From NCBI GenBank assembly GCA_036141575.1, contig JAYZXF010000002.1, positions 9,536-73,535 of the forward strand: a stretch of DNA of 64,000 bases, written 5' to 3'. Below the pieces are notes generated by a model. That model made no database searches and had not been told where the DNA came from. It worked only from the letters and a program-made list of their open reading frames with translations. Of the stretch, positions 1 through 64,000 are shown in pieces. A program made the translations under genes and the position numbers. The first letter of the stretch is position 1, and each line of letters begins with the position of its first letter. This stretch comes from Pseudomonadota bacterium. GTDB lineage: Bacteria > Pseudomonadota > Alphaproteobacteria > UBA2136 > JAPKEQ01.

Positions 1-1589
1 TTCTTCGGGATTTCGCCTTTCGCTTCAAACTCAGCAAATTTTTGGTTAAAGCTTTGGATGTTCTTCACGCCCATGTCTGTCATTTGACGGTAACGTTGTT
101 CCATTTCGCGTACCACCCACTTCAGCGCGTTGTTGGCTTTTTGCGGGTCAATGATAACTGGTGTAATGAGGTGTGGAATATCGTTGTAAACAGAAAGTTC
201 CAGCATCTTTGGATCAATCATCACAAACTTTAGTTGGTCAGGTGTCATGCGGTAGAGCAGGCTAAGGATGAATGCATTCATCGCAACCGATTTACCAGAG
301 CCTGTTGTACCCGCAATAAGGGCGTGAGGCATTTTAGCAATGTCTGCGTATGCTGGGTTACCAGATGTATCCACGCCAAGGGCAACTGTTAGCTTGCCTG
401 GATGGGTCTCAAATTCTTCTGTCGCAAGAAGCTCGCGTAGCGTGACCATGCCGCGATTCAGGTTCGGCATTTCAATACCAATAGCATTGCGACCTGGCAC
501 TGTGGCGATACGGATTGACATGGCTGCCATAGAGCGCGCTAGGTCATCAGCAAGGTTAATCACTTGAGAACTTTTGACACCTGCAGCAGGTTCAAGCTCG
601 TAAATTGTAATAACAGGCCCTGGGCAGATGCGCGTGATTTTACCTTGGACACCGTAGTTTGCAAGCTCAGCCTCAATACGGCGCGCGTTTTGTTGAAGGG
701 CTTCATCATCTGTTGCTTCTTTTGCTTCTGGCGGCTCATCAAGCAGATTAAGCGCAGGGAGTGAAAATGAGTCGCTTAAGTTCAGTGGAAGAGCTGTTTG
801 CTTTTCACTTTCAACCTTGGCAGCAGGCTTTATTTGTTTTTGAGGCTTCTCAATAGCAGGTTTAGCAATGCTTTGTGCTGTTTGAGCTTGCTGCTTTTTC
901 ACAGCGTGCGAGATATCTTTCTTTACAGCCTCTGTTGGTGAGAAGAGAGGTAGGTCAATTTGTAGACTGCTCTTGTTGAAATTAATGCGACGCAGGCCGC
1001 GGTATGCATATTTGGCAAACATGCTCACAAAGCTGTAAGCAATGCGAGAGAAACGCGCAACGTCAGAGAAGGCATAGCCAGTCCACCATACAAATGATGT
1101 AAAGAATGTAAGCGCCATAAGTAGCAGTGTGCCAGCATAGCCAATCATTGGGCTACAAATTACAGCAAGGAGTTTGCCGAGAAGGCCTCCGTTACCAATA
1201 CTGTTTGGTGCTGGCCATTCTGGCATAACATTAAGGAGTGTGCAAAGTGTTGCAAAACTAAGGAGCATTGGGAGGAGGGCGCAAAGCCTAAAGCCGGCCT
1301 CATGGAAACCACGGTGCTTTACAAGCTGAGCCGCAAGAACCAGAAAGGCAACAGGGAGCCAGAATACGCTAAGGCCTAGGTATGTGATACCAAGATCAGA
1401 TACATACGATCCTGCAAGGCCCATGCTGTTATTGACCTGCGAGGACGCAGTTGCAACACTTAAGGATGGATCTGTTGCATTATGTGTAAAAAAGGCCAAA
1501 CATAAAAAAATAGCAGTAAAGAATAAACCGAGTGCTACGGCCTCTTGTGTGCGATGTTTGGCAAAATTAGATTGTGCTTTAGTTGGCAT
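1..1589 (-). CDS. ftsK: DNA translocase FtsK, N-terminal membrane and middle/motor part. Partial: the 3' end runs off the window start.
   Basis: Reverse-strand translation from the ATG at 1589 gives N-terminal TM helices, then a Walker A segment (GTTGSGKSV) and an FtsK-like motor sequence (MIDPKMLELSVY...). It is not in the ORF track because it has no in-window stop. Confidence 0.85.
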   Translation of the reverse strand, partial: MPTKAQSNFAKHRTQEAVALGLFFTAIFLCLAFFTHNATDPSLSVATASSQVNNSMGLAGSYVSDLGITYLGLSVFWLPVAFLVLAAQLVKHRGFHEAGFRLCALLPMLLSFATLCTLLNVMPEWPAPNSIGNGGLLGKLLAVICSPMIGYAGTLLLMALTFFTSFVWWTGYAFSDVARFSRIAYSFVSMFAKYAYRGLRRINFNKSSLQIDLPLFSPTEAVKKDISHAVKKQQAQTAQSIAKPAIEKPQKQIKPAAKVESEKQTALPLNLSDSFSLPALNLLDEPPEAKEATDDEALQQNARRIEAELANYGVQGKITRICPGPVITIYELEPAAGVKSSQVINLADDLARSMAAMSIRIATVPGRNAIGIEMPNLNRGMVTLRELLATEEFETHPGKLTVALGVDTSGNPAYADIAKMPHALIAGTTGSGKSVAMNAFILSLLYRMTPDQLKFVMIDPKMLELSVYNDIPHLITPVIIDPQKANNALKWVVREMEQRYRQMTDMGVKNIQSFNQKFAEFEAKGEIPK

Positions 1590-1878
1590 TCCCGTTCTCC
1601 TTCTCCAACTACAGTTTTACGGCAAAAAATCCCAAAAATCCAGTAAAGATCGTACAAAAATACTTTAGAAAAAGTAGAGTGTTACTTATATGATACAAGA
1701 CTTTAATGAATGGCTTTTGATTTGGAATTAAATTGCATGTTCATTAAATGAACAGTTTACAAGAAGCGCAAAACTTATAAGACTTTCTCCAAAGTCTATT
1801 TTTGGGCTGGTCCATTTGGGGCCGCAAAATAATCTCTTCGGAGAACAACTATAACTAAACAAAAATAGGATAAATCCA

Positions 1879-1998
1879 ATGAAGGATATGATCAAAATGA
1901 TGTTGGCTGTATCTATGATTGTTGTAGCTGGTTTCGCTGTATCTGCATGTGATGATGACGATAGCAGTGCTACTGGTCTGGTAATCAGAAACAACTAA
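1879..1998 (+). CDS. Small putative lipoprotein (39 aa), entericidin-like in size.
   Basis: ATG at 1879 with an AGGA box 8-9 nt upstream. The translation is MKDMIKMMLAVSMIVVAGFAVSAC-DDDDSSATGLVIRNN, a signal peptide plus lipobox-like VSAC. Codon usage matches the downstream highly expressed gene. It is below the ORF-track size cutoff. Confidence 0.4.
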   Translation: MKDMIKMMLAVSMIVVAGFAVSACDDDDSSATGLVIRNN

Positions 1999-2074
1999 TC
2001 GTTGATATAAACAACATTTTCGTTAGCTAACGGAAAACTTATAAAAAATAAAATAAATAATAGGGAAGTTCAAA

Positions 2075-3736
2075 ATGAACAAACTTCTTAAAAGCACATT
2101 GATCGCCGGCGGTGTGATGGGCGCTTTCTTCGCTTCTAACGCGAACGCGCAATCATTCAACGTCCTGATCGATGAAATTGAGCTTGTTAGCGATGCTGAC
2201 AACTACATCTCATCTGCTGCTACTGTGTACAAGCCATCTGTTGGTGTAGGTGCAGCAACAACTACAACTGTTGACTTCTTTGCTGATGACAACGAGCGTT
2301 ACAACCTAGTTAAGCCTTCAACTGGCGTGTACGAGTCTATGATCGTTCACTTCACAACTGCTGAAGTATCTGGTTCTACTGCTGGTATCACTAACGTTGA
2401 CCTAACAGACGTTCCAGGAAACGGTGGTTTCCGTGGCGCTCTATTCCACCAGTACGGTGGTCGTGACGTAATGATCTTTGGTTCAATTGGTGACGGTCTT
2501 GGTGCTTCTATTCAAGACGTAATTGCCGGTGCTGTTGCTATTCCAATGCAGCCTGTTGTTGTGACTGCTAGCGGTTTCTCAGTTCCTGAGTTCAACTGGA
2601 ACTTCCCAGCTGCAAGCGTAGAAGAAATTGGTACTGACGTGAACCTTGTAAGTTCTCTAAAGCCATTCACTCTAGCAAACAACGTTGATAGCTCTGACGT
2701 TATCGACTTTGAATTCACTGTTAAAGCAAACGCTTTTGCTGCTGCAACTGACTTCAACGCTGGTACTTCTAACATTGCTGTAGGTCTATTTGCTAAGTCT
2801 ATGACTGATGCTCGTCCTATGTTCCACCAAACGTTCCGCCCATCTGCTGCTGACGTAGCGGACGGTTCTGCGAGCGAAACAATCACATTCTACGATGTTC
2901 CTGCTGTTGACACTGTACCAGTTGCTTGGTTCGATGCTGACAACGATAAAGAACTTGACCAGGGTGAGTACGTTTCTATGGCTGACTTCACAGTAGAAAA
3001 CTCAGATGTACTTGGTACTGCTATCGATGCAGCTCAAACAGCTGACTCTACTGTAGCGTTTGACTACAACAGTGCAATCAGTGCTGTAACTCAAACTGCT
3101 GTACCATTTGGTTACCGTACGTTTGACCTTGTGATCCCAATGGGTGACCTTGATGGCGCGACTGCTGCTCTAGCTCCTGCTGATGCAACATTCAACGCTT
3201 CTGGTATCATGGTTACTGATGCTGGTGCTGGTCCTCTAGCTACAAGCACTTGGGCTTCTACTTCAGGTACAGCTCTTCTACAAGTTGCTTACGACATCTT
3301 TGATGATGGTACAACTCAAGTAGCTCGTAACTTTGACCTAGCGATTGGTTACGGTGAAGAAACTGGTAACAGTGATGCAACAATTGATTCTGGTGAAGCA
3401 ATGTTTGTCGTAATGGCTAACGCTGCTGCTGACAACGTTTCAGGTGTATCATTTGTTTCTAGTACTGAGCTTCTAACGATCTCTGGTATCCCATTCACAG
3501 CTATTACAGCTGTATCTGCGGATAACACTGGTGAGTACTCAGTAACTGTAAACTCAACTGATGACACAACTCCTACAACGACTGCTACTGGTCTTACAAT
3601 TGAAGAAGTTGGTTCTCTAACAGTTGGTGCTGAACTTGAAGCTCCTGTTGCTGGTTCGATCACTGTTGTCGTTGGTGATGGTGATGCATCAAACACTGAT
3701 GGTATCATCGACATCATTGACCTAGGTACTCTATAA
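2075..3736 (+). CDS. Large acidic secreted protein (553 aa) with an N-terminal Sec signal peptide. It is Ala/Thr/Ser/Asp/Gly/Val-rich and Cys-free. Possibly a major surface or S-layer-like protein, or an exoprotein.
   Basis: Long ORF with an AGGGAAG RBS. The signal peptide is MNKLLKSTLIAGGVMGAFFASNANA|QS. Codon usage is strongly biased (gct/tct/act/ggt/cgt/cta), like the ribosomal and atp genes in this window. A strong rho-independent terminator follows directly. Confidence 0.8.
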   Translation: MNKLLKSTLIAGGVMGAFFASNANAQSFNVLIDEIELVSDADNYISSAATVYKPSVGVGAATTTTVDFFADDNERYNLVKPSTGVYESMIVHFTTAEVSGSTAGITNVDLTDVPGNGGFRGALFHQYGGRDVMIFGSIGDGLGASIQDVIAGAVAIPMQPVVVTASGFSVPEFNWNFPAASVEEIGTDVNLVSSLKPFTLANNVDSSDVIDFEFTVKANAFAAATDFNAGTSNIAVGLFAKSMTDARPMFHQTFRPSAADVADGSASETITFYDVPAVDTVPVAWFDADNDKELDQGEYVSMADFTVENSDVLGTAIDAAQTADSTVAFDYNSAISAVTQTAVPFGYRTFDLVIPMGDLDGATAALAPADATFNASGIMVTDAGAGPLATSTWASTSGTALLQVAYDIFDDGTTQVARNFDLAIGYGEETGNSDATIDSGEAMFVVMANAAADNVSGVSFVSSTELLTISGIPFTAITAVSADNTGEYSVTVNSTDDTTPTTTATGLTIEEVGSLTVGAELEAPVAGSITVVVGDGDASNTDGIIDIIDLGTL

Positions 3737-3763
3737 TACCTAAGTTCTACAGATGACTTAATA

Positions 3764-3792
3764 AACCCCCGCAAGTGCGGGGGTTTTACTTT
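3764..3792 (+). terminator. Rho-independent terminator after the acidic secreted protein gene.
   Basis: The sequence aaCCCCCGCAagtGCGGGGGttttactttt is a GC stem followed by a T-run. Confidence 0.6.
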
Positions 3793-3826
3793 TGTGTTTT
3801 TATAAAAATCCTCTATACTTGCTTTC

Positions 3827-4825
3827 ATGAAATTTGAAACTGATTCTTTATTCTGGTCTGCTCAGCAAAAGCTTGAGTCTTTTGCTCAAACACTCCTGTG
3901 CTACATGCATTCAAAACGTACTTCTCTTCTCTCTCTTGTTGTGTTGAGTGTTTTGGTTGCTGTTATGTTGGTCTCTTCTGTTTTTGCACTGATGCCATAC
4001 TTGCCAAGCCTGATGCTCACAAGTAATCCAGAAACGACAGCTTATGCATTTGAAGCAGGTGATTTGAAAAAGGCGCAGGCAGTTTCACTTGAGAGCTATG
4101 ACTCTCTTGAGCGTGCTGCATGGTTTGGTGCATCAACACAGATGGCATTAAACGAGCTGCCAGTAGAAACAGTAAAAGCAGAAACAGCTTTGAATTTGAC
4201 TCTTAAGGGAACAATTTCTGGATCTTCACCTTACGCTATTATTGTGGATAACATGACGGGTGAAAGTAAACTCATTCAAATGGGTGAGTCTGTGCTTAAG
4301 GGGGTTGTGTTAAAAGATATTCAGCGCCGCATGGTTGTACTGAGTAACAAAGGTAAGTTGGAAAAGTTAAGCCTTCCTGGAAACGATTTCTCGCAATTTG
4401 TTAAGAATGAAGGCAGTGCTAAGAAGCCTGCTACTGTGAAACCTTCTCAGAAGCGCTCTGGGCCTTCTAACGTCTATGTTTCAAACAGGGAAGTTGTAAA
4501 GCGTCAAGAAGTTCGTGTTTCAAAAGCTGATATTAAAGATGCGTTCTCCAACCTTGGTCGCCTTGCAACACAAGCACGTTTCTTGCCTCGTATTGAAGGT
4601 GAAGAGATTGTTGGCTTCCGTGTCACAAAGCTTAAGCATGACAGCTTCCTTGCGAAACTCACAGTTCAAGAGAATGACATTCTTGTGAAGGTGGATGATG
4701 TGCCTGTGTCAGACCGTGATCGTCTCTTCCCGATGCTGATGGAACTGAAGAATGCTGATGAGGCTGAAATTGTTCTGAATCGTCGTGGGACGCAAATTGG
4801 TCTTCTTATTAAAGTTGACTCATAG
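3827..4825 (+). CDS. gspC: Type II secretion system protein C (GspC)-like: N-terminal TM segment, HR (PilP-like) domain, and C-terminal PDZ domain.
   Basis: A TM helix (LLSLVVLSVLVAVMLVSSVFAL) is followed by an HR-domain-like segment (LNLTLKGTISGSSPYAIIVDNMTGESKLIQMGESVLKGVVLKDIQRRMVVLSNKGKLEKLSLPG). The C-terminus is PDZ-like (IVGFRVTKLKHDSFLAKLTVQENDILVKVDDVPVSD). No other gsp genes are adjacent. Confidence 0.6.
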   Translation: MKFETDSLFWSAQQKLESFAQTLLCYMHSKRTSLLSLVVLSVLVAVMLVSSVFALMPYLPSLMLTSNPETTAYAFEAGDLKKAQAVSLESYDSLERAAWFGASTQMALNELPVETVKAETALNLTLKGTISGSSPYAIIVDNMTGESKLIQMGESVLKGVVLKDIQRRMVVLSNKGKLEKLSLPGNDFSQFVKNEGSAKKPATVKPSQKRSGPSNVYVSNREVVKRQEVRVSKADIKDAFSNLGRLATQARFLPRIEGEEIVGFRVTKLKHDSFLAKLTVQENDILVKVDDVPVSDRDRLFPMLMELKNADEAEIVLNRRGTQIGLLIKVDS

Positions 4826-4857
4826 ATACGACTTTGTTTTTATATCCCCTCTGTTAT

Positions 4858-4945
4858 GGAGAAGTGGCCGAGTGGCTTAAGGCGCACGCCTGGAACGCGT
4901 GTTGAGGGCAACCTCTCGCAGGTTCGAATCCTGTCTTCTCCGCCA
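4858..4945 (+). tRNA. tRNA-Ser (anticodon GGA), class II tRNA with a long variable arm and an encoded CCA.
   Basis: The 88-nt cloverleaf has acceptor GGAGAAG/CTTCTCC, an anticodon stem CACGC/GCGTG with loop CUGGAAC, a long variable arm, and T-arm GGTTCGAATCC. It ends with GCCA. Confidence 0.9.
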
Positions 4946-4952
4946 TATCAAA

Positions 4953-4976
4953 ACGCCCCCTTGTGGGGCTTTTTAT
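4953..4976 (+). terminator. Rho-independent terminator after tRNA-Ser.
   Basis: The sequence aacGCCCCcttgtGGGGCttttta. Confidence 0.55.
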
Positions 4977-5083
4977 ATGGGGTTAAGAGAAACAGAGATA
5001 AGAACCTGCGAAGCAGGTTTGAAAGCGAGGAACGAGCGCCCGTAAGCGAGCGGAGCGATGCGCAAAGGAGCAAAGCGACTGGC

Positions 5084-5094
5084 AATCCTGTCTT
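5084..5094 (+). repeat. Direct repeat of the tRNA-Ser 3' end (aatcctgtctt, 11/11 nt; also at 4927-4937). Possible att-site remnant.
   Basis: An exact 11-mer match to the T-arm/acceptor 3' portion of the adjacent tRNA sits about 150 bp downstream. It is followed by a low-GC gene. Confidence 0.3.
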
Positions 5095-5158
5095 TTCTTT
5101 ATTTGTACGAACTTATGATTGATGCTACTTTGTGTTGCATTAGTTTTAGAGGTTATAA

Positions 5159-5752
5159 ATGAAAAAAATAATATTCTTAGGCTTGAGTGCTCTTCTGCTT
5201 ATTTCTTGCAGTAAATCAGTTGAAAAACCAGTAAAGGCTGTGGCGACAGCGCCTATGAAGGTGGTGGGAGCTGCTATGGTTGCTCCTCCTTTGATAGGGC
5301 TTTATGCATATGGTTGTTTAGATGCTACTATTCCTCGTGTTTCTTTTGAAAAGGACCGCATTACTGATGTGACAGTTAATGAGCATGTAACGAAAAAAAA
5401 GTATAGCCACACTGTAGTGTGTGAGGCGTATCATGATGGCACCTGTGGGGGGACAGGAGGAGAATGGAAGTGGAGAGAGAAAATGCCTGTTTCTCCTCAG
5501 TACGGTAAGGCTGCTGATGGTCGTGATATTAAAATTAGTTTTGGTGGGTGTGGCGGGTATCCAAATATTACCTTTATAAATGAGCAGGGGGATGTTGATA
5601 GTGATGCTCATAAATATTGTGAAAAATTAGATGTAAACCCTCTGAGTGTTATGAAAGAGCCAGGAAGTATGTGTTACAGCGGACCAGACAAAACCGAACT
5701 TCTTATGAAGTTTACATATAAAAGAAAGCGCTTAAAGAATGAAAGCCATTAA
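5159..5752 (+). CDS. Cys-rich lipoprotein of unknown function (197 aa).
   Basis: The lipoprotein signal is MKKIIFLGLSALLLISC. About 10 Cys residues occur in CGG/GTCGG contexts. It is visibly more AT-rich than neighbouring genes (many aaa/tta/att codons). Its 3' end overlaps the convergent rsmB stop. Confidence 0.7.
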   Translation: MKKIIFLGLSALLLISCSKSVEKPVKAVATAPMKVVGAAMVAPPLIGLYAYGCLDATIPRVSFEKDRITDVTVNEHVTKKKYSHTVVCEAYHDGTCGGTGGEWKWREKMPVSPQYGKAADGRDIKISFGGCGGYPNITFINEQGDVDSDAHKYCEKLDVNPLSVMKEPGSMCYSGPDKTELLMKFTYKRKRLKNESH

Positions 5753-7053
5753 TTAGCTATCTTTTCAGCCCTCTTTAAGACCGCCCCAAAGAATCCGTCA
5801 CAACCATGTTCTGCTGGAGTCAGGCGCAGATATGGTTGGGCGTATGGTAGGTTTACCAAGTTCTGATCTTTGAGAATATCCTGTGCTTGAACAAGTTCAA
5901 AGTCTGGATGCTTCTCTAGGAATTTTTGCACCGTGTGTGTGTTCTCTTGTGGCAGGAGAGAGCATGTAGCGTACACCACGTGGCCTGTATTATTTACAAG
6001 GCGAGAGGCGCTTTCTAGAATACTCAGCTGAATGCGATGGTACTCAGCAATATCTGCTTTAGTCAGGCGCCATTTGGCATCTGGGTTACGGCGCCATGTG
6101 CCAGTACCGCTACATGGGGCATCAATCAGAACCACATCAGCTTTGCCTTTGTGTTTCTTCACCCATTTATCATTCTCATCGCTCAGAAGCTGACGACGAA
6201 CGTTATGAACGCCATTACGCTTACAACGCTTAGAGAGTTCTTCCATGCGACGCTCAACAATATCACAGGCGTAAATGGTACCTTTGTTTTCCATGAGTGC
6301 GGCAAGGGCGAGCGTTTTACCACCTGCACCTGCGCAGAAATCAACAACAGTTTGGCCCGGCTTTGGCGCGCAGAGTTGCGCAAGAATTTGTGAGCCTTCA
6401 TCTTGCACTTCAAACTGACCTTCACGGTAGGCATCGAGTGTGTGGAATGGGAAGCGCTGATGAACACGCACGCCATCTGGCGAGACTTGCATGTCTTCTG
6501 CTTCAAGGCCTTTGGTTTTAAGAGCCTTTTTCACGCGGTCTTTATCAGACTTGAGTGTGTTGACGCGGATGTCCACAGGCGCTTCTGTGAGCATGCCTTT
6601 CATTTGACGTGGGAGTTGGTCCCCAAAAACACCAAGAAGGTGTTCATATGTCGCGTCAGGCACTTCTAGCATTACTTCTTCAGGAGCATTTTCAAACCAG
6701 TTCTCTGGCGTATCGTCTAAAACGTTTTCTTCTGTTGGAGACAGTGGTTCTGGTACGTGGCGCTCACCTGTGCAAGCCTCTTTAAGTTCAAGGTATGTGC
6801 ACACGTCGCTGAGGATAGCGGCAGCAAAGGTGCGCTTTCTTGCGCCTACGTCTCCCGCTTTCCAAATGTATTCAGCACGGCGCCAGTGGCGGAATGTTGT
6901 GTAAACAAGGCTGCTGATAAACTTTTTATCGCTTCCACCAATGTAACGACGGTCACGGAAGTAAGCTGCCATGAGGCGGTCAGCAGGGCGTGGGTTATCC
7001 ATCCAAATTTGGATGATATCAATTGCGGCTTGGAGGCGGGCAGCGTCTTGCAT
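5749..7053 (-). CDS. rsmB: 16S rRNA (cytosine-C5)-methyltransferase, RsmB/Sun (NOL1/NOP2) family.
   Basis: SAM-MTase motifs (VVDFCAGAGGKT, DAPCSGTG) with an N-terminal NusB-like region. Confidence 0.85.
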   Translation of the reverse strand: MQDAARLQAAIDIIQIWMDNPRPADRLMAAYFRDRRYIGGSDKKFISSLVYTTFRHWRRAEYIWKAGDVGARKRTFAAAILSDVCTYLELKEACTGERHVPEPLSPTEENVLDDTPENWFENAPEEVMLEVPDATYEHLLGVFGDQLPRQMKGMLTEAPVDIRVNTLKSDKDRVKKALKTKGLEAEDMQVSPDGVRVHQRFPFHTLDAYREGQFEVQDEGSQILAQLCAPKPGQTVVDFCAGAGGKTLALAALMENKGTIYACDIVERRMEELSKRCKRNGVHNVRRQLLSDENDKWVKKHKGKADVVLIDAPCSGTGTWRRNPDAKWRLTKADIAEYHRIQLSILESASRLVNNTGHVVYATCSLLPQENTHTVQKFLEKHPDFELVQAQDILKDQNLVNLPYAQPYLRLTPAEHGCDGFFGAVLKRAEKIAN

Positions 7054-7058
7054 AGGGG

Positions 7059-7988
7059 TTATTTCACCATTGTTTCGATAAATTCAATAATAGGAGTGGC
7101 CGTATCAATGCCTGTTGTTTTCTCAATACCGTTTAGGCCTGGAGAAGAGTTCACCTCAAGCACAACAGGGCCGTTTTTAGAGCGCAGCATATCTACACCA
7201 GCGACATTAAGGCCGAGTGATTTTGTGGCTTGTATAGCTGTTTGAATCTCTTCTTTAGAGAGTTCAACATTGCCAGCGCTACCACCACGGTGGAGATTTG
7301 AACGGAAGTCACCATCTTTGGCTTTACGTTTCATGCCTGCAATGACTTTATCACCCACAACAAAGCAGCGAATGTCTTCACAGTTGGCTTCTTTCACAAA
7401 CTCTTGCACCATTAGGTTTACCTTAAGGTCCATGAAGGCTTCAATCATGCTGATGGCTGTTTTACGGTCATCCATGAGGAAGACACCGTTACCATGTGTC
7501 CCTTCTAGAAGTTTGACAACAAACTGCTCTTGCTGCATTTGCTCCATAATGTGTGGTAGGTCATCTGGGTTATGGGCAAACCATGTTTCAGGCATGCCAA
7601 TACCATCACGAGAGAGGAGTTGTAGTGCACGTAGTTTGTCGCGTGAACGAGAAATAGCAATGGAGCGGTTTACACTGTGTACGCCCATCATTTCAAATTG
7701 GCGAAGTACGGCTGTTCCGTAAAATGTAATTGAGGCGCCAATGCGCGGAATAATCGCATCAAATCCTTCAAGAGATTCGCCTTTATACACAACAGATGGG
7801 TTGTTGCTTGAAATGTTCATGCTACAGCTGAGCGTGTTGATGATATGCATATCATGTCCACGAGCGCGGCCTGCATCAACAAGGCGGTTTGTTGAGTAAA
7901 TTTTAGGGGCAACAGAAAGCACGCCAATTTTAAGCGGTTTTTTAGCTTTTGTTGGGTTGCTTTTAATAAAATCAAACATGTGTGTCAT
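7059..7988 (-). CDS. rimK: RimK-family alpha-L-glutamate ligase (ATP-grasp).
   Basis: ATP-grasp fold sequence with an N-terminal pre-ATP-grasp region and RimK-like length (~300 aa). Confidence 0.85.
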
Positions 7989-8499
7989 CCAGTTGGTAAC
8001 GCTTAGATTGAAGCGTTATGCAGTGTTCAAGTTGTGGCGTGCCCATAAGGTGGGCAAATGTTGGGCTCACAAGACAAGCTTTACCAAGTGAGCTGCGGCC
8101 AAAGAGCATGCGGTAAGTCATATCTTTACGCGATGTGAGGGTGATATCAATTGGCCAACGGTACGGGCCAACATGCACCCAAGTCAGAATCACGTAGCGT
8201 GTGTTTGTTTTACCGTTGGAGCTGGTGATTTCACGTTTATCGAGAATTTTTGCTTCGCACGTGAGTTCTTCTTTGCGGTTTTTGCGGTTAGGGTGCGTAA
8301 TAAAGCGAACCCACTGCTCACCATCTTTTTCAAATGGGGTAATCTTTTCAGCATGCAGAGAGGACGTCTTTGCGCCTGTATCAATTTTGGCTTCGAGAGC
8401 CTCAATGCCGAGTTTAGGGAGTGCGACTGTTTCCACCCATCCCACCATTACTTGTGGGAATCTTGGCGGCTTGAGCGCTTGTGTCTTTTTCGTAGTCAT
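7972..8499 (-). CDS. RimK-associated retropepsin-like aspartyl protease (ATP-dependent zinc protease family, DUF785).
   Basis: About 175 aa, immediately upstream of and overlapping rimK. The family is routinely paired with RimK. The start is taken at an internal Met (MTTKK...). Confidence 0.7.
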
Positions 8500-8580
8500 G
8501 GTGCGGATTATGGAGCCACTACAAACAAATTGCAACTCTTAGCCAAAAAATGCGTATACATAGTGTTTTGAAACAATATG

Positions 8581-10539
8581 TTACAACGCAATATTTTTTG
8601 CCTTAAGGGCAGAAATAAGCGGTTTAAGTTGCTCTTGAATCGGTTCCCAACTCTTTACGCTAGACGTATAAAGCGGCTTATTTACTTGCTGCATGCTGGC
8701 TGTACGAACGGTACGTTTTGCCTTATGGAAGTTCATAAAGTCTTCAGACCATTCAAGGCCTGTATGTTCAACCAGCTCTTTAATGTGCGTTTCAGGAGTG
8801 CTGACAATATCTTCATATCTTACTGTGTAAACAGAACTGTTTTGCATGTACTGCTGCATCATGTCATTAAAGGTGGCGTATGTTTCCGCAAGAGTTTCTT
8901 GGTTGTAGCTAAACCACTGACCAGTGTTGAACATTTGTTTGTAGCAAGACACACAGATAGAAACAGGGTCACGATCTGTATAGATGATCTTTGCTTCAGG
9001 GAAAGCGGCAGTAATAAGTGGTAGCCATAGCGCGTTAAATGGCATTTTATCTGTAAAGAACTTGGCTTTCATGTCAGGGAATAGCGTTTTTACAGAGCTG
9101 ACGTAGAGTTCTCGTACAGCATTAACGGCGTCTTGTGAAGTCAGTGTCTGAAGTGTATCTTTATCAAGCTTTCCGCCACAAACTTGTAGGGCAATGGTGC
9201 GCATGAGGCTAAGTTCACCACCATCAAATACATCAGGGCTTGTTGTGAGGATTTGTTCAACAAGCGTACTGCCACTCCTTGGCATACCAACAATAAAGAT
9301 CGGTGTCCATGAAAGGTCTACATCATTATCTGCTTTTGGAAGAGGTTCTTTAAATGTGTCCATAAGTAGATTCATAAGATCTACATCTTCATGAGCCTTT
9401 TCTGAGATACTGTTATGGATAATATCAGCACCTTTTGAGAAATGCTCCCACGCTTCAACAGGTTCTTTACGTGCATCGAGTGTGCGGGCAATGGCATAGT
9501 GCCATTTTGATTTTTCAACATCGCTTTTGCACTCGTTAAGGCCTGTTTCCATAGCATTAAACATATCTTCATCAATACGTTTTGCATCAATATGCGTAGC
9601 GCTGAGGAAGCCCCATGCAAAGTCTGGCGTACTCATAGCCGCGTCTCTGGCAAAGTTGAAGGCTTTTTCTGTGTCACCTTCTGCCGAAGCCATGTTGGCC
9701 TTAAGGGTGAGCATCTCAGCGTTCTTTGGATCTTTCGTAAGAATCTGATCGGCGCACTTTGTGGCTTCTTCCATGTTATTCATACCAAAGTGAGCTTTTG
9801 CAAGGTATGTAACAGCTTCTTCTGCATCAGGGCGTAGCGCCAAAACTTTATTAAAGTGTTCTACTGCTTTAGCAAAGGCCGTTGCCGCAAGGTAAGCCCG
9901 ACCAAGTTCCATATGAACTGAAGGGTTGTTGGGTTGAATGCTTTCAGCTGTTTGTAAATGGTGCAGCGCAACAGGAAAGTTTTCTTCTGCAAGGCCAATA
10001 AGGCCAAGGTGAAGGTGTGAACCAATATGTTTTGGGGCGTGTCCCAGCACTTTGTTAAAGTATACTTTTGTTTCTGCGTAGCGGCCCATACGGAAAGAGA
10101 CAACACCTGCAAGCTCTAAACTTTTGAGGCGGTTTTTATCGTGTGCGAGAACGGTTTTAAAATGTCCAAGAGCTTGGAGCATATTGCCAAGTCTCATCGC
10201 ACACTGGCCAGCGCCTTCTTGTGCAAGGAGGTTTTGTGGTGACTTTTGTGTGGTGGCTTCAAACAAAGCGTACGCTGTTTTTAGGTCACCCATTTGTGCC
10301 TTAAGATTGGCGTAGTTTGTTTGGAAAAGTTCATTTTCAGGCTCTAGCTCAATAGCTCTTTGTAGGTGTATGTCACCAGATGCATCGCCAGCTTGGAGCT
10401 TTGCCATGCCTAAAAAGTGTGTGGCAGCAGCATCGTTTTTATTGGCTTTAACAAGAGATTCATAAGCCGCAATTGCGCCCTGTAAATCGCCACTTTGATG
10501 AAGAGATTGTGCGTCCTGTAAATTCATAAGGCCCATCAT
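8581..10539 (-). CDS. TPR-repeat protein with a C-terminal sulfotransferase domain.
   Basis: Multiple TPR-like repeats in the N-terminal two thirds. The C-terminal domain has a PAPS 5'-phosphosulfate-binding-like motif (IFIVGMPRSGSTLV) and a downstream RDP motif. The start is chosen at internal MMGLMN to avoid overlap with the divergent transporter. Confidence 0.75.
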   Translation of the reverse strand: MMGLMNLQDAQSLHQSGDLQGAIAAYESLVKANKNDAAATHFLGMAKLQAGDASGDIHLQRAIELEPENELFQTNYANLKAQMGDLKTAYALFEATTQKSPQNLLAQEGAGQCAMRLGNMLQALGHFKTVLAHDKNRLKSLELAGVVSFRMGRYAETKVYFNKVLGHAPKHIGSHLHLGLIGLAEENFPVALHHLQTAESIQPNNPSVHMELGRAYLAATAFAKAVEHFNKVLALRPDAEEAVTYLAKAHFGMNNMEEATKCADQILTKDPKNAEMLTLKANMASAEGDTEKAFNFARDAAMSTPDFAWGFLSATHIDAKRIDEDMFNAMETGLNECKSDVEKSKWHYAIARTLDARKEPVEAWEHFSKGADIIHNSISEKAHEDVDLMNLLMDTFKEPLPKADNDVDLSWTPIFIVGMPRSGSTLVEQILTTSPDVFDGGELSLMRTIALQVCGGKLDKDTLQTLTSQDAVNAVRELYVSSVKTLFPDMKAKFFTDKMPFNALWLPLITAAFPEAKIIYTDRDPVSICVSCYKQMFNTGQWFSYNQETLAETYATFNDMMQQYMQNSSVYTVRYEDIVSTPETHIKELVEHTGLEWSEDFMNFHKAKRTVRTASMQQVNKPLYTSSVKSWEPIQEQLKPLISALKAKNIAL

Positions 10540-10633
10540 AGTGGGGCAGCTCTCAAAATTAAAGAATAATTTGTGAATCCTGTGGCCTGCGGTTAAAGTA
10601 TGAAGGCTAAAAAGATTAAGAATAGGGAATCCC

Positions 10634-11968
10634 ATGTGGTTTAAAAAATCAGAAGACCAGACATCTCCAAAAGCATTCAGGCGCCAAATTACAGAGCATA
10701 TTCAAGAAAAGCTCTGGCTAAAGATCCTTATCGCCCTGTTTTTAGGTGGGGTATTTGGGTATATCCTTAGCCCTGATGTGGCTGTCATGAAAGCTGAACA
10801 TGCAACACAGATTTCAACGTGGGTCGCTTTCCCAGGGTACTTGTTCCTGCGTGTTCTTCAAATGGTGGTGATCCCTCTTGTTATGGCCTCTCTTATTCTT
10901 GGGATTGCAGGTGGTGAAAGTTTAAGTCTGATTAAAAAACTCAGCTGGCGTGTGATTCTTTACTTTATGTTTACAACAACCATTGCCGTGAGCATTGGTT
11001 TAACGCTTGGTAACTTGTTTGAGCCGGGCCAGATGATGGATATTGAAAAAGCGAGTACGTTGACACAAGGCTACACGCCTCCACCAACCAATCAAGCTCT
11101 TACAGATGGCAGTAATATTCCAAAGCGTATTGTGGGTCTTATTCCTAAAAACCCATTTGCTTCTATTGCCAGCGGAGACATGCTGAGCATTGTGATCTTC
11201 TCGATCTTTATTGGGTTTGCTCTGGCTTCTATGAGCCTTGTACGTTCAAAACCTATTTTAGAGCTGGCGCAGAGTACTCAAGACTTGTGTATGGTGCTGG
11301 TAAGTTGGATGATTAAACTTGCGCCGTACGCGGTGTTTGGTTTGATTATGGATGCGATGGTGAAACTCGGCGTAAGCTCTATTCTTGCAATGGGGCTTTA
11401 TGTGGTGACAGTCTTTACAGGGCTTGTGTTGATGGTGGTGTTTTATGGCTTAATTGTAACGCTTCTGGGCATGAACCCTCTTGAGTACTTTAAGAAGATT
11501 CGTGAAGCGCAGCTGATTGCGTTTTCAACGTCCTCTTCAGCAGCAACTATGCCAGTCACACTTCGTGTGGCAGATGAGAAGCTGGGTGTGAAGCCATCCG
11601 TATCTGGCTTTACAATTCCGCTGGGTACAACCATTAACATGGATGGTACTGCGCTTTACCAAACCATTGCGACGATCTTCCTTGCGCAAGTCTTCCAGAT
11701 TGATCTTTCAATGTGGGATATGGGTATGGTTCTGACTCTCGCCATTGCGGCCTCTGTGGGTACGCCGGGTACACCTGGTGTTGGTATTATTGTGTTGGCT
11801 ACAATTCTTGTGAGTGTGGGTGTACCACCTGAAGGGATTGCGCTAATTTTGGGTGTGGACCGTATTTTAGATATGTGTCGTACAACGATTAACGTAACAG
11901 GTGACTTAACAGCGACTGTGGTCATGAATCGTCTGCTTAAGCATGAGGAATCAGAAGATGAAAGCTAA
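10634..11968 (+). CDS. Dicarboxylate/amino acid:cation symporter (DAACS; GltP/DctA/SstT family).
   Basis: A polytopic membrane protein with characteristic DAACS signature segments (e.g. the hydrophobic run LVVTVFTGLVLMVVFYGLIV). Confidence 0.8.
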   Translation: MWFKKSEDQTSPKAFRRQITEHIQEKLWLKILIALFLGGVFGYILSPDVAVMKAEHATQISTWVAFPGYLFLRVLQMVVIPLVMASLILGIAGGESLSLIKKLSWRVILYFMFTTTIAVSIGLTLGNLFEPGQMMDIEKASTLTQGYTPPPTNQALTDGSNIPKRIVGLIPKNPFASIASGDMLSIVIFSIFIGFALASMSLVRSKPILELAQSTQDLCMVLVSWMIKLAPYAVFGLIMDAMVKLGVSSILAMGLYVVTVFTGLVLMVVFYGLIVTLLGMNPLEYFKKIREAQLIAFSTSSSAATMPVTLRVADEKLGVKPSVSGFTIPLGTTINMDGTALYQTIATIFLAQVFQIDLSMWDMGMVLTLAIAASVGTPGTPGVGIIVLATILVSVGVPPEGIALILGVDRILDMCRTTINVTGDLTATVVMNRLLKHEESEDES

Positions 11969-12965
11969 ACTTCTTTTAGGATTAAGCCTGCTTGCAGCAG
12001 TCACATCACATGCGCAACCTGCTTTAGAACTGCCTATAAACTGTGTTCTAGGGCGTACATGTTTTATTGTGGATTTATATGACCATGGTCGTAACTTGGA
12101 TGAAATGGGGCATCCGTTTCTGATGGATTACACAGGCAACAAGCGTACGACAGATGATTACTACGGAACGCGTTTCCAAATCTATAATTCAACCCTTGCA
12201 GATAGAGGGGCAGATATCACGGCTTCAGCTGATGGTGTGGTTGTCTCTGTTCGTGACCAACTGCCGAGCGATCCTTATGCGATTACAGTGTTAGGGTCTC
12301 GCTTGCGTGAGTCTGTTGGGAACTCTGTTGTTGTAGACCATGGTAATGGTTGGGAAACGCAATACAGCGGCCTCTTAAAAAACAGTGTGCCTGTGAAAAG
12401 AGGGGACAAAGTTAAAGCGGGTGATGTGCTTGGTAAGGTGCAACGCTTTGCGCGCCAAAGCTACCCAACAATGCACTTTGTTGTACGTCATAAGAGTATT
12501 CCAATTGATCCGTTTGTAGGCGTGTATGACGGTATGTTCACAACAGACTTAAAGCGTAAGCCGCTTTGGAAAGAAAACTTTGAGCAAATTGCTTTTACAC
12601 GTGATGTTGGTTTAATTGCGACAGGTTTTTCTAAAGAAGTGCCAGACATTGAGCGTGTAAAGCGTTCTATGCTGGATAGTAGCTACTTTAGAGGGGATGA
12701 CGATCAGATTCTGTTTTGGAGTTATGCCTTTGGCCTTAAGAAGGGCGATAAAGTGACCATTGCTATCTATAACCCTAAAGGGGCCATGGTTTCTCGTCAT
12801 GAGGATATCCTTCCTAAGGATCAGGAACGCTACTTTGCTTATGTAGGTCGTAAGGCTGAAACTTACGGCCTTCCACAAGGTGTGTATCGTGGTAGTATTA
12901 CGGTGAAGCGAGAGGGAGAAACTTTGTTGAGTGATGTCGATACCATTCGCGTGAATGCATTCTAA
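11958..12965 (+). CDS. Secreted M23-family metallopeptidase.
   Basis: The signal peptide is MKAKLLLGLSLLAAVTSHA. An M23 core is present (VVVDHGNGWETQYSGL...GDKVKAGDVLGKV...HFVVRH). Confidence 0.75.
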   Translation: MKAKLLLGLSLLAAVTSHAQPALELPINCVLGRTCFIVDLYDHGRNLDEMGHPFLMDYTGNKRTTDDYYGTRFQIYNSTLADRGADITASADGVVVSVRDQLPSDPYAITVLGSRLRESVGNSVVVDHGNGWETQYSGLLKNSVPVKRGDKVKAGDVLGKVQRFARQSYPTMHFVVRHKSIPIDPFVGVYDGMFTTDLKRKPLWKENFEQIAFTRDVGLIATGFSKEVPDIERVKRSMLDSSYFRGDDDQILFWSYAFGLKKGDKVTIAIYNPKGAMVSRHEDILPKDQERYFAYVGRKAETYGLPQGVYRGSITVKREGETLLSDVDTIRVNAF

Positions 12966-12971
12966 ACACAA

Positions 12972-12996
12972 ACAAGGCCCCAGAATGGGGCCTTGT
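12972..12996. terminator. Bidirectional rho-independent terminator between the convergent M23 and HExxH genes.
   Basis: The sequence caaGGCCCCagaatGGGGCCttgttctt. Confidence 0.5.
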
Positions 12997-13008
12997 TCTT
13001 ATTTTCGA

Positions 13009-13814
13009 TTAGTCGCCATATACCTCGTCAAGGTGGGCTGCATAGGCTTCGGCTTGAGCGCGGAACGGGATGCCATGAAGCATTTTACTTTTAAGCCAGC
13101 TGATGTGATCACTGAGAGCTGACTCGCGGTTGCGCATTGAGCCATATATCAGCAAATACATTTTGAACTCAACCTCACGGTAGCTTTCCTGCCAAATACT
13201 GGACCATTCGTAATTGCTGAAGCCGTATTGTGCAATACGGCGCACTTCAGGGTCGGCACTGTTTTTGTGCGTTTCCTTCATGCACTCCAGTCGAGCGCGC
13301 ATGATGTAGTCTTTCAGTGCTTTGGGATCTTCAGCAAAGAGAGCATAGTTATCCTCATTGAGGAAGCGATCCGCCCAAATGGGCTGCTCAAAGGTCAGGG
13401 GGCGAAGGTCAGGCATCCAGAAATACACCATTACATCGCTGATGGTCCTAGCAAGGGCTTCTTCCTTTAGCATTTTTTGATGCCAAGCCTCAAAAGAGAG
13501 GTTGATATCATATTCCGCGTAAGCCATGTGGCAGATTTCATGTAGCAGAGCCATATCTGCAACATAGGGGTTTTTGAATTTGATGTCGCTGAGATCAGCT
13601 AATGCGCTAAACCATGGCGTATTGTGGAAGCGTTCAATGCTTGGGTCCGTATAGCGATAGAATACGCGAGGGAGTTCTGCAAATTTTTCCAGAATGCCAT
13701 GTAAGGGTGAGCTTTTCTGGCCTGCAAAAATCCGAAACATGTCTGTTTGCCAGAGGGTGTTGGTGAAGGTGATGATGTCCTGTTTGCCGCTAATGGCGTG
13801 GATATCTTTCATAT
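13009..13814 (-). CDS. Hypothetical protein with an HExxH zinc-metallopeptidase-like motif.
   Basis: Start at MKDIHAIS, with an AGGAG RBS 7 nt upstream. It contains the motif LLHEICHMAYAEYD. No recognisable family was found by eye. Confidence 0.6.
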
Positions 13815-13888
13815 TTTTCTCCTGTAAACGGTAAGAAAGAGTGAATTGGTGGACTGGATATAAGCCTGAAAAGCGGGGAATGCAAGGC

Positions 13889-14575
13889 TTAGAGTGAAAT
13901 TTTACCAATTAAAGTTGGAACCGCTGTATCTGCTTTAAGGATGAGGCGGCCAAGAGAAATTGGAATGATATGTTTTTGATCCATAAGGAAGGCTTTTTCA
14001 GCATCTGAAAAACCACCTTCAGGGCCAACTAGAAAACCATGACCTTCTGTGTAAGTTGGGCGCTCCTTAGCGCTGTCTTCGCGCTCAGCTGCCCAGAAAA
14101 TAGTACTGTCAAAATTTGAAATAGTCTCTTGCAGGTTTGTTACTGCGTGTACCGTTGGCACATCAAGGCGTTCACATTGTTCTGAAGCTTCAACACAAAT
14201 CAGCTGAGCACGCTCAGGCTTGGTTTTATCTCTGTCTGCAAAGTCAGTTTTAATCGGGTGGATATCTGTCACGCCTAGCTCTGTGGCCTGACGAAGAATA
14301 GTTTCCCATGCATCGCGCTTAGGGAGCCCCATAAACAGGTGCTTTTTAGGTTGGAAGGTCTGTGCCTCAAGTTGCTTTTTAAGTTCCACAGTCTTTAAAT
14401 TGTCATGGTTCAGCTCAGCAAGCCAAAGGCCATCTTTACCATTCCACAGGTGAATGGTATCTCCGCGAGAGAGACGCAGCACTTTTTTTAGGCGGTGCCT
14501 TAAAGGGTCAGGCAGAGGAAAACTCTGCCTGGCCTTATAATCACCTTCAATAAAAAAGCGAAGTGCGTGACCCAT
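13889..14575 (-). CDS. rsmE: 16S rRNA (uracil1498-N3)-methyltransferase, RsmE family.
   Basis: RsmE-like PUA and SPOUT regions (GFLVGPEGGFSDAEKAFL...IPISLGRLILKADTA). The start ATG overlaps the pfkB stop by 1 nt (TAATG). Confidence 0.75.
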   Translation of the reverse strand: MGHALRFFIEGDYKARQSFPLPDPLRHRLKKVLRLSRGDTIHLWNGKDGLWLAELNHDNLKTVELKKQLEAQTFQPKKHLFMGLPKRDAWETILRQATELGVTDIHPIKTDFADRDKTKPERAQLICVEASEQCERLDVPTVHAVTNLQETISNFDSTIFWAAEREDSAKERPTYTEGHGFLVGPEGGFSDAEKAFLMDQKHIIPISLGRLILKADTAVPTLIGKISL

Positions 14576-15558
14576 TAAGCTACGTTTTCGTAAAGGTGTG
14601 CGCCGACGTGTGGGTAACGGCCACCAAATTGTTGCACAACCATGCTTGCAATGGCGTGGCCTTGCTTCAAGCACTCTGCAATGGGTTTGTCTTGAAGGAA
14701 TCCATCTAGAAAGCCTGCAAGGAAAGCATCGCCAGCGCCTGTTGTGTCGAGGACTTCAGCAACAGGTGGGCAAGGTTCAAATGTTTTGTTGCCTTCGCTA
14801 TCGAGGAAGCTTGCACCTTTTTCACCATGTGTCACAAGGCGAGGTGTTTTTTGAAGTTTTTGTGCCAGTAGATCTGCGGCTTCATGTTTGTAGTTTTCCG
14901 CAGCATGAATAAGGGCGCGGTATTCATCTTCGTTACCAATAATAAGATCGACGTGACCAATCACTTCTTCAGCAAGGTGGTCAAAAGCCACATCCATAAC
15001 CGCAACAGTGGCCAGTGTCATCGCAATTTTAAGGCCTGCATTACGGGCTGTTTGAATTGATTCTTTCACAGCGTTAACTTGGTTCGGATCAAGAAGCAGG
15101 TAGCCTTCAACAAAGAGCCAGTCGCTTTCTGTAATCAGATTATGTGGAACAAAATCTGCCGTCATTGGGGCAGGGATACCCGTTGTTGCGAATGTGCGCT
15201 CACCATTCGGTGTAACCAGTACACGAATCTCCATAGATTTTTTGCCAGCTTCAGGCTTTGGCATTGTGATGCCAGCGCTCTCCATGCTGTTAAAGAACAT
15301 GTTGCCGGCTTTATCATCACCCACGCGGCCAATAAAGTTTGCTTTGTGGCCGAGCATACCAAGAGACCATGTTGTGTTTGCAACGGCGCCACCTGGGCAC
15401 AGGGTTTCTTCGCCACATTCGTTTTGTATGCGGTGAATTGTATCTGCATCTGTCCCTTGAAAATCACCAAGCTTAAGGCCGTACTCAGAAATTTTTTCGA
15501 GAGGTGATTCTTGAAGGATGTCGATAGGAGAGTTTCCCATAAATGTTGCTTTTTGCAT
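14575..15558 (-). CDS. PfkB-family carbohydrate/nucleoside kinase (adenosine kinase-like).
   Basis: PfkB signatures are present: VDTTGAGDAFLAGFL and a GG dipeptide region. Confidence 0.8.
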   Translation of the reverse strand: MQKATFMGNSPIDILQESPLEKISEYGLKLGDFQGTDADTIHRIQNECGEETLCPGGAVANTTWSLGMLGHKANFIGRVGDDKAGNMFFNSMESAGITMPKPEAGKKSMEIRVLVTPNGERTFATTGIPAPMTADFVPHNLITESDWLFVEGYLLLDPNQVNAVKESIQTARNAGLKIAMTLATVAVMDVAFDHLAEEVIGHVDLIIGNEDEYRALIHAAENYKHEAADLLAQKLQKTPRLVTHGEKGASFLDSEGNKTFEPCPPVAEVLDTTGAGDAFLAGFLDGFLQDKPIAECLKQGHAIASMVVQQFGGRYPHVGAHLYENVA

Positions 15559-15862
15559 GTGTGTCCCTTTCACATTCATCTTAAGGCATGAGGAATGTAG
15601 CAAATGGGGAAGAGGGGGGCAAATATTTTAAACCCCTGGCCTTGGCCCCTTTCGCTCGCGAAGTCCATTGGTGATAGAGGCAAGCAGGCCAAGCCCAGAG
15701 GCTTAACATCCTCATTGTGGCGCAATGTGAAATGCTTTTGCAAGGGAAGAAAGATTTTTGTCCGACCAAATTGACACATGTTGTTGCATACATGACACAA
15801 AAAAGCCCCCGTGATGGGAGCTTTCCTGTTGAATCTAAAGATAGATTACTTCGATTTAGAAC

Positions 15863-16483
15863 TTAGTCGTCCAGGCGGTTGCCGATGCGACGCTTCCATG
15901 CAGCTGCAAAAAAGCCAGACAGAGCGTTCCAAACAGCGGTACCGAAACGCTTCATGACGTTCCACAGACCTTCCAAGATGTCGCCCAGGAAGTCACCAAT
16001 GATCCAGCCAAGAACAGAGAACGGCCAAAAGAAGAAATAGCCAAGGAACTTGCTTTTGTTCGGTGCTCGTTCACGCAGCCATTCTTTCAGGCGCTTCAGT
16101 TCTTTGTCGCGCTGGTCACCTGCAGGGTGCTGTTCCAGAATCTTGGCTTTGCGGCGGTCAAACTCTTTGTTGGCTTTGCCACCTTTGACAAAAACACCAA
16201 AGAACAAAGACCAGACAATGCCAGAGCCAGCATAAATAACCAGCCACATAACAGACAGCAGGGCAGAAGTGAAGCTCAGCCATGTTTGGCCGTCAGGCGG
16301 AGTTCCAAGGAAAAAGATGCCAAGAACACCACCGATCAGAAGTGCCGTGGAAAAGAACCAGTTGTCATTGCGAACACAAACTGTTTCAGCAATAATGAAA
16401 GCAACAATAGCTGCCATCCAGATCCAGCCCAAGGCAAAAAACGGTGCAAAGGCGCCGATGAAAAACCCAGTAATAAAGTCCAT
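15863..16483 (-). CDS. Hypothetical integral membrane protein (about 4 TM segments).
   Basis: The ORF has hydrophobic helices and a Lys/Arg-rich loop. A terminator-like hairpin lies downstream, around 15805-15830. Confidence 0.6.
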   Translation of the reverse strand: MDFITGFFIGAFAPFFALGWIWMAAIVAFIIAETVCVRNDNWFFSTALLIGGVLGIFFLGTPPDGQTWLSFTSALLSVMWLVIYAGSGIVWSLFFGVFVKGGKANKEFDRRKAKILEQHPAGDQRDKELKRLKEWLRERAPNKSKFLGYFFFWPFSVLGWIIGDFLGDILEGLWNVMKRFGTAVWNALSGFFAAAWKRRIGNRLDD

Positions 16484-16676
16484 AACAGACCTCCAGATAG
16501 ATGTGGGAAAAGTGAAGATAGATCATATAGATCAGCTGTTGTATACCTAAGCTTTGTGTGTTCTGTCAAGCACGCAGTTTGGTTTCAAAAAGGTATGCCC
16601 TATAAAGGCGGTTTTCTTTTTGCAAAAAATACGGTACAAAGAGGGGGTAATAAAAACTGTATAAGAGAAAAGATTC

Positions 16677-17495
16677 ATGCATCGTATTTTGCTAACAGCA
16701 CTATGTACTCTGGTTTTAGCTTCAACTGGTTTTGCGGAAGTTAACACCGCTCACCCACTCGGTTTCCCGACTGCAATTGGTTCAGTTGCTGAAAAAATTA
16801 CGCTGACATACAACCTTATTTTCTGGATTTGCCTTGTTATTTTCGCGTTTGTGCAAATTCTTATTCTTTACGCTGTTTACAAGTTCAGACGTAGCAAAAA
16901 CCCGACTCCTGCAACGTTTTCACATAACAACTTGATTGAAGTCATTTGGACAGCTGTACCTGTTCTGATTTGTGCTGTGATTGCTTGGGCATCTTTCGAT
17001 GCGATGAAGCATATCCGTACAATGCCTGAAGCAGGCGAGACAGTTGAAGTGATTGCTTACCAGTTTGGTTGGGAGTTTGATTACCCTGATTACGGTATTT
17101 CTTCTGAAGAAGCAACGCAGGCACACAAACAGCTTTCATCAGCTGGTGTGGATCGTTACGTAAAAGACATCATTGTTCCTGTAGATACAGATATCGTTTT
17201 ACATATTACAGCCCGTGATGTGATCCACGCGTTCTATGCGCCTGATCTGGGTCTTAAGATTGATGCTGTACCTGGCCGTATTAACTACGCATGGTTTAAT
17301 GCACCTAAAGAAGGTGACTACATTGGCCAATGTGCAGAGCTTTGTGGTTCAGCGCACGGTGAAATGTTCTTCAACGTAAAAGTTGTGAGCAAGGCTGAGT
17401 ACCGCGCTTGGGTCAACAAGATGCGTTCTGAAAATGGTGAGGCACCTGTTGATTTTGATACGATGCCGTCTCCAACAATGGCATCGGCTCAATAA
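16677..17495 (+). CDS. ctaC: Cytochrome c oxidase subunit II (aa3-type, CuA centre).
   Basis: The CuA motif is HAFYAPDLGLKIDAVPGR...GQCAELCGSAHGEM. Confidence 0.9.
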   Translation: MHRILLTALCTLVLASTGFAEVNTAHPLGFPTAIGSVAEKITLTYNLIFWICLVIFAFVQILILYAVYKFRRSKNPTPATFSHNNLIEVIWTAVPVLICAVIAWASFDAMKHIRTMPEAGETVEVIAYQFGWEFDYPDYGISSEEATQAHKQLSSAGVDRYVKDIIVPVDTDIVLHITARDVIHAFYAPDLGLKIDAVPGRINYAWFNAPKEGDYIGQCAELCGSAHGEMFFNVKVVSKAEYRAWVNKMRSENGEAPVDFDTMPSPTMASAQ

Positions 17496-17518
17496 GTTTC
17501 AACGTAACGAAGTTGCAA

Positions 17519-17550
17519 AAACTGGACGATTTTCGTCCAGTTTTTTTTGA
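17519..17550 (+). terminator. Rho-independent terminator or attenuator after ctaC.
   Basis: The sequence aaACTGGACGAttttCGTCCAGtttttttt. Confidence 0.5.
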
Positions 17551-17598
17551 CCTCTGCGTATCCGTCAGGTAAAACAGAAGCCAAGTATAAAAAATAGG

Positions 17599-18558
17599 AT
17601 GATCTACATGCCAAAAATCATGTTGCCATGGGTTAAATTAACATTGTTTTTAACATATGCTCTTATTGTTATGGGAGCCACTGTACGTGTGACAGATAGT
17701 GGCATGGCATGCCCAGATTGGCCGCTTTGTTATGGTCAGTGGATTCCTTTCCCAGCGCCTGAAGGCTCTGGTTACTCAAACTTCCAAGTCTTTATGGAAT
17801 GGGGACATAGGCTTCTTGCTTCTATTATTGGATTTTTCCTCATTGGTATTGGTGTGATGGCTGTTAAAGTGCGTAAAGTGCGTCCTGCTATTTTCTGGTG
17901 GACGGTGGCGTCATTTGTTGTGCTTGCTGTGCAAGTGAAACTGGGTGGTATTACTGTGTGGTTGTCTAACATTCACTGGAGTGTGGCTTTGCACCTTGGA
18001 AATGCCATGATCTTCTTTAGTACTTTAATTATGATTAAGCGCCTTGTTGCCCAAGGTGAAAACCCAAACAGAGGTGAGTTTGAAACGCCGTTTGGTGCCA
18101 AGGTTCTTACATGGTTGGTCGCTGTATCTGTTTTCCTTACAATGGTTATGGGCGCAATGGTGAGCAGTGCACATGCAGGCGGTAGCTGTGGTGGTCTGTT
18201 GAGTTGCATGGGCGATTGGATGCCATCAGAAGACTTCCAACAGCTTCTACATATGAAGCACCGTTACTTGGCTCTCTTTACAACACTTCTTACAGTCTTT
18301 TACTTTATTAAAGTGAAGAAGGTTCACCCTGAACTGAAAAAGAGTGCCATTGCATTTAAAGTGTTCCTGCTTGGCCAAATTCTACTGGGTGTATTGACGC
18401 TTTACAGCTTCTCTCATTATGCGGATTACTACATGCACTTGAGCGTGGCGCACCTTGCTTGGGGCACACTGTTCTTCATGGCAACGATTGGTACGCTTGG
18501 TAAAATTTACTACGGCGCAGCTGGCGGTAGCCACTACAAGGAGGCAGACCATGCGTAA
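17599..18558 (+). CDS. ctaA: Heme A synthase (CtaA/COX15 family).
   Basis: A polytopic membrane protein with conserved Cys pairs (CPDWPLC; CGGLLSC) and the His ligands typical of CtaA. Confidence 0.8.
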   Translation: MIYMPKIMLPWVKLTLFLTYALIVMGATVRVTDSGMACPDWPLCYGQWIPFPAPEGSGYSNFQVFMEWGHRLLASIIGFFLIGIGVMAVKVRKVRPAIFWWTVASFVVLAVQVKLGGITVWLSNIHWSVALHLGNAMIFFSTLIMIKRLVAQGENPNRGEFETPFGAKVLTWLVAVSVFLTMVMGAMVSSAHAGGSCGGLLSCMGDWMPSEDFQQLLHMKHRYLALFTTLLTVFYFIKVKKVHPELKKSAIAFKVFLLGQILLGVLTLYSFSHYADYYMHLSVAHLAWGTLFFMATIGTLGKIYYGAAGGSHYKEADHA

Positions 18559-19444
18559 GGGACTTTACCGCGACCTTATTATGCTTTGTAAACCGCGTAT
18601 TATTCTACTTTTAGTGATTACATGTGCAGGTGCTATGGGAGTAGCAACGCGTGGAAATACAGACCTGATGAGCTGGTCTCTTGCTTTTTTTGCATGCTTT
18701 GGCCTTGCGATGAGTGCATCTGGCGCAAACATGGTGAATATGTGGTATGATCGCGATATTGATAAGGTGATGAATCGCACCAAGAACCGCCCGCTTCCAT
18801 CTGGTCGTATGAAGCCGTCTACTGTTCTGGCTCTCGGTATCTTTCTGGGTGTGTTTTCAACCGCTTTTCTTTGGATTCTTGTGAACCCAATGACAGCACT
18901 TATGGCGTTAGCAGGTTACCTGTTTTATGTGTTTATTTATACGTTTTGGCTGAAGCGTCGTACGGTGCAAAACATTGTGATTGGTGGCGCGGCTGGTGCG
19001 TTTCCTCCGCTTGTGGGGTGGGCAGCTGTGCGCGGTGATGTGATGGCGCTTGAGCCGTGGTTGATGTTTGCAATTATCTTCCTTTGGACACCGCCTCACT
19101 TTTGGGCGCTTGCTCTTAAAAAATGCGGTGACTATACCAAAGCTGGTGTGCCGATGATGCCTGTTGTGAAAGGTGAAGATGAAACCAAATCTCAAATTGT
19201 GTATTACATGTTGATTCTGATTCCTGTAACGCTACTTATGGCAACAGGGAAGTCAATTAGCTGGATTTACCTTGCAACAGCGTGTGTATTGGGTGCAATC
19301 TGGCTGAAAAAAGCGATGGTGCTTATGCGTTCAACAACAAAGGCAACGCCGGGGCAGTTTGATGAAGCTGCAGATGTGTTTCGCTTTTCACTTTATTACC
19401 TCGCATACCTCTTTGCGGCAATGGTACTGGATACATTCATATGA
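18551..19444 (+). CDS. ctaB: Protoheme IX farnesyltransferase (heme O synthase).
   Basis: UbiA-family motifs (NMWYDRDIDKVMNRTKNRPLPSG). The ATG overlaps the ctaA stop (ATGCGTAA), and an AAGGAGG RBS is present. Confidence 0.85.
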   Translation: MRKGLYRDLIMLCKPRIILLLVITCAGAMGVATRGNTDLMSWSLAFFACFGLAMSASGANMVNMWYDRDIDKVMNRTKNRPLPSGRMKPSTVLALGIFLGVFSTAFLWILVNPMTALMALAGYLFYVFIYTFWLKRRTVQNIVIGGAAGAFPPLVGWAAVRGDVMALEPWLMFAIIFLWTPPHFWALALKKCGDYTKAGVPMMPVVKGEDETKSQIVYYMLILIPVTLLMATGKSISWIYLATACVLGAIWLKKAMVLMRSTTKATPGQFDEAADVFRFSLYYLAYLFAAMVLDTFI

Positions 19445-19986
19445 GTAAAAATGTAAGACTTTTTATTATTTTATTTTTTGTAGCGCTGGGTATGCTAGGC
19501 CTTGGTTACGCATTTGTACCGCTCTATAAAATTTTCTGTGATTTTGTTGGCATCCCAACACCAAGTGTCATGGTTGGTAAAGCTGGTGAACCAAAGCCGA
19601 TGCCAAAAGAGCCACAAGATAGAACAGTGGTTGTGCGCTTTATGGCCAATACTGAAGCAGGCCTTCCGATTGAGTTTGCGCCAGTGGAACGTGTAACGCG
19701 CCTTAAAATTGGCCAAAACTTCCTCACAGCGTATGAGGCAAAGAACCTTTCACCTGAAAGTATGAATGGTGTTGCTGTGCATACTGTAAATGGCCAAGGG
19801 GTAACAGGTGGGGAAGATATGAGTGCTTACATTGACCTGCAACAATGCTTCTGTTTTGAGGAGCAAATTTACCCTGCAGGAGAGGATGTAAACCTCCCGT
19901 TACAGTTTTTCATCACAGAGGATTTACCAAAAGAAGTTCACACGCTTGTTTTTGGCTATACCTTGTTTGAACAGACCGAAAATTAA
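19441..19986 (+). CDS. ctaG: Cytochrome c oxidase assembly protein CtaG/Cox11.
   Basis: An N-terminal TM segment is followed by a Cox11 domain with a CFCF motif. Confidence 0.85.
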   Translation: MSKNVRLFIILFFVALGMLGLGYAFVPLYKIFCDFVGIPTPSVMVGKAGEPKPMPKEPQDRTVVVRFMANTEAGLPIEFAPVERVTRLKIGQNFLTAYEAKNLSPESMNGVAVHTVNGQGVTGGEDMSAYIDLQQCFCFEEQIYPAGEDVNLPLQFFITEDLPKEVHTLVFGYTLFEQTEN

Positions 19987-19994
19987 TGCTATAA

Positions 19995-21605
19995 ATGACG
20001 AGCATAAAAAAGAAAGAGAATATGAAAATGGCATCTACAGCTCCTGTAAAAAAAGGACTTATGTATTACCTAACAACGGTAAACCATAAAGATATCGGTA
20101 TCATGTACCTGCTTAGCGCACTAACGTTCTTCTTCGTTGGTGGGATCATGGCAGAAGTGATTCGTCTTGAACTTATGAAACCTGGCGTGCAATTCGTAAC
20201 AGGTGACGTGTTCAACCAAATGACGGCAATGCATGCCACATTCATGATCTTCTTTGCAATTATTCCTGCGTTTGTTGGTCTTGGTAACTACTTTGTACCA
20301 ATCATGATTGGTTCGCCAGATATGGCGTTTCCACGTCTTAACAACTGGACGTTCTGGATTGTGCCATTTGCGGCACTTCTTATGGTTCTTAGCCTCTTTG
20401 CGCCAGGTGGTGCAAACGCAGCAGGTTGGACCATTTATCCACCTCTTACAAATGCCCTCTACTCACCAGGACCTGGTATTGATATGTGGATCCTTGGGGT
20501 TCACCTTGCTGGTGCAAGTTCTATTCTTGGTGCGATTAACTTTATCGTAACAATTCTAAACATGCGCGCCCCTGGTATGACACTGTTTAAGATGCCTCTA
20601 TTTGTATGGGCATGGCTGATTACTGCATGGTTGATGCTTCTTGGTACACCAGTACTTGCAGGTGCAATTACAATGCTTCTAACTGACCGTAACTTTGGTA
20701 CAGCTTTCTTTAACCCTGCAGGTGGTGGTGACCCAGTTCTGTTCCAACACATTTTCTGGTTCTACTCTCACCCAGCGGTTTACATTATGATCCTCCCAGG
20801 CTTTGGTATTGTGTCTGAAGTCATTGCGACAATGTCTAAGAAGCCACTGTTTGGTTACAAAGCCATGGTAACAGCGACAGCTACAATTGCGGTACTTGGT
20901 CTGCTTGTATGGGCACACCACATGTACACGGTTGGTATGGACGTGATGGCGAAATCGATCTTCATGTTTATGACAATGCTGATTGCCGTTCCAACAGGTG
21001 TAAAAATCTTCTCTTGGATCGCAACAATGTGGGGTGGTTCAATCCACTTTAACGTGGCGATGAAGTTTGCGACTGCGTTCATCTTCCTGTTCACAATTGG
21101 TGGCCTGTCTGGTGTGATGCTATCAAGTGTTCCTGTGGACTACATGATGCACGATACATACTTTGTTGTGGCACACATTCACTACGTATTTGTGGCAGGT
21201 TCACTGATGTCTATCATGGCGGGTGTGTACTACTGGTTCCCTAAAATGACAGGTAAGTACTTGAGCGAGCGCCTTGGTAACTGGCACTTCTGGACAACGT
21301 TTATTACATTGAACCTAACATTCTTCCCAATGCACTTCCTTGGTATGATGGGTATGCCGCGTCGTATTGCTGATTACAACCCAGCTTACGCGGATATCAA
21401 CATGATTGCGACAATCGGTGCGATTGGCTTTGGTCTGGCTCAGCTTTTCCTTGTGTGGAACCTATTCCATACTGCGAAAAAAGGTAAGAAAGCTGGCGAT
21501 AACCCATGGGAAGGTCATACGCTTGAGTGGCAGGTATCTAGCCCTCCACCAGAGCATAACTTTGAAACAATCCCAGTCATTGCAGCGGATAAGGAGGCCT
21601 ACTAA
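19995..21605 (+). CDS. ctaD: Cytochrome c oxidase subunit I.
   Basis: A canonical heme-copper oxidase subunit I sequence (WFYSHPAVYIMILPGFG; HHMYTVGMDV). Confidence 0.9.
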   Translation: MTSIKKKENMKMASTAPVKKGLMYYLTTVNHKDIGIMYLLSALTFFFVGGIMAEVIRLELMKPGVQFVTGDVFNQMTAMHATFMIFFAIIPAFVGLGNYFVPIMIGSPDMAFPRLNNWTFWIVPFAALLMVLSLFAPGGANAAGWTIYPPLTNALYSPGPGIDMWILGVHLAGASSILGAINFIVTILNMRAPGMTLFKMPLFVWAWLITAWLMLLGTPVLAGAITMLLTDRNFGTAFFNPAGGGDPVLFQHIFWFYSHPAVYIMILPGFGIVSEVIATMSKKPLFGYKAMVTATATIAVLGLLVWAHHMYTVGMDVMAKSIFMFMTMLIAVPTGVKIFSWIATMWGGSIHFNVAMKFATAFIFLFTIGGLSGVMLSSVPVDYMMHDTYFVVAHIHYVFVAGSLMSIMAGVYYWFPKMTGKYLSERLGNWHFWTTFITLNLTFFPMHFLGMMGMPRRIADYNPAYADINMIATIGAIGFGLAQLFLVWNLFHTAKKGKKAGDNPWEGHTLEWQVSSPPPEHNFETIPVIAADKEAY

Positions 21606-21607
21606 GT

Positions 21608-21757
21608 ATGTCTTCAGTTAAAACAAAAGTTTCTAAAGATAAAGGCCCTGGGCTTGATGAATTTGCAGCGCAGCGCAAGAGCATGAATGTATGGATTGCT
21701 CTTGTACTGGGTGTGATGGTTGTTCTTGTAGCAACAGCAGGCATTTGGCTCACTTAA
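21608..21757 (+). CDS. Small single-TM membrane protein (49 aa), translationally coupled to ctaD. Possible small oxidase subunit.
   Basis: The ATG is 3 nt after the ctaD stop, with AAGGAGG 10 nt upstream. The translation is MSSVKTKVSKDKGPGLDEFAAQRKSMNVWIALVLGVMVVLVATAGIWLT. It is below the ORF-track cutoff. Confidence 0.45.
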   Translation: MSSVKTKVSKDKGPGLDEFAAQRKSMNVWIALVLGVMVVLVATAGIWLT

Positions 21758-21779
21758 GGTTTGAAACGGAGAAAAGATT

Positions 21780-22058
21780 ATGGCAACAAAAGCAAAAAAA
21801 GAAGATAAGCTTCACTACGATAAAGAGGCCCTTCATAAAGATTACACAGAAGTGTACAACCTTTCTATGAAAGCAGTAGGTGCAATCATTCTTCTGGGTG
21901 TGGGTTACTTCTTTATTATGGTGACATTCCTTGGCGGCTCATGGCACACAAAGTACGAGCCATTTGTTGAGCAATTTGGTGACCGCGTTGAGATTGAGTA
22001 TGAAGGTCTCAAGCTTCCAATTCATGGAGAAGGCGCAAGTGAACCAGCGCACCACTAA
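21780..22058 (+). CDS. Small membrane protein (92 aa, one TM helix), possible oxidase-associated subunit.
   Basis: A GGAG RBS and a TM segment (AVGAIILLGVGYFFIMVTFLGG). Its position directly after ctaD is suggestive. Confidence 0.5.
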   Translation: MATKAKKEDKLHYDKEALHKDYTEVYNLSMKAVGAIILLGVGYFFIMVTFLGGSWHTKYEPFVEQFGDRVEIEYEGLKLPIHGEGASEPAHH

Positions 22059-22476
22059 CATTCAAACAGCCTCACTTAGTGAGGCTGTTCTCGTTCATAA
22101 GGCTATTCCTGAAATGAAGGACGTGAATCTTTCATTCTTTGAAGAGCGTTTAAAAGGTAAAAGCTATGTTTGTTTTGTTGCTTACATAGAGGGCGCGCCT
22201 GTAGGGTACGCTCTGCGCTATGATCGTTATGAGGATGGGTCTCTTTACTGCTGGATGGGTGGTGTGGTGCCTGAGGGGCGCCGTAAGGGTGTTATGAGCC
22301 ATATTATGGATGAAACCATGTCTTATGCAAAAGAGAACGGCTATACGTCTCTCAAGCTTAAAACAACGCCGAGACATACCTCTATGTTGAAGTTTCTCCC
22401 TGCCGATGGCTGGACACTTATTCCTGAAGGGGAAAAGGGCTGTGATAAGCTTCTTTATGAAAAGCCTGTGATATAG
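22024..22476 (+). CDS. GNAT-family N-acetyltransferase.
   Basis: A GNAT core is present (YVCFVAYIEGAPVGYAL...GGVVPEGRRKGVMSHIM). The start is uncertain: it may be 22024, overlapping the preceding small ORF, or a later Met at 22114. Confidence 0.6.
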   Translation: MEKAQVNQRTTNIQTASLSEAVLVHKAIPEMKDVNLSFFEERLKGKSYVCFVAYIEGAPVGYALRYDRYEDGSLYCWMGGVVPEGRRKGVMSHIMDETMSYAKENGYTSLKLKTTPRHTSMLKFLPADGWTLIPEGEKGCDKLLYEKPVI

Positions 22477-22483
22477 CAAAACC

Positions 22484-22502
22484 TCCCCAAATAGGGGAGG
22501 TT
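22484..22502. terminator. Bidirectional rho-independent terminator.
   Basis: The sequence aaaaCCTCCCCaaataGGGGAGGtttcttttt. Confidence 0.6.
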
Positions 22503-22513
22503 TCTTTTTCGAA

Positions 22514-23104
22514 TTATTCAGGAGTTTCGTCCTCGGTTGGACGCTCATCTGGATAAATATTGTAATACATCTCAAAGAAGGTATCTTTGAGTTGTTCCAG
22601 AACTTCATCATGAACAAGGTCACTGTTCGCTTTACTGAGCTCTTCAGTCAGGCGGTCTACTTCTTCCCAAAATTGGTAAGCCGTATTCAGCGTATCATTG
22701 AGCTCTGCGTCGAGAAATGAGAGGCGCCCTTCACGGTGAGTATGAGCATGGTTGCGCACATTGAAGATCAGGAAATCAACCTGATAGCCAATCACTTTGT
22801 CTTCTTCGTCTTTATCCATAATGGGGTAGAGGGCATTGCCATACACACCATAGGTTTGGACGTAAGTTTTAGGGTGATTGGGCAAACAACGACGAATATG
22901 ATCATCCCAGCGTTCGATGTGCTGTTCAATGGTTTGACCACCAAATGTGTCATGTATTGGCCTTTGTTCAAGGTTGCCAAGCTTGGTGACACCAAACCAG
23001 ACAAAGACAATAAGGCCCAGAAACAGAAGAATCGTCGCAAAAGGGACGCCTGCTAAAAATAGCAAGCCAGCCGCTGCTGCTAAGATAAAGAGGTAAGATT
23101 TCAT
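22514..23104 (-). CDS. Hypothetical membrane-anchored protein (N-terminal TM, acidic C-terminal tail).
   Basis: The ORF has an N-terminal hydrophobic helix and no recognisable domain. Confidence 0.6.
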   Translation of the reverse strand: MKSYLFILAAAAGLLFLAGVPFATILLFLGLIVFVWFGVTKLGNLEQRPIHDTFGGQTIEQHIERWDDHIRRCLPNHPKTYVQTYGVYGNALYPIMDKDEEDKVIGYQVDFLIFNVRNHAHTHREGRLSFLDAELNDTLNTAYQFWEEVDRLTEELSKANSDLVHDEVLEQLKDTFFEMYYNIYPDERPTEDETPE

Positions 23105-23258
23105 AGGAATTCTTCCTTCAGGAAAACGGAGGAAAAGATTTTGTATGCATTTAATTTAGCAAGAGTTGTATAGATATGCAAATTCTCTTTTCGTTTTCCA
23201 GATTCTTCTTTAGGGAGAGGCGTGTTATAGTAGCGCCAAAATAAAAGAGGACGATGCT

Positions 23259-23951
23259 ATGACACATATTGAACCACATCACTTAATTCACCGTACAGGC
23301 TGGCTTCGTGCTGCTGTTATGGGCGCGAATGATGGGATTGTGTCAGTGGCCAGTCTTCTTATGGGAGTTGCTGCAGCAGGCGCAGATAAGCCTGAAGTGC
23401 TTCTTGCTGGTGTAGCAGGTCTTATGGCGGGTGCGATGTCTATGGCAGCCGGAGAATATGTTTCAGTCAGTTCTCAATCAGATTTAGAAGATGCGGATAT
23501 TAAGCGTGAACTGCATGAGCTTGAACATAACCCAGAAGCAGAGCTACGAGAGCTTGCCTTTATTTATGAAGGGTGGGGTATGAGTAAGGAAACAGCCCTT
23601 AAAGCAGCGCAGGAGCTGAGTGAGTCTAACGCACTGGAAGCGCACCTGCGTGACGAACTGGGTATTACAGAACATGGTGAAGCAAAGCCTATGCAAGCGG
23701 CTGTGACATCAGCCTTTACCTTTGCTGTTGGAGCAGGGGTGCCGCTTCTGGCAGTGCTTGTCTTTGCGCATAAGTATGCCCTATTTAGTGTCGGCGTTTC
23801 TACTATCTTTGCTTTGGTGGTGCTGGGTGCACTTGGTGCGAGAGCTGGTGGCGCACCAATGGCGCGTGCCATTGGTCGTGTTGTTGGCTGGGGTATTCTT
23901 GCCATGGCATTGACGGCAGGGATAGGTTACCTGTTTGGCGTCTCTCTTTAA
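23259..23951 (+). CDS. VIT1/CCC1-family iron/manganese transporter, without an N-terminal ferritin-like domain.
   Basis: VIT-family features are present (GANDGIVSVASLLMGVAAAG) along with a C-terminal TM bundle. Confidence 0.8.
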   Translation: MTHIEPHHLIHRTGWLRAAVMGANDGIVSVASLLMGVAAAGADKPEVLLAGVAGLMAGAMSMAAGEYVSVSSQSDLEDADIKRELHELEHNPEAELRELAFIYEGWGMSKETALKAAQELSESNALEAHLRDELGITEHGEAKPMQAAVTSAFTFAVGAGVPLLAVLVFAHKYALFSVGVSTIFALVVLGALGARAGGAPMARAIGRVVGWGILAMALTAGIGYLFGVSL

Positions 23952-24076
23952 GAAGGATCTATAGGCGGTTTTTTATATTCCTCCAGCCTGAAGTAGGTTT
24001 ACTACTCTGCGGCTGATCACAATATAAAAACACATCCTAAATCTCTCTTCTTTGAGCTTGCTATGCTTAAAAGAAA

Positions 24077-24102
24077 AAGGCCGCAGTTGCGGCCTTTTTT
24101 AA
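24077..24102. terminator. Bidirectional rho-independent terminator.
   Basis: The sequence aaaaAGGCCGCAgttGCGGCCTtttttaat. Confidence 0.6.
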
Positions 24103-24114
24103 TCGGTTATTAAA

Positions 24115-24657
24115 CTAGTGGAAGCGTGATGCTTTTTGCATTGCACCTTTAAGGGTGTCCTCTAGTGTGCTTGAGCGCGATAAGTTAAAAGAGGCCTTAT
24201 GATGCGTGCCTCCAAAAATGGAATGGAACTCTTCCATATCTGTAACCATGCTCTCAAGGTAGCGGTTTTTGGGGGTGCCTTCAGGGTAACCAAAGGCCAG
24301 GCGGTCAGGGCGCAATGCTGAGATAAAGCCATGCTCTACATTGGTTGTAAAGGCTGGCATGGTTTCAAGTTCACGCGGAACCCAAACAACAACGCAGGCT
24401 GAGGCTGCAAGGGCAGTCCATTCCCATTTGACCTGAGTGTCATAGTCATTGGCCCAGCCACCGCCACGGGCTTCAGGAATGAAAACAGTGCCAGTAAATC
24501 CAAGCTCTTTTAGAATCTTTAGCGCTTCAGGGCGCCAAGAAGCCACGTTCTTTTCGTCACGAGGCGTAGGGCCTGCAAGAAAGATGCTGTTTGGTGTTGT
24601 CGGAACAGGACGTAGAGTTTCATCCATAATCGTTTCAGGGACGTACACAATTTGCAT
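24115..24657 (-). CDS. Nucleoside 2-deoxyribosyltransferase-like (NDT/SLOG-like fold) hypothetical protein.
   Basis: Start at MQIVYVPE. The pattern SIFLAGP...WR...VVVWVP...FTTNVEHG resembles the NDT-like Rossmannoid family. This assignment is by eye only. Confidence 0.55.
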   Translation of the reverse strand: MQIVYVPETIMDETLRPVPTTPNSIFLAGPTPRDEKNVASWRPEALKILKELGFTGTVFIPEARGGGWANDYDTQVKWEWTALAASACVVVWVPRELETMPAFTTNVEHGFISALRPDRLAFGYPEGTPKNRYLESMVTDMEEFHSIFGGTHHKASFNLSRSSTLEDTLKGAMQKASRFH

Positions 24658-24735
24658 AGTTCTTCTCCTTGTAAACATTAAAAAAGATGCCGTATACGGT
24701 ATGTGTACGGCATCTTACGTAGAATGGCAAGCTTG

Positions 24736-26541
24736 TTAGTCGTTCAGCTTAAGGGCTGCAAGGAAAGCTTCTTGTGGAATTTCCACGTTACCAATCGCTT
24801 TCATACGCTTTTTACCCTTCTTCTGCTTTTCAAGCAGTTTCTTCTTACGGGTAATATCACCACCGTAACATTTAGCTGTTACGTTTTTACGGAGTGCGCG
24901 CACGTTTTCACGGGCAATAATCTTACCGCCAATGGCAGCTTGAAGAGCAACTTCAAACATTTGCTGTGGGATGAGCTCTTTGAGCTTCACAAGCAGTTGG
25001 CGACCACGGAATTCAGCGTTGTCGCGGTGTACGATCATAGAGAGCGCATCTACGTTTTCACCGTTCACCATAATGGCTACTTTTACCAGTGGGCTCTCTT
25101 CAAAACTTTCAATCTCATAGTCAAATGAGGCGTAACCGCGAGAGATACTCTTGAGGCGGTCATAGAAGTCTAGAACCACTTCGTTAAGAGGCAGTTTGTA
25201 AACCAACATCACACGTGAACCGTGGTATGTCATAGACTCCTGAACACCGCGCTTTTCAATACATAAGTTAATCACACCACCGACAAACTCTTCAGGCATC
25301 AGCATTGTTGCCTTAATAATCGGCTCTTCAATGTGGGAGATAAAGTTTGGTTCAGGCAGGTCTGCTGGGTTTTCAACCTCAATCGTTTCACCGTTGTTTT
25401 GTACCACGCGGTACACAACGTTTGGCGCTGTTGTTACAAGATCGAGGTCAAACTCACGCTCAAGGCGCTCTTGAATAATCTCCATGTGCAGAAGGCCAAG
25501 GAAACCACAACGGAAACCATGTCCAAGGGCTGGAGAAGATTCACCTTGGTATGTGAATGAGGTATCATTAATACGTAGTTTACCAAAGGCTTCTTTCAAC
25601 TTTTCATAGTCTGCGCCATCTGTTGGGTATAGACCACAGAAGACAAGAGGGTGAACTTCCTTAAAACCGTCAAGGGGCTTTTCAGTTGGATTGTAACTGT
25701 CAGTAATTGTGTCACCAATAGATACATCGGCAACCGATTTAATGGCAGCCGTGAGGACACCTACTTCACCCGCTTTCAGTTCTTCAACCACACTCAGTTG
25801 AGGTGTAAGTACACCCACGCGCTCAACCGTGTAGTTGCGGCCATTAGACATCAATTGAACCTTTTGGCCTTTCTTAATAGAGCCGTCTTCTAGGCGCACA
25901 AGTAGAACGACACCAAGGTAGTTATCATACCAAGCATCAACAAGGAGTGCTTTCAGTGAAGCATCAGGCTGACCGACAGGTGCAGGCACCTTCTCAACAA
26001 TTTGTTCTAGGATATCTGTAATACCAATGCCTGACTTTGCTGAGGCTTCAACAGCTTCAGATGTATCAAGACCAACAATCTCTTCAATTTGCGTTTTAAT
26101 GCGCTCAGGTTCAGCTGCTGGTAGATCAATCTTGTTCAGAACAGGGAAAATCTCAAGGTCGTTATCTAGGGCGAGGTAAACATTTGCAAGCGTTTGGGCT
26201 TCTACACCTTGAGAGGCATCAACAACAAGCAGTGCACCTTCACAAGCGGCAAGAGAGCGAGAGACTTCGTATGTGAAGTCTACGTGTCCTGGTGTATCAA
26301 TTAGGTTTAGCTGGTATGTTTCACCGTCTTTGGCTTGGTAGTAGAGGCGGATAGCGTTAGCTTTAATGGTAATACCGCGTTCACGCTCAATGTCCATTGT
26401 ATCAAGAAGCTGGTCTTGCATCTCACGAGCATCAACAGCGTTACATTCCTGAATCAGGCGATCGGCAAGCGTTGATTTCCCATGGTCAATGTGGGCAATA
26501 ATACTAAAGTTACGAATGTTTTTTAGCGTTTTCTCAGTCAT
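24736..26541 (-). CDS. lepA: Elongation factor 4 (LepA).
   Basis: A GTPase G1 motif (AHIDHGKST) and a LepA-specific C-terminal domain. Confidence 0.9.
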
Positions 26542-28916
26542 TACGCGCGGAGCTCTCCACCCAGTTTTGTTTCTACAGTTTTTACAGCTTTGTCACAGAT
26601 TGTGTTGATCTCTTCATCTGTGAGTGTCTTCTCACCAGATTGTAGAACCACACGGAGTGCGACTGACTTTTTACCTTCTGGCAGTTTGTCACCTTCGTAG
26701 ACATCAAAGATGCTGACTGACTTCACAAGCGTTTTATCTGCACCGTTAAAGGCACGGAGAAGCTGTTCTGCATCTACGCCTTTATCGAGTACAAAGGCGA
26801 AGTCACGGCTAGAAGCTTGGAAGCTAGAAGGGGCGTATGCGCCGCCTTTCATTGGTGTTTTTGCACATGCGGAAATGTTAATTTCAAATACGCAAACACG
26901 GCCTTTAATGCCAAAGCTCTTAAGGATGCTTGGGTGAATCTCACCAAATGTTGCGTAAGCATTTTTACCAAGACGCAGAGAGCCTGAACGGCCAGGGTGG
27001 TAGCTTGTACCCGCGTCACGTGAGATCTGCATGCGGTCTGCACGCACTTGCATGGCTTCAAGACAAGCAAGGGCATCTGCTTTCACATCAAAGATATCAG
27101 CAGGTGTGCTGGCGTTGTGCCAGTGTGCGTCATGTCCAGCGCCATACATAAGGCCGCAGGCCATCCATGTTTCACCAGATTTTTCATCGTAAGCTTTACC
27201 CACTTCAGCAAGCTTTACATGCTGCTCACCGCGGCTAATACCGGCTTTAAGTGCAGCCAGTAGGCCTGGTACAAGAGACGGGCGAAGCGTTGACATGGTT
27301 GCTTGGTCAATTGGGTTTTCAAGTTCAACCAATGTATCAGGAGAGCTTGTGAAGGCTCGAGCATGCTCACGGCTAATGAAGCTGTATGTCAGGGCTTCTG
27401 TGTAGCCAAGCGTTGCCAGCTTGCGGCGCATGTGGCGCTCGTAGCTGAGCATTGGCGCAGAGGCTTTTGTTTTCTCTTCTGGAAGTTCAGGCAGAACCGT
27501 TGGGATCTGGTCGTAGCCTTTCACACGTAGAACTTCTTCAATCAGGTCTGCGTCTGTGTCCATCATTGTGCGGAATGTTGGCGGAGTCACTTCGAGCACT
27601 GAGCCACCAGTTGCTTTCACCGTGAAGCCAAGCTTCGTTAGGATAGATTCACACTCAGATGTTTTTACCGCAAGACCTGCAAATGTTTCCATGCGCGAAG
27701 TATCAAATGTTACCTTACGTGATTCAGCAGGCGCCTCACCAGCAACGGCTTGGCCTTTAATACCACCACCACAGATATCAGTAATAAGCCCCGCTGCAAC
27801 AGCACCAAAGTTGACTGAACCATGGGCGTCTACACCACGCTCAAAGCGGTGGCGTGCTTCACTCAGAATCATCAGGCGTTGGCCAGTGCTTGCAATGATG
27901 TCTTTATCAAAGTGCGCGGCTTCTAGCAGAATATCTGTCGTGTTTTCATCAACAGCTGTTGTTTCACCACCCATGATGCCACCAAGGCCAACAAGCGTAT
28001 CACCATTATAGATACCAATATCTGTGCTTTTCAGTGTGTATGTTTTTTCATCAAGGGCTTCAAAGCTATCGCCTTCTGTTGCCATACGAGCCGTAAGCGT
28101 AAGGCCGTTCATTTTAGAAATATCGTAAGCGTGCAGAGGTTGTCCGTATGTAAGTGCAATATAGTTTGTTACATCTACAATCGCATCAATCGGGCGCTGA
28201 CCTGCTGCTTTCAGGCGCTGTTGCATCCAGTCTGGGCTAGATGTGTTTTTGAGGCCTTCAATTTTCACTGTTGAGAAGAGGGCGCAGTTTTCAGTGTCTG
28301 TGTTGACTGAAACATCACCAGCCTTGGCCATGCCTTCTGCTGTTGGAAGGGCTTTCAGTGTGCCTGTGCCAAGGGCTGCGAGGTCACGAGCCAAACCAAG
28401 AACGCTGAGTGCGTCACCACGGTTTGGTGTAATGGCCACTTCAATGGTTGTATCGTCATAGCCCATGGCGCTTGCAAAATCGCTACCTGGTTTTGCATCG
28501 CACTCAAGTTCCATAATACCGTCATGGTCTTCACCAAGCTCAAGCTCACGTGCTGAGCAGATCATACCGTTAGATTCAACGCCACGGATTTTAGTTGGTT
28601 TAATCTTAAAATCACCAGGAAGAACAGCGCCGTCTAGAGCTACCGCAACAGTAAGGCCTGCGCGTACGTTTGGTGCACCACATACAATTTGGCGTGGAGA
28701 GTCTTCACCGACCTCAACTTTGCAAATGCCAAGCTTATCAGCATCTGGGTGCTGTGTGCGCTCAAGTACATGACCAATCACAACCTTTTTCAGGCTTTCT
28801 GCATGGTCTTCTACTTCTTCAACTTCATGCCCAAGCTGTGTGAGGTCGGAGCAAAGCTGTTCTACAGATACATCTGTATCTAAGAGTTCTTTAAGCCATG
28901 AGTAAGTGAATTTCAT
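26541..28916 (-). CDS. pheT: Phenylalanine--tRNA ligase beta subunit.
   Basis: A 791-aa protein with PheT architecture (tRNA-binding N-terminus, B3/B4, B5, FDX-ACB). Confidence 0.9.
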
Positions 28917-28921
28917 TGCGT

Positions 28922-29461
28922 TTATCCCTCAATTCTTTTTCTAAATAAAATGTTGAGCTCGCCAACTTTAATGCCGAACTTTTTAAATACGTTTTTGTTC
29001 ATAACCGTGTCTTCGTCAATCATCCACATGCGGTCATCCATCTTAAGGGCGATGATACGCTCTCCAACTGGTGCGTTAAATGTGTAATGAAATGAAATGG
29101 TATCTCCCATCTCTACAGCTTTTACGCCGTCTGGTACTTCAGGAGCAAAAGCTTCGTATGTGCCATCTGCTTTCTTTGTGACTTCCCAGTATCGCTCCAT
29201 TGTGCGGCCATCTGAATAACTAAATGTTTCATCAAGGCGTAGGTGAGTGTCACCATTTTCGCGGTTTGTAATCTTGCCATCCATAAGGATATGGAACTTA
29301 TCCGTCACGCGGCCACGCCAGTCGTACATGACACCCCATCCATCAACTTTACCTTCAAAGTATGAAAGAAAGTCCATTTCGGGCTGTGGGTCTGCGCTCG
29401 GCTGTACGCCTGAGCAACCAGACGTTATAAGACCAAACATAAGGGCAAGTTTTTTAAGCAT
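28922..29461 (-). CDS. Lipoprotein of unknown function (179 aa) lying between pheS and pheT.
   Basis: The lipobox is LITSGCSG. It sits between pheS and pheT with 3-5 nt gaps. Confidence 0.7.
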   Translation of the reverse strand: MLKKLALMFGLITSGCSGVQPSADPQPEMDFLSYFEGKVDGWGVMYDWRGRVTDKFHILMDGKITNRENGDTHLRLDETFSYSDGRTMERYWEVTKKADGTYEAFAPEVPDGVKAVEMGDTISFHYTFNAPVGERIIALKMDDRMWMIDEDTVMNKNVFKKFGIKVGELNILFRKRIEG

Positions 29462-29464
29462 GAA

Positions 29465-30520
29465 TTATTTTCTCACCTTAGCGGCGTCCATACCGAAGTG
29501 CTGTGTAAATGGAATGTTACCTTCAAACATTGTGCGAAGATCGTTCACACCGTACTTCAGCATTGTGAGGCGGTCTACACCTACACCAAAGGCAAAACCT
29601 TGGTACTCTTCAGGGTCTACACCAGCATTTTTAAGCACGTTACGGTGCACCATGCCGCAGCCAAGAATTTCAAGCCAGCGTGTTTTCTCTGTGCCGTCTG
29701 CAGCTGTGTATGTCCATTCAATATCAATTTCAGCACCAGGCTCGACAAATGGGAAGTAAGCTGGGCGCATGCGCATCTTAATGTCACGCTCAAAGAACTC
29801 AGTGAGGAAGCGGTGCAGCACACCTTTCATGTTTGCAAAAGTAATGTTTTTATCTACACACAGAGCTTCCATTTGGTGGAACTGAGGTGTGTGTGTCATG
29901 TCGCTATCGCAGCGATACACACGACCCACAGACATCACGCGTAGTGGTGCGCCATGCTCCATCATAGAGTGAATTTGTGCGTTAGATGTTTGTGTGCGCA
30001 GAACCATACGCTCACCGTTTTCATCTTTTTTCTTTAGGTAAAACGTATCATGATCCTGACGGGCAGGGTGGTTTTCTGGAATATTAAGCGCAGTGAAGTT
30101 AAAGAAGTCTGTTTCCATCTCTGGGCCTTGAACTGTTGTAAAGCCAATGCGCTCCATCACTGTTTCAAGTTCTTCCATCACGTATGAAATAGGGTGAATT
30201 TTACCAGTCGTTGTTGGTGTTGCTGGTAGTGTGATATCCAATGTTTCGCTCTTTAGCTTTTCTTCAAGAGCGATGGCATCAAGTTTTTCTTTACGCGCAG
30301 CAAGGGCTTTTGTAACAGTGTCACGTACAGCGTTGACTTCACCACCAAAGCTTTTACGTTCTTCTGGCGGAAGTGTACCAAGGGTTTTAAGAAGCCCTGT
30401 AATTTCACCGTTTTTACCAAGCAGTTTGACACGCAGACCCTCGAGGTCAGCTGGTGTGCTAAGGGCATTAATGCTCTCTAAGCTTTGTTCTTTAAGTGCG
30501 CTGAGATTCACTGTGTTCAT
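29465..30520 (-). CDS. pheS: Phenylalanine--tRNA ligase alpha subunit.
   Basis: Class II aaRS motifs (FPFVEPGAEIDI; GFAFGVGVDRL). Confidence 0.9.
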   Translation of the reverse strand: MNTVNLSALKEQSLESINALSTPADLEGLRVKLLGKNGEITGLLKTLGTLPPEERKSFGGEVNAVRDTVTKALAARKEKLDAIALEEKLKSETLDITLPATPTTTGKIHPISYVMEELETVMERIGFTTVQGPEMETDFFNFTALNIPENHPARQDHDTFYLKKKDENGERMVLRTQTSNAQIHSMMEHGAPLRVMSVGRVYRCDSDMTHTPQFHQMEALCVDKNITFANMKGVLHRFLTEFFERDIKMRMRPAYFPFVEPGAEIDIEWTYTAADGTEKTRWLEILGCGMVHRNVLKNAGVDPEEYQGFAFGVGVDRLTMLKYGVNDLRTMFEGNIPFTQHFGMDAAKVRK

Positions 30521-30735
30521 GATCCTATACTTTTTTAAAGCTGTTTCTAGTTTTCTATATGGTGCTGCAAATTGGTTTTATCTGCGCTTCCCGTGCTCAT
30601 GTATCATGAAGTACACTGCGCTCTGGTTCTCGCTAAAACTCAATTTTCGCGAGCCATCTAGTAAACCATTTGAACAGCTTCACATCCTATATGAAAATGA
30701 GGTGAAACGCACCCAATTTCCTATGTTTTTTATAC

Positions 30736-30766
30736 AAAAAAGGCCGACATTTCTGCCGGCCTTTTG
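30736..30766 (-). terminator. Rho-independent terminator downstream of rplT.
   Basis: Reading the minus strand: ttcaaaaGGCCGGCAgaaatgTCGGCCtttttt. Confidence 0.55.
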
Positions 30767-30778
30767 AATCGCTTACGC

Positions 30779-31132
30779 TTATAGCGCCGACTTAGCTTTT
30801 TCAACAAGAGTTGTAAAGGCTTTCTCGTCGTTCATAGCAACCCATGCAAGAACCTTACGGTCCATTTCAATGTTTGCTTTCTTAAGGCCGTTCATGAAGC
30901 GGCTGTAGCTCATGCCGTTTAGGCGAGCAGCAGCGTTAATACGAACGATCCATAGGCGACGGAAGTCACGCTTCTTGGCGCGGCGGTCACGGTATGCGTA
31001 CTGCAAACCTTTCTCAACGCGCTCAATAGCAACGCGGAAACAGCTCTTTGAACGTCCGCGGTAGCCTTTAGCCATTTTCAAAATTTTCTTGTGACGTTGG
31101 CGTCTTACAATACCAGTCTTAACACGTGTCAT
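30779..31132 (-). CDS. rplT: 50S ribosomal protein L20.
   Basis: A canonical L20 sequence ([26 protein letters not shown]). Confidence 0.9.
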
Positions 31133-31173
31133 AATATGTGTCCTTTCCTAAAAATTACTTGCTAGCACAAAAT

Positions 31174-31449
31174 TTATTTGGCCGTAGCGTTTGCTGCAGC
31201 TTCGCGGCGCATTGCACGCTTAAGAGCCTTAGTACGCTTACGTTTTGCGTTACGGTATGGAAGTAGCTTATCAACTACTGCAAAGTTGTTATCGTCAACG
31301 ATAGCAGTACCTTGAAGCTTGTGAGCATCCTGACCTTTTTTACTTAGGAAGTGACCGTGGCCTTTAATACCACGACGGATTTTACCGCGCGCTGTTGATT
31401 TCCAAAAACGACGAACGGCAGATTTTTTAGTCTTGAGTTTGTAACCCAT
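31174..31449 (-). CDS. rpmI: 50S ribosomal protein L35, with a basic C-terminal extension of about 25 aa.
   Basis: The N-terminus is MGYKLKTKKSAVRRF... and LLPY is conserved. It is 91 aa versus the typical ~65. Confidence 0.8.
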   Translation of the reverse strand: MGYKLKTKKSAVRRFWKSTARGKIRRGIKGHGHFLSKKGQDAHKLQGTAIVDDNNFAVVDKLLPYRNAKRKRTKALKRAMRREAAANATAK

Positions 31450-31579
31450 ATTACTGTCCCTTTCTCGTCTCTCTGCTGGCGGTTTTAGACCATCTAAAAC
31501 ACTTTTACAGGGGCCATACAGAAGAGGTTTGGATGCTTTATAAGAGAGATGAATACAAAATGCAAGTGTTTTGTAAGAC

Positions 31580-32347
31580 TTAAGACGATGTTTTTAGGTC
31601 TAAGGGTGCGTCTGGATAGTGAGAAGCAAATTGATTGAGGCGGTCAAGTTGTGCTTTTGAGAGCTTTTTGCCATGCCCTTCCTTATCTGAATTTACAACG
31701 ATTTTAACCGCTTTTTGAATATCTTCATCTTTATATGAGATGTTGTAGTAATCAAGGACTTGGGCAAGGGCTTTTTCTGGGGATGCGGTTACATCTTCAT
31801 AGGTAAGCCAGAGTGCATCTTTTCTATGCTCATGCCATTGCCCTAAAAACTGCGTGCACCAGCTGCCTGCAAAGTCAACGATAAAATCGAGCTGTTTGTC
31901 TTCGTGCCAGCTCTTAAACTCTTCAGGAGCATGAATAGAAGGCTGGTTGAGAGAATCTTTCAGAAGGAGGTCCTTGTGAGAGATGATCACATCAGGAAGA
32001 TTGCGTGTCAGGATCACAGGCTTAATATTGAATTTTTCCATCAGATCTAAGTTTTTAGGAGAAGGTCTTGTATGTTGGTGAGACACTGTATTCATGCCGT
32101 AGCCGTCTGTCAGCCTTGGTAGGTAGAGGTCTTGCTCTTGATGCGGATTGTATGTGTAAGAGTGCGGAATAAAGCCTGTTGCTTCTTCAATCAAGCGTAC
32201 TAAATAGGTTGAAGCTGACTTCGGCATCGCTGCAATAAAAATAGAATGCCCAGAGCGGCGTGTCACTCTACGGAATTTACTATGAACAAGAGTCACTCTT
32301 GTACTGGTTTTATGTGCGGCGCGCACGAGTCTTTTATATAATTTCAT
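31580..32347 (-). CDS. Sulfotransferase-domain protein (255 aa).
   Basis: A PAPS-binding-like motif (IFIAAMPKSASTYLV) and downstream TRNLPD/KD motifs. Confidence 0.65.
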   Translation of the reverse strand: MKLYKRLVRAAHKTSTRVTLVHSKFRRVTRRSGHSIFIAAMPKSASTYLVRLIEEATGFIPHSYTYNPHQEQDLYLPRLTDGYGMNTVSHQHTRPSPKNLDLMEKFNIKPVILTRNLPDVIISHKDLLLKDSLNQPSIHAPEEFKSWHEDKQLDFIVDFAGSWCTQFLGQWHEHRKDALWLTYEDVTASPEKALAQVLDYYNISYKDEDIQKAVKIVVNSDKEGHGKKLSKAQLDRLNQFASHYPDAPLDLKTSS

Positions 32348-32488
32348 GGCAGCGACTTTAACGGAAAATGAAAAAAAATGAAATGTTATTAAGCGTTTGA
32401 CAGGGTTCTTTGTATACGATAAATTTGCACGGATTTGTAAATCTGTCTCTCTTTTTCCTATCTCTCACTTCTAGAGGAGAACCCCTCC

Positions 32489-34993
32489 ATGTTTAACAAA
32501 CTGCTCATATTGGCAGGACTTGTGCTGACTGGTGTTGGTATTAATACCCTGTTTGGGGATGTTGCCAGCAACTGGTTTGTTGCAATTGTCGCTGTTGCTG
32601 CTGCGTTCAAGCTATTGCCTGGGCGTATCACTTTTGGCGCATTGTCTGTCATCTTTGTGAAGCCGGTTATGCTGGTTTTCTTGGGTGGTATGGCATTCTA
32701 TAACTTGGCCGCAGATGTTGGCTGGGTTGCAAATACATATGCTTATGGGTCTGTGTGGCTTTGGGGCATTTTGTTTGCAGCTTATAGTTTCCTTGCGTTT
32801 GCGCCTCATTCTTGGATCCGTGCCGTTGTGAAGCCGCCGATTGTGGCTTTTCAAAAAATGGCTTTCGGGTTTGAGTATGAAGGCATTGAGCACTATAAGG
32901 CTGCTGGCCCGCGCCGTTTGCTTTGCCCAACGCACCCTTCATTCCTTGACCCGTTTTTCATTATTGCAGCCGTGCCTGATAAAATCAGTTTTGCCATGCA
33001 TGCCGCAACAGCGGAGATGCCACACTTCAAGTTCATCACGCGCCTTGGCGCACCGTTTGCTGATATCTATAAAGTAGACATGATGAATGCGATGGCGCTG
33101 AAAGGTATGGTGGCTGATGTAAAAGCTGGCCGGACCATTTGTATCTTCCCTGAGGGCCGTATTGCCTTTACGGGCAGCCTGATGAAGGTTCAAAATGGTT
33201 CCACCATGATTGTGAACAACGCGGATGCTGTGATTATCCCGATTCATGTGGATGGTCTGCAGTTCTCGTTTGCAAACCGTATGTCTGGCAAGTTGCGTCG
33301 TCGTGCTTTCCCGAAGGTTCGCGTGTCCTTTACGGACCCCGTTGAACTGGAAAAGAAAACCGGTCGTGCAGCCCGTGAAGACATTCAACTGTATGACGCA
33401 ATGCGTAGCACCATGTTTGAAACTTTTGGCTGGAAAGGTCAGACGCTTCTTGGTGAACTGTTCCGCAGTGCGCAGCTTCATGGTTATGACCATCCTGTGC
33501 TGGAAAACATTGACCCGGTGACGGAAGAGCGTATCACCCTGGACTTTAAAACAGTTTTGATTGGTACGCGTGTATTGGAGAAAAAGCTGAAAGGCATTGT
33601 AAATGCTGGTGAAGTGACGGGGCTGATGCTTCCGAACGCTGCCGGTAGTGCTGTTGCTTTTTTTGCAATGCACCGTATGGGTGCTGTTCCTGCGATGTTG
33701 AACTTTACAATGGGGCCGGCAACGGTTGTGTCGTGCTGTGATACAGCGGGTGTTCAAACGGTTCTGACTTCGCGCACGTTCATTGAGTTGGCGGCAGAAA
33801 AGAAGAACACGCTTCCGGGTGAGATCGTGAAGACGCTGGAGGAATCCGGTCGTAAAATCGTCTATCTGGATGACATCCGTGAAACGGTGACGACGGTTGA
33901 TAAACTGTCTGCTGCGCTGACCTATGAAAACTGGGACAGCCGGATTCGTAAGTCGACAGACCCTGCTGTGGTTCTGTTTACCTCTGGGTCTGAAGGTGTG
34001 CCGAAAGGCGTTGTGCTGAGCCATGAAAACCTGCTGTCCAACCGGGCACAGATGAAAACCATGATCGGCTTTACCCATCAGGACACCGTGCTGAACGCTA
34101 TGCCGCTATTCCACTCATTTGGTCTGCTTGCAGGTATGATCCTTCCTGTGATGGAGGGTGTCAAAACCTTCATGTATCCGAACCCACTGGACTACAAGGT
34201 GATCCCGATGATTGCGTATGATATTAACGCAACCATCATGTTTGGTACCGACGCCTTCTTGCAAGGCTATGCTAAACAAGCTCACTCGGCGGACTTTGGT
34301 TCGGTACGGATGATCTTCGCAGGTGCTGAAAAGGTGAAAGACGAAACTCGTCGCACTTATGGTGAAAAATTCCCTATGTGTGGTGTTTTCGAGGGTTATG
34401 GTGCAACGGAATGTTCACCGGTGATTGCGGTGAATACGCCTATGTACAATAAAAATGGCTCTGTTGGCCGGCTGGTTGCTGGTCTTGAGGCTCGTTTTGA
34501 TCCTGTTCCAGGTATTGAAGATGGTGGCCGTCTCTTTGTAAGGGGCCCTAACGTGATGTTGGGTTATTTCCGTGATACCAACCCTGGTGTTCTGGAGCCT
34601 TTTGAAGATGGTTGGCATGACACTGGTGATATTGTTGCATGTGACGAGCAGGGCTTCTTGACCATCAAGGGGCGTGCCAAGCGTTTTGCAAAGGTTGCTG
34701 GTGAAATGGTTGCTCTGCCTGTGGTGGATGATCTGGCTGCGCGTGCGTGGCCTGACTTCAACCATGCAAGTGTGGCTGTTGATCATGAAAGCAAAGGTCA
34801 GCAAATTTTGCTGGTGACCGAAAATCCGGATGCCGATAAAAAGACTTTGCAGGAAATGGCTAAGGCTGAAGATCTTAGCCCTTTGAATGTTCCTGCTAAG
34901 TTTTTGGTGGTGGAAGAAATTCCGCTGCTGGGTTCTGGTAAGGTTGACTTTGGTGCCTTGAACGATCTGGTTGCCGAAAAGTACGGTAAATAA
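32489..34993 (+). CDS. aas: Bifunctional 2-acylglycerophosphoethanolamine acyltransferase / acyl-ACP synthetase (Aas-like), with an extra N-terminal region of about 4 TM segments.
   Basis: A PlsC acyltransferase HX4D motif (CPTHPSFLDP) at about aa 150, then an AMP-binding domain (LFTSGSEGVPKGVVLSHENL; YGATECSP). Confidence 0.8.
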   Translation: MFNKLLILAGLVLTGVGINTLFGDVASNWFVAIVAVAAAFKLLPGRITFGALSVIFVKPVMLVFLGGMAFYNLAADVGWVANTYAYGSVWLWGILFAAYSFLAFAPHSWIRAVVKPPIVAFQKMAFGFEYEGIEHYKAAGPRRLLCPTHPSFLDPFFIIAAVPDKISFAMHAATAEMPHFKFITRLGAPFADIYKVDMMNAMALKGMVADVKAGRTICIFPEGRIAFTGSLMKVQNGSTMIVNNADAVIIPIHVDGLQFSFANRMSGKLRRRAFPKVRVSFTDPVELEKKTGRAAREDIQLYDAMRSTMFETFGWKGQTLLGELFRSAQLHGYDHPVLENIDPVTEERITLDFKTVLIGTRVLEKKLKGIVNAGEVTGLMLPNAAGSAVAFFAMHRMGAVPAMLNFTMGPATVVSCCDTAGVQTVLTSRTFIELAAEKKNTLPGEIVKTLEESGRKIVYLDDIRETVTTVDKLSAALTYENWDSRIRKSTDPAVVLFTSGSEGVPKGVVLSHENLLSNRAQMKTMIGFTHQDTVLNAMPLFHSFGLLAGMILPVMEGVKTFMYPNPLDYKVIPMIAYDINATIMFGTDAFLQGYAKQAHSADFGSVRMIFAGAEKVKDETRRTYGEKFPMCGVFEGYGATECSPVIAVNTPMYNKNGSVGRLVAGLEARFDPVPGIEDGGRLFVRGPNVMLGYFRDTNPGVLEPFEDGWHDTGDIVACDEQGFLTIKGRAKRFAKVAGEMVALPVVDDLAARAWPDFNHASVAVDHESKGQQILLVTENPDADKKTLQEMAKAEDLSPLNVPAKFLVVEEIPLLGSGKVDFGALNDLVAEKYGK

Positions 34994-35003
34994 ACGAAAT
35001 GAG

Positions 35004-35026
35004 AAAGCCCCCAACTGGGGGCTTTC
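35004..35026. terminator. Bidirectional terminator between aas and the convergent secreted-protein gene.
   Basis: The sequence aaaGCCCCCaactGGGGGCtttctttt. Confidence 0.55.
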
Positions 35027-35044
35027 TTTTATGTGCTTTCAAGC

Positions 35045-36568
35045 TTATGGAAGGTTTGTCTCCTTCAAGGTTTCATCAATCTCCATGAGCATTTTTTGAA
35101 GGTCTTGTTCAGTTACTTCAAAGTCTGCTTCTGATTGTGGCGGAAGGTCCACTTCTACTTCAGTAACAACTTCTTCTACTTGAGGCGCTTCTTCCATTGT
35201 TGTTTCCATTATGTCCATGGCTTCCTGTGCAGCAGCTTCAACTTCTTCTACTGTTTCAACATTAGAAATGATTTCATCCATTTTCATGCCTTCAAAGGTG
35301 GCGCCACCTTCCATGGGGTTAATTTCAATAGACAGGTGTTCCATAGGCATGTCGTCCATACCTTCATGTGCGTGATCGTGCATATCTGGAATAGGAAGAT
35401 CCATTGGAGAATTCACGTTTGGTTCTCTCATGCCGAGGGTGCCACCTTCTGGGTATGTTACGTTATCCAGTAGCGTGTTGATTGGTGGAATTGGGAGAAC
35501 TGGCGCACCGTTGAAAACAACCATGCCATCTTTAAAGGCAAGAGAGAGTTCAAGGTTTTCACCATCACCCATCATTGTTGCCATGCCAGCCATTTGCTTG
35601 CTTGGGTGGTCTGCTGGAAGCATTTCAATAAATTTTTGAATGCCTGAAACCTTCACGTCAAAGCCGCCATCAAGGAGAGCTTCTGGCGTTACTGTTACGC
35701 CACCACCAAGGTTAAACTGTAGCGCATCAGATTCTACACGAAGCTTGTTAAGTGTTAGATTAGAGCCGTTATCAACCATCTTTTGTACCATGTCTTTTGC
35801 CACAGCAATGAGTTGATTAAATTCTTCTTCTGTTACGTTTTCACCTGACTTCAGTTGAAGTTTACGAGACAAGTTTTGCAGTTCTTTGGCAACAGGGAAG
35901 TTTGTGAATGAAGCATCTACTTCGTAAAGAGCAATTGGAACACTGATAACAGCTACACGAACTTCCATATCATCCATGCGTGCGTATGCTTTACCACTTA
36001 CAAGGCCATTCGTTTCTGTAATGTCACGACGTGAAAGAACTTTAGCAATTGTTGCTGTCATTGGCATAGCTTCGGCGCCAGCTTTAAAGTTCATATTTTT
36101 GATCACAGTTTCACCAGAGTTCATGTTGTCAATCTTGTGTTTGCTCACAAGGCTGTCCCAACCCATAGAGAATGTGATTGGCATTGGCTCTTCGCCAAGT
36201 TCTTCCATGAAGTTTTCAGGAAAATCAACCGTGATAAGGGCGTTATCAGATGTGATGGCAACTTCATTTGGGCTAAACAGAGACGCTGAGGCAACCACAG
36301 GTGTATTCATGATTGCTGTGAAAACCATGCCTGTTTCAGGGTCTTTAAACTCTGAGCGAATGTTGCTGTAAGTCAATTTTGCAGCAAGTGGGAAACCTGA
36401 TGTTTCAACGTCATAAGTGACGTTGAGTTCTGGCATTTGAACCAGTTGCTCTTTAAGAGCTTTATCAAGTTTATCTTTGTTGCTTGTTACGTATGAGTCC
36501 CACATGAAATAGCTTCCGCCAGCGGCAGCAGCCACAAGAAGAATGAGGGCAAGTAAAATCTTTTTCAT
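35045..36568 (-). CDS. Secreted hypothetical protein (507 aa) with an acidic Met/His/Glu-rich C-terminal tail.
   Basis: The signal peptide is MKKILLALILLVAAAAG. The C-terminal third contains MHDHAHEGMDDMPMEH and many M/E residues. It has a possible DUF2125-like architecture, by eye only. Confidence 0.7.
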   Translation of the reverse strand: MKKILLALILLVAAAAGGSYFMWDSYVTSNKDKLDKALKEQLVQMPELNVTYDVETSGFPLAAKLTYSNIRSEFKDPETGMVFTAIMNTPVVASASLFSPNEVAITSDNALITVDFPENFMEELGEEPMPITFSMGWDSLVSKHKIDNMNSGETVIKNMNFKAGAEAMPMTATIAKVLSRRDITETNGLVSGKAYARMDDMEVRVAVISVPIALYEVDASFTNFPVAKELQNLSRKLQLKSGENVTEEEFNQLIAVAKDMVQKMVDNGSNLTLNKLRVESDALQFNLGGGVTVTPEALLDGGFDVKVSGIQKFIEMLPADHPSKQMAGMATMMGDGENLELSLAFKDGMVVFNGAPVLPIPPINTLLDNVTYPEGGTLGMREPNVNSPMDLPIPDMHDHAHEGMDDMPMEHLSIEINPMEGGATFEGMKMDEIISNVETVEEVEAAAQEAMDIMETTMEEAPQVEEVVTEVEVDLPPQSEADFEVTEQDLQKMLMEIDETLKETNLP

Positions 36569-36694
36569 CGGTTAGATCCTGAATATATTCTTATTATTGA
36601 ACGTCGTTCTGTGTATTTATCATACGGAGATTTGCTTTGAACTCAAGAAAAAAGCGACGCATTTAGCGCCGCTTTCAAAGGGTTATGTGACGAT

Positions 36695-37666
36695 TTAGCC
36701 CGCCTTAAGCATGTGCTCAGCTTCCTTGTTCTCAAGGTAGCGACCAGCATCAAGAGCGGCCATGCAACCAAGGCCAGCAGCTGTGACAGCTTGACGGTAT
36801 GTGTCATCACATACATCACCTGACGCGTAAACACCTTTAAGGTTTGTTTCAACTTTACCAGCTGGAACAGTAAGGTAGCCGTACTCATCCATGTCTAGTT
36901 TGCCAACAAATAGGTCTGTGTTTGGCTTGTGGCCAATGGCAATAAAGATACCTTGAATGGCAACATCTGTTGTGTCGCCAGTCTTCACGTTTTTCACACG
37001 CACTGCTTCAACACCGCCCATTGGGCCATCGCTGCCAAGGATTTCTTCAGTTGTGCTATCCCAAAGGATGTTAATTTTTTCGTGTGCTTTTACGCGCTCA
37101 CGTAGAATCTTTTCACCACGGAAATCATCACGACGGTGAATCATTGTCACGCTCTTACAGAAGCCAGCAAGGTAAAGCGCTTCTTCCATTGCTGTGTTAC
37201 CACCACCAACAACGGCAACGTCTTGGTTACGGAAGAATGAGCCATCACATGTCGCGCAGGCACTTACACCTTTACCCATGAACTTTTGCTCACTTTCAAG
37301 GCCAAGCCATTTTGCGCTGGCGCCTGTTGAGATGATAAGGGCGTCTGTTGTGTAAGTTGTACCGCTGTCACCAATCAGTGTTTGAATGCCGCCATCAGTC
37401 AGTTTCACTTCAGTGATGTAATCTGTAATCATTTGAGTGCCACAGTGTTCAGCTTGTTTGTGCATTTGTTCCATGAGCCATGGGCCTTGAATCACATCTG
37501 CAAAACCAGGGTAGTTTTCTACCTCAGTTGTAATGGTCAGCTGACCACCTGGCTGCATGCCGTGAATAAGGGCTGGGTTGTGGCCGGCGCGCGCTGCGTA
37601 AATTGCTGCTGTACATCCAGCAGGGCCACTACCAAGAATAATCATTTTGTGATGTTGTGTGCTCAT
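36695..37666 (-). CDS. trxB: Thioredoxin-disulfide reductase.
   Basis: FAD and NADPH motifs (IILGSGPAG; GGGNTAMEEA) and the redox-active CATC. Confidence 0.9.
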   Translation of the reverse strand: MSTQHHKMIILGSGPAGCTAAIYAARAGHNPALIHGMQPGGQLTITTEVENYPGFADVIQGPWLMEQMHKQAEHCGTQMITDYITEVKLTDGGIQTLIGDSGTTYTTDALIISTGASAKWLGLESEQKFMGKGVSACATCDGSFFRNQDVAVVGGGNTAMEEALYLAGFCKSVTMIHRRDDFRGEKILRERVKAHEKINILWDSTTEEILGSDGPMGGVEAVRVKNVKTGDTTDVAIQGIFIAIGHKPNTDLFVGKLDMDEYGYLTVPAGKVETNLKGVYASGDVCDDTYRQAVTAAGLGCMAALDAGRYLENKEAEHMLKAG

Positions 37667-37756
37667 GGGCTTTATTTTCCTTCTCGCTTCTCTATATATT
37701 TTAGCACTGCCCTCTCACCGGCGTAAAAACGCGGTTTTACTTGGTGCTCGTGCGTG

Positions 37757-37776
37757 GCTGGAACAACAGTGTTCCA
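37757..37776. promoter_or_regulatory. Perfect 8-bp-arm inverted repeat (CTGGAACAacagTGTTCCAG) in the trxB/ahpC divergent intergenic region. Candidate regulator binding site.
   Basis: The palindrome lies about 90 bp upstream of the trxB ATG. A second imperfect inverted repeat (ctgttggat-aagaa-tccaaacag) is at 37783-37804. Confidence 0.3.
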
Positions 37777-37946
37777 GCATAACTGTTGGATAAGAATCCA
37801 AACAGCTCTATCGAATATTTTCTCAATCTATCGCCAAAAAAAATCTTTGTCAAAGAAATGGTACTACAAAAATCCTATTTTAATGCTTGACGCCTAAAAA
37901 GAGTTCAGTCACATTAGCGTTACGAAACTAAATTTGCAATAAAAGG

Positions 37947-38570
37947 GTGTCAAAAATGAGCTTTATGATTGGCCATAAATTCCCATCTGTACGCGTTGGC
38001 GCGGTGAACCCAGATGGTAACATCGATAATGATTTTTCTGTAACTGAATACGGTAAGGGCGGCTACACGGTTGTTTTCTTTTACCCACTAGACTTCACAT
38101 TTGTGTGCCCAACTGAAATTGTTGCGTTCCACAAAGCTGTTAAGCAATTTGAAGAGCGTGGCTGTAAAGTTGTTGCTGCAAGTGTAGATAGCACATTCTC
38201 ACACGCTGCATGGCGCCGTACACCACTCAACGATGGTGGTATTGGTGAAGTTGACTTCCCAATGGTAAGTGACATTGAGCGTAAACTATCAAGCGAGCTT
38301 GGTATTCTTGCTCCTGGTGGCGTAACGTACCGTGCATCTTACCTACTTGATAAAGATGGTGTTGTGCGTCACATGGTGATCAACGATCTTCCACTTGGTC
38401 GTAGCGTAAACGAAATGCTTCGTATGGTTGATGCGCTTGCATTCCACGAGCAGCACGGTGAAGTTTGCCCAGCAAACTGGAAGAACGGTGAAGAAGCGAT
38501 TACTGCTGACCGTGAAAGCACTGGTGCTTACCTTGCGAAAAACGAAAGCTCGCCAACGGCAGCTGCATAA
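37947..38570 (+). CDS. ahpC: Typical 2-Cys peroxiredoxin (AhpC/Prx1 family).
   Basis: The peroxidatic motif FTFVCPTEI and the C-terminal resolving Cys region. Confidence 0.85.
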   Translation: MSKMSFMIGHKFPSVRVGAVNPDGNIDNDFSVTEYGKGGYTVVFFYPLDFTFVCPTEIVAFHKAVKQFEERGCKVVAASVDSTFSHAAWRRTPLNDGGIGEVDFPMVSDIERKLSSELGILAPGGVTYRASYLLDKDGVVRHMVINDLPLGRSVNEMLRMVDALAFHEQHGEVCPANWKNGEEAITADRESTGAYLAKNESSPTAAA

Positions 38571-38582
38571 GTTTGATGCATT

Positions 38583-38613
38583 AAAAATCCCCGCTAGATG
38601 CGGGGATTTTTTT
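38583..38613. terminator. Rho-independent terminator after ahpC (bidirectional).
   Basis: The sequence aaaaaTCCCCGCtagatGCGGGGAttttttt. Confidence 0.6.
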
Positions 38614-38627
38614 GTAGGGACTCAAGC

Positions 38628-39050
38628 TTATTTACGTGATTCAAACGCCTTTTTGATCGCTTGCGTAAATGTTGGGTAGATGAATGTGTGTTCTGCAATT
38701 TCATCTTCACCAATCCAAGTCATATCTTCATGCTCTTCACTTAGAACGGGGGCAATATCACCGCTCAGTGTTGCTGTGTAAAAGACAGCGTATTTAGAAA
38801 CAGCTTCACTGCTCCATACACCTGCATGGCAGATACCGTCTGGCTGAATATCTAGGCCAGTTTCTTCTTTCACTTCACGCAGGAGACCGCCTTTAGGCTG
38901 GTCATGTGCTTCCATGCGTCCACCTGGGAATGCCCACTTACCGCCACTCTCTGAGTAACGCTTAGGGATTTGAAGAGCCAGTACTTTGTTCTCATCGTTA
39001 AAGATCAGTGCGTACTGGCGAACATTAAACATGTGATACGCTTTAGCCAT
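38628..39050 (-). CDS. NUDIX hydrolase (140 aa).
   Basis: The Nudix box is GGKWAFPGGRMEAHDQPKGGLLREVKEETGL. Confidence 0.75.
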   Translation of the reverse strand: MAKAYHMFNVRQYALIFNDENKVLALQIPKRYSESGGKWAFPGGRMEAHDQPKGGLLREVKEETGLDIQPDGICHAGVWSSEAVSKYAVFYTATLSGDIAPVLSEEHEDMTWIGEDEIAEHTFIYPTFTQAIKKAFESRK

Positions 39051-39087
39051 TTTTTACTTCTTTCTTTGTCAGTTTCTTACTTTAATT

Positions 39088-40140
39088 TTATTGGATGCGC
39101 TCAATGAGCATCTCTGCGCCATGCAGTGGAGAAACATCAAGGCTTTGGCCTGCGTTCCCCATGTTAATGGCAAGTTCTACAAAACGCTCATCCCAGTTTA
39201 CAGCAAAGGTGCTACCGAGATAGAGAAGAGGTTCGCCAGCTTTCATGTCTGCGAAGACATTTTTAGCAGGGAACGTCATTTGGCGTTTTAAAAATGGAAT
39301 CTGGAATTTTGCCGTATTGGGCTTGCTGATGCGGTACCTTGCGCCTTCAGCAACAATGCGGTCAAAGCTCTTCTGGTCAATAGAGAAGCTGGTTTTGATG
39401 TTACCAGCCGTGTTGTCTCTAAAGACTTGGAATCTTGCAACTTGGCCAACCTTAGAAGGCAAGCGAGAAATGTTTTGTGCGTAAGCAGGTTCTAGAATTG
39501 TATCTGGCTCATCCAGTGCAAGGCTTTCTGGGTGAACACCACCTGCAATGAGGCCTGCGACAACGGCAAACAGGTCACGACCATGGAAGGTGTGCGGCAG
39601 AATATATGTTGGGCTGCCTGTACGTGTGCGCTCTAAATGTTCAATAAATGGAATATCAATTTTGTAAATGGTGTAGCCAATGCCGCGAGACTCAAAGTAG
39701 CGTGCCATTAGACCGAGTGATCCGTTGTTTGGGCCAATGAACACATTGTGCTCATCTGTTACAAGAATGGTTCTGTCTTTCCCGAATCCAACGCCCGGGT
39801 CAGTCACGTGAATGAAAATGTTAGGGCGCGTGTTGCTGCCTAGAGCGCGGTAACATGTGTAGTTTGCATAAGCTGCAAAATCAATATTACCAAATGGCAC
39901 GTTGTGAATAGATGTTGGAACAAATGGGCGCTCTCTGTAGATGTAGTCTTCAATCCAATCTGCAGGTTTAAGACGTCTATCAATGTTGGTGAGTTTGCCT
40001 TTAGCTAGCTCTTGTGTTGTATAGAGAAAAACGTTTTGAAAGCGCAGTTCGATTTGAGCGTTTGCCACACCACAGTTAAAGTCTGTGATCAGCATCATAT
40101 TCTTATAGAAAGGTACCTTTGCTTCTTTAAGAGCTGGCAT
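39088..40140 (-). CDS. SAM hydroxide adenosyltransferase-like protein (DUF62; fluorinase/chlorinase-homologue family), 350 aa with an insertion.
   Basis: Family motifs are present: MLITDFNCG, IHVTDPGVGFG, THGRDLFAVVAG. Confidence 0.6.
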   Translation of the reverse strand: MPALKEAKVPFYKNMMLITDFNCGVANAQIELRFQNVFLYTTQELAKGKLTNIDRRLKPADWIEDYIYRERPFVPTSIHNVPFGNIDFAAYANYTCYRALGSNTRPNIFIHVTDPGVGFGKDRTILVTDEHNVFIGPNNGSLGLMARYFESRGIGYTIYKIDIPFIEHLERTRTGSPTYILPHTFHGRDLFAVVAGLIAGGVHPESLALDEPDTILEPAYAQNISRLPSKVGQVARFQVFRDNTAGNIKTSFSIDQKSFDRIVAEGARYRISKPNTAKFQIPFLKRQMTFPAKNVFADMKAGEPLLYLGSTFAVNWDERFVELAINMGNAGQSLDVSPLHGAEMLIERIQ

Positions 40141-40194
40141 ATTCTTTTATAACCCCTTGTTTCATCCCTTTAAAATATAGGGGTGTCATAAAGG

Positions 40195-41721
40195 TTATGC
40201 AAGGGGCAGGTGGATAGTAAAGCATGTTCCGTAGTTATGCTCGGTACGTAATGTGATATTTCCGCCCATTTCTTCAAGAATACGCTTAGTTGTTGGTAGA
40301 CCGAGACCTGTACCACCTGACTTAGTTGTGTAAAATGGTTCAAACAGGCGCTCTACAATATCGCCCGGAATTGGATCACCTTCGTTATGGACATCAATAC
40401 AGAAGTCTTTATCTGTTTGGTGTAGCGTAATTGTAATCATGCTTTCTGGTGGTGCTGCATCAAAGGCATTTTTGGTAATGTTTAGGATGGCTTGCATGGT
40501 TTTATTGCGATCGATAGCAACTCTTTGGTGGCTCTCTTTACCAATAATATTCACAAATACATCTTTGTTTGAACCGAAAGATTCAATGGATGGTATGGCT
40601 TGATCTATAATTTCTTGTGCTTCAACGTGTTCAATCGTGTTTGGGCGGTTCGCTGTGAAGGAAAGAATCCCTGTGAGCATGTTTTCTAGGCGAAGGATTT
40701 CCTTTTTAACAAGCCGAGCGCGCTTTTGATCGTTTGGTAAAGAGGCCAGTTTTTCAAGTTTTTCTACACCAATTTTAATGGAGGCAAGAGGGTTTCTGAG
40801 TTCGTGTGCAATGCTGGAGGCAAACTCACCTACAGCAGCAAGTCTTTCATGTTGAACCAGCTGTTTTTGTGCGGCTTGTAAATCAGTTGTACGTTCGTCT
40901 ACAAGCTCTTCAAGATAATCTGCATGCTTGGCGAGTTTTTCATCACGCCTATTAATGAAAGAGAACAGCGTGTTAATCTGATCTGAAAGAGATTGCATTT
41001 CTGATGAGCCAGAGGCTGGGATTTTGGTCTTAAAGTCATCTTTTTGAATGGCTTCAGCAAGTGTTCTTGTAAGCCTCTGAACGGGCTGAATGAAAGCTTT
41101 TAAACAAATGAGGACGAGAACAATTCCAATAAAAAAAATGACAGATGGTAAAGTCATGTAGCCCCAGTTTTTTACACCTTCATAGAGAGGGGAAGATTCA
41201 AAAGAGAGGCGCTCATAAGCAATAAAGTGGATATCTAGAGGTGCGTAGTATGTAATAAGGGCGTAACCGCCTTGCTCACCTATTAATTTAAAAGGCTCAA
41301 TGCTGCTGTTTTTATGAAGCAGGTGTTCTTGAATGTTGGCATACTTTAGGGTGCGGCTTTTTTCAGGGTAAGTTGCCAGAACGCGCTTTGCTTTTGTATC
41401 AATAAGCATGAGTCCGCTTGTCGGCGAAAGAGAGAGAAGGGAGAGCTCATTTGATAGAGCTCTATTGATGTACTCTTTTTTGTCTTTATAGGCAGACCCT
41501 GTTGGACGCTCTTCTGTTTTCCAACGTGCAGAAAGGAGGCTTCGACCGTATTGCAGGGCACTTGAAAGCGTTTTGTTTGTGTCAAGCTGGTACTGGTGCT
41601 CAGCTTGTTTATAAAAAGTCGCAACACTGACACTGTAAAAAAGACCCATTAATAGGGCAATGGGTAGAAATACACTGATAAAAAGTGGGATTTTACCTCG
41701 AAATAAATTTTTTGGTGCCAA
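40195..41721 (-). CDS. Membrane-bound sensor histidine kinase with no adjacent response regulator (orphan).
   Basis: Two TM segments flank a periplasmic region. It has a HAMP-like region, an H-box (SIAHELRNPLASI) and HATPase_c (GGTGLGL). It has a TTG start. Confidence 0.8.
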   Translation of the reverse strand: MAPKNLFRGKIPLFISVFLPIALLMGLFYSVSVATFYKQAEHQYQLDTNKTLSSALQYGRSLLSARWKTEERPTGSAYKDKKEYINRALSNELSLLSLSPTSGLMLIDTKAKRVLATYPEKSRTLKYANIQEHLLHKNSSIEPFKLIGEQGGYALITYYAPLDIHFIAYERLSFESSPLYEGVKNWGYMTLPSVIFFIGIVLVLICLKAFIQPVQRLTRTLAEAIQKDDFKTKIPASGSSEMQSLSDQINTLFSFINRRDEKLAKHADYLEELVDERTTDLQAAQKQLVQHERLAAVGEFASSIAHELRNPLASIKIGVEKLEKLASLPNDQKRARLVKKEILRLENMLTGILSFTANRPNTIEHVEAQEIIDQAIPSIESFGSNKDVFVNIIGKESHQRVAIDRNKTMQAILNITKNAFDAAPPESMITITLHQTDKDFCIDVHNEGDPIPGDIVERLFEPFYTTKSGGTGLGLPTTKRILEEMGGNITLRTEHNYGTCFTIHLPLA

Positions 41722-42139
41722 GGTCTTGCCTTTTTATGGTTATTTTTTGCACAATAAGCCTACATATGGAGCAAGAATCTAACAAGGCGAAAATTTATAA
41801 GGGTCTCATTTGTTTAGAGGCTGATTCTCGTGTGGGGCCGAAGTTTTGGTACCAAACACCCAATGTCTCGTTTACACCATTTCCAATTTCAGCTTTGCAA
41901 GGTTTAGGCATGGGCGTGTTGCATGGGTCTGGCAGAAAGGTTGTGACAGCGCAGTTATCAGACCACCGTATTGTAGTGAACCTTGCTAGGAGTGATTGTC
42001 TGTCTCTGCAAGTGAAAGGGCTGTGGCACAGTGAGTTTCCAGCTCTGCCATTTAGCGTAAATAAAACCGTTTATACAGAGCGTCCACAAGGCTTTGAATA
42101 TGACAGTGCACTAACGCTTTCCAAACTGGGACTTTTGGT

Positions 42140-42245
42140 GTAAGGTGCAGCTCACCAAGGACGGACGCAGCGCACTGTAAACCCCGCCAGGCCCGAAAGG
42201 GAGCAACGGTAGCAAAAGCGGGTGGGTCGTCCTTGGCCTTTTTCT
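42140..42245 (+). ncRNA. ffs: Signal recognition particle RNA (4.5S RNA, ffs), small bacterial type.
   Basis: A long hairpin (CCAAGGACG...CGUCCUUGG) encloses the conserved domain IV-like core CCAGGCCCGAAAGGGAGCAACGG with a GNRA loop. It ends in a T-run. Confidence 0.7.
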
Positions 42246-42541
42246 TTAGGGTGCTTTTTGCACTTTGCCTCACTTAAGCACGTTTTGTGCTCTGCGTTCG
42301 TTAAAGGCACAAAAACCTCTCCTAAAATTTTTTAAATTAAGCCTGTGCGAGTGGGAGCAAGTGCGACCCAAAAGGCTCAGGCCTTTTGTTGCTGGTCCGC
42401 AAGGTAATGCTACGCTCGAGCGAGAGCGAGGCGGGCAAGCTAAATATAAGTAAAGCAGGTTGTGGCAGTTAGGGCTTTCGTGTGCAAGGCACTGTCTCTA
42501 AGCACAAAAAAAAGCCCCCTTTCGGAGGCTTTGGGGATCGT

Positions 42542-43114
42542 TTAAAAATACCCAAGGGTACGCGCTTTTTTGAGGATGCGCAGATCTTCACGAAAAGCGA
42601 GCTTGTCATCTTTGGCATATTGCACAACTTCAGAGAAAGTGAGCCACTCAAGTGGATCCATTTCATCAGAAGGGGCGGCCATTGCGGCTTCTTCATCACT
42701 GAGCACATATACAAAAACACAGATAATATTATGGGTTTCTGCGTGGTGTTTGGTTTTGACATGGTGATGAATCTTGGGTGCTTTCTTTTCTTCTAGAAGC
42801 ATGAGGGCGTCAGGGTCAATGGCAATGTGACACTCTTCAAGAATTTCACGTGCAGCGCCTTCGGCAAAGCTTTCGGCAACTTCAGGCTCGATATAACCAC
42901 CCATGAGAGAGTAAAGCCCGTGGCGTTCAAGAAAGGGAGCGCGTTTGCCCATGAGAACTTTACCGTCATGAATCAGTACATTAATGGTGGCTGCGTTAAA
43001 TCCGCCCCATTGGTTCATGTGCTGAATGCTATGTCCAGTGAGAAGAGAAGAGATAAAGCAGGCCAGTTTGTAGCGTTTGCTATTGGGGTTAAGGGGTCTT
43101 TGAGACCACGACAT
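42542..43114 (-). CDS. NUDIX hydrolase (190 aa).
   Basis: The Nudix box is GGYIEPEVAESFAEGAAREILEECHI. A terminator hairpin plus T8 lies just downstream, at about 42505-42540. Confidence 0.7.
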   Translation of the reverse strand: MSWSQRPLNPNSKRYKLACFISSLLTGHSIQHMNQWGGFNAATINVLIHDGKVLMGKRAPFLERHGLYSLMGGYIEPEVAESFAEGAAREILEECHIAIDPDALMLLEEKKAPKIHHHVKTKHHAETHNIICVFVYVLSDEEAAMAAPSDEMDPLEWLTFSEVVQYAKDDKLAFREDLRILKKARTLGYF

Positions 43115-43269
43115 GGCGTATCCTTTGAAAACGGGAAGGAAAGGTAGTTGATAGGCTTAGTTTACTGGTTTTAGGCGTGAGATACAGTAAAAATCTTGAA
43201 ATATCCTACAAAATCCCTATAACCAATAAGTATATTAACTCTATTTGTTCCGTTTTTATGGAGAATTGA

Positions 43270-43458
43270 ATGGATAGCAGCATTCTTGCTTTTGTTGCTT
43301 TTCTTGCTCTGTTGGCTATATTCTGGCTTATTCTTTGGGAAGTTGCAGGTCGAATTTTTAGGTTTTGGCCGTTTCGTTTGGTTCTGGCTTTGTGTCTGAT
43401 CCCTGTATTCCCTTGGGTTTGCCTTGTGTATCTTTTCATGTCAAAGAACAAGAAATAA
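43270..43458 (+). CDS. Small two-TM membrane protein (62 aa), PLDc_N-like (phospholipase_D-nuclease N-terminal small-protein family).
   Basis: Two hydrophobic helices and a C-terminal IPVFPWVCLVYLF motif followed by basic residues. A terminator lies downstream (GGGCGtaaaaaGCGCCCtcttttc). Confidence 0.5.
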   Translation: MDSSILAFVAFLALLAIFWLILWEVAGRIFRFWPFRLVLALCLIPVFPWVCLVYLFMSKNKK

Positions 43459-43547
43459 TCGATGAATAAAGAGGGCGTAAAAAGCGCCCTCTTTTCTTTG
43501 CAATTGTTCCTTTAAGGGCGTATCCTATGTGCGTCTTTAAAGAATAA

Positions 43548-44525
<978 letters not shown>

Positions 44526-44568
44526 AAATTTAAATTTTAATAAAACTAAACTTTAGGGAATAAATATT

Positions 44569-45744
44569 ATGAACCTACACGAGTATCAATCAAAAGAACT
44601 CATGAAGAAATTTGGCGTAGCCGTACCGAATGGTATTATGGCTGACAGCCCAGAAGCTGCGGAAGCTGCTGCAAAAGAGCTAGGAACAGCAATCACTGTT
44701 GTTAAAGCTCAAGTGCACACGGGTGGCCGTGGTAAAGCGGGTGGTGTGAAGGTGTGTAAATCACCAGCTGAAGCAAAAGAAGCTGCTAAAGCAATGCTTG
44801 GCGAAATTCTTGTGACAAAGCAAACAGGCCCACAAGGCTTGCCTATTCATAAAGTATACGTTGAAGAAGGTAGCGACATTGCAAACGAGCTTTACTTCTC
44901 AATCATGCTAGACCGCGAAACTTCTCGCCCATTCATTATGGCATCTTCTGAAGGTGGTATGGACATTGAAGAAGTGGCTGAAGAAACACCTGAGAAAATC
45001 CTAAACGTAGATATCGATCCTATGGTTGGCCTTATGCCTTACCAAGCACGTGATCTTGCGTTTGGTATGGGTCTAGAAGGTGAGCAAATTAAGAACTTTT
45101 CTAAAGTGGCAATGGGCCTATGGAAAGCGTTTGATGCCCTAGATGCAGACATGCTTGAAATTAACCCACTTGTTGTGACGGGCGATAACAAGGTTCTTGT
45201 CCTTGATACAAAGCTTGCTATTGATGGGAACGCACTATTCCGTCACCCTGATCTTGCTGACATGGATGATCACACACAGCAAGACTCTAAAGAAGTTGAA
45301 GCACACAAATACGACCTAAACTACGTGGCTCTAGACGGTACAATTGGTTGCATGGTAAACGGTGCTGGCCTTGCGATGGCGACAATGGACATTATTAAGC
45401 ACTACGGTGAATCTCCAGCGAACTTCCTAGACGTTGGTGGTGGCGCAACAGAAGAAAAAGTAACAGCTGCGTTTAAGATCATTCTATCTGATCCAAACGT
45501 AAACGGTATTCTTGTGAACATCTTCGGTGGCATCATGAAGTGTGATGTGATCGCAAAAGGTGTGGTCGCTGCAGCGAAAGAAGTACAGATTTCTGTACCA
45601 CTTGTTGTGCGACTAGAAGGTACAAACGTTGATGCTGGTAAGAAGATTCTATCTGAATCAGGTCTGCCAATTACACCAGCGGATAGTCTAGACGACGCTG
45701 CCAAGAAGATCATCGCAGAAGTGCGTAACGCGAAAGCTGCGTAA
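44569..45744 (+). CDS. sucC: Succinate--CoA ligase (ADP-forming) beta subunit.
   Basis: An ATP-grasp N-terminal domain plus a CoA-ligase C-terminal domain, with a canonical sequence. Confidence 0.9.
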
Positions 45745-45800
45745 GTAGAATATGTGTTGGCGGAGGGTGAAAGCTCTCCGCCTCTATTAAAGAAAATATA

Positions 45801-46526
45801 ATGAAGACTTATTTACAGTTCTTAAACGAATCGTCTTTTAAAGATCAGGTGAGCATTGGTTCGCAGGTTTATCGTAACCTTGCGTTTTGTAACGTAATGC
45901 ACATGTTGTTTTTAGCGTTTGCTATGTCTGTATGTGTCGTTGCGGCTTACTTTGCACCCGGATTTGTATCAGGTGTTGTAAGTGGAGTTTTGATTACATT
46001 GACGCATGACCATGTTGATCTAGGGTGGACTTTGTCTGGGCTGCAAACAACAATTCTTGCGATTATATTTTCGTCATATTTTATTTACCGATTTGCTATT
46101 GCTGTCTTGGGAAGTATTAGGTTTCTCTATTTTAGATTTAAAAACTTTAATATTAAAAGGCCAGGGCTTCTTACTTTATTGTATTACGGTTCTATTTTGT
46201 TTGTAAGTGGAGTTGTTGGGGGGATGGTTTATTGGGAATCAGATGCTTTTGAATATACGGAATCTATATATTTACTGCTTGTTATTATGCTAGCATTAAG
46301 TGTGTTTTATGCTGTGGTGGCAGTTGTGACAAACTTTAAACCATTACGTGTGTTAAACAAGGAGGATGAGCTTCTTCCTGAGGAGTTTAAGTTCTCTGGC
46401 GCGGTTCTTGTCTTTGGAGTTATTCTTGCGGTTATAGTTGTTATTTCATCATTGTTAGATGTTGCGAATATAGCTCAAGAAATTAGAGACTTTCATATTG
46501 AAATAGGGGGATATAGCGATGATTAA
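45801..46526 (+). CDS. Hypothetical polytopic membrane protein (241 aa), AT-rich, inserted between sucC and sucD.
   Basis: 5-6 TM helices with no recognisable family. Codon usage is visibly AT-richer than sucC and sucD. Confidence 0.65.
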
Positions 46527-47190
46527 AAATATCATTTTTGATTGTGATGGGGTTTTGGTGGATACCGTAACGCCGCACTATCAGATTATGTCTGAGTATC
46601 TGACGGGGCACGGCATTACTATGACGGCTGCTGAGATTGTCGCTGAGTTTAGCGGGGCGATGTGGACGTCGTTCTTCCCTGTTCTTGAAGAACGCTTTGG
46701 TGTCACACTTCCTGAAACGGTTTATAATGATCTGCGTGATGCAATGCTTGAATATGACCATACGGTGGGCCTGGAAGCATGCACGGATGTAGAAAAGCTT
46801 CTGCGTGAACCATCTCTTAAGAAAGCTTGTGCATCTAACTCGAGAACGCCAACAGTTAAAGAGCACATCTCTAACCATGGTTGGGATGATGTATTTGAAA
46901 CAGTTGTGGGTGTGGATTTGATTGAGAATCCAAAACCTGCGCCAGATCTTTACTTGATGGCCTTGAGAGAAGCTGGCTTTGAGGCACACGAAACTGTGGT
47001 GATTGAAGACAGTCCAACAGGTGTGAAGGCTGGTAAAGCGGCAGGCATGCAGGTAATAGCTTACACAGGGGTATATCCAGATAAAGCAGAGCGTACTGAG
47101 CTGATGAAAGCAGCTGGCGCAGACTGGGTGATGGATGACTATAATGAAATTTTAACATTTTTAACGGAAGCTGCTGTTAAAGCGGCCTAA
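46519..47190 (+). CDS. HAD-superfamily hydrolase (beta-phosphoglucomutase-like subfamily IA).
   Basis: The HAD motif I is IIFDCDGVLVDT. Later motifs are also present (SNSRT; IEDSPTGVKAGKAAGMQVIA). It overlaps the upstream ORF by 8 nt. Confidence 0.75.
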   Translation: MIKNIIFDCDGVLVDTVTPHYQIMSEYLTGHGITMTAAEIVAEFSGAMWTSFFPVLEERFGVTLPETVYNDLRDAMLEYDHTVGLEACTDVEKLLREPSLKKACASNSRTPTVKEHISNHGWDDVFETVVGVDLIENPKPAPDLYLMALREAGFEAHETVVIEDSPTGVKAGKAAGMQVIAYTGVYPDKAERTELMKAAGADWVMDDYNEILTFLTEAAVKAA

Positions 47191-47208
47191 TAATAAAAGG
47201 GAAAGACT

Positions 47209-48090
47209 ATGTCTATCTACATTGATAAAGATACAAAAGTAATTTGCCAAGGTTTCACTGGTCAGAACGGTACGTTCCACAGTGAGCAGGCGGTTAAGTA
47301 CGGTACAAAAATGGTTGGTGGTGTAACACCAGGTAAGGGCGGCACAACGCACCTTGGTCTGCCAGTATTTAACACAGTGAAGGAAGCGGTAACAGCAACA
47401 GAAGCAACAGCATCTGTAATCTACGTACCACCTCCATTTGCAGCGGATGCAATCCTTGAAGCGATTGACGCAGGTATTGAGCTTGCGATCTGTATTACTG
47501 AGGGTATCCCTGTAAAAGATATGATTAAAGTAAAAGCGCGTCTTCAGCGTAGCGACTGTAAAACACGCCTCATTGGCCCGAACTGCCCAGGTGTGATTAC
47601 ACCAGAAGACGATGCAGGCTGTAAGATTGGTATTATGCCAGCACACATTCACAAAAAAGGTAAAATCGGTATCGTATCACGCTCTGGTACACTGACTTAT
47701 GAAGCGGTTGCACAAACAACAGCTGAAGGTCTTGGCCAGTCGACTTGTGTAGGTATCGGTGGTGACCCTGTGAACGGCACAAACTTCATCGATGTCCTTA
47801 AAGAGTTTCAAAATGATCCTCAAACTGAAGGTATTGTGATGATTGGTGAAATTGGTGGTACAGCAGAAGAAGAAGCGGCTGCTTTCATTAAAGCAAACGT
47901 AACCAAACCTGTTGCTGCATTTATCGCCGGTTCTAGCGCACCTAAAGGTAAGCGCATGGGCCACGCTGGTGCGATCGTTTCTGGTGGTCAAGGTACTGCT
48001 GAAAGTAAGGTTGAAGCTCTAACTGATGCAGGTGCGAAAATCGCTCCAACGCCATCTGATCTAGGTAAGACTATTGCTAGCATGATGTAA
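47209..48090 (+). CDS. sucD: Succinate--CoA ligase alpha subunit.
   Basis: A CoA-binding and active-site His region (SRSGTLTYE; GHAGAIV). Confidence 0.9.
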
Positions 48091-48107
48091 TTTGCTGCTT
48101 TAAGCAT

Positions 48108-48140
48108 AAAAAAGCCGCCCTTCGGGGCGGTTTTTTGTTT
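48108..48140 (+). terminator. Rho-independent terminator after sucD.
   Basis: The sequence aaaaaGCCGCCCttcGGGGCGGttttttgtttc. Confidence 0.6.
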
Positions 48141-48229
48141 CTAAGGGGTTGCACCTTTCAAAAAGGTATTGTATACATGCACTCCTTTCGGAATCTTTTA
48201 TCTTTTTCTTCTATGACAAGGAGTGTCAC

Positions 48230-48595
48230 ATGCCACAGCAACTCACGGAGAGTGTGCCGAGTGATTTTTGGTGCGGGGTAGATGTAAAGCCTAACAAGCC
48301 CATTAAGAAACTCATTAACATGGGGCTTGAGCCTGAAATTTTTAACTTCTATAAGCAAGGTTATGACCAACACACAAGTCAAATGGCTGCAGTTCTGACA
48401 ACGTATGCCAGAGCTTTTAGTGAGGGCAGGCGCCGAACCATTCGCGCGGTTTCTTTTCGTTCTCCTGCTCAGAGAACATATGTGGGAGTACGCCTGGAAT
48501 TGGATGTGGTGGAGTTTTATCAGCAGCCTGGCCGTGGTCGTGAACGTCGCATGGAGGATGTGTTACGCTCCTTTATGGTGGCGCAAAAAGCCTAA
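48230..48595 (+). CDS. Hypothetical protein (121 aa), a standalone transcription unit.
   Basis: An AAGGAG RBS 8 nt upstream of the ATG. It is flanked by terminators on both sides and shows no recognisable domain. Confidence 0.55.
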   Translation: MPQQLTESVPSDFWCGVDVKPNKPIKKLINMGLEPEIFNFYKQGYDQHTSQMAAVLTTYARAFSEGRRRTIRAVSFRSPAQRTYVGVRLELDVVEFYQQPGRGRERRMEDVLRSFMVAQKA

Positions 48596-48613
48596 GAATA
48601 AATCGATTTATAA

Positions 48614-48645
48614 AAAGCCCCTAGAAGGGGGCTTTTTTGTTTCTA
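48614..48645 (+). terminator. Rho-independent terminator.
   Basis: The sequence aaaaaGCCCCTagaaGGGGGCttttttgtttc. Confidence 0.6.
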
Positions 48646-48697
48646 AAACACCTCTTTCCCCTGTGCAAAAAACTCAAAAAACGCTATAGTTTGAGCT

Positions 48698-50326
48698 ATG
48701 ACTGATTCTACACACAAAAACGATTATTTGGTTCTTGCCCGTAAGTACCGCCCGAATACTTTTTCGAGCATGGTTGGGCAGGAAGCTTTGGTTCAAACTC
48801 TCTCTAACGCACTTGCAAGTGGACGTATCCACCACGCCTTTGTTTTCAACGGTATTCGTGGAACAGGTAAAACAACCACTGCCCGTATTATGGCGATGGC
48901 GCTAAACTGTGAAAATGGTCCATCTAGCAGTTGGGAAGAAAACGACGAACAAGTGAAGCTGATTATGGAAGGGCGTCACCCTGACGTGCTTGAGTTTGAT
49001 GCCGCCTCTCACCGTGGTGTAGATGAGATTCAGCAACTCTTTGAAGGTGTCGCTTATCAGCCTGTATCTGGTCGCTACAAAGTGTACATCATTGATGAGG
49101 TACACATGCTATCTAAACAGGCGTTCAACGCCATTCTAAAGACGCTGGAAGAACCACCAGCAAATGTAAAATTTATTTTTGCGACAACTGAGGTGAACAA
49201 AGTACCAATTACGGTTCTGTCTCGTTGTCAGCGTTTTGACCTGAAACGTATTACATCAGGCACGCTTGCAGATTACTTTATGACACTTCTTGAGAAAGAG
49301 GGTGTAGAGGCTGACAAGGATGCCATCCACATGGTTGCCCGTGCTGCAGATGGGTCAGCGCGTGATGGTCTATCTATTCTTGATCAAGCCATTGCACTGA
49401 GTGCCGGTGAAAAGATTACAGAAGAATCTGTGCGCGCCATGCTTGGCGGTGCCAGCAAGGAGCGTGTCTATGATCTTCTTGAAAATATTTTGAGTGGTCA
49501 GCCAGAAAAGGCTCTTGAAGGGTTTGCAGCAATGTACATGGATGGTTACGATGCATTACAGGTTGTAAAAGATCTACAAGACTCTCTCTACACAATGACA
49601 CGCATGAAGCTTGTGCCAACACTGGCAGACTCTGCGGGTCTGAGTGAACTTGAGAAAACACGTTTGTCTCCTTTGGTTGCAAAGCTTTCTCTTGAAGGTA
49701 TGGGCCGCGCGTATCAAATGCTGCACAACATTTTTGTGGAAGCAAGCCAAGCTGGCCGTGTGCATGAGGTTGTTGAAATGGGACTTGTGCGTGTCGCGCA
49801 CCTTGCACCACTTCCAGCAATTGATAAGATCCTTGGACGTATGGCAGGCACAGAGGCGCCTGTGGTAGCGGAGGCAGCGTCAGCTGAAGACCTGCCGGGA
49901 AAGTCGCATCCTAAAGAGACGCCACCAGCTGAGGAGCAAACACCTCAACTTCCAAAAACACCTGATGCCTGGGAAGATATTGTAGAACTTGTGAAGCAGG
50001 CTGCACCTGTTGTTGCAGGTGAGCTTGTGCACCATGTGAGACCGCTTATGGTCAAAGATGGCACATTGCGCATGCAGTGTGATGAGAAACTTGCTAAGGG
50101 TGAGGACCTTGTAAATAAGGTTCGCCAGATTCTCTCAGAGAAAACGGGTAAAGCTTGGGAGGTGACTCTTGAAAGAGATGCAAAAGAAGCAGGAGCACTT
50201 ACACTTGCTGAGGAGCGAGAAGAGGCACGTAAAGAGCGTGTCAGACAAGCGCTTCAAGATGACAACGTTAAAAGTTTAATTGAGCTCTATCCAGACAGTG
50301 AAGTTGTGGATGTGGTTCAGGTTTAA
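48698..50326 (+). CDS. dnaX: DNA polymerase III subunit gamma/tau.
   Basis: An AAA+ clamp-loader sequence (GIRGTGKTTTARI; Zn-finger CENGPSS region) with a C-terminal tau-like extension. Confidence 0.9.
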   Translation: MTDSTHKNDYLVLARKYRPNTFSSMVGQEALVQTLSNALASGRIHHAFVFNGIRGTGKTTTARIMAMALNCENGPSSSWEENDEQVKLIMEGRHPDVLEFDAASHRGVDEIQQLFEGVAYQPVSGRYKVYIIDEVHMLSKQAFNAILKTLEEPPANVKFIFATTEVNKVPITVLSRCQRFDLKRITSGTLADYFMTLLEKEGVEADKDAIHMVARAADGSARDGLSILDQAIALSAGEKITEESVRAMLGGASKERVYDLLENILSGQPEKALEGFAAMYMDGYDALQVVKDLQDSLYTMTRMKLVPTLADSAGLSELEKTRLSPLVAKLSLEGMGRAYQMLHNIFVEASQAGRVHEVVEMGLVRVAHLAPLPAIDKILGRMAGTEAPVVAEAASAEDLPGKSHPKETPPAEEQTPQLPKTPDAWEDIVELVKQAAPVVAGELVHHVRPLMVKDGTLRMQCDEKLAKGEDLVNKVRQILSEKTGKAWEVTLERDAKEAGALTLAEEREEARKERVRQALQDDNVKSLIELYPDSEVVDVVQV

Positions 50327-50356
50327 AATGAATCTAAGAAATAAAGGGTAAATCTT

Positions 50357-50668
50357 ATGATGAAAGATATCGGTAAAATGATGAAGCAAGCACAGCAAAT
50401 GCAGAAGAATATGAAAGCGCTGCAAGCTGAGCTGGATAAAGTAGAAATGACTGGCGAAGCTGGTGGCGGCCTTGTACAGGTTTCTATGACAGGTAAAGTT
50501 GACGTGACAAAAGTTGTGATCTCTCCAGACGTAATGGACGATAAAGAAACTTTGGAAGACCTGCTTGTTGTGGCATTTAACGATGTGCACGGTAAAATCC
50601 AGTCACATGTTCAAGAAGAAATGAACAAAATGACTGGTGGTGCTGGCCTCGGCATGTTTGGCATGTAA
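50357..50668 (+). CDS. ybaB: Nucleoid-associated protein YbaB/EbfC.
   Basis: A canonical YbaB sequence (MMKQAQQMQKNM...GGAGLGMFGM). Confidence 0.85.
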   Translation: MMKDIGKMMKQAQQMQKNMKALQAELDKVEMTGEAGGGLVQVSMTGKVDVTKVVISPDVMDDKETLEDLLVVAFNDVHGKIQSHVQEEMNKMTGGAGLGMFGM

Positions 50669-50682
50669 AGAAAGACCTTACC

Positions 50683-51273
50683 TTGATTCCACAGCCTTTA
50701 GAACAGCTCATTAAAGAACTTGCAAGCCTTCCAGGTGTTGGGAAGCGTAGTGCACAGCGTGTGGCACTGCATATGCTGCAAAATCCTGAGTGTATGAGTA
50801 GCCTTGAAGGGAAGATGAAGGCTGTGGCACAGGACGTGAAAACATGCACAACATGCGCAAATATCTCCTTAGATGATCCCTGTCATATTTGCACGTCTCA
50901 GACGCGTGATAATAGCCGTATCTGTGTGGTTGAGGGGGTAGATGACCTTTGGGCGATTGAACGCAGTGGTGCTTTTACGGGTATGTATCATGTTCTTGGT
51001 GGTGTTGTGGATGCAATGCAGGGTGTTGGCCCTAACGATCTAAATATGGATAATCTTGTGTCTCGTGCGTCTTTTGAGGGTGTTTCTGAGGTTATTTTGG
51101 CTCTTGGTGCCAGCGTTGCAGGCCAAACGACAGCACATATTATTAAAGGTCGCCTTAAAGATGCAGAGGTAAATCTGACTGTTCTGGCACGGGGTATGCC
51201 AATGGGTGCAGATGTGGACTACCTTGATGAAGGGACGATTTCTCTTGCCTTGCAGGGGCGTCAAGCGGTTTAA
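50683..51273 (+). CDS. recR: Recombination protein RecR.
   Basis: The HhH region (LPGVGKRSAQRVALHML), the C4 Zn finger (CTTC...CHIC), and Toprim. Confidence 0.9.
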   Translation: MIPQPLEQLIKELASLPGVGKRSAQRVALHMLQNPECMSSLEGKMKAVAQDVKTCTTCANISLDDPCHICTSQTRDNSRICVVEGVDDLWAIERSGAFTGMYHVLGGVVDAMQGVGPNDLNMDNLVSRASFEGVSEVILALGASVAGQTTAHIIKGRLKDAEVNLTVLARGMPMGADVDYLDEGTISLALQGRQAV

Positions 51274-51327
51274 TTTATGTGGAACCCTATAAGTATCTAG
51301 GGTTTAAATATAAAAAGGGATAGGCAT

Positions 51328-51897
51328 TTGGCTATTACAGCAATTGCAGGCGCTGCAGCAAAGGCAGGGGCAGCCGCTGGTAAGGCGGGCGGTTTTGCTG
51401 CGAAAGGTGCTGGAAGAGTTGCGAAAGGTGCAGCTAAAAAAGCTGGAAAAGCTGCTAAAAATAAAGTGAAGCGTGGTATTTTATCGCGCGTCTTAAGCTT
51501 TTTTGCCAACCCGATTGTGCAGGCGATTATTGCAATTCCGTTCCCTGTGGCTATTATTTCCAACCAAATTATTCCTTCTATTAGTAAGGAAATTAAAATT
51601 ATAAAAATGGTGCTCGCCTTGTTTGCAGGGGGAGGAGAGGCTGCGATTGCTTGGCCTATAATTATTATTGGGCTTGCAGCAACAGCTGCAGGTGCTGCTG
51701 CTGGTAACGCTATATGTGACTGGTCATGGTGTACAAAATTGGGTGCTATGATTGGTGCAGGTATTGGTACGCTAACTGGTGGTGCTACAATTGCAGGAAC
51801 TATGGCTCTTATCTTTCACACCTCTCTTATTGCTCTGGCGTGGTTTATTTTGGTATTTAAATTTGTGATAAAATCTGTTTTACCGAAAAGAATGTAG
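51328..51897 (+). CDS. Hypothetical membrane protein with an Ala/Gly/Lys-rich N-terminal low-complexity region and glycine-zipper TM segments. TTG start.
   Basis: The frame is open from an upstream stop, and the only plausible start is TTG at 51328, after an AAGGGA RBS. Motifs GAMIGAGIGTLTGGATIAG. The antisense ORF 51297-51563 is a compositional mirror. Confidence 0.5.
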   Translation: MAITAIAGAAAKAGAAAGKAGGFAAKGAGRVAKGAAKKAGKAAKNKVKRGILSRVLSFFANPIVQAIIAIPFPVAIISNQIIPSISKEIKIIKMVLALFAGGGEAAIAWPIIIIGLAATAAGAAAGNAICDWSWCTKLGAMIGAGIGTLTGGATIAGTMALIFHTSLIALAWFILVFKFVIKSVLPKRM

Positions 51898-51898
51898 G

Positions 51899-52408
51899 CT
51901 AAAGGCCTAAAACGCCTTTGGTAAAGAAGTAATCAAACGCTTGTTTGTAGCCAGCCTTACGCATCTCTACAGTGTTTTCCTGAATCCATTCTGGTTTGAC
52001 CCATTTAAAGTTAGAGAACTCTTTATCTTGGGCTTTTGAAAGATCAATGTCCTCTTTACTACCATTAAACTTGAAGAAGAACCAAAGATGGCGAGCGCCT
52101 TTAAGGTGGGCATACTGTGGTTTGCGTTGGTCACGATCAGGTCTGTTTTCAGCAGGCCAATCATACCATGTCCAAAATGGGGTTTGTGTGAGAAGAGTGA
52201 TATCTGCCTCTTCAATGGCCGTTTCTTCAAACAGTTCACGAATGGCACCTGCAAGAGGTTCCTCACCTTCATCAATGCCGCCTTGTGGTAGTTGCCATGC
52301 ATCTGCGACATCAGAACGCTCTGCAACAAATACATTGGCACGCTCATCCATGAGGACAACAATAGCACCTGGTCTGTAAGCTTCCATAAGGTCGTGTGGT
52401 TGATTCAT
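51899..52408 (-). CDS. rppH: RNA pyrophosphohydrolase (NUDIX; RppH/NudH).
   Basis: A Nudix box (GGIDEGEEPLAGAIRELFEETAI) and RppH-like length. It is in conserved alphaproteobacterial synteny next to the ctpA cluster. Confidence 0.8.
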   Translation of the reverse strand: MNQPHDLMEAYRPGAIVVLMDERANVFVAERSDVADAWQLPQGGIDEGEEPLAGAIRELFEETAIEEADITLLTQTPFWTWYDWPAENRPDRDQRKPQYAHLKGARHLWFFFKFNGSKEDIDLSKAQDKEFSNFKWVKPEWIQENTVEMRKAGYKQAFDYFFTKGVLGL

Positions 52409-52411
52409 GAC

Positions 52412-53437
52412 TTACTCCTTTAAAAGAGTTGTGATTGGAACAAGCTGTACGCCCGCCGGGAGTGTTTTTACCCATGCTGCAATGGCAGCAGTTGTTTCTG
52501 GGTATGGGTGCCCAATCGCAATTGCTGAACCGTTTTGTTGTGCTTGCTTAAGCGTTTCTGCAAGAGCTTGGTTGATGCGTACACTGTCTTGGTAGTGATC
52601 AAGAAAGACATCACGTGTGAGCAGAGGAAGAGGAAGATCTTTTGCTGCAGCTTTGACGCGACTCTGAGCTGTTGTGAGACTATCTAGGAAGAAGAGCTTG
52701 TGATCTGAAATGGCACGCAGTGCAGGGCGCATGGCTTTTTCACTAGAGGTCATTTTAGAGCCCATGTGGTTATTCGCGCCAACAGCAATTGAGAGGAACG
52801 GGGTAATGTTCTCAACAGTTCTCTTGTAGAGTTCGTCTTCTGGTAGCTCTACGTAAAGTGCATTTTCGCCTGGGTTAGGTGTGTAGCCTTCTGCATTGGT
52901 ACGTGCTTCCATTGGAATATGAACCATAATTTCTTGGCCGCGCTTATGGGCAAAGTCTGCTTGCTTCATGCTGCCATTACCGTATGGCAGGAAGGCAAGA
53001 GTCACTTCTTTCGGAAGTTCATCTAGAACGCGTTGACTTTCAGAAACATTGACGCCCATATCATCAATAACAATGGCAATTTTAGGGCCGTTTAGCACTT
53101 TGACATCAGCCATATTTGCTTCATAGCGCGCTTGTGATTCCTTTGCAGGTTCAAACGGGAGCATGTTGCCTTCAATTAAAGTGTTGAGGCTTGGCAGTGC
53201 CGTTGCCGAAACTTGTGAGAGTGTTTCTTTTGAAAGAGGAGGGCTGTAGAAAGGGATCCTCTGTAGCGTTTGTACAGATGGGTTGTTCTCAGCCTGTGCA
53301 GTTGCTTGTTCTTTTTGTCCGAAGTAAAAGGCAGAAGCAACGCATGCTACAAAGAGAAGCACACCCAGAGTGCTTGCAATAACAAGTCTCAGGGTGTGCG
53401 GTTGTTTGGGTGCAGGGTTTACGACTTCTTCGACCAT
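52412..53437 (-). CDS. Divergent polysaccharide deacetylase family protein (YibQ-like).
   Basis: An N-terminal TM segment and a YibQ-like domain (IAIVIDDMG...AFLPYG...HIPME). Confidence 0.75.
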   Translation of the reverse strand: MVEEVVNPAPKQPHTLRLVIASTLGVLLFVACVASAFYFGQKEQATAQAENNPSVQTLQRIPFYSPPLSKETLSQVSATALPSLNTLIEGNMLPFEPAKESQARYEANMADVKVLNGPKIAIVIDDMGVNVSESQRVLDELPKEVTLAFLPYGNGSMKQADFAHKRGQEIMVHIPMEARTNAEGYTPNPGENALYVELPEDELYKRTVENITPFLSIAVGANNHMGSKMTSSEKAMRPALRAISDHKLFFLDSLTTAQSRVKAAAKDLPLPLLTRDVFLDHYQDSVRINQALAETLKQAQQNGSAIAIGHPYPETTAAIAAWVKTLPAGVQLVPITTLLKE

Positions 53438-54693
53438 AGTTCCAGTGCTTTCACCATATCAATGGCACGTTCAAGTTGGTAGTCGTAAGGGCGTTCGTCT
53501 TTTTTGTCTTTCTTATCTTTAGAAGATAGTTTTTCACCAGCTTCTTCCAGCATCTTCTCAAGCTCAATGTGGCCTTTAAGAGAGGCTTCAGATGGGCGGT
53601 CAGATACATCAACGTCTTCAACTTTTAGAGGTTTCACTTCGATGTCTGGCTCAATACCTTTGGCTTGGATAGAACGGCCAGATGGTGTGTAGTAAAGTGC
53701 CGTTGTGAGGCGCATACCAGAGTTACCTGGGAGCTGCATAATTGTTTGTACAGACCCTTTACCAAAAGACTTTGTTCCAAGAACAAGTGCACGGTTATGG
53801 TCTTGTAGGGCGCCTGCAACAATCTCTGAAGCAGATGCGCTACCGCCGTTGATCAGAACAACAATTGGAGCGCCTTCCATAACATCGCCAGAGCGTGCGT
53901 TATAACGCTGGTTTTGGTTTTCAATGCGGCCACGTGTTGAAACAATTTCACCTTGCTCTAGGAACGCATCAGAGGCAGCAACAGCTTGTGACAGAAGTCC
54001 ACCAGGGTTGTTACGTAGGTCAAGAACAAGGCCTTGTAGTGGCTCGCCTTCGTTCTCTTTTTTCAGGTCATTTAGGTGTTTTTTAATTTGCTTACCAACA
54101 TGCTCGTTAAACGTTGTGATACGTAGGTAGCCAACACCATCACGTTCTAGGCGAGACTTCACAGGAATAATTTTGATGATGTCACGTGTGATTGTGATGT
54201 CCATCGCTTTACGCTCAGACTCACGGAAAACTTTAAGCTTAATGTCGCTACCGACTTTACCGCGCATTTGGTCAACAGCTTCTGAAAGAGTTTGGCCTTG
54301 TACGTCTTTACCATCAATTTGGATGATGAGGTCACCAGCTTCAACGCCAGCTTCATAGGCAGGTGTGCCTTCAATTGGCGAAACCACTTTAACAACACCA
54401 CGGTCCATTGTGACCTCAATACCAAGACCACCAAACTCACCTTTAGTTTGCTCAGTCATAGATTTCATCGCGTCTTCTGGGAGGTAAGAAGAGTGTGGAT
54501 CGAGGGCTGTTAGCATGCCTTCAATGGCATCTTCTACAAGAGTTGTGTCTGAGATTTCATCCACGTAGCTTGTTTTAATTCGGTCAATGACATGCGTCAT
54601 AATATCGAGCTTTTCATAGAGCTCTTTGTTATCAACTGCATGTGCAGAAAGTGTAAGCAGGGATGCAAAACCAATGGTGGCAAGTAAACGCAT
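53419..54693 (-). CDS. ctpA: Carboxyl-terminal processing protease (S41 family).
   Basis: A signal peptide, a PDZ domain and an S41 catalytic region (GGSASASEIVAGALQD; SFGKGSVQ). Confidence 0.85.
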   Translation of the reverse strand: MRLLATIGFASLLTLSAHAVDNKELYEKLDIMTHVIDRIKTSYVDEISDTTLVEDAIEGMLTALDPHSSYLPEDAMKSMTEQTKGEFGGLGIEVTMDRGVVKVVSPIEGTPAYEAGVEAGDLIIQIDGKDVQGQTLSEAVDQMRGKVGSDIKLKVFRESERKAMDITITRDIIKIIPVKSRLERDGVGYLRITTFNEHVGKQIKKHLNDLKKENEGEPLQGLVLDLRNNPGGLLSQAVAASDAFLEQGEIVSTRGRIENQNQRYNARSGDVMEGAPIVVLINGGSASASEIVAGALQDHNRALVLGTKSFGKGSVQTIMQLPGNSGMRLTTALYYTPSGRSIQAKGIEPDIEVKPLKVEDVDVSDRPSEASLKGHIELEKMLEEAGEKLSSKDKKDKKDERPYDYQLERAIDMVKALELWSKKS

Positions 54694-54894
54694 GAGAATG
54701 ACCTAATTTTTTATTTTTATAATCTGTGCATAACGATAAAAGATTTATGCACGAACTGCAAAGGTTTTGTGTGTATAGCCGTGTAACTTAAGAGTTGTAC
54801 GGCTATGCTGCGACACGTATTGGCGCAGCCGCGTGTTAATGCCAAGAAAAACCATGTTTTTTCGCAAGCATGAGCACAGCGTTAAAAGACTAGA

Positions 54895-55881
54895 TCATGT
54901 GCTACTTTTCAGCCATGCAACAGGGTCAATAGAGCGGCCTTTTTTACGAATTTCAAAATACAGGTTTGGCTTGCCTTGTTTTGGAAGAATACCTACAGGT
55001 GTTTTTTCTGTAAGAACATCGCCTTCTTTTACGTAGGATGTCTCTAGGTTTCCGTAAACGCTGTAAACATCGAGTCCATGCTCAAGAATAACAACAGTAC
55101 CGTAGTCTTTAAACGGTCCGCTATAAACCACTTTACCATTTTGTGTTGGCATCACTTCAGCGCCTGAGTTTGTTTGGATATCAATACCATCTGCGTGCAG
55201 GCCTAGAGCATCTTCTTCACGGAACTTACGTGTAATACGTCCGCTAACTGGCATGGCTTTATTACTCTCAGGAGACACTTCTAGCGTTTGCTTTTTCGCT
55301 TGCTCTACAAAGAAGCGGCTGAGGTTCTTTTGTTTGATGAGGCGTTTAATATCTGCCTCAAGTGTACGCAGGCGTTTTTTAGAAATAGGTTTTGAACCAT
55401 CAATATGGCCTTCAATTGTACCAAGGGCTGTTTGCATGCCAGCAATATCACTATGAACAATATCGAGCAGTACTTCTTTACGTTCAATCAGTTCTTTCAG
55501 TTTTAAATATTCAGAAAGGCTGGCTGTCAGAGAGGAGAGTTCATCCTGTAGGTTGTCTTGCCCCATACTGAGCAGGCGGTTGCGCTTGTGGCTGAGGGTA
55601 AGAATACCTTGTGCCGCCATCGCTTCTTTCGGCATGCGGCGTAGCTTGAGCATCATCTTGGTTGTGTTATGGAATGTGTGAAGCTTTGTTTTAAAGTTTT
55701 CACGAGCTTCTGTTTCTTGTGAAAACAGGCTTTCCTTTTCACGGGCAAGGTTCTCTTTTTCCATAACAGTTTCCTGCATGAGAGATTTGATGCGTTCTTT
55801 TTGCTCTTTAAGTTGTGCTTCTGTGAGTGCAAAACTTTGCACTGAAACCAAAACAAGGAGGAGGGCTAAAATGCGAGACAT
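54895..55881 (-). CDS. Murein hydrolase activator / M23 peptidase with an N-terminal coiled coil (EnvC-like).
   Basis: A signal peptide, a long coiled-coil region, and a C-terminal LytM/M23 domain (VVYSGPFKDYGTVVILEHG). Confidence 0.75.
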   Translation of the reverse strand: MSRILALLLVLVSVQSFALTEAQLKEQKERIKSLMQETVMEKENLAREKESLFSQETEARENFKTKLHTFHNTTKMMLKLRRMPKEAMAAQGILTLSHKRNRLLSMGQDNLQDELSSLTASLSEYLKLKELIERKEVLLDIVHSDIAGMQTALGTIEGHIDGSKPISKKRLRTLEADIKRLIKQKNLSRFFVEQAKKQTLEVSPESNKAMPVSGRITRKFREEDALGLHADGIDIQTNSGAEVMPTQNGKVVYSGPFKDYGTVVILEHGLDVYSVYGNLETSYVKEGDVLTEKTPVGILPKQGKPNLYFEIRKKGRSIDPVAWLKSST

Positions 55882-57386
55882 GTGCCAGTCATCTCCTTTG
55901 GTTGGTTGAGGTTTAGAAGTTTTAAAACAGTTGGGGCCACATCCACAAGGGTTCCATCTTTGAGGTGAATATTTTGTGCGCCAACGTAAATGAATGGTAC
56001 TGGGTTTGTAGAGTGTTTTGTTGAAATTTTTCCATCTTCAGTCAGCATTTCTTCTGCATTACCATGATCTGCAAGAATGAGGGCTTCACCGCCCTTATCT
56101 TGAATGGCCTTAAGGAGTTTACCAAGAGAAGTATCAACCGCTTCAATAGATTGTGTTGCAGCTTCAATGTCGCCTGTATGACCGACCATATCTCCGTTTG
56201 CCATATTAAGCATGATGAAATCAGGTGTGTTATTTTCAATTTCACTGAGAAGTACGTCTGTTACTTCTGGCAGGCTCATTTCTGGTTGAAGGTCGTATGT
56301 AGCAACCTTTGGAGAGTTCACAAGCTTACGTGATTCGCCTTTAAAGAGCTCTTCACGACCACCACTGAAGAAGTAACTCACATGTGGGTACTTTTCTGTT
56401 TCAGCAATGCGCAATTGTGTGAGGCCTGCTTTACTGATTTCTTCTCCAAGTGTGTTTGGCACTGTTCTTGGTGGGTAGAGAATGTGGAAGTTTGTGGGGC
56501 CAAGTTCTTCAAAGCTTTCATCGTATGGTGTCAGCGTTGCGACTGCTGCAAGTTTGGGTGCTTCAGGGTTTTGCTTTTGATCAATAAACAAACGAACAAT
56601 TTGACGCATGCGATCTGCACGGAAGTTAGCAAAGAGGAGTGCATCACCTTTTTGTACAAGGTGTTCCTCGATGCGTGTTTCTTGAATGAACTCATCTCCA
56701 GAATCGTTGTTTGCATAACCAAGTTCAATGGCTTCGGAAATAGAGCCTGCTTTTGTGCCTTCACCTTGTGTGATCAGGTTGTAATAAGCGCCTGTACGTT
56801 CCCAGCGCTTATCACGGTCCATGGCTGTGTAGCGGCCGCAAATTGTGGCAAGGGTTACATTTTCAAGTGTGTTGATAAATGTTTCTAACTCAGGCAGTTC
56901 TTTGATAGCAGATCTTGGCGCATTGTCACGACCATCTGTGATGGCGTGCAGAACAATCTTCCCACCTGTTTTATTAAGCTCAGTGAGCATGCCTTTAATA
57001 TGATCCATATGGCTATGTACGCCACCGTAAGAACACAGGCCAACAACATGGACGGTCTTTGCACTTTTCGCATCAGACAGGAAAGCGTTCCATTCTGGCT
57101 TTCTTGCAAAGTCACCTGTGTTTAAATCTTGTGTAATTTGGGCAAGAGGCTGTAAAAGAACGCGCCCTGCACCAATCGCCATGTGGCCAACTTCACTATT
57201 CCCCATTTGGCCTTTAGGGAGGCCAACATGCTCTCCATGTGTCAGGAGCGTACTGTGTGGGCATGTCTGAAATAGCTCATCTAGCACAGGTGTGTGTGCG
57301 AGAGCGACTGCATTGCCTTCTGTACGGCTACTGAGGCCGACGCCATCAAGAACACAGAGGAGGAAAGGTGAGTTACGTTTTGTCAT
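55866..57386 (-). CDS. gpmI: 2,3-bisphosphoglycerate-independent phosphoglycerate mutase.
   Basis: iPGM motifs (LCVLDGVG; catalytic Ser region). The start is taken at MTKRNSPF. Confidence 0.9.
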   Translation of the reverse strand: MTKRNSPFLLCVLDGVGLSSRTEGNAVALAHTPVLDELFQTCPHSTLLTHGEHVGLPKGQMGNSEVGHMAIGAGRVLLQPLAQITQDLNTGDFARKPEWNAFLSDAKSAKTVHVVGLCSYGGVHSHMDHIKGMLTELNKTGGKIVLHAITDGRDNAPRSAIKELPELETFINTLENVTLATICGRYTAMDRDKRWERTGAYYNLITQGEGTKAGSISEAIELGYANNDSGDEFIQETRIEEHLVQKGDALLFANFRADRMRQIVRLFIDQKQNPEAPKLAAVATLTPYDESFEELGPTNFHILYPPRTVPNTLGEEISKAGLTQLRIAETEKYPHVSYFFSGGREELFKGESRKLVNSPKVATYDLQPEMSLPEVTDVLLSEIENNTPDFIMLNMANGDMVGHTGDIEAATQSIEAVDTSLGKLLKAIQDKGGEALILADHGNAEEMLTEDGKISTKHSTNPVPFIYVGAQNIHLKDGTLVDVAPTVLKLLNLNQPKEMTGTCLAF

Positions 57387-57526
57387 GGTATTTAAAATAG
57401 TGCAAATCAGGGTGTTTTCACAAGCAAGAATTAGGGCAGGGGTTGACTTTTTAAGGGGGTGTGCCAATAGTCTGGGTACTAGTGATCTTTTTCGGACAAT
57501 TTTCTCGTTCTACAGGAGGTTTCTCA

Positions 57527-58416
57527 TGAACGGACTTTATGCGGCACTTGACCGCTTCTTCTTGCCGCTGATCCAAAAGGGGCACGATCTTTTCCAAGAT
57601 CAAAAAGATTCCCAAAACACGGTGCCAATCTGGGTCGCATGGCTGATTTCGATTCCGATGATTTTCCTGGATGTTTCAGCCATGAATGTGCTGACGATCA
57701 TTCTGGCTGGGATTTTCGGCATGTTTGCCTTCACAGGCAAAGGGAGCCATGACCCGCTGACGCCGGTTGATAAGTGGCGCCTGTTTGCGCCAATGGCCAT
57801 TCTTGCTGTGCCAAGCATCCTTTGCCTTGGTGAGGTGGATGGTTTCCTACTCAGTACGCTGGGCTGGGCCAGTGTGGCTTTGGCTACATTGTTTGCCATG
57901 GTAGCCAGCTACCGCGTGGTGGTGCTTCAGGGGAAACCTTTGTCGACACTGATGAAGGTTGTGTCTGTGTTGGCTGTTCCAACTTATCTCTTCTTGAAGC
58001 CGTTTCTTATGATGGTGGAAAAGAAGCATGACTGGCTGGTAGCCAATTGGCGCCCTGTCATGGTTTATGCTGCTTTGGCAATGGGTCTTGCAACTGTTTG
58101 GTACCCGCTGCCTGCTGATGACTTTGTCAGTATTGCTGGTGGTGTGCTGGGCTTGATCTTCGGTATCTTTGAATTCCGCAGCCGCAGCGGTGAGCCTGCT
58201 GCAGCCGACCAGTGGGCTATCTACGGTGCGTCTGCACTGGCGATTAGCCTTGGTGTGCTTTGCCCGGGCAACATGTTTGCTCATATTGGTTTGACGGCCT
58301 ATGCTGCTGCTGTAAGTGGTGTGGCTATTGTTCTTGCTGGCTATATTGTCAGCAAAACAAAAGCACAAACCACTACGGCAGATCATGGTTTTACGGAAGT
58401 TAAGGAAGAGGAGTAA
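57527..58416 (+). CDS. Hypothetical polytopic inner-membrane protein (296 aa).
   Basis: An AGGAGG RBS 6 nt before the ATG at 57527, and about 8 TM helices. Its codon usage appears GC-richer (ctg/gcc) than its neighbours. Confidence 0.65.
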
Positions 58417-58436
58417 TTCTTCTTTGAATCGATGTG

Positions 58437-58465
58437 AAAAGGGGCGTATTGCGCCCCTTTTTGCT
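58437..58465 (+). terminator. Rho-independent terminator.
   Basis: The sequence aaaaGGGGCGtattGCGCCCCtttttgc. Confidence 0.55.
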
Positions 58466-58524
58466 GTTTTAGCAATTTTTACCCTACGTATTTATGGGAT
58501 GAGGGGGCAAGGAAACCTCCAGTT

Positions 58525-58989
58525 TTACTGGCGGTGGTATGGATGGCCTGCAACAACAGTCATGGCACGATAAATTTGCTCTGTAATGATCGGGCGCACC
58601 ATTTGGTGGGGAAATGTGAGTTTGGACAGGGAAAGTACAAGATCGGCACGGTCTCTTACATCTTGGTGAAGGCCGTCTGATCCGCCAATAATAAAATACA
58701 CTTCACTTGTGCCATGGTCTTGATAGTCTGAGAGTTTTTTAGAGAATTCTTGCGTAGAGAGCAGTTTACCGCGCTCATCGAGCGCAATGACTTTTGCTGA
58801 TGCAGGAATTTTAGAAAGCTGAACTTTGCTTTCTTCGAGTTTTAATGCTTCGCCACCAGAGTTTTTACCATGCGGGAGCTCTGTTATGCTCGTTGGCATG
58901 TACGGCTTTAGCCGTTTGATGTACTCCGCTTCCAGAGCGAGCAGGTGTTTGTCACGACATTTACCTGTCGCCAGGATTGTGGCTTTCAT
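58525..58989 (-). CDS. rlmH: 23S rRNA (pseudouridine1915-N3)-methyltransferase.
   Basis: SPOUT-class RlmH length and motifs (IIGGSDG). Confidence 0.85.
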   Translation of the reverse strand: MKATILATGKCRDKHLLALEAEYIKRLKPYMPTSITELPHGKNSGGEALKLEESKVQLSKIPASAKVIALDERGKLLSTQEFSKKLSDYQDHGTSEVYFIIGGSDGLHQDVRDRADLVLSLSKLTFPHQMVRPIITEQIYRAMTVVAGHPYHRQ

Positions 58990-59013
58990 CTTTTACCTAT
59001 AAATTGGGTTTAT

Positions 59014-59409
59014 CTACGCAGAAGCGGGGATATCAATCTCACCATATACTGCTGTGTCATCATCACTTTCAAAGTCATGACCCCACATTTTTTCCAAATT
59101 ATAGAGTTCACGAGCTTCTTCTTGGAAGATATGAACGATAATATCACCGGCGTCAACTACAACCCAAGAGTTAGCAGGGCTGCCTTCAATGCCTAGGATC
59201 TCATATCCAGCTTTTCTGAGTTCGTCTGATGCGGCGCGAGCGAGAGAGCCGACGTGACGGTCGGAATTCCCTGTGGCTACGATAAATGCCTCAGCAATTG
59301 CAGATTCTGGAAGTGGGATGAGGGTGATGTCCTCAGCTTTCATGTCTTCAAGGGCTTCAAGGGCAACAAGTGCCGCGTTTTGGCCCGTTTTACCAAGATG
59401 AAGTTTCAT
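59014..59409 (-). CDS. rsfS: Ribosomal silencing factor RsfS (Iojap).
   Basis: The Iojap-family sequence (DMKAEDITLIPLPE...WVVVDAGDIIVHIF). Confidence 0.85.
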   Translation of the reverse strand: MKLHLGKTGQNAALVALEALEDMKAEDITLIPLPESAIAEAFIVATGNSDRHVGSLARAASDELRKAGYEILGIEGSPANSWVVVDAGDIIVHIFQEEARELYNLEKMWGHDFESDDDTAVYGEIDIPASA

Positions 59410-59472
59410 CTCTTTCTGTGTTTTAAGGTCTATGGTCCTTACTCCTTTCCTACCTATTTATGGGAGGGAACA

Positions 59473-60132
59473 CTAGCTATCCCATAAATCAGGGTGTTTT
59501 TTGAGCGTATTTTTCTGACGTTTTGTCATATGAGACGGTTCTTCGCCAGAAGATAGCTCTTCCCTAATGTGTGTTGCTTGGCCTTCATGTGGAGGTACAA
59601 ACAGCACGCGCCACTGGGGCGCATCCGCTAGAGGAGAGTGCTCCTCTACGCGAAATTCTTTGTATTTTTCAGCTGCAGGGCTCTCTAGGCCTGCAAGTGA
59701 TGAAAAATGCTCTCTATATAGGACAACAATAGGAAACTCAAGGAAAATTTCGTTCCAGCCTTGCCATGTATGGATGCTGGAAAGGTTATCAGAACCCATA
59801 AGCCAAACAAATGTACAATCTGGGTAAGATGTTTTAAGGGCTCTCAGTGTATCAAGCGTATAGTTGGTGGCAGTATTTTGCTCAAAATCACTCACTTTTA
59901 GCCATGGGCGCTCTTCTGCGAGGTCTTCACAGAGTTTAAAGCGCACATTAAACGGTGCTATGTCATTTTTTTCTTTGAGAGGATTTTGAGGAGAGACAAG
60001 AAACCAGACTTCACTGAATCCTAAGCGTTTGTACGCTTGTTCCGCCATAGTGAGGTGTCCCGTGTGCGGTGGGTTAAAGGAACCTCCTAGGATACCAATA
60101 GTGCGTATGTCTACGTCTCCTTTCTGTATCAA
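59473..60132 (-). CDS. nadD: Nicotinate-nucleotide adenylyltransferase.
   Basis: The motif GILGGSFNPPHTGH. Confidence 0.85.
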   Translation of the reverse strand: MIQKGDVDIRTIGILGGSFNPPHTGHLTMAEQAYKRLGFSEVWFLVSPQNPLKEKNDIAPFNVRFKLCEDLAEERPWLKVSDFEQNTATNYTLDTLRALKTSYPDCTFVWLMGSDNLSSIHTWQGWNEIFLEFPIVVLYREHFSSLAGLESPAAEKYKEFRVEEHSPLADAPQWRVLFVPPHEGQATHIREELSSGEEPSHMTKRQKNTLKKHPDLWDS

Positions 60133-60244
60133 CTAATAAAAGTATGGAAGGTTTGAGGGGGAACTTCAAGGGATAAAAAAATATAATTTCATATCGCCGG
60201 AAAGGGTGTTGTGAAAATGCCTAAATAATAGGCATTCAATGTTT

Positions 60245-60490
60245 TTAGCTTTGCGAATCAGGTTCGAGAAATTTAAGCCAGTGTTTACATGTTGCGGAAA
60301 AGTCATTTTTTATGGCGCACTCCGTAAATATTTTCGAAGCTACCCAATCGGAATATTTCTCAAGAGTTCCATTGCTGAGCAGTATTATCCATAGAATTAA
60401 AACAATAATCCAGAAAAGTAATTTCCAGTCATCTTCTGAAGATTGCATTTCTTTTGTTTGTTGGGTGAACTTATCATCAACTTTTTTCAT
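60245..60490 (-). CDS. Small hypothetical membrane protein (about 81 aa), AT-rich.
   Basis: The ORF has one TM helix and abuts the hemH stop. It is weakly supported. Confidence 0.35.
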   Translation of the reverse strand: MKKVDDKFTQQTKEMQSSEDDWKLLFWIIVLILWIILLSNGTLEKYSDWVASKIFTECAIKNDFSATCKHWLKFLEPDSQS

Positions 60491-60491
60491 G

Positions 60492-61508
60492 TTAGGTCCA
60501 CCCAAGCAGCTCATTGTCACAAATCGCTTTAATCAGCTTCATCCCGTCTTTGCTATCGTTGAGGCATGGGATAAAGGTATATTCTTCACCGCCGTGCTCC
60601 ATAAATGTTTCTTTACCTTCTACAGCAATTTCTTCAAGTGTTTCTACACAGTCCACGCTAAAGCCAGGGGTAATAACGGCAAGCTTTTTAATGCCCTGTT
60701 TAGGGAGGGTTTCTAAAGTGTCTTCTGTAGAAGGCTCAATCCACTGCTCTTTACCGAACTGAGATTGGAAGCTCACTTTGGTTTGGTCTGGTGTGAGGCC
60801 AAGTTTTTCACGTAGAAGACGTGTTGTCTTCTGGCAGTGGCAATGGTACGGGTCACCGCCTTTAAAGTAACGTTCAGGGATACCGTGGTAGCTTGTGAGG
60901 AGTACATCAAATTCTTTATCTTTGGTGTGTTCTTTTACAGAATTTGCAAGTGCTTCAATGTAAACCGGGTGGTCATGATATGGCGGAGCGATACGCAGAG
61001 CTGGCATCCAGCGTGTTTTTTGCATAACGCGGAATACTTCGTCACATACTGAAGCTGTAGTTGCGCCGGCGTACTGTGGGTATAGAGGCACCACAAGAAT
61101 ACGGTCGCAAAATTGCTCTTTCAATTTCTCTAGGGCGCTCTCAATAGAAGGCTGGTCGTAGCGCATGCCAATTTCAACGGCAACATGACGTTTATCAAAC
61201 ATCTCTTGGAGAGCGTCACGTTGTGCAACAGAGGTCACACGCAGTGGGCTATCATCTTTTTCTTTGTCCCAAATTTTAGCGTAATTTTTAGCGCTACGTT
61301 GCGGAATAAAATTGAGAAGAATACCATTTAAAATGAGCCACCATTTTACAGGATTCAGTTCCACAACACGTGGGTCCATGAGGAACTGATTTAGGTATTT
61401 CCTCATTGTTTTGTAATCGAGTGAAGTGGGTGTTCCGAGGTTTACAAGAAGAATCCCAGTTTTATGAGATGTTCCGTGTGTATAAGTTGGCTCTGTTTTG
61501 TATTTCAT
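60492..61508 (-). CDS. hemH: Ferrochelatase.
   Basis: A ferrochelatase sequence (ILLVNLGTP...; SYHGIPERYF). Confidence 0.85.
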   Translation of the reverse strand: MKYKTEPTYTHGTSHKTGILLVNLGTPTSLDYKTMRKYLNQFLMDPRVVELNPVKWWLILNGILLNFIPQRSAKNYAKIWDKEKDDSPLRVTSVAQRDALQEMFDKRHVAVEIGMRYDQPSIESALEKLKEQFCDRILVVPLYPQYAGATTASVCDEVFRVMQKTRWMPALRIAPPYHDHPVYIEALANSVKEHTKDKEFDVLLTSYHGIPERYFKGGDPYHCHCQKTTRLLREKLGLTPDQTKVSFQSQFGKEQWIEPSTEDTLETLPKQGIKKLAVITPGFSVDCVETLEEIAVEGKETFMEHGGEEYTFIPCLNDSKDGMKLIKAICDNELLGWT

Positions 61509-61606
61509 GGGGCGTAATATGGCACAAGGATAGTACGCTTTCAATAGTTGTTTTAGGCTGGGCTTTATCTTAGGGTTTTAGGGGCGGTTTTTTTTGTCAA
61601 AAAGAC

Positions 61607-61637
61607 TTGCAAAACAGCTTACCCCCGTGGTACTAAT
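61607..61637 (+). promoter_or_regulatory. Candidate sigma70-type promoter for the atpH-atpA-atpG operon.
   Basis: TTGCAA, an 18-nt spacer, then TACTAAT, about 50 bp upstream of atpH. Confidence 0.3.
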
Positions 61638-61685
61638 GCCACGAATCTTTTAACGCGCGTAAACAAGATTGATGGTATAAAAAAT

Positions 61686-62234
61686 ATGCAAATTCTTACA
61701 CATGGCCCAGAAAAGCGTTATGCAAAAGCTCTTGTTGAGCTACTTTCTGGAGCTTCTAAAAAAGACGTTGAGTCAGTTCAAGCCGTATCTACGGCTCTTT
61801 CACGAGCAGGTGATGTATCTGCATTTCTATCAGACAGCTCACAGAGCTCTGATGAAAAAACAAAAACACTTCAGGCTTTGGCAAAGAGCGTGAAGGCAAC
61901 GGAACTTGTAACAAACTTCCTTTCAGTAATGGGCGAAAAAGGCCGCAGCGCATTTGTTGAGACAACGCTGAAGCTTGGCCTTGCAATGCTCAGTGAGTCT
62001 GAAGGTCGCATTGTTGCAGAAGTTCGTAGTGCTGAAACTTTGACGAAAGGCCAAAAAGACGCGCTGACTAAGTTTGTGAAAGACGAGTACAAGGATGCCA
62101 AAGACATTAGGCTTGAAGAGATTGTGGATCCTTCAATTATTGCAGGGGTAACTCTGACAGTCGGATCTAAACAGTATGATAATTCGCTCAAAGGTGCTCT
62201 TAGCAGTTTTTCTAAGAACATGAGCAATAAATAA
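61686..62234 (+). CDS. atpH: F0F1 ATP synthase subunit delta (OSCP).
   Basis: OSCP-family length and sequence, in the conserved position before atpA. Confidence 0.85.
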   Translation: MQILTHGPEKRYAKALVELLSGASKKDVESVQAVSTALSRAGDVSAFLSDSSQSSDEKTKTLQALAKSVKATELVTNFLSVMGEKGRSAFVETTLKLGLAMLSESEGRIVAEVRSAETLTKGQKDALTKFVKDEYKDAKDIRLEEIVDPSIIAGVTLTVGSKQYDNSLKGALSSFSKNMSNK

Positions 62235-62266
62235 TTTAATAGAGCAAAGAGAGGACGACAAAACAT

Positions 62267-63847
62267 ATGGTCGACATCAAAGCAGATGAAATCAGTAAAG
62301 TGATTAAGGAGCAAGTCGAGAGCTTTGGTAAAAAAGCTAAGACTGCTGAAGTAGGTCAAGTACTTGCCGTAGGTGACGGTGTAGCACGCGTATATGGCCT
62401 AGATAACGTAAAAGCTGGTGAGCTTGTAGAATTCGCTTCAGGCGCTACAGGTATGGCTCTTAACCTAGACGAAGACCACGTTGGTGTGGTTATCTTCGGT
62501 GATGACTCTTCTATTAAAGAAGGCGACACTGTAAAACGTACAGACCGTATTGTTGACGTACCAGTTGGTAAAGAACTTTGCGGCCGCGTTGTAGACGCTC
62601 TAGGTAACCCAATTGATGACAAAGGCCCTCTAGGCGCTAAAGAAACTGCCCGTGTGGAAGTGATTGCTCCTGGTATTATTGCTCGTAAATCTGTACACGA
62701 GCCAATGCAAACAGGTCTTAAGGCGATTGACGCACTTGTACCAGTAGGTCGTGGCCAGCGTGAGCTGATCATTGGTGACCGTCAAACTGGTAAAACAGCA
62801 GTCGCGATCGATGCCATCATTAACCAAAAAGATACGCACAAAACTGATGCACCAGTTTACTGTGTGTACGTAGCGGTTGGTCAAAAGCGTTCAACTGTTG
62901 CGCAGGTTGTTAAAACACTGCAAGAAAGCGGTGCAATGGAGTACACAACTGTTGTTGCTGCAACAGCTTCTGATCCTGCGCCAATGCAGTTTATGGCACC
63001 ATACACAGGTTGTGCGATTGGTGAGTACTACCGTGACAACGGTATGCACTGCCTGATTATTTACGATGATCTTTCTAAGCAAGCGGTAGCTTACCGTCAG
63101 ATGTCACTTCTACTGCGTCGTCCTCCAGGACGTGAAGCGTACCCAGGTGACGTATTCTACCTACACTCTCGTCTTCTAGAGCGTGCATGTAAGCTTTCTG
63201 ATGAAATGGGTGGTGGCTCGCTAACAGCCCTTCCAATCATTGAAACGCAAGCGGGTGACGTATCTGCCTACATTCCAACAAACGTAATTTCGATTACGGA
63301 TGGTCAGATTTTCCTAGAGAGCGACCTGTTCTTCTCTGGTGTACGTCCAGCGATTAACGTAGGTCTCTCGGTATCTCGTGTTGGTGGTTCTGCACAGGTG
63401 AAAGCAATGAAACAAGTTGCTGGTACACTTCGTCTAGACCTTGCCCAGTACCGTGAAATGGCAGCCTTCTCGCAGTTTGCATCAGACCTTGATGCCTCTA
63501 CGCAGCAGCTTCTATCACGTGGTGAGCGCCTAACTGAGCTTCTAAAGCAGAAGCAGTACAGCCCTATGAGCGCTGCTGAGCAGGTTGTGAGCATCTACGC
63601 TGGTACAAAAGGTTTCCTAGATGACCTTGCGACAGACGATGTCACTGCATTTGAAGCACACCTTGTTGAGCTTGCACGCTCAAGCTACAAGAGCCTGCTA
63701 GACGACATTACGTCTCAAGGTAAGCTTGATGAGAAGCTTGAAGAGCGTGTGAAGGAAGTGATTGAGAGCGCGAAGAACTCTTTCTCTGACTCAGATGATG
63801 AAACTGTAACTAAAGTAAAGGTTGCTGACCTCGATGCCGTCGCTTAA
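62267..63847 (+). CDS. atpA: F0F1 ATP synthase subunit alpha, with a short acidic C-terminal extension.
   Basis: The P-loop GDRQTGKTA and a canonical alpha-subunit sequence. Confidence 0.9.
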
Positions 63848-64000
63848 AGACCTCCGCGGACGTATTTCGTCTGTTAAAAACACAAGGCAGATTACCAAGA
63901 CCATGAAAATGGTCTCGGCTGCCAAGGTGGTGAGGGCTCGTCAGGCTTGTGAAGAGGCACGTCCATATGCCGAAAAAATGGCATCCGTGCTGAACGGTCT
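63834..64000 (+). CDS. atpG: F0F1 ATP synthase subunit gamma. Partial: the 5' end only; it continues beyond the window.
   Basis: The ATG overlaps the atpA 3' end. The translation is [31 protein letters not shown]..., a typical gamma N-terminus. Confidence 0.8.

Follow-up and report, generated by a model that had tools for sequence, protein, structure and literature searches.

A clade-fixed HAD-IA hydrolase gene and a polymorphic membrane-protein slot between sucC and sucD in a small alphaproteobacterial clade

Introduction

The window analyzed here is a stretch of 64,000 nucleotides from an uncultured alphaproteobacterium. In it, sucC and sucD, which encode the two subunits of succinate-CoA ligase, are separated by a membrane-protein gene of low GC content and a gene for a HAD-IA hydrolase. 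A sequence-only reading of the window had proposed that the pair was acquired horizontally into the middle of a core TCA operon. Do the two genes share one foreign origin, or do they have separate histories? We compared the locus with its relatives in three lineages (A, B and C), most of which are short metagenomic contigs, and with reference genomes.

Results

Gene content of the locus

The operon begins with mdh (malate dehydrogenase; 43566..44525, forward strand), which scores 468 bits against NF004863 (cut-off 283). It is followed, all on the forward strand, by sucC (44569..45744), an ORF for a polytopic membrane protein of 241 aa (45801..46526), a gene for a phosphatase-type HAD-IA hydrolase of 223 aa with a C1 cap (46519..47190), and sucD (47209..48090). 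Both ligase genes exceed their NCBIfam equivalog cut-offs, sucC as the beta subunit (NF001913, 590.9 bits vs 370) and sucD as the alpha subunit (NF004230, 473.9 bits vs 336). The ORFs called in the sequence-only reading were all recovered at the same positions and on the same strand. Because assemblies of two independent read sets (L001 and L002) have the identical arrangement, with proteins 100% identical, the segment is not an assembly artefact.

The membrane ORF and the HAD gene overlap by 8 nt (ATGATTAA), and sucD starts 18 nt past the HAD stop codon with its own Shine-Dalgarno-like GGGAAAG upstream. No canonical terminator was found between the genes of the sucC-sucD region. Given this tight spacing and the lack of a canonical terminator, the membrane gene and the HAD gene are likely to be co-expressed with sucCD, a prediction on which we agree with the earlier reading. 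We also considered an internal sucD promoter. A single 10-of-12 match lies inside the HAD gene, and promoter-like sites were no commoner than in shuffled sequence, so this candidate was rejected.

The sucC-sucD junction in other genomes

The two ligase genes had been described as almost always adjacent. This holds for most reference loci with both genes, 56 of 72 having a gap of ≤60 nt, but it is overstated, since 14 of the 72 have gaps of >150 nt with extra ORFs. In seven further loci, sucD is missing from the 5.8-6 kb downstream of sucC. A scan of genome contigs with SucC gave identities of ≤64% among the matches listed.

The genes at these other junctions, in Alphaproteobacteria and Verrucomicrobia, resemble those of the window in occupying the same junction on the same strand and in being short, mostly unannotated and often envelope-targeted. 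They differ in content (signal-peptide proteins, DUF1579, a methyltransferase and glyoxalase/VOC proteins), with no polytopic membrane protein and no HAD among them, and their sequences are unrelated to the membrane protein of the window. A search of the literature for genes between sucC and sucD returned nothing relevant.

The membrane-protein family

Hydropathy predicts 5-6 transmembrane stretches in the 241-aa protein, in agreement with the original count, and an AlphaFold2 model from a five-sequence alignment shows five long helices with a pLDDT of only 51, too low for the fold to be used. The protein has no Pfam or NCBIfam match at E ≤ 0.01. When five family members were searched singly, only stray matches appeared (E ≥ 0.02), each confined to one member. 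A profile search of the PDB gave nothing credible, PHROGs gave no match below E = 0.08, and a scan of viral contigs (IMG/VR) returned no relative. PADLOC reported a KwaA match in one member (E = 0.0099, 14 bits) and nothing in the remaining members. Across these resources (Pfam, NCBIfam, PADLOC, PHROGs and PDB), the protein has no recognisable family, as first described. A match to a known succinate-related transporter had been named as one result that would speak against the insertion. We looked for transporter families, including succinate and C4-dicarboxylate transporters, and found none in Pfam, NCBIfam or the PDB.

The low GC content that had drawn attention to this gene is real: at 0.365 it is the lowest of the 50 ORFs in the window (mean 0.454, sd 0.024). 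GC3 (0.314) is just 1.8 sd under the mean and similar to that of sucD (0.330). Because the deficit falls mainly at codon positions 1 and 2 (GC1 0.463, GC2 0.318), the low GC is driven by amino-acid content.

The membrane family is real and clade-restricted. It comprises ~7 distinct sequences among ~15 billion proteins and was found solely in the slot between sucC and the HAD gene; neither the window nor the clade loci have a copy elsewhere. Queried alone, the window protein retrieved only itself in a word-index search, and a five-member family profile added clade members and nothing else. When 1.84 billion representatives were scanned in full with HMMER, three real relatives and two spurious repeat proteins appeared. 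Between the long types (224-251 aa), pairwise BLAST E-values range from 2e-10 to 7e-69. A nearby membrane ORF (51328-51897) was compared as a possible paralogue and ruled out.

Two motifs are conserved across the family, one N-terminal (F-x-K-E-x-S-F-K-D-D-V-S-I) and one juxtamembrane (Y-F-I-Y-R...Y-F-R-F-x-N-F-N-x-K-R-P-G-L). Both are predicted to face the cytoplasm, and the variable portions are predicted to be the transmembrane and periplasmic parts. This conservation bears on whether the ORF is a gene at all. A chance ORF in AT-rich spacer DNA would fit the lack of homologues of known function and the weak Shine-Dalgarno sequence ahead of the ATG. However, six very different alleles share an intact frame of 205-251 codons, a common arrangement of helices and both motifs, with dN/dS of 0.2-0.6, and we regard a chance ORF as next to impossible.

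The hydrolase gene

The hydrolase scores well above the cut-offs of PF13419 (96.7 bits vs 23.8) and TIGR01509 (HAD-IA v3; 67 vs 29.4), which upholds its assignment to HAD-IA. All four motifs are present, and six orthologues all have the catalytic residues D8-x-D10, S106, K139 and E163-D164. The substrate-specific HAD-IA equivalogs all fell below their cut-offs (beta-PGM, 69 vs 189; PGP, 68.5 vs 225; BT2121-type diphosphatase, 75.8 vs 245; YqaB, 54 vs 215; HxpB, 54 vs 191), as did the TIGR02009 subfamily model (82 vs 153). The nearest solved structures are 2fdr, the BT2127 pyrophosphatase, CbbY and beta-PGM. The protein is thus like the beta-phosphoglucomutase/YqaB-like phosphatases (PF13419, TIGR01509, TIGR02009) in its catalytic motifs and C1-cap length, but it differs from them in that its homologues outside the clade are ≤38% identical and in that no other HAD lies between sucC and sucD in the 72 reference loci.

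Only three close clusters of this protein were found (96, 82 and 69% identical), and all three lie between sucC and sucD. The next match, at 38%, is in an unrelated context. A scan of metagenome contigs with the HAD alignment gave generic HADs, the best among the matches listed being 23-29% identical. All relatives found, in the three lineages, have the gene at the sucC-sucD junction (69-97% identical), and its composition is native (GC 0.457, GC3 0.406). Given its presence at this junction in all relatives found and its native composition, the HAD gene is old and has been inherited vertically. It is also kept where the membrane gene is absent (L083 and L112-L121), at 93% and 82-83% identity and with its catalytic residues intact.

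These results bear directly on the question of a single recent horizontal gain, in which membrane gene and HAD gene would have arrived as one block from a foreign, low-GC donor. The extreme GC of the membrane gene, its overlap with the HAD gene and the fact that sucC and sucD are mostly adjacent in the closest reference genomes would all fit such an event. Against it, the HAD gene is native in GC and GC3, occupies the same site in all three lineages with a divergence that tracks the neighbouring genes, and occurs without the membrane gene. In addition, the membrane family is found nowhere outside the clade, so no foreign donor is visible. There is no integrase or transposase among the annotated neighbours (roughly 5-8 kb each side of the slot at the loci inspected), and a search for flanking direct or inverted repeats that would mark a mobile element returned only short, chance-level ones. 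A joint foreign gain is thus highly improbable. What survives of the proposed two-gene insertion is the membrane gene, the only one of the pair that behaves as exchanged DNA.

Slot states among relatives

We define the slot as the interval between the sucC stop codon and the HAD start codon, and call its membrane-protein genes cassettes. Among genomes whose SucC is 98.7-100% identical to that of the window, there are five slot states, all in lineage A: the 241-aa type (the window), a 205-aa type followed in tandem by a 237-aa type (L089), a second 237-aa type (L095), a 224-aa type (L122/L123) and an empty slot (L112-L116). In lineage B the slot is empty in L083 and L117-L121 and holds a 205-aa type in L096; in lineage C (L087) it holds a 251-aa type. 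The contigs of L095 and L096 end at the slot.

Among these genomes of lineage A, the cassette types are 28-48% identical to one another in amino acids. The window cassette is 26-38% identical to the other long types, vs 96-100% for the flanks. The 205-aa type of lineage B is 64% identical to that of lineage A. In L087, the most distant lineage, the homologue has near-native GC (0.451 vs 0.471). A four-gene order conserved with native composition in related genomes had been proposed as evidence against an insertion. Our comparison agrees in part: the clade keeps the arrangement, yet what fills the slot varies and the cassettes of lineages A and B are non-native in composition.

Every cassette is the immediate upstream neighbour of the HAD gene, with a stop codon that overlaps or abuts the HAD start in four independent types, and its conserved motifs are predicted to lie on the cytoplasmic side, as the HAD would. 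One could therefore see membrane protein and hydrolase as a functional pair, the former an anchor, a partner or a transporter-like substrate mover, with a link to the TCA cycle that is metabolic rather than positional. However, the HAD is retained in the cassette-free haplotypes, so the partner is dispensable. Non-synonymous divergence is ~30-40x faster in the cassette than in the HAD, unlike co-evolving partners, and the cassette resembled no transporter family in Pfam, NCBIfam or the per-member search. We consider a functional pair unlikely.

Divergence of the cassettes and their flanks

Between the window and L089, amino-acid identity is 99.4% for mdh, 98.7% for sucC, 96% for the HAD, 99.7% for sucD and 95.8% for dnaX, vs 35-38% for the membrane protein. 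Identity of sucC between the window and its lineage-A relatives is 98.7-100%, and that of sucD over the clade 96.6-100%. At the DNA level, identity between the window and L089 is lost at the TAA stop of sucC and regained at the ATG of the HAD gene. Over the slot types as a whole, similarity is lost shortly past that stop and the hairpin leader behind it. The empty haplotypes of lineages A and B have a common junction of TAA, six nucleotides, and ATG plus an extra codon.

In lineage A, the cassettes have dS of 1.35-2.4, vs 0.20-0.47 in flanking and nearby genes, although at 30-48% protein identity the cassette dS is inflated by alignment error. Their dN/dS is 0.19-0.59. A count of differing codons at positions with identical residues avoids most of this inflation. 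It gave 47-52% for the cassettes, based on just 68-105 codons, vs 13-25% for the flanks, and the cassette value matches that of the flanks across the clade's deepest split (43-49%). Because the synonymous sites of the cassettes are saturated while those of the flanks are not, the cassettes are ancient alleles or paralogues and not fast-diverged copies. Among the flanking genes, dS is highest in the HAD gene, which adjoins the slot (0.45 vs 0.25-0.38 for the others). Raised synonymous change at island edges is a reported signature of replacement islands (PMC4033161).

These measurements bear on two further explanations besides the exchange of old alleles. The first is a single vertical gene that evolves very fast in place, driven by positive selection or loosened constraint, and that is now and then deleted but undergoes no allele exchange. 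The family is homologous over three lineages and always in the same slot, only two short motifs are conserved, so that constraint is low, and the neighbouring membrane ORF is likewise highly diverged. However, acceleration would raise dN and not dS, and here the cassettes of lineage A have 3-10x the synonymous divergence of their flanks, equal to the clade's deepest split, with dN/dS below 1. Five slot states at SucC identities of ≥98.7% and sharp break points also argue against it, and no sign of a local hotspot of mutation, for example a diversity-generating retroelement, was seen here. In-place evolution is an improbable account of the slot.

The second starts from an ancestor with several paralogous cassettes in tandem, each behind its own leader, of which different genomes would have lost different ones, without transfer between genomes. 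The two tandem types of L089 are what such an array would leave behind, the 205-aa type of L096 is diverged to a degree that fits vertical descent, and the similar short leader TTATAAAGGRTTTAAAATG ahead of several cassettes would permit deletion between repeats. On the other hand, this explanation requires that a recent lineage-A ancestor had at least five paralogues and that each strain cleanly lost its own set of them, and no genome with more than two copies was seen. The raised synonymous divergence of the HAD gene fits recombination tracts, and the empty haplotype has its distinctive junction in both lineages A and B. We therefore find loss as the sole process doubtful.

The leader hairpin

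Between the sucC stop and the cassette lies a GC-rich hairpin of 10 bp with a GAAA loop (45759..45782, forward strand). The 76-nt stretch around it (45735-45810) folds at -23.1 kcal/mol (z = -3.6), and no proper T tract follows it. A near-identical hairpin leader precedes three different cassette types (window, L122/L123 and L095), the equivalent position in L087 is taken by a different hairpin, and the empty-slot haplotypes have none. The short leader resembling TTATAAAGGRTTTAAAATG is found ahead of the long-type cassettes of L122/L123 and L095 and of the 237-aa cassette of L089. A dispersed repeat of the REP or MITE type was excluded, the hairpin sequence being single-copy in the window. An attenuator or mRNA-stability element is a possible role.

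Discussion

The two genes between sucC and sucD have different histories. The HAD-IA phosphatase gene became fixed at the sucC-sucD junction in the common ancestor of this small, uncultured and probably marine clade, and has passed down vertically from then on. The slot next to it is either empty or holds one or two members of a polytopic, putatively inner-membrane family of 205-251 aa. On balance, we favor the view that it is a one-gene, replacement-type flexible islet with ancient cassette alleles, beside a clade-fixed HAD. Since the cassettes are synonymously saturated and their boundaries sharp, the routes of their segregation would be homologous recombination anchored in the conserved flanks (sucC and the HAD gene), uneven loss of members of a small tandem array, or the two together. 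Recombinational replacement and paralogue loss would both fit these data, and L089 carries two types in tandem. In place of the horizontal acquisition first proposed, the source of exchange would be the clade's own allele pool and not a foreign donor.

The cassette would be read through from the mdh-sucC transcript past the conserved leader hairpin, and would be translationally coupled to the HAD gene by ATGA or ATGATTAA overlaps, thus possibly riding on a strongly expressed core operon. Why the slot is polymorphic is a more tentative matter. Conserved cytoplasmic motifs together with variable transmembrane and periplasmic parts fit an envelope protein under frequency-dependent selection, and phages or membrane-acting toxins might exert it. 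A predicted inner-membrane helical protein is, however, no obvious example of a surface structure exposed to phages, which is a point against this view.

The slot is best compared with the replacement flexible genomic islands of aquatic bacteria (Lopez-Perez, Martin-Cuadrado, Rodriguez-Valera 2014, PMC4033161). In both, the locus is constant while its content differs between near relatives, here in five states, and the content is older than the flanks. Conserved flanks that could serve as recombination anchors, sharp boundaries, raised synonymous change in the adjacent flank, a composition under the genome mean and an envelope protein as the product (predicted in our case) are further likenesses. 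The slot differs in being a single gene of 0.6-0.75 kb (or two) and not a multi-gene cluster, in having alleles that all belong to one protein family as well as an empty allele, and in interrupting a core TCA operon at the junction of the genes for two subunits of a single enzyme. Its product is a predicted inner-membrane helical protein and not an O-antigen, flagellin or pilin.

Integron cassette arrays offer a second comparison. As in those, one or two short promoterless ORFs occupy a fixed slot behind an upstream promoter, and each long-type cassette has a short conserved leader. Unlike integrons, the slot has no integrase (within roughly 5-8 kb of annotated sequence on each side) and no attC-like imperfect inverted repeats. 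Its cassettes all belong to one family, and the mechanism is likely homologous and not site-specific recombination.

A bolder reading, which we offer as speculation, is that the slot is a dedicated diversity locus. A new inner-membrane family, with ancient alleles and a null, would be maintained by phage- or toxin-driven frequency-dependent selection, with recombination anchored in sucC and HAD/sucD, the most conserved genes at hand, and constitutively expressed from the TCA promoter. Because extra ORFs, many with signal peptides, occur at 14 of the 72 reference junctions, the junction may repeatedly have served Alphaproteobacteria as a safe harbour for variable envelope genes.

If the islet reading holds, strain-level replacement variation, usually found in large surface-polysaccharide and flagellar islands, also works at the scale of a single gene, and is possible inside an essential operon of central metabolism, between the subunits of one enzyme. 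It would also add a new membrane-protein family of very narrow distribution whose alleles are ancient, and a HAD phosphatase that is fixed in a TCA operon and has a substrate perhaps worth finding. Low GC and an interrupted core operon are not by themselves proof of foreign DNA: of the two genes here, the HAD gene has long been resident and the membrane gene appears to be exchanged inside the clade's own pool. Given the recurrent use of the sucC-sucD junction, annotation pipelines should not presume that sucC and sucD are adjacent.

Two further observations concern variable genes beyond the slot. The many signal-peptide ORFs at the 14 reference junctions are not alignable even within one genus. 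The nearby membrane ORF at 51328-51897 is also strongly diverged between the window and L089 (49% identity), and fast-changing membrane proteins may thus be a general trait of the clade, which tells against the islet reading.

Gene content of the interrupted sucCD operon

On the forward strand of the window, mdh (43566-44525), sucC (44569-45744) and sucD (47209-48090) all score well over their respective NCBIfam cut-offs, and dnaX, ybaB and recR lie downstream of sucD. Between sucC and sucD are two further forward-strand genes, a 241-aa membrane ORF (45801-46526) and a 223-aa HAD-IA hydrolase ORF (hereafter HAD; 46519-47190; PF13419 96.7 bits, TIGR01509 67 bits). The HAD ATG is 8 nt ahead of the end of the membrane ORF, and 18 nt separate its stop from the sucD start. 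The same arrangement, exact at the protein level, occurs in two independent assemblies. The sequence-only reading had described this split, the hydrolase family of the second gene and the 8-nt overlap, and gene calls, family scores and both assemblies agree with it. The low GC that it reported for the membrane gene was also confirmed: at 0.365 it is the lowest among 50 window ORFs (mean 0.454, sd 0.024). Because its GC3 (0.314) is merely 1.8 sd low and near that of sucD (0.330), the deficit is mostly a matter of amino-acid content. Hydropathy indicates five to six hydrophobic stretches, and an AlphaFold2 model (pLDDT 51) was too poor for a fold search.

A polymorphic slot next to a fixed hydrolase

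Relatives were drawn from the contigs of close HAD clusters and from cluster members, and comprise lineage A (SucC 98.7-100% identical to that of the window), lineage B (about 93%) and lineage C (91%). The space between the sucC stop and the HAD start, which we call the slot, is polymorphic among these close relatives. Within lineage A, the membrane-protein gene in the slot (the cassette) is of a 241-aa type in the window, a 224-aa type in L122/L123 and a second 237-aa type in L095, whose contig begins 55 nt upstream; L089 carries a 205-aa and a 237-aa type in succession, and the slot is empty in L112-L116. It is likewise empty in L083 and L117-L121 of lineage B, while L096 has a 205-aa type before HAD on a contig without sucC. 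L087 of lineage C has a 251-aa type between sucC and HAD. Between sucC and sucD, this space is the only variable part in the clade. HAD lies directly before sucD in all clade loci found, with or without an upstream cassette, and sucC precedes the slot wherever a clade locus extends far enough upstream. HAD is thus a long-established resident, fixed in the clade. A single foreign insertion of both genes, as first proposed, is thus rejected for HAD, which stands between sucC and sucD in all lineages; for the membrane gene the proposal holds only as exchange within the clade.

The slot boundaries are sharp. The DNA of the window and L089 is near-identical up to the sucC TAA, then unalignable until the HAD ATG, where the two become identical once more. 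Empty slots in lineages A and B have a common junction of TAA, six nt, and ATG plus one extra codon. No integrase, transposase or flanking repeats were found near the slot in annotated clade neighbours or by repeat search.

The 56-nt leader of the window cassette contains a 10-bp hairpin (45759-45782; -23.1 kcal/mol and z = -3.6 for the surrounding 76-nt stretch). The leader through the hairpin is almost identical before three cassette types (window, L122/L123, L095); in L087 the equivalent place has a GC-rich hairpin of another kind, with a GCAA loop, and empty-slot haplotypes have none. The window hairpin lacks a proper T tract and was not flagged by the terminator search. As it is single-copy in the window, a dispersed repeat was ruled out.

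Ancient alleles of one cassette family

The cassettes all form a single family, confined to this clade and to the slot. Among the four long lineage-A types (224-241 aa), identities are 28-48%; against the lineage-C type they are 25-35% (BLAST E-values between long types, 2e-10 to 7e-69). The 205-aa type is a distantly related paralogue. Conservation is limited to two motifs, which are predicted to lie on the cytoplasmic side: an N-terminal F-x-K-E-x-S-F-K-D-D-V-S-I...V-Y-R-N-L and a juxtamembrane Y-F-I-Y-R...Y-F-R-F-x-N-F-N-x-K-R-P-G-L. The helices and loops vary, with insertions and deletions. As the sequence-only reading had noted, the 241-aa protein has no recognisable family: neither Pfam nor NCBIfam matched it, nor can it be recognised as a succinate transporter. 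The family as a whole had no match in Pfam, NCBIfam, PADLOC, PHROGs or PDB, no relative was found in viral contigs, and no second copy was found beyond the slot in the window or clade loci.

The cassette alleles are far older than their flanks. Between the window and L089, neighbouring proteins are 96-99.7% identical and the membrane proteins 35-38%. Nei-Gojobori estimates within lineage A gave dS of 0.20-0.47 for flanking and nearby genes and 1.35-2.4 for the cassette (dN 0.47-0.79, dN/dS 0.19-0.59). To avoid alignment error, we also counted codon differences solely at identical aligned amino acids: a different codon is used at 47-52% of these sites in the cassette, against 13-25% in the flanks. 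When the window is compared with the most distant lineage, the flanks give a matching 43-49%; the alleles are therefore at least as old as the clade. Fast evolution in place was ruled out by synonymous divergence far above that of the flanks. Since dN/dS is below 1 and the frame is open in six alleles, the cassette is a real protein-coding gene.

HAD, which adjoins the slot, has the highest dS among flanking genes (0.45). This resembles replacement flexible genomic islands exchanged by homologous recombination, which are reported to show raised synonymous change at their boundaries (PMC4033161). We infer that homologous recombination, acting through sucC on one side and HAD on the other, and/or the differential loss of copies from a small tandem array, two of which still stand in L089, maintains and reshuffles the cassette alleles. 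The cassette would be expressed by read-through of the mdh-sucC transcript and translationally coupled to HAD. As a guess, phages or membrane-acting toxins could exert selection on the slot, which would account for ancient alleles, a null allele and variation mainly in non-cytoplasmic parts. Replacement-type flexible loci are already known; new here are the one-gene scale, a position that separates the two subunit genes of a core TCA enzyme, the fact that every allele falls in a single family not otherwise known, and the presence of HAD as a fixed neighbour. The significance is tempered by the small, uncultured clade and by the fact that sucCD interruptions are not rare.

Predicted function of the hydrolase

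Among 5.8 billion proteins, HAD has only three close clusters (96, 82 and 69% identical); the next match is 38% identical and in an unrelated gene context. The catalytic residues D8, D10, S106, K139 and E163-D164 are invariant in six orthologues, scores fall well under every substrate-specific model, and the nearest solved structures are 2fdr (an Agrobacterium hypothetical protein), the BT2127 pyrophosphatase, CbbY and beta-phosphoglucomutases. HAD most likely encodes a small-molecule phosphatase; a tie to succinyl-CoA synthetase chemistry is speculation.

Interruption of sucCD in other genomes

We surveyed the junction in 80 reference-genome loci among the matches listed (SucC 56-64% identical to that of the window). 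Among these listed matches, 72 of the 80 loci had both genes; the gap was ≤60 nt in 56 of the 72 and >150 nt with extra ORFs in 14, and sucD was not within 5.8-6 kb downstream of sucC in seven loci. The claim that sucC and sucD are almost always adjacent was thus overstated. Extra genes recur at this junction, and interruption as such is therefore less surprising. The extra ORFs encode signal-peptide proteins without a Pfam match (Paracoccus, Leisingera, other Rhodobacteraceae and Bradyrhizobium relatives), a DUF1579 protein, a methyltransferase and, in Verrucomicrobia, glyoxalase/VOC proteins. Neither a HAD hydrolase of any kind nor a membrane protein of the window type was among them.

The Rhodobacterales and Bradyrhizobium-like ORFs (L026:7164-7706, L028:7960-8541, L050:7194-7688, L064:7194-7772, L069:7198-7731, L071:7211-7708, L073:7200-7970, L077:7210-7878 and 7875-8396) mostly have a signal peptide and no Pfam match. 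BLAST found no similarity among them except a weak pair (L026/L028, E = 2e-4). They align on one invariant Cys, most with an N-terminal F-x-x-x-C motif, and may be one very divergent secreted family residing in the junction. The verrucomicrobial glyoxalase/VOC genes, one (L060:5851-6207) or two (L068:7185-7562 and 7559-7915) between sucC and sucD, could be methylmalonyl-CoA epimerase-like and hence tied to succinyl-CoA metabolism. In one MAG (L014:7199-7558), sucD directly follows sucC and its reading frame is broken after ~119 codons, a frameshift or assembly error.

Other features near the locus

In part of lineages A and B, a 152-aa NUDIX hydrolase gene lies between mdh and sucC (L089:3402-3860, L112:3324-3782, L117:3324-3782; identity 99% within lineage A and 90% between the two lineages). 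The window (equivalent junction 44526-44568), L083 and L087 lack this gene, so this junction is a presence/absence polymorphism too. Between sucD and dnaX, within ORF 48149-48595, lies a BrnA-antitoxin-like ORF (48227-48595, +; PF14384 E = 7e-7, PHROG antitoxin E = 1e-7), listed with a terminator-like hairpin (48612-48637). A ~98% identical 121-aa protein occurs in L112, L113 and L115, and the ORF is missing from L089, L083 and L087. Next to the window ORF, a BrnT-like toxin partner was looked for in vain. After recR lies another fast-diverging membrane gene, an Ala/Gly/Lys-rich ORF (51328-51897, +) whose sequence is not related to that of the cassettes; it is 49% identical in L089, 43% in L083 and 34% in L087, versus 77-97% for its neighbours. 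A bacterial small SRP RNA (RF00169, 50.6 bits) lies at 42154-42246 (+), and ORFs overlapping it are therefore probably spurious. A Rickettsia sRNA47 match (RF02800, 69.7 bits against a gathering score of 60) at 53719-54018 (+) is antisense to a C-terminal-processing peptidase gene (53419-54693, - strand) and may reflect merely conserved coding sequence.
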